DNA from: Salpingoeca rosetta
Lineage: Eukaryota; Protista; Choanoflagellata
DNA length: 64,000 nucleotides
Direction: 5' to 3'
Assembly: GCA_033442325.1 (NCBI GenBank)
Contig: JAWQFM010000031.1
Location: 257,745 to 321,744, forward strand
Position 1 is the stretch's first letter; each line of letters begins with the position of its first letter. This document shows positions 1-64,000 of the stretch, piece by piece. The notes under the pieces were generated by a model. That model searched no databases, had not been told where the DNA came from, and saw nothing but the letters and a program-made list of their open reading frames with translations. Both the position numbers and the translations under genes were made by a program.

Positions 1-4
1 CTTT

Positions 5-38
<34 letters not shown>

Positions 39-195
39 ACTTGTCTTGATTGTGTTGTATCGGGCATTGCATGCCTTCAGCCCTTCTCCATCGTGTACTT
101 GGCAACCAACCCCCTCCTTCATACACACACACGCACACACACACACACATACACACACACACACACACCCTCTCTCGCTGTCTCTCTTGTGTCAG

Positions 196-401
196 GATGA
201 CGACAGAGTACAAGTCGAAGCTGCAGAAGCTGGCGAAGGACATTCTTGAAAAGTACAAGGTTGGTGTGGAATGTGCTCACGGTACCACGTGTCGTGTCGC
301 CTCTGCTGTGATGTGATGCGTTGTCCCCTCTCGTGCTCACGTTTCGCTTGTGGGTCACCTTTCCCCCTCCTATCAACCGCCAACACGCACACGCATACAC
401 G

Positions 402-444
<43 letters not shown>

Positions 445-846
445 TCACACGCGCGCATACACACACCTGCATTCACGTCACAGCATCAGGCCCGCAACAT
501 CCGCAACAAGTACGTGGCGCAGCTGAAGAAGAGCGATGCAACAAAGGACGACAAGCGGCACATCGAAACATATGTGCGATTGCAATAGCAGTGCTTGCTT
601 GCATGAACTGCTGTTTGATGGTTTGTTCTTTGAAAGCTTTCGGCACTGTGTCGACTACTTGTGCTTCTCCTTACTCACACGTATCTACACACACATGCAC
701 ACATGCGTACACACGTATCACACACATACACACACACACACACATTCCCACGCATTCCCACGCATCAGATTCAGCAGTGCATGGACGGGCATTTGCGAAC
801 GATGGACGCTGCGTATGAAGCCAAACACAAGGCCCTCTCTTCGTGA
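196..846 (+). CDS. MRRF: Mitochondrial ribosome recycling factor, C-terminal part (5' exons upstream of window)
   Basis: GT-AG exons 196-259, 484-573, 769-846 join to MTTEYKSKLQKLAKDILEKYKHQARNIRNKYVAQLKKSDATKDDKRHIETYIQQCMDGHLRTMDAAYEAKHKALSS*, matching the RRF C-terminal helices (T.E...L.K.AK...E..K...RNIR...LKK....D....E..IQ...D......D.....K.K.L). Confidence 0.8.
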
Positions 847-988
847 ACGTGGCCACACACGTTGCGTAAACACTTGAACTCGACATGATGATGGTGGCGG
901 CGGAGAGGTGTGCTGGAAGCCAGAGGCAGGAACGTGAGGACAGCATCGTGGACACACACAAACACACACACATCCACGCACACACACC

Positions 989-1022
<34 letters not shown>

Positions 1023-1885
1023 CCAACAACAACAACAGACAAACAATCAAACAAAACACTCGCCCCTCCCTGCCTTGAAACCAACTTCTTGAGGTCGTGT
1101 TGGGCGCGTGTCAGGTTGCGTAGTGGTGGCGAATCTTTCGTGAATTTTTTCCGTTCGCGCCCGTGATTGCACACGCACACACACACAAAACTTGGCTGGG
1201 TTGGGTGAGGCATGACGTGTGACGCGATGTGGCCTTGGTGACCAACAAGTGCTTGAGCGGGCGAGTTGGTTGTGCTTCTTCTTGCTTTTGCCTTTGCCTT
1301 GCTACTTTTGTGTCTGGCTCACTCCCTCGCTTGCTTGCTCACCTTTCTCCTCTTGCTTGGCATACAAAAACAAACACACGCACGCTTTCACTAGCCCACT
1401 CCAGGACACGTACTGTTGCCTCTCTCTGTGTGTTCTGGTGGGTGAGTCGCTTCTTTGCTTTTGCCTCTTTTGTTTTCTTCTCCGTATGTCATCATCATCT
1501 CCCATCCCCACCCACCCACACTGACCGCGAACCACGTGCGACCCACATTTCATCATATCCAACCAAAGAACCCAAACTCTTACACACCACAACCACACCA
1601 CAACTTCACACACCCCACCACAACCACAGCACCCCAACCTGCGCGGCATCTCACCACACATCAGAGCTGACGAGCCAATCAACCACCCAATCACCACCCA
1701 ATCACCAACTAGCCGGCATCGAGCAGCAGCTGCACGACTTCAAGAACTTGTGACATAAAGCCGCCGTCACCTCGTCCAACCAAAACCTTCACCCCGATCC
1801 ACCCTTTGGTCAGGATATTTGTGCTGGTTGTCAATGCGGTCCTTGAGCCAACCAAAACCCGTTTGATCTCACATCCACCATTGCG

Positions 1886-1924
<39 letters not shown>

Positions 1925-2383
1925 ATATGCACATTGCTTCATTCATTTCCACACATACACACATCCATCAATCCATTTCCGCATTCAACCGTGTTTTCGC
2001 CTCGCACACCATCTCTTTCCAACGTCCGCGACTTGTCGCCACCCCCTCTCTCCACTTCTTGGTACGTTCTCGCGCACGCGTGTGCTCGTGTCTGGGCGTC
2101 ATGTGTGTGATATGTGCGTGTGTCAATGCCACGTCAACCGCGGTTTGGTGTGCGTTTGCATCGTGCACCATTCATGCCGATGACATCAGCGCAAGTTTCC
2201 ATGTATCTGATGGGAACCAACAACGCAATACACACACACAACACATGGGCTGCTGGTGTTTATGATTGTGGTGCACACGTTCACACGTTTCCCCCTTTGC
2301 CGTGCATTTTCTTTATTCAACACCACCATCTTCGCTCACCTCACTTTCCCTTGTGCCCTTGGCGACCGTGCTGGTCCCATCGT

Positions 2384-2435
<52 letters not shown>

Positions 2436-2538
2436 CACACACATCCACACACACACACACATATACACACACACGCACACGCACACACACACGCACACAG
2501 ATCTGCGCCCACTTCCACCCACTCCGCCGACATCCAGC

Positions 2539-3439
2539 ATGACAACAGTAATGAGCGAGCAGAACCAGGTTGAGAACCCCCACACACACGTGGACGCGCT
2601 CAAGGATGAGCTGAGCGAGGCCCGCCACCGCCTCAACGACTTTGTCGCCTACGGCATCGGCGGCCTCCCCGTGCGTAAGGAGTCGATGCTCTTTCACGAG
2701 GTCAGCTGCATGGTGCGCCGCCCGCCCTTCACCCGCACGTCGCGCCGCAAGAACGTGCTGAAGAGCGTGGACTTTCCGGAAGGGTGCGAGTACGACGAGG
2801 CCGTCGTCGACAGACCGCTCCGCGTCATCCCCGAGGCGCTGCGGCAGCAGACGCACAGCTTCGGCTTCAACGCGCTTGAGATGACGCCGTCGCAGATGCT
2901 CGCGCACTGGTTCATCATGTTCCAGGAGTACGACCTGCTGTCCAAGTACAAGATCCACGGCGAGACGCTTCGCGACTACTTCCTCACCGTGCACAACGCG
3001 TACCGCACCAACACATACCACAACTTCAACCACGCCATGGACGTGGCCCAGTTTGCCTTTGCGCTCTTTGCCAACTCGGAGCAGCTGCGCACCAAGCTCT
3101 CCTCCCTCGACATCCTGTGCTGTCTCGTGCTCGGGCTCGCACACGACATGGACCACCCCGGCGTCAACAACGCCTTCCTCGTCAAGACGCGCGACCCCGT
3201 CGCCATGCTCTACAACGACCAGTCTGTGCTGGAGAACGCACACGCGGCGTCCCTCTTCCTCATGTTCCACAACAAGCCCACGTGCAACGTGCTGGCCAAC
3301 GTGGAGGGCGACGAGTACTCGCAGGCGCGCAAGACCATTCTCCGAGGCATCCTTGCCACAGATATGGCCCGCCACTTTGCCCTCGTGAAGGTGCGTGTGT
3401 TGGGTTGTTGTTGTTGTTGTTGTTGTTATTATTATTATT

Positions 3440-3534
<95 letters not shown>

Positions 3535-4378
3535 AGTTGTGTTTGTGCCTGTCTGTCTGTCTGTATGTATGTGTGTTTGAGCCCTTGAGTAGTTGTTGTG
3601 TGCGCGTCTGTGTTTGTGTTTGTGTGCGCATGAGCAATGCGTTGTTGGTGTGGTGTGTTTCTACGCGTGCAACAACCACATCACCTACGTGTAACACTTA
3701 TGCCCACCCATCATCACGCGTGTCACCACCACCAACAGGAGATTTCGGCGCACCAGTCGCTGACGGAGGTGGAGGAGGTCCCTGATGACGTGCGCATGTC
3801 CCTCATCGACTGCATCGCAAAGTCCGGCGACATCTGCCATCTCGTCAGTCCAGCACACACACGCGCACTTGCTGTTGGGGGATGGAGGGGAGGGTGGATT
3901 CTTTGCGCTGCTGCTTTGTGTATTGTGCATGCTGTGCTGTCAAATGCTGCTGCTGGCGCTTTTGTGACTGCCACTCTACCACCACCACCACCACCACCAC
4001 TATCCCATCACCACTAAACCACTTCCTTCTCACCCCCACCACCACCCAAACAACATCCTTCTCACCACCACAACCACCACCACCAACACCAACATCATCA
4101 ACCCCCAACAGGTGCGGCCGTGGCCCGTGGCCAAGGCGTGGGAGGACCTGGTGATGGAGGAGTTCTTTGAGCAGGGCGACTACGAGAAGCAGCTGGGTAT
4201 GACGCCCGACGGGCTCTTTGACCGGGAGAAGTGCAAGGTGGCCAACTCGCAGTGCTGGTTCTACGACAACATGGGCAAGCCGCTGTTCAAGGCGCTGGAG
4301 CACCACGTGCCGACCACCGCCGCAACCCTCCTCGATGTCATGCAGGCAAACGTCTCAAAGTGGAAGGAAATGTGCTGA
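2539..4378 (+). CDS. Class I 3',5'-cyclic nucleotide phosphodiesterase (PDEase_I catalytic domain)
   Basis: Exons ~2539-3390, 3739-3843, 4112-4378. Motifs [22 protein letters not shown] (HDxxHxGxxN), [42 protein letters not shown]...SQ. True start uncertain (acceptor at 2500 suggests upstream, possibly untranslated, exons). Confidence 0.93.
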
Positions 4379-4924
4379 GCTGGTGTGGGGTGGGAGGTGG
4401 TGGTGACGTGGATGTGATGTGGATGGTAGATGGATGACGGGTGATGGTGTAGGTGGCAATCGTGTGCTGATGTGAGATGGGATGTGTGGCAAAACGTGCA
4501 CACACACACACACACATGCATGCTTGTGCACACGCTGCTACTGCTGCTGCTGTTGATATGGATTTGGATTGGATGAGTGCTGGTATGCTGACTGGAGCGA
4601 ACTAGAACGTGCTGGACATTGTGGTATTGCTGCTGTTTGTTTCCATGCTTCAACAACCCCTTCTTTTGTTTCTGTGTTGTTGTTTGTCCTTACGGAATTG
4701 GTGTGTGTGTGTGCGTGTTTGTGAGCGTGCGTGTGTGTGTGTGTGTGTGTACATGTGCGTGTACATGTGCGTGTGTGTTGTGGAATTGATGGAAGAAGTG
4801 AAAGCACAAGCAAAACTCGTCAAGTCGTTTATGATGTCGAAGGAGAGAAGTCAATTAACGGAGGAAGCGAACCAAGAACACACCATGGCTCATCATGCGA
4901 GGCGATACAAGCTCACAAGCAAGT

Positions 4925-4981
<57 letters not shown>

Positions 4982-4989
4982 ACACACAA

Positions 4990-5030
<41 letters not shown>

Positions 5031-5044
5031 ATCACCACGTCAGG

Positions 5045-5744
5045 TTATGAGAGAATGGGCAGCATGAAGGTGAGGGTCAGGTCATCGTGCAGCAGAAACA
5101 AAATCACGTTCCGTGAGCCAATGCCTGCACACATGGTGGTGGTTTGGATGGACACGATGTCAGGATGTCGAGATGTGAAATGTCCAATATCAGAACACGT
5201 ACACAACACTGCACATGGTGTTCAACAACACATACAAAACACACGCATACATCACACAATCACACACACACACGCACATCCATGATGCCTACGTACTGAG
5301 CAAGAGGTTGTTCGAGTCGCCGAGACAGGCGCCGCCAATGAATTGCGCAATCTTGCGGGCGCTGATCTTCGCAGAGGCAAACGCTCCCGGTGGGCGGGGG
5401 TGTGTCGGTGTCTGGTTGTCGCCTACAATTCGTACGTGTGCATGTGAATGCGTGTTTGTGTGTGTGAGTTGAATGGTACGTGTGTGTGTGTAGGCATTCA
5501 CTTGATTCCACAATCACGGCCACAAACACATCACACACCACACAGCACCGAACACGTCACACTATCACACACCCATCCCGACTCACGCCAGAGCGGGTTG
5601 TCCAGGTTGTTGAAACACGTCTTGACGGTGACAATCTCAGACTGCACCAGCAGCTCCAGCTCCCCGCGCATGTTCGCGCGCACCGTAATGTCTTGCCTGC
5701 AGGCACGGGTACAAGGATAAGGGAAGGGGCCGTGAAGGGAGGTG

Positions 5745-5821
<77 letters not shown>

Positions 5822-6273
5822 NNNNNNNNNNNNNNNNNNNNNNNNNNNNNNNNNNNNNNNNNNNNNNNNNNNNNNNNNNNNNNNNNNNNNNNNNNNNNNN
5901 NNNNNNNNNNNNNNNNNNNNNTTTATAACAACATATGAATTACAATATTCTCTCGTTTCCTGATCGTCTTTCCTCCCCAACTCGAACTGGTGTGTTTGTG
6001 GCTGCCTACGTTGTGGCCCGCCCTCTTACTGAATTCTTTTCCACTGTGCTTGCATCCATGTGCCGTCTATGGGTATGTGTGAGAGTGACAGCCTTACCCT
6101 CTATGCTCATGTGTGTTTTAGTTGGCCGGTGGGTGATCTGAGTATGCGAGATTGAGAACGCAACAGTTCGTGCACCGTGCGTGCGTCTCCCTCCGTCTGT
6201 TGTTCTTTGTGTGCGCCGCGTTTCCGCTTTCTTACACTCACACACACACACACTCTCTCACTGTCTCTGACTA

Positions 6274-6345
<72 letters not shown>

Positions 6346-6720
6346 ACGCGATGGCCTTCATGCGGTCAACAATGTTGCGGAGCAGCTTGATGTCGGGCAT
6401 GTAGATGTTCACCTGTCACACAACAGCACACGGCTTGGGACTGAGTGAAAAAGCACGGCAAGTGCACCGAAGCGAACAGCAACCTTGTTGTCATCCACAC
6501 ACAACGCACACACACACACACACACAATATTCACGCACGTCTGGAATGGGGAGGTCGGGCGGCATGATTGCGTCAATGTCGTCGGCAGGGCGCACGAGCA
6601 CCGGCACATCCTGCACAATCTGCCGCGTCATCCCCGTCGATGACATCTGATGTGATGTGTGTATATGCGATGTGTGATGTGATGTGTGTGTGTGTGTGTG
6701 TATATGCGATGTGTGATGTG

Positions 6721-6759
<39 letters not shown>

Positions 6760-7649
6760 ATGGGTGGGGTTGTTGAGGATCAGATGTGGCCAACGCATGA
6801 AAACGTATGCACGCACACATAAAAGCCTCACAACCACAATCACACACACAACACAATCACACACACGCACACACAACCACAGTCACACACGCACCGTGCC
6901 GATTTTGAAGGTGAGGTAGGGCGTGTTCTGCTTCTTGGCCAGCTTGATCACCAAATCATGACAGTTTGACGCAGACCTGCAAGAGCGCGCACGCACGTTG
7001 GGTCAGTACTTCAGGCACACGATGCCATCAAACCAGCGGTGCATGAATGCACACACACACACACATAAGCAAGCGCATGCACAGCACACGTACCGCAGTG
7101 CGCGGGCAAAGTGGTCGAGGTTGAACTGGAGCAACACTTCGCTTCGTGGATGCAAGCTTTGCACGGCAAAGGACTCAAACAAGTTGGCCTAACCAGAGCA
7201 CCGAGGGAAAGTGTGAGTGTGTGTGTGTGTGTGTGTGTGAAGTATGCGTGGCTACGATTGGCCACACGCACGAGGATCGTGTAAGACACACATGTACACA
7301 CATCACTCACTAACTCACTGACTCACACACACACACACACATACACGCATACACAAATTCACTGCACCTGCAAGACTTCGATCCAGATGCGCTCGGAATC
7401 GCTCAAAGAGTCCTCGTCCACAGTAAAGTGAAGTCTGGATGGTGTGATACGCAGACACGTCTGCTTGAAGTTACATGCCTTCTGAAACACCGTTACAATG
7501 TCTTGAGACATGGCGGGACGTGAGTGCGTGATGTGAGTCCGGGAACACGAATGCAACACACACACATACTCACACACACACACACATGCATACTCACTGG
7601 TGAGGGTCGCCACGTTCTTGGCGTTTGTCATTCGCGCGCGAAACCTCAT
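5045..7649 (-). CDS. HUS1: HUS1 checkpoint clamp subunit (9-1-1 complex)
   Basis: Multi-exon: MRFRARMT..., KQTCLRITPSRLHF, EVLLQFNLDHFARALR, DLVIKLAKKQNTPYLT, RQIVQDVPV...PDLPIPDVNIYMPDIK, VRANMRGELEL...VKTCFNNLDNP, ISARKIAQFI, LLHDDLTLTFMLPILS*. Collinear with human HUS1 (MKFRAKI...LLHEDVSLQYFIPALS). Confidence 0.92.
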
Positions 7650-7671
7650 ATCTGCCTTTGTCTGCGCGTGC

Positions 7672-7745
<74 letters not shown>

Positions 7746-8601
7746 CGTGTTGTTGTCCTCCTTGTTGCACTCTTCCCTTCTGCTGCTGCTTCTGCTTGTT
7801 CGTCGTTTTCCCGCCAGCTGCTTCGCGTAAACACGTTCGGACGTGAATACACGCAATGCTGACTGCGCGTGTTTTATGTATGCCTTCATCCAATCCTCCA
7901 CGGGTGACGTTCTTGGGTTCTTCGTCCGCCAGCCCGCACGCACGCAGCAGCCAGTCCTTCCTCTTGCTTGCTTGCTTGCCTTGCGTGCGCCTGTCACCTG
8001 CCCCACAACCGCACCTGCTGTTGTCGCATCATCAATTGCGTCGAACAATCCAACGCAAACACAACGAACACACCCGATACACATCATCGCAGGCACGAAC
8101 CCAGATCAGCAGCAGCCTCTCGCACCGTTTTCTTCGTTCAGAGAACAGCCCCCCGCCATCCCAAAAAGCCCCACACAGCACACGCAGAACACGTGGCTGC
8201 AACGCGCCTCTGCGCGTGTTTCTTCCTTCCATTTTGAGACACGAATTCTTCGGAGGGTGGACTATTCGCCTCCTCCTCCACTTCACCACCACCCGCCGTT
8301 GCCCTGCTGCTGCACGCACGCACGCACGCACGCACGTCATCACATCGCCGCCACTGCAAGACGCAAGCAAGCACATCCAAGGGTCTTCCCACTCAAGAAC
8401 ATTGCGCTTTCATCACGCCAACAAACGCAAGCTGCACAAGGGCACTGCAGACACACGCACGCACATACGCACACGCTTTGGACACCGGGCATGCACTGAG
8501 GGTGGTGTTGCGGTCCCTCCATTCATCTTCGTACCACCAGCACCACCGCAACAACAACAACAACTACAACTACGACAACAACAACAACAACTACAACTAC
8601 G

Positions 8602-8710
<109 letters not shown>

Positions 8711-9023
8711 NNNNNNNNNNNNNNNNNNNNNNNNNNNNNNNNNNNNNNNNNNNNNNNNNNNNNNNNNNNNNNNNNNNNNNNNNNNNNNNNNNNNNNNNNN
8801 NNNNNNNNNNNNNNNNNNNNNNNNNNNNNNNNNNNNNNNNNNNNNNNNNNNNNNNNNNNNNNNNNNNNNNNNNNNNNNNNNNNNNNNNNNNNNNNNNNNN
8901 NNNNNNNNNNNNNNNNNNNNNNNNNNCCATCACCTCAATTTTAAGCAACTGCGGTCCGGTATACTCCCCTACCCCCTTTAACGTCCCGATTAGAAGCCAA
9001 CAACTCAATTCCTCCTCCGGCAC

Positions 9024-9096
<73 letters not shown>

Positions 9097-9163
9097 CCAA
9101 CCACACACACACACACACACACACACACACCACACATAAACAGAAGGTGCCACACACGTTACC

Positions 9164-9307
9164 ATGTCTTCCCAATCACAAGCAACCACCGCCGCCAGCA
9201 GCACCGCCACCACCATCGACTTTTCTCCCTCGGACGCGTCGGCGCCAGCACCGAGCACCGCTTCTCGCCCACCACCGCCGCGCCACACCATTGCCAACGG
9301 TGCCGAT

Positions 9308-9338
<31 letters not shown>

Positions 9339-9540
9339 GGGAAGCGGCGTTCGACGCCGCGTTGGAGCGGGGCCGGCGCGGGCGACGCCTCACCCCAACA
9401 ACGCCATCAACGGCAGCAGCGCTCTCCAAACTCAGGCACACGCTGACTGCCGCTGAAATTGCAGCCGCCTCGTCACCGCCGTTTTCTTCTTCCCCCACAT
9501 CCTCCTCATCCACTTCCTCCACATCACCGCCAAGAGCCGC

Positions 9541-9571
<31 letters not shown>

Positions 9572-12500
9572 GCAACAGCAACAACAACACCCGCCACTGC
9601 CCACACCGCACACGCGGCACACACGGCGTCAACCAAGACACATGACCGTGCGCGTGCGACATCCTGGGCACCGAAGCCCCTCAGTGCGCGCCACCACAGC
9701 AACACAGACACATTCCCAACAAGCCTAATCCCCACCACCAACAATGGCACCAACAGCACCAACGGCACTTCCATCGCAGACACTCCGGTCATGGCTACTG
9801 CAGAGAGCCTGAACGACCTCAACTACCACCCGGACGCCACCGACCACGCATACACGCACGCACGCATTCGCGGGCACGCAGCGTACAACCAGGCTGAGGA
9901 GTACGACTACAGTCACGACCGCAACGCACACTCCCCGAGCCGAAGCGAGGCCTGCCTCATTGCTAATCACGATCATGACCACCACCGCCATCACCACGCG
10001 AGCGCGAGCGTCCCCAACACCGCCAACAACAGCGACAACGAGGAATATGACGACGATGATGGTTATGGCATTGACGATGCTGCGAGCGAGGGAGACCCAC
10101 GATACGCATCGGCGCCACGCATGACCCCAAGCGGCGGTGACCTTGAGGATGGGGAGGACTCGCCGCTCACCGTCGCAGAGAAGTGGGCGGAACGCGAGTT
10201 TGCCAGCGCAACGCCAAACGGCAGCCCATCACCGGCACCCACCACGCCCGTTACGGTGGGGTTGAAGAACGAAGGCGCTTACAATGGTGACAGTGGTGGT
10301 GGTGGTGGTGGTGGTGGTGGTGGTGGAGACTGGCAGGCGGTGCAGTGGCGAATGGGCAGCGCCAGCGCACCGACAAGTCCAGTTGGCGATGACCTGCACA
10401 CCTCGCCTCCACCACCATCAACAACAACCGCAACAGCAGCAGCAGGAATGACAACAACAGCCCCGGTCAAGTCGTCACTCAAGCCATCACCAACAGCGCG
10501 GCGGGCCACACCTGCCATCCAACCAGCTGGCACACACGCAGATATGGACCCGGACACGGGTGCACACGCGCACACGCACGTGCGCATTGGGCGGCCGGAG
10601 CAGCAGAAGGAGCACGCAGTGGCGGGAAGGGCGGCCCCCTGGTCCAAGGCGCGGAACAGGGAGGGGCAGGTGCAGGTGTCCGTGAGCGAGCGCACGAAGA
10701 AGAGCATGCAGCGGCAGGAGTCTGCGGCAAAGCGTGAGCGGGATATGCACGACACGAAGGACAAGCGCACTGGCGGCAGCAGCGGTGGCGGTGGTGGTGG
10801 CAACAGTGACAGTGCTGACAACGACACCAACAAAAAGAGCAAGGACAAGGACACGGAAAAGGACAAGGAAAAGGAGAAGGAGAAGGAAAAGCAGCAACAG
10901 GACGAAGACGAGGAGGAGGAAGGGGAGGAGCCGTGGCTGGTCGAACACTGGCGGCTGACACTCTGCATCGTGCTGTTCATCATCGTGGCTGCCGTTGGTG
11001 TGCTGTTCCGCGTGTTCCACCCCAACACCACCATCGCCACCGCGTCCGTTGCTGCATGGGCCATCTTTGTGGACTCGCTCATCGTCCTCATCCCCGTGCT
11101 GTGGGTGCTGGTGCACGTGTTGTCGCGCTGTCTCCTCTTCTTCATGCGTCGCTCGCACCGCTTCCAAGTCCTCTCCTACTACATTCGCACCATGCGCACA
11201 GCCGTTGTCCGGTTTTTGTGGAGCGTGTGTGCGCTTGCGGCGTGGGAGGTGGTGTTTACGCTTGACTTCTTCCCACCGGCGCGCGCGTCCGGTCGCGGCA
11301 TTCGCACACGCGGGCAGCTGTGGTGGGTGGCGCGCGTCATCACCTGTGTCATTGTAGTCGAGGCGTTTGGAATCGTGCGCCAGTACGTCAACAAGTCCGT
11401 CGCGCTCAAGGTGAGCAAACAGCGGGAATTGTGGATGGCGGTGGGGGTGGTGGAGGGTTGAAGGTGGTGAAGGTGGTGACGGGAGAGATGAAGGGGGTGT
11501 TGCTTCACGTTGTTTGATGGTGTGTGAGTCGATGCTGAGGCACTGCTTTTCGCACGTTTGTATTGGGTATCTTTCTCCTCTACCATCATGTTCACCACCA
11601 TCATGTTCACCACCACCACCACTGCCACATATCACACTACCACTCTTACTCGAACCCAATAACCCTACCACTCACTCAATCCATCAACCCCTCCCCCTCC
11701 CCGTCACCAACAGCGCCGTGCCGAGAGCTATCATCAGCGCGTGCGTCAGGTCGTCAAGGCCGAGCAGCTGCTCACCCTCCTCTCCCGGCCCATCCCGCCA
11801 AAGTACACAGTTCCTGTATGTGTGTGTACATGTGTGTGCATGTGTGCGTGCGTGTGTGTGCGTGTGTTTGTGCCGTTGAGGAGGCGGCGGCATGATGACG
11901 TCAGGGGCATCATTTGTTTGGCACATGCTTTCTCGTGTTCTAACCGCCCGTTCTCCTCCTCCTCCTCCTCCTCCTCCTCCTCCTCCTCCTCCTCCTCCTC
12001 CTCCTCCTCCTCCTCCTCACCACCACCACCACTCTCATCACACCTCACTGCAGGCTGCTGACACAGAAGCACCGCACGGCCAAGAAGCGACCCCGACGAC
12101 ACACGCGTGTGGTCACGTTTCAAATGCCCGGTGGACACGCCACCAGCAGGAAGCAGCAGCAACAGTCGGGTCAACAGCCCCCACCACAAGGTCATGTGTG
12201 TGTTTGTTTGTGTGTGCGTGTGTGTGTGTGCAGCTCAAGCTATGACTGCACGGATGAGCCAGCTCACGCTTTCGCTCTTGTGTGTGCAGGTGGCGGTGCT
12301 GGCGAAGTTGTGCGGCGACCTGGGATTCTTTGGCGCAAGGCCGTCGACAAGGTAGCGTTGATGACCAGGGTGATGCGATGCGATGTGATGGTGTGTCATG
12401 GCGATGGGTACTGATGGCCAGGCTTACTTGATGCTCGCATGCGTGTGCTTGGGTTGTCTTGGCTGTCTTCTTCGCCCACATTACGCACGACCAACCACGC

Positions 12501-12753
12501 TCAGTCAAATACTAACCACGCCAACGACGCTCAACCCACCATCCAATCACCCACCACATCACCACGTCGCCACATTGCCGTCTGTACTTTCAGATGCGCG
12601 CCGATCGTGAGCGGGCGCAACAAAAGCAGCAGATGAAGATGCAACAGCAGCAACAACAACAGCAGCGACGAAATAATCATACGCTGACGCACGTGTCGCA
12701 GTCAGAGGCCGTGCTGTCGTCCACACTCCCCCAACAACAGCAACAACAACAGC

Positions 12754-12784
<31 letters not shown>

Positions 12785-12994
12785 GCAACAACAACAGCAG
12801 CGACACGGCGCTGGTGCGACATCTCCCGTGCGTGATGAAGACAGGGATTCGCTCAATGAGTCGCAGGAAACAGACAATTTGTTCCGCACATTGGGCATTC
12901 CAGGTGTGAACCGAAATGAAACATGAATGTGCATGGTTTGGTTGATTGGTTTGCCGTCTTGCCTGCAAGCGCGCTCGCCTGTGCTTGTGTGTGC

Positions 12995-13039
<45 letters not shown>

Positions 13040-13804
13040 GTTGTGTGTGTGTGTGTGTGTGTGTGCGTGTGTGGCTTCTGCGTTTGCTTTGTGTGTGTGT
13101 GTGTGTGTGTGCGTGTGTGTGCTGACGTCCTTTGGCGTCTGCATCGACTGCATAACCTCCACGGCTCCCGCGCGCCTCTTCACGACACTCAATGGCCATA
13201 TTGTGCGTACATGTCTGCACGCTTGTGAACGTCAGGTGTGATGGTGCAGGAACGTATACCCTCAAAGGTTTCTCTCCATGAGTTGGATCTCGACAAACTC
13301 TTCCTCGACGCAAACGCGGTGTGTGTGTCTGTGTGTGTCTGTGTCTTTGTGTGTGTGTGTGTGTGTGTGTGTCTGTGTGTGTGTGTGTCTGTGTGTGTCT
13401 GTGTCTTTGTGTGTGTGTCTTTGTGTGTGTGTGTGTGTGTGTGTTTGCTGCTTCGTTCGCTTCGATTATCACGCTCTAATCAGCGCATCTCACGCACGGT
13501 ACCCTGCGCCTTCTCGCACGTATTACATCCCACCCTCACACCCTCTTGCTCACACTGTTTTGTTCAGATCCAACGTGAGCCGTTGTGGGTGTGCAAACGT
13601 CAGAAGGCAATCCGAACTTTCAAGGTGTCGTGAACTGCACATGTAGTAGTGGCACATGTGATGTTGTTACAGACGACAGGAACATGTGCTTTCTCACATC
13701 TCTTCAGTCATTACCTCCATGTGTTATTGTGTGTCTATTCGTTCCGAATCACCATGACCACCTTCCATCTTGTTACGCAATGTTTCTTGCTTTGTCGGAC
13801 TTGT

Positions 13805-13844
<40 letters not shown>

Positions 13845-13882
13845 GCACAGTTTCACGCACAAATCCCACAATTCCCCCCCCC

Positions 13883-13913
<31 letters not shown>

Positions 13914-14722
13914 TCCCATCTGCAACCTGTATGCTTTCGCTGCCTCCCTGCGCCATGTAGGACGCACGTGCGCTCGGCTCGACCATCTTTGAGTTTTACA
14001 CGCAATTTGTGGGCGGTGCGAAGCTTGATAAGCCGCTGGACACGCTACCCGCATCGCTGCTCAAGCAGGCCCTCTCCCACCACCCAAAGGCGCAGGCACA
14101 GGTGCTGCTGGGGGGTGGGGGTGGTGGGATGAAGGGAAGGGGGAGGGTGTTGTGTGTGTGTCTGTGTGTGTGTGTGTGTGTCTGTGTCTGTCTGTGTGTG
14201 TGTGTGTGTGTGTCTGTGTCTGTGTCTGTGTGTCTGTGTATGTGTGTGTGTGTCTGTGTGTGTCTGTGTCTGTGGCTGTGTGTCTGTGGCTGTGGGTGGC
14301 TGTGGGTAGCTGTGCCTGTCTGGCCACCTGTCTCTCTGTGCATCCACCTGCCTGTCCCGTCTGCCTGACCACACGTGCACTCTCATGCACTCTTCCCTAC
14401 TTGCATCCCATCATCCTCCGCAACTCAACACCCCTCTCCCTTCCCCTTCCTCCTTACCCTCCACCTGTCCTCAATAGGTTGATCCACTGCTTGACCCGAC
14501 GGGCGTGAAGGAGTTGTCACGACAGCACATCATGTCCCGCTGCACGGAGCTCTTCCTCGAGCGCAAAAACCTGTCAAACACGCTCTCGGACCTCGATTCC
14601 ATCATCACCGCCATCGACACGTTCCTGGCATATGTCCAGGCCATTGTCCTCTTTCTCTCGCTCATTGTCGTCTTCAGCTCGGGCGAATTCTCCGAAATCA
14701 CTGTCACCGCAGGTATGGTTGA

Positions 14723-14790
<68 letters not shown>

Positions 14791-41890: not shown

Positions 41891-41944
<54 letters not shown>

Positions 41945-44900
41945 ACATCCTCACCAAGCACCAACTATTTGTCCCATCCAACCAAAACATCACGCCGAAG
42001 GTTGATGAAGACTGTGACCTCGGCCACTTGTGCAAGCGGAGGTATTGTAAGCGTCGGCACCCACCACCGGTAAGTGTGGTCTTTCTCCTTCAGAAGCGTG
42101 AACAAAACGATGCTTGAGCGAGAAACTGACATCCTCCCACACGCACGCATACACACACGCTCATGCACACGTACGCTCACACGCGCACGCACGCACACGC
42201 GCATGCACACACACACACACACACACGCACGCAGATCTGCAAGCTCAGGCACATGTGCGAAAAGCGGGGTTGTTTTTTCTTGCATCCGATGGTCGACCTT
42301 CGGGACAGACCCAAGTGCTGGTTCTTGCAACAGGCTGGCGCACCATTATTGCAAGCAATCATTACGAACTTGACCGGAAACAACAGTATCACTACAGTTG
42401 CTGATGCACGCAGGCAGCAAGTTCATATTCGCGGCGGTACGGCGGAAGAGCGCGTCAAGGCTGCTGACTTGTGCAAAACAGTTTTCAACCTCGTATCATG
42501 CGTAAGATTTCCATTCCCTGGCCGCTCAAAGGAGGACCTCAAACGCAATCAGGCACCACTCCAGCTCGCAAAGCAGAATGACATCGCACTCTTCTACAGT
42601 GATGAGGAGGTCGTCATGGTGTACTGGGATGCAGTGCGGCGCCCACCTGAGGAGGTGCTGGCTGAAGTGAAGGAGCTGCTCATCGCGTCATCAGCCGAAC
42701 AGCGCGACCGTGAACACGTCCAAATCCGAGATGCACCCAAGAGCTTGTTTTTGCGCGACGCCGGTGCTTCTTGGCTTAGAGTGACCGTTGCAGCCGCTGC
42801 TCCCGACGTGGCTGTGTCCGTTGACCCACGAACTCAGCGTGTATTCATCAACGGAGGTACAGCTGCTGCTCGGAAACGCGCTGCTCAGGCTTGCAAAACA
42901 TTCGTCCGGCAGCTGGTCAAGTCTGAAGATGTGTTGCTGCCTGGCCTCTCCAAGGCCGACATCAAGCGCAATCAAGCTGCCAATGACTGTGCGAAGCAGT
43001 ATGACGTGACGCTGTTCGTCGGTGAGGCCAAGGCAACGCTCGTGTATTGCTCCACAAATCAGCGGTCTCTGGGTGCCCTGCCACGCATCAAGGAACTGCT
43101 GCAAACCCCAACTCAGCACCCGCCTCAGCACCCAGCAATTGTGACCCAAACTGTTACAGTCCCGAACGAACGCGCCCTTATCCCCGTGATTAAGGCTGTG
43201 CGACCCGCTCTCCCTGAGTATGTCTCCACGCAATTTCCCCAGACCAAGCTCAACATTGAGTTTCGGCACAGCGACCTCCCAGTTATGACGTTGAGCGGGC
43301 CCAGCACGCAAGTGGGCAGAGCTGCGGCAGCAATCACGGCGTTTTTAAAGGGTGTGGTCGTTCACAAGACGAGCGCCCCACACCCAGGTCCCACGGCGCA
43401 AGCTGCTCTGGAGAGGTTGCTGAAGGCAAAAGTCTCTCAGCTCAACACCAGATTCAAGCAAGGCAATCACAAGTCTGTGCAGCACAAGGGGTCGCCAGGC
43501 AAGAGCAAGAAGTCGCCACGTGTCTTGATTGCGTTCAACGTCGCTGAAACGAGAGTCATGCATTCGCTTCTGCGCGTGCACTTGACGGGCCCAACCGAAG
43601 CAAGCAAGGACCTCGAGCGGCTTTCCAAGACCGTGCAAGACTTTATTCATGACTTCACCTCCCAAACGATCTCAGCACCCAGCAAAGAACTGTATAACGC
43701 GCTCAAACCCGTCTTTCTCAAGCACAGCGTGGCCGCGCAATGGGTCGGCGACGACTGCAGCATTGTGCTGTCAGGAGCCAAGCAAAGCGTGAATACGGCC
43801 AGGCAACTCCTTCAACGTGACAATGGCAGCACTGGAACGCCTGGCGGACAGGCAAGTTGTGCTACGTCCCTTCCACCCACTCTTGGCAGCGGCGTATCTT
43901 CAAGCCCAACAACACGCAAACTCCTTGCGTCTACTAGCATCGTTGCCAGTGCTCTTCTGCTTCCCAAGAATGTTGGCCGCCTGAAGAGTTTGCTCGAGGA
44001 TGCGATTGGGGCCAATGCTGGAGTGCGGGCGGAGCCGTGCTTGCAGAATCAAGAGCCTTCGCGCGAGGTGGCCAGGCTGGTTGGCACAAAGGATGTGGTG
44101 GTGCCAGCACACAAGATGGCCGAGCAGAAGCTGCTGCAGCTGGAGCAAGACATGCTCACGGAGAACATCGAGCTCGACACGGCCGAGCTTGGCGTGTTCA
44201 AACGCCAGGAGGGGCGTGGCCTGATGAGGAGCGCACGTGACATGGGCGTCGTTGTGCTGAGCCCACGTGCCGCGCACAAGATGCTCGAGGCAGATATTCA
44301 CCAAGCATTATCACAGTGCACGGCAAAGGCAACCCGACCAGTCCACGTGCTGACAGCGAATATCTCCAGCTCTTCAAGGCCGGCTCAAGTTGACGTGGTG
44401 TGCGGGGATTTCAAGGGCATGCGCGTTGATGTCATTGTCAACGCCGCAAACGAGGATCTGATGCATGGTGGTGGCATTGCTTTGGCCATCGCCGAGGCCG
44501 CGGGTCTCCAGTTCTCGGACGAGTGCCAGAAGTCTGTGGCCGCGCACGGCCGCGTGCGTGCAGGCACAGCACGCCACACCTCGTCGGGTGACTTGGCCAA
44601 GTCGACGCAGATCAAGCACGTGCTGCACGCCGTGGCGCCAATTTACAGTGGTGACGGCGGCAGTGGTGGTGGCAAATCATTCTTGACGTCTGCCCTGGCT
44701 TCGCTGCCCAAGCTCGGGTTTGGCGGAGATACTCAGGCGCAACTGAGTGCGTCGCTGCGCGCGTGTGTGCAAGAGGCGATCCGGCTTGCTGGGCGCCTCC
44801 CTGATGTGAGCTCCATTGGCATCCCAGCGATTGGGTCTGGCGTGTTTGGATGGCCAGAAGCAGAGGCAACGCGGGAGATTGTCAAGGCGGTGGTGGCGTC

Positions 44901-46961
44901 GGTGAACAGCGGCAGCCTGGGCAACATCAAGCGCGTTGTGCTGTTTGACGCAATGCAAGCCAAGGCAAGCGCGTTTGCAGCGGCTGTGGGAACCTCTATG
45001 GCGCTTTGCGGACGCCGCGATGCGCAGATCAAGCACGTGCTGCACGCCGTGGCGCAATTTACAGTGGTGACGGCGGCAGTGGTGGTGGCAAATCATTCTT
45101 GACGTCTGCCCTGGCTTCGCTGCCCAAGCTCGGGTTTGGCGGAGATACTCAGGCGCAACTGAGTGCGTCGCTGCGCGCGTGTGTGCAAGAGGCGATCCGG
45201 CTTGCTGGGCGCCTCCCTGATGTGAGCTCCATTGGCATCCCAGCGATTGGGTCTGGCGTGTTTGGATGGCCAGAAGCAGAGGCAACGCGGGAGATTGTCA
45301 AGGCGGTGGTGGCGTCGGTGAACAGCGGCAGCCTGGGCAACATCAAGCGCGTTGTGCTGTTTGACGCAATGCAAGCCAAGGCAAGCGCGTTTGCAGCGGC
45401 TGTGAAGGCGCTTGCTGAGCGCGACGGTGCTGGCAGCAAGAGCAGCAGCAGCACGACCAGCAGCACGAGCACGACCAGCAGCAGTGCTTCGTACCATGTC
45501 CCACGTGTGCTGGAGAAGCCAGAGTACGTGTGGATGTGGCGGTTCCATGAGCGCGACCGGTGGGTGATGTATGACTGGGACCAGCAGGTGCAGATTGAGC
45601 AGGCACACGGGGCGGGTCGTCAAGATGACTTCCGCATCAGCGGTGACCGTGGCGGCGTTCGCTCTGATTCCAAGCACATTCCTGAGGGGGAGAAGTATCC
45701 CGTGTACTTTGTGAACCTGGCGAAGATGACACAGCGCAACGCCAAGTCCAACTTCGAGCGACGCATCCAACGTGTTCGCTGGACAGAAGGCATGCCGCTT
45801 CCGCCGCTGTTTGAGGAGCGGCGACAGGAGGCGCTTGCGCTCGCACAGGCGCAGCGCCGTGCACATCATTCGTCCTGGTTCTCCTTTGCCTCGACCACTT
45901 CATCGTCAGCGGCGCGACCGATGCCATCGAGTGGTATCAGCAACAGCGGCGGCAGCAACAACAGCGCGCGCATTGTGAATGTGCGCAAGCCAGAAATGGG
46001 AACACCGTACGTCACTGGCAAGGCGCCCAAGCCGTCGTCCATCACATCCACGGCAGCCCTGCCGAAGAAAGGCTTCGTGCTGTGTGGACCCAGGGCAAAG
46101 GTGCAGGCAGTGAAGGACAAGTGGACGAGCGAACTGCACGACATGTGGCAACAGTCGGAAATCAAGTTGTTTGAGAACGACCGCGAGCACAACGAGCGCC
46201 TTCTTGACCACAAGGATGTGCGTGCTGCCATTGCCAAGCACGGTGCCAAGATCCGCGTGAACCCTGCTGGCAACATTGTCCTCGAGTACGTGACTGAGTC
46301 TGCCTTCTATGAGATCAACAGCACGATGGTGAAGCTGGTCGAGGAGATCAAGGTGCCACGCACGTGGACGACGATGAAGGATCCTCGCAGCGTGGAGGTG
46401 GTGCCGGTGCCTGCAGGCACGCAGGAGTATCAGGACGTGGTGGAGATTTTCTTACGAGGCGGCTTCACGAAAACTGTGCTCAAGGTGGAGCGCGTGCAGA
46501 ACAAGTTCTTGTGGGATGCTTATTTCGACAAGCGCAGATGGCTGAATCGCCACAGTGGCGGCGCCAACGAGAAGCACATGTTCCACGGCACCCGTAGTGT
46601 TGAGCCGAACAAAATTGTCAAGGACAGCTTCGACTTTCGCCACGCGCGCGCGGGCATGTTTGGTCGCGGTGCCTATTTCGCCGAGTACATGTCTTACAGC
46701 GACAGCTATGCCTTTCCCGTGCAGCCCCCCACCATGAACCACTTCTCCTCGCGCTATGGCACCGGAGCAGGCGTGCGGCAGGTGTTCATTGCACGTGTGG
46801 CGGCCGGAAAAGTGGAAGAGCGATCGTCAGACAGCTCCATTGTTCGCCCTTCTGATGGGTACGATTCTGTTACAGGCACGGTGTCGGCCAATCACAAGGC
46901 CATCATCATCTACGACTTGCAGCAGGCCTACCCAGAGTACCTGATCACGTACAGCGCCTGA
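41449..46961 (+). CDS. Macro-PARP paralog A: 3 CCCH zinc fingers - KH-like repeats - macrodomain - WWE - PARP catalytic domain (internal duplication/frameshift at ~44989-45404)
   Basis: Exons 41449-41463 (tentative), 41578-41649, 42001-42069, 42235-46961. Macro: GDF..VDVIVNAANEDLMHGGGIA...IPAIGSGVFG. WWE: YVWMW...WVMYD...IEQAH...VNLAKMTQRN..S..RRIQR. PARP: VERVQN..LW..Y, MFHGT, FGRGAYFA, YS..YA, FIARV..G, DSV, AYPEYLITY. Confidence 0.88.
44606..45404 (+). repeat. Tandem direct duplication of ~383 bp (44606-44988 / 45023-45404) with 34-bp spacer inside the PARP-A macrodomain
   Basis: CGCAGATCAAGCACGTG...GCAGCGGCTGTG appears twice. The second copy lacks one C (GCGCAATTT vs GCGCCAATTT). Confidence 0.95.
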
Positions 46962-47311
46962 GGACACGTGTGAGAGGGGGGGGAGGCTTTCTTGGTGTGT
47001 GCGTGTGTGTACTTGGTGTGCGTGTGTGTGAATGCTTGAATGGAAAGGGTTTGATGTTTGCTTTGTTTTGCATGTGGTATCGTGTGACTTCCTACATTTC
47101 TTCATACGCTTGGTGTTTGCGTGGAGTTTTTGCCTTTGTTTTGAAAGCCTCGTGTTCCATTCGCTCCTTGTTTGTTTGGTGCTTGTGTGTGTGTGTGTGT
47201 GTGTGCGTGTCTTCTCATCTCGTTTTGCGTTTCGTTTCTCTTCTTGCTTGCATTGACATGGCCTGTCATCTGCGCCTGTCCTCCTTGTTGTTCTGTGGCT
47301 TGTGCCTGTTT

Positions 47312-47395
<84 letters not shown>

Positions 47396-47694
47396 TGCTG
47401 TGGGCGCGCGTCATTTGTCGTTGTTTACCTACCCAATACAACTGCCGTTGAATGTAATTTGAAGTGACTTGGCTTGTGTGGTGCTGCAAATGGAGCCCCA
47501 ACCGTGTGGGTATGCTGTGTGACGGTAATAGCGTACGTGACTTGTGTGTGTCTGTGAGTTTGTGTGTCTGTGTGTGCCTCTTTTTGTGTGTGTGATGTGT
47601 GTCTCTGTGTGTCCGTCTGTCCGTCCGTCCGTCTGTCTGTCTGTCTCACTCACTCACTCACTCACTCACTCACACACACACACACTCTCTCTCA

Positions 47695-47809
<115 letters not shown>

Positions 47810-48147
47810 CATTTCACCCCAGCGCAGGCAGGCGTTCAAATTGTTCCCGGCACAATGTTCGTATCCACCACAATCTACGACCAGCGCTGAGTCATCATTT
47901 CGTTGGTTGTGTCACTGATTTGCTTTGCTGGCTTTGCTTCTTGTTGTTTTGCGCCTCACCCACCCACAAACAACCACAAGCCTCACTTTCTCCTTGTCTG
48001 TGTTTTCTTGGTCCTGTTGTTCGCGTCGCACTGCACAACAAGCACAACAAGCACAACAAGCACAACAAGCACAACACCTGCACGCTCTGCCCACACTGCG
48101 ATCAATCGCGTGTCCTTTCCCTTCTTCTCCCTTCGAGGACTGGAAGC

Positions 48148-49097
48148 ATGCCTCCCCACCGAAAGGTAGGCAGATGCACATATGGTCCTCTGACTCTGGT
48201 TAGGATGCACGGCATCGTTTTGGTTTCGTGCCTCTCTTGAGCTGGCTTGTGGGGTGTCCGGACAACAGTTGTGTGTGTGTGTGTTGTCACATCAGGACAT
48301 CAGGACATCAGGACATCAGGACACATTGGACGTGCTACTGCTCATGCAGCCTTCTGACACGATGTTTGCTTTTTCTCTTCGTGTCTACGTGTCTGCGTGT
48401 CTGCGTGCAGGGTCAGCGTTGCCCACACGGCTCCAAGGCGGTCTGTCGGACAAGCGCGTGCTACTATGTCCACACAGATGAGGCAAGTCCCATCATGTGT
48501 GTATGCGTGTATGTGTGTGTGTGTGTTGCGTTGTGCAACAGGATGCGTGCGCAGAATGCGCATGGACTCTCCCGCATGTTTGTGAACGGCTCACCTGCCT
48601 GTCCCACTCATCTATTCATGCAATGCCGACATTCTGGTTCACAGAAGAACGTGGAGTGTGATTTTGGTTCAGGCTGCACGAATGCGTCCTGCCCCCGAGT
48701 GCACCCTGCGCCGGTGAGTGTTTCGTAGTGGCTTCCACACGATGGTGCATCTGTGTACGCCTTGGCTTGTCGCCAACAAAACATACCACCCTCTCTGCTT
48801 TGAGCCACACACAAGGACATACTCGGCTGTGAGGTTTTGGTGTGTCCTTGAGCGTTTTCATGTGTCGGCCGTTGTCACCGCCGCTTTGTTCTCATTTGCT
48901 TCTGACACCCGATGTGACACAGCTTAAGTTCCAGTGCCAGCGTGGACGGCACTGCTCGAGCTCCACCTGCGATCGCATCCACCCTGCGGCGAAAAAGGTT
49001 TGTTTACCTCTGCTCCCTGGCAGCGCCTGCGCACGAAACAAGACAGGCAGGGTTGTGCTCTGTGTGTGTGTGTGTGTGCGTGCGCGCGCGCGCACGC

Positions 49098-49161
<64 letters not shown>

Positions 49162-49891
49162 ATGTGAAGTGTTGAGCGTGCCAACACGTGCGTGAAACGC
49201 AGGTACGAAGCGTTCTTCTCACGCAGCCTCAAACCGCACCGACATCCACCCTTACCAGTCTCAAACGCTGTGCATCCATGACGAGAAATGCACCAACGCC
49301 TCCTGCCAGCGGCAGCATCCCAAGCGGGTACGCATGCGTGTATGTGTGTATGTGTGTGTGTGTGCATGTGCATGCGTGTATGTGTGTGCAGGCGTGCTTG
49401 TGCATGCGTGTGTGTGTGCGTGTGCGTTCGTTACCTTTGCGCCTTCGTGCATACGTGCTTGCCTGCTCCTGTGTAAACGTTGCGCAACCTGCTTCTTCAT
49501 TCTCAATTGTCTCTTGGTCACGCATGACACATGCGACGGTCTTGCTGTGACAACTTTCAGGATGCCATGCGCGCACAGCAACGGCCTCAGTCCATGTTTC
49601 CCCAGACCTCCACGTTTCCCAAAAGCCCGACCACACTTCCCAAGAGCCCCTCCATGTTTGGCAAAAGTCCTTCCAAGAGTCCCAGTTTTGGTCAGCATGC
49701 AACTCAGCCCTCTTTCTCTGTGCAGAATCAGCAGCAGCAACAGCACATGCTGCAGCCGCAGGTTCGTTTGCCTTTGCTTCCACGCACCAATAGCACGTTA
49801 TCTTAAGCTCTACGTCGCGAGAGAGAGTGTGTGTGTTCGTTCGTGGGTCTATTTCTGTGTGTGTGTGAGTTTGGGAGGAGCGCCCTCATGC

Positions 49892-49944
<53 letters not shown>

Positions 49945-50223
49945 GCACAAGGCGGCGCTCACGATTGTTCTGCGTGCCATGCTTGACAGAGCACCCCAGT
50001 GTGCTTCCAAGACCCCAACTGCACCAAGAAATTCTGTCCACGGCTTCATCCTCAGCGGGTATGTATGTGTGTGTGTGTGATATGGCTGGGGTGTGCGTTT
50101 GTACTGTGTATGTGTTGTTCGTGTGTGTGTGTGTGTGCGTGTGTGTGTGTGTGTGTGTGCCTGTATCCCTCTCTCTCACGCACCATGGGAATCCCAACAC
50201 ATCACCTCTCACCCCTCACCCAC

Positions 50224-50260
<37 letters not shown>

Positions 50261-53200
50261 TGTTGTTGCATTCACTTTCATAGGATGCCATGCGCGCACA
50301 GCCACAGCCTCAGCCCATGTTTCCCAAGAGCCCCTCCATGTTTGGCAAAAGTCCTTCCAAGAGCCCCAGTTTTGGTCAGCATGCAACTCAGCCCCCTTTC
50401 CCTGCGCAGCCGCCCAGGTTCTTCGGGGCACCTAGTGCCCCGACGCCTGACGGTGGTGTCACGAACGTCCCCACGCCCATACCTGGGAAGATGTACTATG
50501 TCAACACCTTTGGCAACGCCAAGCTGAGGGAAATTGCCGACGCCGTCAGCCAGGACATGTCCTGGACCATCGACAGGAAAAACCGGGCAATTGTGATCAC
50601 GGGCGCAACAATGGCTGAGCGCGAAGTGGTGAAGAACCAGTTCAAAAGCTTTCTCAAGCACAACCTCACTTGCGACCGCGTGGAAGTTGAGGGGTGCACG
50701 TTCGCTGAGCTCAAGGAAAACACGCAGGCACTCAACCTGGCCAAGCGCAGCAACATCATCATCTCCTACCATGATGGCGCCGTCGATCTCACGTACCAGG
50801 GCGACGATGGCGACGCTGTTGCCGTGCTGCCTCGGCTTGAGGCCGTGCTGCGTGCACAGGCCGTGACCACGCAGGTCGTGCCGCTGCCAAACAACGAGCG
50901 CGCCCTCATCTCTGTTGTTCGCGCCGCCACAACCGCGCTGGCCGACATGATTGCCAACCAGTTTCCCAACACCAAGTTCACTGTCGAGTTTCCTGGCCCG
51001 GTGATGACGGTGAGAGGCCCGGCGTCCAGCGTGCAAAGGGCGGCCAAACGCATCACAGCATACCTGCAGGACATCAAGGTGCTCAAGCGGAAGGCGAAGA
51101 AACCATCACGGCAGCTGGCACATGCGCTGTGTCATTTCCTGCGCCGTGCGGTTCGACAGATCAACGCAGACGCCACTGGCAACATGGACGGCGACACTGA
51201 GGCCCACGGCGAGGACGACGACGCCAGCGACGACAACGACGACGACCTTGGCGTCGGGCCTCCAAAGCCCACCAAGCCCAAGAAGCACGCGGCTGCGTCC
51301 GAGTCAGATGTGGAGTTCCCCTACATCCTCTTCAAGGTGTTCTCCAGCTTCTTCACCCACCCAACAGGCAAAGGCAAGGCAAGGGGCAAGGGCAAAGGGC
51401 CCGCGGGCGGCTCGAACAAGAACAGCGGCGGTGACAACGCTGACTTTGTCCGCGTCCAGCTGACAGGCCCTTCTGATGCGCGGAAGGACCTCGAGCGCCT
51501 GGCCCAGCGCGTCGACGCATTCATACAAACGTTTGTCAGCGCGTCTGTGCGCGTCAAGAAGGAGACGTTCAACACGATGAGGGCGTCGCTGCTCGAGCTC
51601 GACGTGAATGAGCACTATCGCGCGCACGACAAGACGCTTCTCCTGTCTGGGGCAGAGGCAGCGGTGGAGGAGGCAAAGAAGCGGCTGGACCAAGCTGAGC
51701 AGCGGCTTCGACCGCTCACGTACAAGCTGCATGCTTCGTCCAGCATCATGAGGATGGCCCTCCTCCTGCGGTGCAACTCCACAGCCCTCACACAGCTTCG
51801 CGATCAAGTGGCGCGTGCCTTTCCTGACGTGAACATCAGCATCCACAGTGGCGCGCAGGACGCCAAGAACCCTGGGTCGCGCGAGGTGGCCCGGTTGGTT
51901 GGCACAAAGGATGTGGTGGTGCCAGCACACAAGATGGCCGAGCAGAAGCTGCAGCAGCTGGAGCAAGACATGCTCACGGAGAACATCGAGCTCGACACGG
52001 CCGAGCTTGGCGTGTTCCAACGCCAGGAGGGGCGTGGCCTGATGAGGAACGCACGTGACATGGGCGTGGTCGTGCTGAGCCCACGTGACGCGCACAAGAT
52101 GCTTGAGGCAGACAGCAAGCAGGCTTCCAAGCACGCCGCCGCCTCAACTCCATCGACACCTGCCAAGGTCTCAACCCCTGCTGCAACCCCAGTTCTTATG
52201 GCCCACGTTGCTGGTGGGACCGACACTGCTATCGGGCTCAAAGTCCTGTGCGGGGATTTCAAGGGCATGCACGTTGATGCCATTGTCAACGCTGCAAACG
52301 AGGATCTGATGCATTGCGGTGGCATTGCTTTCGCCATCGCCAAGGCCGCGGGTCTCCAGTTCTCGGACGAGTGCCAGAAGTCTGTGGCCGCGCACGGCCG
52401 CGTGCGTGCAGGCACAGCACGCCACACCTCGTCGGGTGACTTGGCCAAGTCGACGCAGATCAAGCACGTGCTGCACGCCGTGGCGCCAATTTACAGTGGT
52501 GACGGCGGCAGTGGTGGTGGCAAATCAATGTTGTCGTCTTTCCTGGCTTCGCTGCCCAAGCTCGGGTTTGGCGGAGATACTCAGGCGCAACTGAGTGCGT
52601 CGCTGCGCGCGTGTGTGCAAGAGGCGATCCGGCTTGCTGGGCGCCTCCCTGATGTGAGCTCCATTGGCATCCCAGCGATTGGGTCTGGCGTGTTTGGATG
52701 GCCAGAAGCAGAGGCAACGCGGGAGATTGTCAAGGCGGTGGTGGCGTCGGTGAACAGCGGCAGCCTGGGCAACATCAAGCGCGTTGTGCTGTTTGACGCA
52801 ATGCAAGCCAAGGCAAGCGCGTTTGCAGCGGCTGTGAAGGCGCTTGCTGAGCGCGACGGTGCTGGCGGCAAGAGCAGCAGCAGCACGACCAGCAGCACGA
52901 GCACGACCAGCAGCAGTGCTTCGTACCATGTCCCACGTGTGCTGGAGAAGCCAGAGTACGTGTGGATGTGGCGGTTCCATGAGCGCGACCAGTGGGTGAT
53001 GTACGACTGGGACCAGCAGGTGCAGATTGAGCAGGCACACGGGGCGGGTCGTCAAGATGACTTCCGCATCAGCGGTGACCGTGGCGGCGTTCGCTCTGAT
53101 TCCAAGCACATTCCTGAGGGGGAGAAGTATCCCGTGTACTTTGTGAACCTTGGCAAGATGACGCAGCGCAACGCCAAGTCCAACTTTGAGCGACGAATCC

Positions 53201-54351
53201 AACGCGTTCGCTGGACAGAAGCCATGCCGCTTCCGCCGCTGTTTGAGGATCGGCGACAGGAGGCATTGGCGCTCGCACAGGCGCAGCAGCGTGCACAGCG
53301 CTCGCAGTCTTCATCATCGACGCACATGTCATCAGCCAAGGGCCAATCTGCATCGAGCAGCAGCAGCAGCAGCAGCAGCGCGCGCATTGTGAATGTGCGC
53401 GAACCCAAGGCTGTGAAGGAGGCGGAGACTGGCGGGAGCGTGCCCAAGCCGTCATCCATCACATCCACGGCAGCCCTGCCGAAGAAAGGCTTCGTGCTGT
53501 GTGGACCCAGGGCAAAGGTGCAGGCAGTGAAGGACAAGTGGACGAGCGAACTGCACGACATGTGGCAACAGTCGGAAATCAAGTTGTTTGAGAACGACCG
53601 CGAGCACAACGAGCGCCTTCTTGACCACAAGGATGTGCGTGCTGCCATTGCCAAGCACGGTGCCAAGATCCGCGTGAACCCTGCTGGCAACATTGTCCTC
53701 GAGTACGTGACTGAGTCTGCCTTCCATGAGATCAACAGCACGATGGTGAAGCTGGTCGAGGAGATCAAGGTGCCACGCACGTGGACGACGATGAAGGATC
53801 CTCGCAGCGTGGAGGTGGTACCGGTGCCTGCAGGCACGCAGGAGTATCAGGACGTGGTGGAGATCTTCTCACGAGGCGGCTTCACGAAAACTGTGCTCAA
53901 GGTGGAGCGCGTGCAGAACAAGTACTTGTGGGACTGCTACTTTCACAAGCGTGACGTGCTGAATCGTCACAGCATTGGCGCGAACGAAAAGCACATGTTC
54001 CACGGTACTGGCGCCGTTGATCCCGCCATCATCGCCGACACCAACTTTGACTTCCGCTATGCATCTGCCGGTTTGTTTGGCCGCGGTGCCTATTTCGCCG
54101 AGCTCATGGAATACAGCGACCGTGGCTACGCCTACGTGTGCCCTGACGACCCGACGAAACGACAGGTGTTCATTGCACGCGTGGCGGCTGGGAAGGTTGA
54201 GGAGCGCGGAAGCAACTGCGACCAGTCCATCAAGCACCAGTCTCCAGGGTTCGATTCTGTTGGGGGCATGGTCACGGCCACTCACAAGGCCATCATCATC
54301 TACGACTTGCAGCAGGCCTACCCAGAGTACCTGATCACGTACAGCGCCTGA
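48148..54351 (+). CDS. Macro-PARP paralog B: 5 CCCH zinc fingers - KSP-rich segments - KH-like repeats - macrodomain - WWE - PARP catalytic domain
   Basis: Phase-0 exons 48148-48165, 48411-48482, 48645-48713, 48923-48997, 49259-49327, 49561-49761, 49990-50058, then one 4-kb exon 50284-54351 (the 1353-aa ORF). Same macro/WWE/PARP motifs as paralog A, with an intact frame. Confidence 0.9.
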
Positions 54352-54674
54352 GGACACGTGTGAGAGGGGGGGGGAGGCTTTCTTGGTGTGTGTGTGTGTG
54401 TGTGTGTGTTATACATTGTGCCTACGCTATGATCAGTGTGCTTTTTGTGGATCCAACTTGAACTGTTTCCTTGTATTTTGCGTGCGTGCGCGCGTGTGTG
54501 TGGTCGAGGGTCATGTTCCTACGCTGAAGAACTCGCTTGTCATGAATGTGTGTGTGTGTGTATGTATGCGGTGTGCGAGTTGAAATAAAGATCGAAAGTC
54601 CCACAGCATGCAAGCTAGCCTCGACGGGCTGATTGGAGGAGGTTGTGTGTGAGAAGAGTCCCCTCGGGTGCACG

Positions 54675-55236
54675 CTACACGATGCTGGTTACTGTGGGGG
54701 TGTCGTGAATGGCGATGGAGTGGTGCCGCTTTGCTGCGTTGACCAGGGCGGCGTGGCTGTCGGCCTCCACACTCGCCACCAGCCGCGACAAGTGGCTGTT
54801 GCTTCTCTGCAGCAGCGCATACGGCTGGTCATACTCCACCAACCTGGGGCGAGAGGGGGGGGGGGATGTGAAAGTAGATGAAGGGAAGCGGGGGTGAGTT
54901 TTATGTGTGTGAGTGTGTGTGTGTGTGTGTGCGTGTGTGTATCAACGTGTGTGAGTATAAACTTAGGTCTTCGCGCTTGATTGTGTGCACATGCGTGTGT
55001 CTTGCAACGGCTTGTTGTCAACAGCAGGGCAGCGCCAAGCAAGCACCCTGATGCCCTCACCTTCCTGCGTCCATGACGGCAATCATGTCGGAATCCATAA
55101 TGGTGTGCAGGCGATGTGCAATTGTCAGCACCTGGCGAGAGCAAGGCAGGGGCGTGGGAATTTGAGCTGAGCTGTTGCACGTTGCTAGCGTGATGAAGAA
55201 AGCAAGGTCACGCACACAGAAGCAAGCCACCAATCC

Positions 55237-55306
<70 letters not shown>

Positions 55307-55522
55307 ACGCACAACACTGACGGTGCAATCCTTGAATTCGCGGCGGGAGTGTGTTGGATCAGGCGATCGGGCGGATCCTCCACGTGGGGCCGCGCCTCAT
55401 CAATCACAAGAATCTTGGTCCGCCTTGGTGGTGGTGGTGGTGGAAGGAGGAGAAGATTGCCAAGTGAGTTGGCCTGTGGATTGCGGGACTGAACGTGAAC
55501 CCTTCTTGATACTTCGGTGCAC

Positions 55523-55555
<33 letters not shown>

Positions 55556-55979
55556 GTGCACGTGTCGTGCGACTGACTGAGGAGAGCGCGCGCGAGACAG
55601 ATGAGCTGCTTCTGGCCGACGCTAAAGTTGGAGCCTTGCTCCTGTGTACGCGTGTGTATGTTGTTAAGAGTGCAAGCGATGGCGGGTGAGACGCCACAAC
55701 AAGGCAACAGATCACGGCGGTAGATATGTCAACGGCACGTGCACATCTGTATATCCACACCGCCCCATGACCACACCACCGTGCACCGCTGGGAGCTGAG
55801 CGGCTGACCTGCACGTGTCCCTCCAGACCGCCATCCATCTGCTGCACTTTTTCCTTCAATTGCACCTGTTGTGACAAACAATTCGTGATGGAGAAGAGAA
55901 AAGACGTGTCATAGGGTCATGGCATGAGTGATGGCAGCATGACCTTTGTGGCGTCATGCCACCTACCCAAACACATAAA

Positions 55980-56072
<93 letters not shown>

Positions 56073-56300
56073 GCAAGAAAGCTGGTGTGCTGTTAACTGA
56101 CTGTCTCAAGCGCTGCCCAGAGGTCGGCGTCGCTGTACTGCTCAAAGGGATCCAGGTTGTACCGCACCGTCCCGCTGAACAGCGTTGGATCCTGACACAC
56201 AAGCAATACAGATTGGTGGCGGCAACGGTGATGGGGTTATGCCGTGGTGTGACACTCCGCGCAAGCGACGTAATACACATGCTTGCACACACACATACAC

Positions 56301-56365
<65 letters not shown>

Positions 56366-57287
56366 CACACACACGCACACACACACACAACACACGTATG
56401 CACGCACACACACACACACACACACANNNNNNNNNNNNNNNNNNNNNNNNNNNNNNNNNNNNNNNNNNNNNNNNNNNNNNNNNNNNNNNNNNNNNNNNNN
56501 NNNNNNNNNNNNNNNNNNNNNNNNNNAATCGTGCCTGCAATGGTGATTTGGCCATAGCCAGCAGGCACACACATACACACACACATGGGGAAGAAGCAGT
56601 GACTGTAAGGCCTCTTGACAAAACCACGAACACACGAGCAAACATTCACACGATCACACGCCACCCTAACACTACATGTCACTCCCAACCTTCGACGATG
56701 CTGAGGCGGAAGAGGGCTGCCAGGATGCTGCTCTTGCCAGCGCCAGTCCGCCCAACAATGCCAACCTGCAACGCGCGCAAACATCAGCAGCAGCAGAGTG
56801 AAAAAAGAGCGAAGAGCACATTGGGCGGGGTGAGATGAGACGTGTGCACGATGGAACGCTTGGGTGGGGTGTTCTCACACAGTTAATCGCGCTTGTGCAT
56901 GTACATTCACACAACCATACACACACACACACGCACACACACACGCATGCATGCACACACACACGCACAACCACACACACACACACGCATTCAGTACACC
57001 TTGGCGCCTGGGGCAATGCTGAGCGTGACGTCCTTCAATGCGTACGGAAGATTCTTGTCGTACTTGAGACTCATGTGCTGGTAGTGTTGTGTGAGCATGT
57101 GAAACTTACAGGGTGAGTTTTGGGGTAGGGTGTTGCGTTCTCAAAGCACATGTGCACATCACATGCAGTGAAACACCGTATGCACAAGAGAACTACATGC
57201 TGCATCTGCCATGCCACATGAAACAAGGAATCAACTCACATTCACTCGTGCATCCACACACATTCTTCGAAGCTTGTACTGTCTCAC

Positions 57288-57354
<67 letters not shown>

Positions 57355-57675
57355 CTCACTCACACTATCTCACTCTGAGTCTTTCCCTCACGCGTCTTCT
57401 CATTCAGAGAAGTGCAACTCACAAGAAACGAGAGCCCACCGCCCTCTGGCCACGACGGCGGCAACATCTTATTTGCCATCCGCGCCGCCACCGACTCGTC
57501 GATGTCGAAATCTGGCTGTTGCTCAACACGCACGTGCGTGTATTCGATAATCCGCTCCACGCTCGTCATTTCGTTCTCCACGGCTGCAGACTCCAGCGTC
57601 GCCCTGTTGGTGATTGTGTGTGTGTGTGTGCGCGGAAGAAAGAACAGCTTGAACAACACTCCGAAGGCGTCATGC

Positions 57676-57758
<83 letters not shown>

Positions 57759-59053
57759 TGTCGTGCCTCACATGTGCAGCACATGAAATCAGCAACACAA
57801 AGCGCTACCCACCACTGAATGACGCCGGGAAGCCGAAGTGCATACGAGATGGCAAGCGCAGCCAACCCGGCCTCCAATTCGTGTCGAATCCCAGCAGTCA
57901 CAAACACGGCGCACGTTGCAAAGGCAACGCCAAGCATGTCAAGTCTGTCAGGGGTGAAGGGATCAGGGGAGGGGGGACGGTGAGAAGGGGGGGCATCAGA
58001 GCAGGCATACGGACGCCAAACCATGGAGAGCGGATGAACAGGCATCGGCAACGCTTTATCCATGGTGTGTGTGCGTGTGTTTGGGGTAACACCAGCATGT
58101 GCGAGCTGAAGCAACTGACCTGAATGCAACCCATCGACGCAGACCAACGAACATGTAGACCGCACGGCTGTGCTCATCTTGGTAGTAGCGGAACGTCTGC
58201 AGTGCTAGATCATACGCGTCAAACACGCGAATCGTCGCAAGCCCAGTCAGGCTTTCGCTATGTGTTGTGTGTTGGGGGGGGGGGGGGAGGAAGATGGGGG
58301 TGGGGGATGACGTGTAAGGATGCAGCTGTCTGTAACAGGCACACGAACGCCTGCACATCAAATCAACCAACTTCTACAAGCAATTGCGAACGAACATGCA
58401 GGTACACAACTGCACGCACACAAATGCACACACACACACACACAACCACTCACGCACGTACACACACACACACACACGCACACACACACACACATGCAAC
58501 CACAGGCAGAGCTCACTTGAAGTGGGTGTAGATTGGCGATCTGGACACGGATTCCAGGCGTTGGACTTCGCGTGCACTCCAGAGATAGCGGCGGCGAAGC
58601 AGATAGAAGAGGATGAAGAGTGGCACCACAATTACGAGCAGCCATGGCAGAATGCCAGCAGCTGGTGACCGTGGTTTGGCGTTGTTGCATTTGTGTGTAG
58701 GTGTGGTCAGGGCGAATGTATGTCACAGCACTGATGTCGGCGTGGTGGCGTGCAGGTCTGGCACGATGGAGGCGTGTGTTGTCAGGGATGCATGCAAGCG
58801 TGCCTGCAGGCAAGCAAAAGCAGCGTACCAAGAAAGATAATGACGAGCGTGGCGGAAGCAACGGTGACAAAGTCAGCAAATGTGAAAGCGAGCTGATCAT
58901 CCGTTCTTCCCAGGTCCTGGCAATTCATGAATTTGTGCGCGCGTGTGTGTGTGTGTGCGTGCGCAGAGCTGTAAGTCATAAACATTCGTGCAATATGAGG
59001 CATATCGAGTGGCGCGCGTATGCTGACACAAACACCCCCACGGAATAGCGTAC

Positions 59054-59103
<50 letters not shown>

Positions 59104-59126
59104 GCAAACACACACACACACGCGCG

Positions 59127-59171
<45 letters not shown>

Positions 59172-61719
59172 CAAATACACACACACACACACACACACAC
59201 AAAACAACACACACACACACGCCCTCACCGCACGCACCGCTACCAGCGCACCTTGCTGAACCGGTTGAGGATGCGACCAATGGGGTTGGTGTCGAAGAAT
59301 CGGATGGGTGCAAAGAGAATGTGCTTGAACATGTCGTCGTGTAGCCAGCAAGACGCATTGACGAACCCGTGCAGCAGAAACAGCACCGGAACAAGGCTCA
59401 CAGCGACCACCACCCCAAGCAGTATGACGTAACTGTGATGGGAAGAGCATCGTCATGAATCAACAGGGTGAGCCGCCCGAGATACGGAACGCAAAGGACA
59501 GCTATCACAGCGGGAGCAACCTTGACGTATTGTGCTGACTGCACACGCTTGTTGACATCCCTCATACACATATACAAATGCACGTACATGGTTAAGAGTC
59601 GGGTGTCGCTGGTTCCCTCGGTCTGGGCTTCATCCACCCAAAACGCGAGCACTATGTCTGCACCCACAAATAGGGACTGTGTCCCTAGCACGGTCAATGC
59701 AGTCACTGCAGATGTGCTCGTGCGTGAATATGCGAGTTCTTGGTGAGTGAGCAGTCTTGCCGACAAGATTGGGGGGGGGGCTTCAGCAACATCTGCACAC
59801 AAAGAGATAAAGCAGAATCGCAGTCCCAAACAGAGAATGTGTGTGTGTGGCGCACATCACAAAGAGGGGTACAAGCGCCGACGAAAGGTCGCACACACCG
59901 ATACACAGCCATATATGCACATGCGCACATCGCTCACCAAGCAGCATAATCTTTGGGCCGGTGTGCAGGATGTACTCCTTGTAAACGGCGAGAGTCACAT
60001 CGCCTGCCTGTCGACTCTCATCACCAGCGAGGGTCTGCCGCCGGGCATACCTCGAAGCTACCATGGACTTGTCAACAAGCGCAGTCGTTGACGTTGACAC
60101 GGGGTCGCAATCTTGGTGATGTGTTGGGTCATCGCTCACCACAGAGTTGCTGCTGTCACTTGTGCGTTTTGTTGCGTGTTGAAACTGGTCATAATGATCA
60201 CGATGAGCCCCATTGCCGCTGTTGTCATTGGTGTAGTTGTCGTTGTTGCCACTGTTGTCGTTATCGTTGTTGTCATTGTTCCTGGTGGTACTGCTGTCGC
60301 TGTCTTCATGTTGCGCACGTGTATCACGAGCGAATGTTTCCTGCGGCAGTGCATACCGGGAGTTGTGCTTATCGCTGTCCGCTGCATCAGCATCGAAAAA
60401 GCCCTACGCATGTGACAGGTGACATGGACAGGCGTGAAGGAAAAAAGGTGGTTCCTGGGGGCGTGTGTACGTGTTTGTGTTTGTGTTGGTGCAGTGCAGC
60501 AACGTGACATGACACTGCCACACGAACCTGCAGGGCAGACGGGTGCTTGGCGGCAATCTCCTTGTATGGGCCTTGGGGAGGTAAAGCGATTGGGCGAGTG
60601 AGTGTGAGTGGGTGAGTGAGTGTGTGTGTGTGTGTATGTGTGTGTGTGTGTATGTGTGTGTGTGTGAGTGAATGGTAGGGAGGACGGGGTTGAGATCGTT
60701 GTGGAAACAACGAACGGGAAGATGGGAAATACCGATCGCAGCTGAGTGTTCGTTGACAAGCAGCACACACACAACACACACCTTGCGCGGCGACGCGTCC
60801 GTTTGCGTCGAGGACGACGACGAGGTCCGCCTTGGCGAGGTGGTGCACCTGATGCGTCGCCAGCACGCGCGTCTTGCCTGCAAGCAACCCGCAGATGCAC
60901 TCCTCAAACAGCACCCGCCCGACCTGCAACGTGGGTTTGTGTTGTGTTTGCATGTGTGTGCATGTGCGTGTGTGCATGTGTGTGAGCGAGTGCGCGTGTG
61001 CATGTGTGTGCGTGTGAGTGAGCGTGTGTGTGTGAGTGTGAAAGAGGCAAACAGTCAATCATCCAATGTCAACTGTCTGTTTCTGTTTTCTATTTACCAG
61101 CACCCCAACCAAGACCCCAACCAACACCCCTCCCTCCTCATCCCTCATTCCCCCATCCTCTCCCTTCCACCACTCCGCACCTTCGCGTCGACGGCGCTGA
61201 GCGGGTCGTCGAGCAAGTACACGTCTGCCTGGCGGTACACGGCGCGGGCAAGCGAGACGCGGGCCTTCTGCCCGCCAGAGAGCGTGACACCGCGCTCCCC
61301 AATGAGCGCCTGTTCCCCGCCGGGCAGCAGCTGCAGGTCGCGTTCTAGCGCACACGCGCGAATGACGGCTGCGCGGCGGGCCGGGTCGTCGGCGGCGCCA
61401 AAGAGGATGTTCTCACGCACGGTGGTGGCCAGGATCCAGGGCTCCTGCGACGCATAGCTCACGCGCCCGCGCACACCGGCACTGCCTTTGCTCGGCAGCA
61501 GCTCCCTGGGGGTGGTGTGGTGGGGAAGTGGTAGTTGGTGTGGTGGGGGGTGTTGGGGAAGATGGGTGGGAGGATAGCGAGGTAAGGAGGTGTGTGGTGG
61601 GAGCGAATTGAGGGGAGGTCAGAAGGTGTGTGGAGTGGTGCGCAGTGGTGCGCAGTGGTGTAACACACTCACACACACACACACACTCACGCACACACTC
61701 ACGAACGTACACTCACACT

Positions 61720-61804
<85 letters not shown>

Positions 61805-62633
61805 GCAATCACGTCTCACCTGAGCATGCCCATGAGGAGGGTGGTCTTGCCTGAACCAACGGGACCAACAACACCAACCAGCATCCCAGGCTTGATGTCC
61901 AGTGTCACATCTGTCAGCGTGTTGTTGCCTGCAGGCACGGGCTTGTCTCCATTCATCGCCTGCTTCTTCTTGTTGTTGTTGCTGTTCTTCTTCTTCTGTT
62001 GCTCGTCTTGCTGTGCATGCAACACATCCACCTTGCCGTTGCTGCTGTTGCCTCCAGTACCCGTCCCCTTCTCGTCGTCATCATCATCACCATCATCACG
62101 ACTGCCGCCCATGTTGCCGTCGTTCCAGGAGAATGTTGCGTGCTGGAGGCGGATGGATCCGACTGGCAGCGCGGCAGTGGACGCGTCGTCCGGTGGCACG
62201 TGCTCCGGCAGCCGCAGAAACCGCTCAATCCGCGCACACGACACGCGCATCTCGCTGAAGTACTGGATGCCGATTGGAAACTGATACATGGCCATGAGAC
62301 GGACGATGTTCAGCAGGGCCAGGCTGGTGAACACGGTGTAGGCTGTGAGCTCGTGACCAGTCAGTGCGTACGGCACAAATGTGAGGCACGTCATGACTGG
62401 GGTGCCGAGGTACACGAGCGTGATGTTGATGCCTCGCAGTGTCTGCGTCTTTCGCACAGACACCAGCTCTTTCTTTCGGATGGCCGCGATGAGGCGGGCA
62501 AACGGCTTCTCCCACACGTACATCTTGATCACGCGCATCCCGCCCAGAATCTGTTGCGTGGTCGTTGAGAGGAGGAGCAAGGGGAGAGGGGGGGTAATGT
62601 AATGTAGTGTTGAGCGAGTGAGTGAGTGAGTGA

Positions 62634-62670
<37 letters not shown>

Positions 62671-63129
62671 AGCGAGTGAGTGAGTTTGTATGTTGTGACG
62701 GTCAATCCTCCAAGGTGTCACTACGTGCTTCCCAATTCAACCTGGTTCATGATGCTGACGCGGTGGTCGCGGTGTTGGGCGGTGGCGATGCGGTACTGAG
62801 CAAAGAGCTTTGCGGAGATGCCCTGCACGGGAAACATCAGGACAGGGATGCACAGCCCAAGCAAGCAGAACGGCCCGACTGCGCGTGCATGCAGATAAGG
62901 GAACAGTCGACGGTGAGAAGAGTGTGCACGTGTAATGTGGGGGGGGGGGGTGAGGTGCGCGAGAATGGTGTGCACACAAATTGGGACGTACTAATGTGCC
63001 AGAGATAGATGGCTGCCACGATGGTTTGAAGCGGTGCGATCCAGATGTAGTTGATGGCCACAGGGGCAACGTATAGTCTAGGGGGAGAAGGTGTGTGTGT
63101 GTGTTGTGTTGTGTGCGTGTTGTGTTGTG

Positions 63130-63172
<43 letters not shown>

Positions 63173-63174
63173 CG

Positions 63175-63263
<89 letters not shown>

Positions 63264-64000
63264 TGCTGCCGAGTATATGTATTGACTTCAAGCGTGCATG
63301 TGTGAGCTCGCCCCCACCCTCGTCCATGTTGTCGTGGTCACAGCCCAAAAGTGTTCGATCATGTCACATCACATCACCACGAAAACTCAATGGCACCTTT
63401 CCACGTCGTTGCTGATGATATTAGTGATTTTGCCCACGGTTGTGTCCATCATGTCCTGAGCGTCATGGTGAAGAAGAGGGGCGACGAGGTGTTATCAGCA
63501 CAGTGCTAAAGATGGTGATGCACGCAAAGGAGGTGGACATGCATGCAGGCACGCGAATTACCGCACATACACACACATACGCACACACGCAAACACGAAC
63601 AAAGTTGCTCGGAGACATGCACGCACACACACACACACACACACTCGTTTGCTCGGAGACATGCACGCACTTTGTGGTGCAGCCGAAAAGCCTTTCGGAA
63701 CACAAGGTCGATGGTGCCTGCACGCAAGCTATTGCCAACGCGCCTTGCCAAGAAGATGGCGAGATGGTTCAATGACCCTTGCCTGGTATGGTGTGGTGTG
63801 ATATGGGTGTGTGTGTGTGCTGTGTGTGAATAGCTGCGAGATGGAAGAACACAGTGTGCATTGCATGTCTAATGTGTGCGCAGCAATAGGAGTACCGACA
63901 TTTAAACCACACACACAGGCACACATACACTCACTCACTCACACACACACTCACTCGCTCGCTCACTCACACACTCACTCACTCGCTCGCTCACTCACAC
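54675..64000 (-). CDS. ABCC/MRP4-like ABC transporter, paralog B (5' end beyond window; apparent frameshifts at ~55345 and ~55580)
   Basis: [31 protein letters not shown], Walker [12 protein letters not shown] (exon ~61820-62550), NBD1 identical to paralog [37 protein letters not shown]2 nearly identical to A. Stop at 54675-54677. Confidence 0.9.

What the first reader, a model, noticed from the sequence alone, without database searches (positions are those of the whole stretch)
48411..50058. One-finger-per-exon Nab2/ZC3H14-type (CX5CX4CX3H) array with copy-number difference between paralogs (3 vs 5)
Seen: B fingers are CPHGSKAVCRTSACYYVH, CDFGSGCTNASCPRVH, CQRGRHCSSSTCDRIH, CIHDEKCTNASCQRQH, CFQDPNCTKKFCPRLH, each on a 69-75 nt phase-0 exon. 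A fingers are CKFKTKSACHKAACGFIH, CDLGHLCKRRYCKRRH, CKLRHMCEKRGCFFLH. The first two finger exons have identical lengths in A and B (72 and 69 nt) but very different sequence, and finger 1 is CX7 in both. Established: CX5CX4-6CX3H spacing is the poly(A)-binding Nab2/ZC3H14 type, not the ZAP type. Inference: symmetrical exons allow shuffling or skipping to tune RNA or poly-ADP-ribose recognition.
Basis: partly seen in the sequence, partly recalled or inferred. Interest (0 to 1): 0.78.

Follow-up and report, generated by a model that had tools for sequence, protein, structure and literature searches.

The report
Nab2-type zinc fingers on choanoflagellate PARPs
Two neighbouring ADP-ribosyltransferase genes of the choanoflagellate Salpingoeca rosetta start with a string of small Nab2-like CCCH zinc fingers, most with a tiny in-frame exon each, and one gene has gained extra fingers by exon duplication, so this looks like an RNA-sensing front end that can change length.

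Summary
The window is Salpingoeca rosetta. Gene A is PTSG_09729 and gene B is PTSG_09730. Both are tandem PARP14-like genes with CCCH fingers, KH-like modules, a macrodomain, a WWE domain and a mono-ART domain.

B1-B5 lie on 72/69/75/69/69-nt phase-0 exons. A1 and A2 lie on 72- and 69-nt exons. A3 opens the large exon. The strict CX5CX4CX3H motif occurs 6 times, against 0.045 expected by chance.

Two corrections:
- The NCBI model of B has four fingers. B5 and a 201-nt low-complexity exon sit intact inside its last 956-nt intron, so the count is 3 versus 4 or 5.
- A third gene on another scaffold has the same 72-nt, 69-nt and fused three-finger layout, followed by a KH-like module and an RBR-type E3 ligase tail. 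Three fingers therefore looks ancestral, and B expanded.

The Nab2-type call is supported. A profile of the eight fingers hits only Nab2 chains significantly in the PDB (E 8e-11) and hits no ZAP chain. Pfam zf-CCCH_2 hits are subthreshold.

Poly(A) specificity is not supported. The duplicated fingers carry Arg where Nab2 has the adenine-stacking aromatic residue.

Gene B is expressed. Exon skipping and shuffling remain plausible but unproven.

Verdict: a new variant of a known kind, of moderate interest.

The parts
48148..48165 (+). Gene B (PTSG_09730) exon 1, 18 nt, six codons from the ATG, phase 0
   Evidence: matches the start of the NCBI model P0001. Donor is GT.
48411..48482 (+). B1 finger exon, 72 nt, C-X7-C-X4-C-X3-H, GC-AG intron downstream
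   Evidence: In the NCBI model. No Pfam hit on its own.
48645..48713 (+). B2 finger exon, 69 nt, C-X5-C-X4-C-X3-H
   Evidence: Pfam zf-CCCH_2 E 2.8e-4, 21.7 bits, below the cut-off. 19.5 bits in the own-genome scan.
48923..48997 (+). B3 finger exon, 75 nt, C-X5-C-X4-C-X3-H
   Evidence: In the NCBI model. No Pfam hit alone.
49259..49327 (+). B4 finger exon, 69 nt, C-X5-C-X4-C-X3-H; last finger of the reference model
   Evidence: Pfam zf-CCCH_2 E 0.011.
49561..49761 (+). Candidate cassette exon, 201 nt, phase 0, low-complexity P/S/Q-rich linker. About 97% identical over its alignable stretch after a 39-nt indel to the start of the large exon. Not in the reference model.
   Evidence: AG acceptor and GT donor are intact. 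It lies in the annotated 956-nt intron.
49990..50058 (+). B5 finger, candidate cassette exon, 69 nt, C-X5-C-X4-C-X3-H; not in the reference model
   Evidence: Pfam zf-CCCH_2 E 0.012. Its closest relative is B4, at 43% aa and 61% nt identity. All four ligands are kept (p about 0.024 if changes fell at random).
50284..54351 (+). Gene B large exon: low-complexity linker, KH-like modules, macrodomain, WWE, PARP catalytic domain, stop codon
   Evidence: Pfam Macro 1e-22, PARP 1.9e-12, WWE 3.4e-6. Best PDB hits are PARP14 and PARP15.
41380..41403 (+). Gene A (PTSG_09729) exon 1, 24 nt, phase 0
41578..41649 (+). A1 finger exon, 72 nt, C-X7-C-X4-C-X3-H
42001..42069 (+). A2 finger exon, 69 nt, C-X5-C-X4-C-X3-H
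   Evidence: Only weak Pfam hits, to zf-CCCH_tandem (0.0062) and zf-CCCH_10 (0.034).
42235..42303 (+). A3 finger at the 5' end of gene A's large exon; an intron lies before it and none after it
   Evidence: KH-like modules follow directly: AF2 mean pLDDT 78, with Foldseek matches to FMRP KH1-KH2 and Dim2p.

Best explanation
Positions 48411-50058 encode the N-terminal zinc-finger region of PTSG_09730. This is an expressed Salpingoeca rosetta gene for a PARP14-like mono-ADP-ribosyltransferase with fingers, KH-like modules, a macrodomain, a WWE domain and an ART domain.

Each finger is a knuckle of about 23 residues of the Nab2 class of CCCH fingers. In gene B each finger has its own 69-75-nt exon, in phase 0 at both ends.

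The ancestral layout is three fingers: a 72-nt exon with C-X7-C-X4-C-X3-H, a 69-nt exon with C-X5-C-X4-C-X3-H, and a third finger fused to the next exon. That layout is kept in the neighbour PTSG_09729 and in a third gene on another scaffold. Gene B replaced the fused finger by further copies of the 69-nt type (B3, B4, B5). The likely route (inferred) is unequal exchange in its microsatellite-filled introns. Every gain or loss stays in frame because the exons are symmetrical.

Four fingers are in the reference mRNA model. The fifth, together with a 201-nt linker exon, is intact in the last intron. It is either a cassette exon or a relic.

Inferred function: the finger string and the KH-like modules bind single-stranded RNA and bring the ADP-ribose writer, reader and eraser domains to an RNA or RNP target. 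Base preference is open. It need not be poly(A).
For: Identity and gene models.

Exon limits and phases.

Beyond chance.

Nab2 class: the profile hits only Nab2 chains significantly in the PDB, at E 8e-11. Pfam zf-CCCH_2 is the top family for B2, B4 and B5.

Third gene with the same exon pair and a fused third finger. Its KH-like module matches gene A (BLASTP 3e-5) and its tail matches RBR Rcat domains (CUL9 E 0.001, parkin 0.02-0.03). Only these three genes in the genome carry the module.

B4 and B5 are each other's nearest fingers, and the segment after each is about 97% identical.

Microsatellites lie in most introns of the finger region.

KH-like fold after the fingers.

Effector domains.

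Expression of PTSG_09730 in all eight RNA-seq conditions: Fairclough et al. 2013, Additional file 12.
Against: - No finger reaches Pfam's cut-off. The whole protein gives no CCCH family at all.
- The adenine-stacking aromatic residue after Cys3 is replaced by Arg in A2 and B2-B5 and by His in C2.
- AF2 gave the one finger it saw a pLDDT below 50.
- There is no transcript evidence for B5 or the linker exon. dN/dS for B4 vs B5 is about 0.7 over 23 codons, which is uninformative.
- No relative of the N-terminal region was found outside this genome, so conservation across species could not be used.
- RNA binding is inferred from family resemblance only.
Confidence: 0.7

Rival explanations
1. Gene B makes only a four-finger protein. 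B5 and the 201-nt linker segment are unused relics of an internal duplication, sitting in a long intron.
For: - The NCBI model, refined with RNA-seq by PASA/Inchworm (PMC4054682), splices B4 directly to 50284.
- dN/dS for B4 vs B5 is about 0.7, which is compatible with relaxed constraint.
- No protein fragment crossing a B5-to-large-exon junction is in the 5.8-billion-protein collection.
Against: - After 57% residue change, B5 keeps all four zinc ligands, the Thr after Cys2, the Arg after Cys3, the His-Pro, the exact 69-nt length and both splice signals. Ligand retention alone has p about 0.024.
- The annotated 956-nt intron is about three to six times the length of the gene's other introns, which are 162-261 nt.
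- The two acceptors are followed by nearly identical sequence, so short reads could have been assigned to either one.
Confidence: 0.45
2. The fingers are homologues of the ZAP/PARP12 N-terminal (NZAP) fingers, so these genes are orthologues of animal zinc-finger PARPs.
For: - The domain order is similar: CCCH fingers, then WWE, then ART.
- A2 has faint Pfam hits to zf-CCCH_tandem (0.0062) and to the ZAP-like zf-CCCH_10 (0.034).
- The catalytic domain hits PARP12 nearly as well as PARP15.
Against: - No ZAP chain is matched by the finger profile even at E 10, while Nab2 scores 8e-11.
- The fingers repeat every 23-25 residues, without the helices and sheet of NZAP.
- A macrodomain and KH-like modules point to the PARP14 branch.
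Confidence: 0.05
3. The fingers are real zinc knuckles, but their ligand is not RNA. It is poly-ADP-ribose, DNA or a protein partner.
For: - The Nab2 adenine-stacking aromatic residue is missing from most fingers.
- ZnF5 of ZAP works with WWE domains in PAR binding (PMC10450202).
- KH domains of PARP14 and DTX3L mediate protein contacts (PMC13224862).
Against: - The only significant structural relatives, the Nab2 fingers, bind single-stranded RNA.
- The fingers sit at the far N-terminus next to KH-like modules. About 900 residues separate them from the WWE domain in gene B's reference model.
- Arg can replace an aromatic residue in base stacking. This point is general knowledge and was not tested here.
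Confidence: 0.2
4. The CCCH strings are chance products of GT/CA-rich, Cys-codon-rich sequence, and the small exons are gene-prediction artefacts.
For: The window is full of (TG)n and (CA)n repeats. These translate to Cys/His-rich strings and give many spurious CCCH-like matches.
Against: - None of the eight fingers is low-complexity.
- The strict motif is more than 100-fold over the shuffled expectation.
- Splice sites, phases and NCBI models agree.
- A third locus repeats the same exon structure.
- The profile hits Nab2 at 8e-11.
Confidence: 0.02

Closest known systems
Nab2 / ZC3H14 tandem CCCH fingers (Pfam zf-CCCH_2, PF14608; PDB 2lhn, 5l2l, 4lj0, 3zj2)
   Same: - C-X5-C-X4-C-X3-H ligand spacing in six of the eight fingers.
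- Short beads-on-a-string repeat.
- The only significant PDB matches of the finger profile.
- zf-CCCH_2 is the best Pfam family for three fingers.
   Different: - These genes are not orthologues of Nab2 or ZC3H14. The host protein is a PARP.
- Single-finger scores are below Pfam's cut-off.
- Finger 1 has a C-X7 first spacer.
- Most fingers have Arg or His where Nab2 has the adenine-stacking aromatic residue after Cys3.
- In gene B each finger has its own symmetrical exon.
Animal zinc-finger PARPs (PARP12, PARP13/ZAP, PARP7)
   Same: CCCH fingers lie upstream of a WWE domain and an ART domain lacking a Glu at the third triad position. The presumed logic is the same: an RNA-binding front end on an ADP-ribosylation module.
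   Different: - The animal fingers form the compact NZAP and MZAP domains. No sequence similarity to them was found.
- The S. rosetta proteins also carry KH-like modules and a macrodomain, which PARP12, PARP13 and PARP7 lack.
PARP14 / PARP9 / DTX3L module sharing in vertebrates
   Same: - KH-type modules, macrodomain, WWE and ART; the best PDB hits are PARP14 and PARP15.
- Tandem duplicates sit side by side, as noted for PARP14-like genes in PMC4245714.
- The same N-terminal sensor module also heads an E3 ubiquitin ligase gene (gene C), as RRM and KH modules are shared by PARP14, PARP9 and DTX3L.
   Different: - The front end is CCCH fingers, not RRMs.
- There is one macrodomain, not three.
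- The E3 is RBR-like, not RING-DTC.
- The E3 gene is on another scaffold.
Entamoeba dispar PARG with a Nab2-type finger (reported in PMC4245714)
   Same: It is a precedent for Nab2-type CCCH fingers fused to an enzyme of ADP-ribose metabolism.
   Different: That enzyme is an eraser (PARG), not a transferase. I did not examine its sequence.

Membership tests
Nab2/ZC3H14-type CCCH finger (Pfam zf-CCCH_2) | Ligand spacing C-X5-C-X4-6-C-X3-H | tested here: met
   A2, A3 and B2-B5 are C-X5-C-X4-C-X3-H. A1 and B1 are C-X7-C-X4-C-X3-H, a variant first spacer.
Nab2/ZC3H14-type CCCH finger (Pfam zf-CCCH_2) | Score at or above Pfam's gathering threshold (25.8 bits) | tested here: not met
   Exon by exon: B2 21.7, B4 16.7 and B5 16.6 bits; no hit for B1, B3, A1, A2 or A3. 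The whole protein P0001 gives no CCCH family. No finger anywhere in this genome passes the cut-off in the six-frame scan; the best is 23.3 bits.
Nab2/ZC3H14-type CCCH finger (Pfam zf-CCCH_2) | Sequence similarity to structurally solved Nab2 fingers | tested here: met
   A profile of the eight fingers against the PDB gives Nab2 5l2l/2lhn E 8e-11 (three fingers aligned), 4lj0 1e-5 and 3zj2 1.4e-4. The next hits (MBNL, CPSF30) have E above 0.5.
Nab2/ZC3H14-type CCCH finger (Pfam zf-CCCH_2) | Basic and aromatic residues after Cys1 and an aromatic residue after Cys3, which sandwich adenine (PMC6371209) | tested here: inconclusive
   An aromatic residue after Cys3 is present in A1, A3 and B1 (and in C1 and C3). 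A2 and B2-B5 have Arg there and C2 has His. The basic-aromatic pair after Cys1 is present only in A1.
Nab2/ZC3H14-type CCCH finger (Pfam zf-CCCH_2) | Zinc-dependent binding of polyadenosine RNA | not testable with these tools
   This needs recombinant protein and binding assays.
ZAP/PARP12 NZAP fingers | Four CCCH fingers packed with extra helices and a sheet into one compact domain; sequence similarity to ZAP | tested here: not met
   No ZAP chain is matched at E up to 10. The 23-25-residue period leaves no extra elements. The NZAP description is from PMC10450202.
Clade 3 macro-PARP (PARP14/15-like) | Macrodomain, WWE domain and PARP catalytic domain in that order | tested here: met
   Pfam Macro 1e-22, WWE 3.4e-6 and PARP 1.9e-12, all above their cut-offs. 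The best PDB hits are PARP14 macrodomains and the PARP15/14/12 catalytic domains.
Clade 3 macro-PARP (PARP14/15-like) | H-Y-(non-Glu) catalytic triad of mono-ARTs | tested here: inconclusive
   The HGT and GxGxYFA motifs align with PARP15. The residue aligned with the Leu of PARP15's K-L-F-V-V-F strand is Ala, not Glu. That this Leu is the triad position is from memory.
Clade 3 macro-PARP (PARP14/15-like) | KH-type modules N-terminal to the macrodomain | tested here: met
   AF2 model of gene A residues after finger 3: mean pLDDT 78, with repeated beta-alpha modules. Foldseek matches at probability 1.00 to FMRP KH1-KH2, Dim2p and APE0754. Pfam KH_1 and KH_Vigilin hits are only faint, 0.03-0.05.

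The most novel reading that the evidence does not exclude
Choanoflagellates independently built a zinc-finger PARP system. A fast-evolving sensor cassette of Nab2-class fingers plus KH-like modules is plugged onto two kinds of effector: a macro-WWE-ART protein and an RBR E3 ligase. Its finger number is tuned by duplication or alternative inclusion of symmetrical one-finger exons. This would be a pre-animal analogue of the PARP14/PARP9/DTX3L and ZAP/PARP12 antiviral RNA-sensing axis.
Probability: 0.3. Interest if true: 0.72.

Novelty: new variant of a known kind. Interest (0 to 1): 0.5.

Why it matters
Animal antiviral PARPs join RNA-binding front ends to ADP-ribosylation modules. How old that design is, and how the sensors diversify, are open questions.

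In the closest unicellular relatives of animals, the same design is built with a different class of CCCH finger. Pfam finds no CCCH family on the whole protein, and the InterPro entries listed for the gene in the 2013 paper are only macro, WWE and PARP.

The gene structure, with one symmetrical exon per finger in gene B, shows a simple route by which finger number can change. The same cassette on an E3 ligase echoes the PARP14/PARP9/DTX3L partnership.

S. rosetta is genetically tractable, so binding specificity and function can be tested.

Tried and rejected
- Pfam on the full-length NCBI protein gave no CCCH family. Only exon-wise scans gave subthreshold zf-CCCH_2 hits.
- The protein-language-model atlas on residues 1-105 gave only leads scoring at most 0.86, to generic CCCH clusters. 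I did not use them as evidence.
- I searched for transcript-derived protein fragments crossing the acceptor at 50284, which would have shown whether B4 or B5 is spliced there. Nothing was found.
- An exhaustive HMMER search of gene A's finger 3 plus KH-like region against 1.84 billion representatives found only the paralogue P0001. Finger number across species could therefore not be compared.
- The two word-index searches with the large exons found only the genes themselves.
- A literature search for the locus tags found no main-text mention.
- A weak own-genome hit on contig C17 (L015) looked like a finger-1-type string. It lies in GC-rich sequence with no gene context, and I dismissed it as chance.
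- The top PF14608 hits elsewhere in the genome are ordinary C-X7-8-C-X4-5-C-X3-H fingers inside long exons, not Nab2-type arrays.
- dN/dS for B4 vs B5 is uninformative at 23 codons.
Fingers were searched exon by exon by reference, and the database proteins P0001 and P0002 were used as deposited. For that reason the four- or five-finger array as a whole was not folded.
- No contig looked human.
Full report
**What is there**

The window is from the choanoflagellate Salpingoeca rosetta. The large open exon at 50284-54351 is 100% identical to NCBI PTSG_09730 (P0001, 1456 aa). The one at 42235-45099 is identical to PTSG_09729 (P0002, 1615 aa). These are tandem, same-strand paralogues, which I call gene B and gene A.

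When I extend each to the nearest in-frame AG acceptor and GT/GC donor, the exons are as follows:
- B1 48411-48482, 72 nt, with a GC donor.
- B2 48645-48713, 69 nt.
- B3 48923-48997, 75 nt.
- B4 49259-49327, 69 nt.
- B5 49990-50058, 69 nt.
- A1 41578-41649, 72 nt.
- A2 42001-42069, 69 nt.
- A3 begins at an acceptor at 42235 and runs on into the large exon.

Every boundary is in phase 0. The deposited protein models reproduce the junctions for B1-B4 and A1-A3 residue for residue.

The strict motif C-X5-C-X4-C-X3-H occurs six times in the window, against a mean of 0.045 in block shuffles. The abundant (TG)n-derived Cys/His strings elsewhere in the window are a different thing.

**Two corrections to the observation**

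First, the reference model of gene B has four fingers, not five. It splices the B4 donor (49327) straight to 50284. B5 lies inside that annotated 956-nt intron, as does a 201-nt open phase-0 segment (49561-49761) with AG and GT signals. The gene's other introns are 162-261 nt.

The unit B4 + intron + linker segment is a tandem duplicate of B5 + intron + start of the large exon. The finger exons are old duplicates, at 43% aa and 61% nt identity. The segment after them is about 97% identical apart from a 39-nt indel, which suggests recent conversion or a recent partial duplication.

B5 keeps all four ligands, the His-Pro, the exact length and both splice signals. Ligand retention alone has p about 0.024 if the 13 residue changes fell at random. 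dN/dS for B4 vs B5 is about 0.7 on 23 codons and says nothing.

The two acceptors are followed by nearly the same 45 nt, so short reads could have been assigned to either. I could find no transcript-derived protein fragments to decide between them. The count is therefore 3 versus 4 (annotated) or 5 (potential).

Second, A3 has no exon of its own.

**A third member shows the ancestral layout**

I searched the whole genome with a profile of the eight fingers. Apart from the eight themselves, it found two more fingers on contig C23. That locus (L013) has:
- a 12-nt first exon;
- a 72-nt exon with a C-X7-C-X4-C-X3-H finger ending in the same four residues as B1;
- a 69-nt exon with a C-X5-C-X4-C-X3-H finger ending like B2;
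- a third finger (C-X4-C-X5-C-X3-H, with Phe-Phe after Cys3 as in A3) one codon into a large exon.

That exon continues with a module similar to gene A's (BLASTP 3e-5). It ends in a Cys-rich region that aligns with the Rcat domain of RBR ubiquitin ligases: CUL9 E 0.001, parkin 0.02-0.03, and Pfam IBR_1 5.8e-4, which is subthreshold.

Only these three genes in the genome carry the module. Gene A's fingers are closer to gene C's (58% and 52% aa) than to gene B's (33% and 39%). Yet A and B are about 80% identical over roughly their C-terminal 650 residues, with long near-identical stretches.

I read this as follows. Three fingers is the old state. Gene B lost the fused finger and multiplied the 69-nt type. 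The effector halves of A and B have been homogenised while the sensor halves diverged. Most introns in the finger region hold a long microsatellite, which is a plausible substrate for unequal exchange. That last point is inference.

**What kind of finger**

Scanned exon by exon, Pfam's best family is zf-CCCH_2, the Nab2 type, for three fingers: B2 (2.8e-4, 21.7 bits), B4 (0.011) and B5 (0.012). All are under the 25.8-bit cut-off, and the other five fingers have no zf-CCCH_2 hit. On the full protein, HMMER reports no CCCH family at all. The InterPro list in the 2013 paper has only macro, WWE and PARP. In a six-frame scan of the genome, no finger passes the zf-CCCH_2 cut-off and B2 ranks mid-table.

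The clearest test was a profile of the eight fingers against all PDB sequences. The only significant matches are Nab2: S. cerevisiae fingers 5-7 (5l2l and 2lhn) at E 8e-11 with three fingers aligned, and the Nab2 entries 4lj0 (1e-5) and 3zj2 (1.4e-4). After these come MBNL and CPSF30 at E above 0.5. No ZAP chain appears.

The 23-25-residue period also excludes the helix- and sheet-containing NZAP domain of PARP12 and PARP13.

The functional label does not follow automatically. Nab2 sandwiches adenine between an aromatic residue after Cys3 and a basic residue after Cys1 (PMC6371209). Here the aromatic residue is kept only in A1, A3 and B1 (and in C1 and C3). All the duplicated 69-75-nt fingers of B, and also A2, have Arg there, and C2 has His.

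**Context and likely mechanism**

Downstream of the fingers, the AF2 model is confident even with a three-sequence alignment (mean pLDDT 78). It shows repeated modules that Foldseek matches to tandem KH proteins such as FMRP KH1-KH2 and Dim2p, at probability 1.00. The single finger in that model was not resolved (pLDDT below 50).

[quoted passage not shown] Their best matches are PARP14 and PARP15, and there is no Glu at the position aligned with PARP15's triad Leu (the assignment of that Leu to the triad is from memory).

PTSG_09730 is expressed in all eight RNA-seq conditions of Fairclough et al. 2013, at about 5-26 units. Expression is higher in swimmers and rosettes than in attached cells (log2 ratio 1.68, P 1.9e-6).

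The best-supported reading is that the finger string and the KH-like modules form a single-stranded-RNA-binding front end that targets an ADP-ribose writer/reader/eraser module. The domain content, gene structure and expression are shown. RNA binding, base preference and any antiviral role are inferred.

**Comparison with what is known**

Perina et al. 2014 listed macro/RRM/WWE/PARP proteins in choanoflagellates and noted a Nab2-type finger on an Entamoeba PARG. They do not mention fingers on these PARPs. Reviews of PARP14 describe RRM and KH front ends and module sharing with PARP9 and DTX3L.

The S. rosetta genes are thus a new variant: the PARP14-like architecture with a Nab2-class finger array, and the same cassette on an RBR-type E3.

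No relative of the N-terminal region was found outside this genome in 1.84 billion representative proteins. Its age and any species-to-species variation in finger number are therefore unknown.

**Limits**

Fingers were handled exon by exon by reference, and the deposited proteins were used as they are. So the array as a whole was not folded, and the summed Pfam score of the array was not computed. No contig looked human.

Noticed in passing
L013:5086-7047 (+) = G000:C23:781085-783046: A third gene ('gene C') has the same three-finger front end: a 12-nt first exon, a 72-nt finger exon, a 69-nt finger exon, and a third finger at the start of a large exon. A KH-like module and a Cys-rich tail follow. 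The tail aligns with the catalytic Rcat domain of RBR E3 ligases (CUL9 E 0.001, parkin 0.02-0.03). The pairing of an ART with an E3 that share one sensor cassette recalls PARP14/PARP9/DTX3L.
   Followed up: partly
L013:7725-9305 (-), next to gene C: An open frame joins the C-lobe of a protein kinase (Pfam PK_Tyr_Ser-Thr 2e-6) to a PARP-catalytic-like region (Pfam PARP 8.9e-4, subthreshold). It may be a kinase-ART fusion, convergent with gene C.
   Followed up: no
window 44639-44938 and 45055-45354: Gene A contains a 300-nt direct repeat at 100% identity, with 416-nt spacing, that duplicates the C-terminal half of the macrodomain. The reading frame breaks between the copies, and the NCBI model bridges the break with a short intron. 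This is either a very recent duplication or an assembly artefact.
   Followed up: partly
window 42235-46961 vs 50284-54351: The paralogues are mosaic. Their C-terminal ~650 residues (macrodomain C-half, WWE, ART) are about 80% identical, with long near-identical stretches. The finger and KH-like region is only 30-48% identical. Gene A's fingers resemble those of the unlinked gene C more than those of its neighbour B. This suggests gene conversion of the effector half, or rapid divergence of the sensor half.
   Followed up: partly
window 41761-41940, 42138-42233, 49061-49160, 49332-49406, 49893-49942, 50062-50159, 50227-50258: Most introns between the finger exons carry a long microsatellite: (TCTC)n, (CACGCA)n, (TG)n or (AC)n. 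These could be substrates for unequal exchange that duplicates or deletes finger exons.
   Followed up: no
window 48483-48644: The intron after exon B1 has a GC donor (GAG|GCAAGT) rather than GT. It is the only non-GT donor among the introns of genes A, B and C that I examined.
   Followed up: no
window 5822-5921, 8711-8926, 33202-33599, 36442-36931, 38147-38246, 56427-56526: There are six assembly gaps (runs of N) in the window. None lies inside genes A or B.
   Followed up: no
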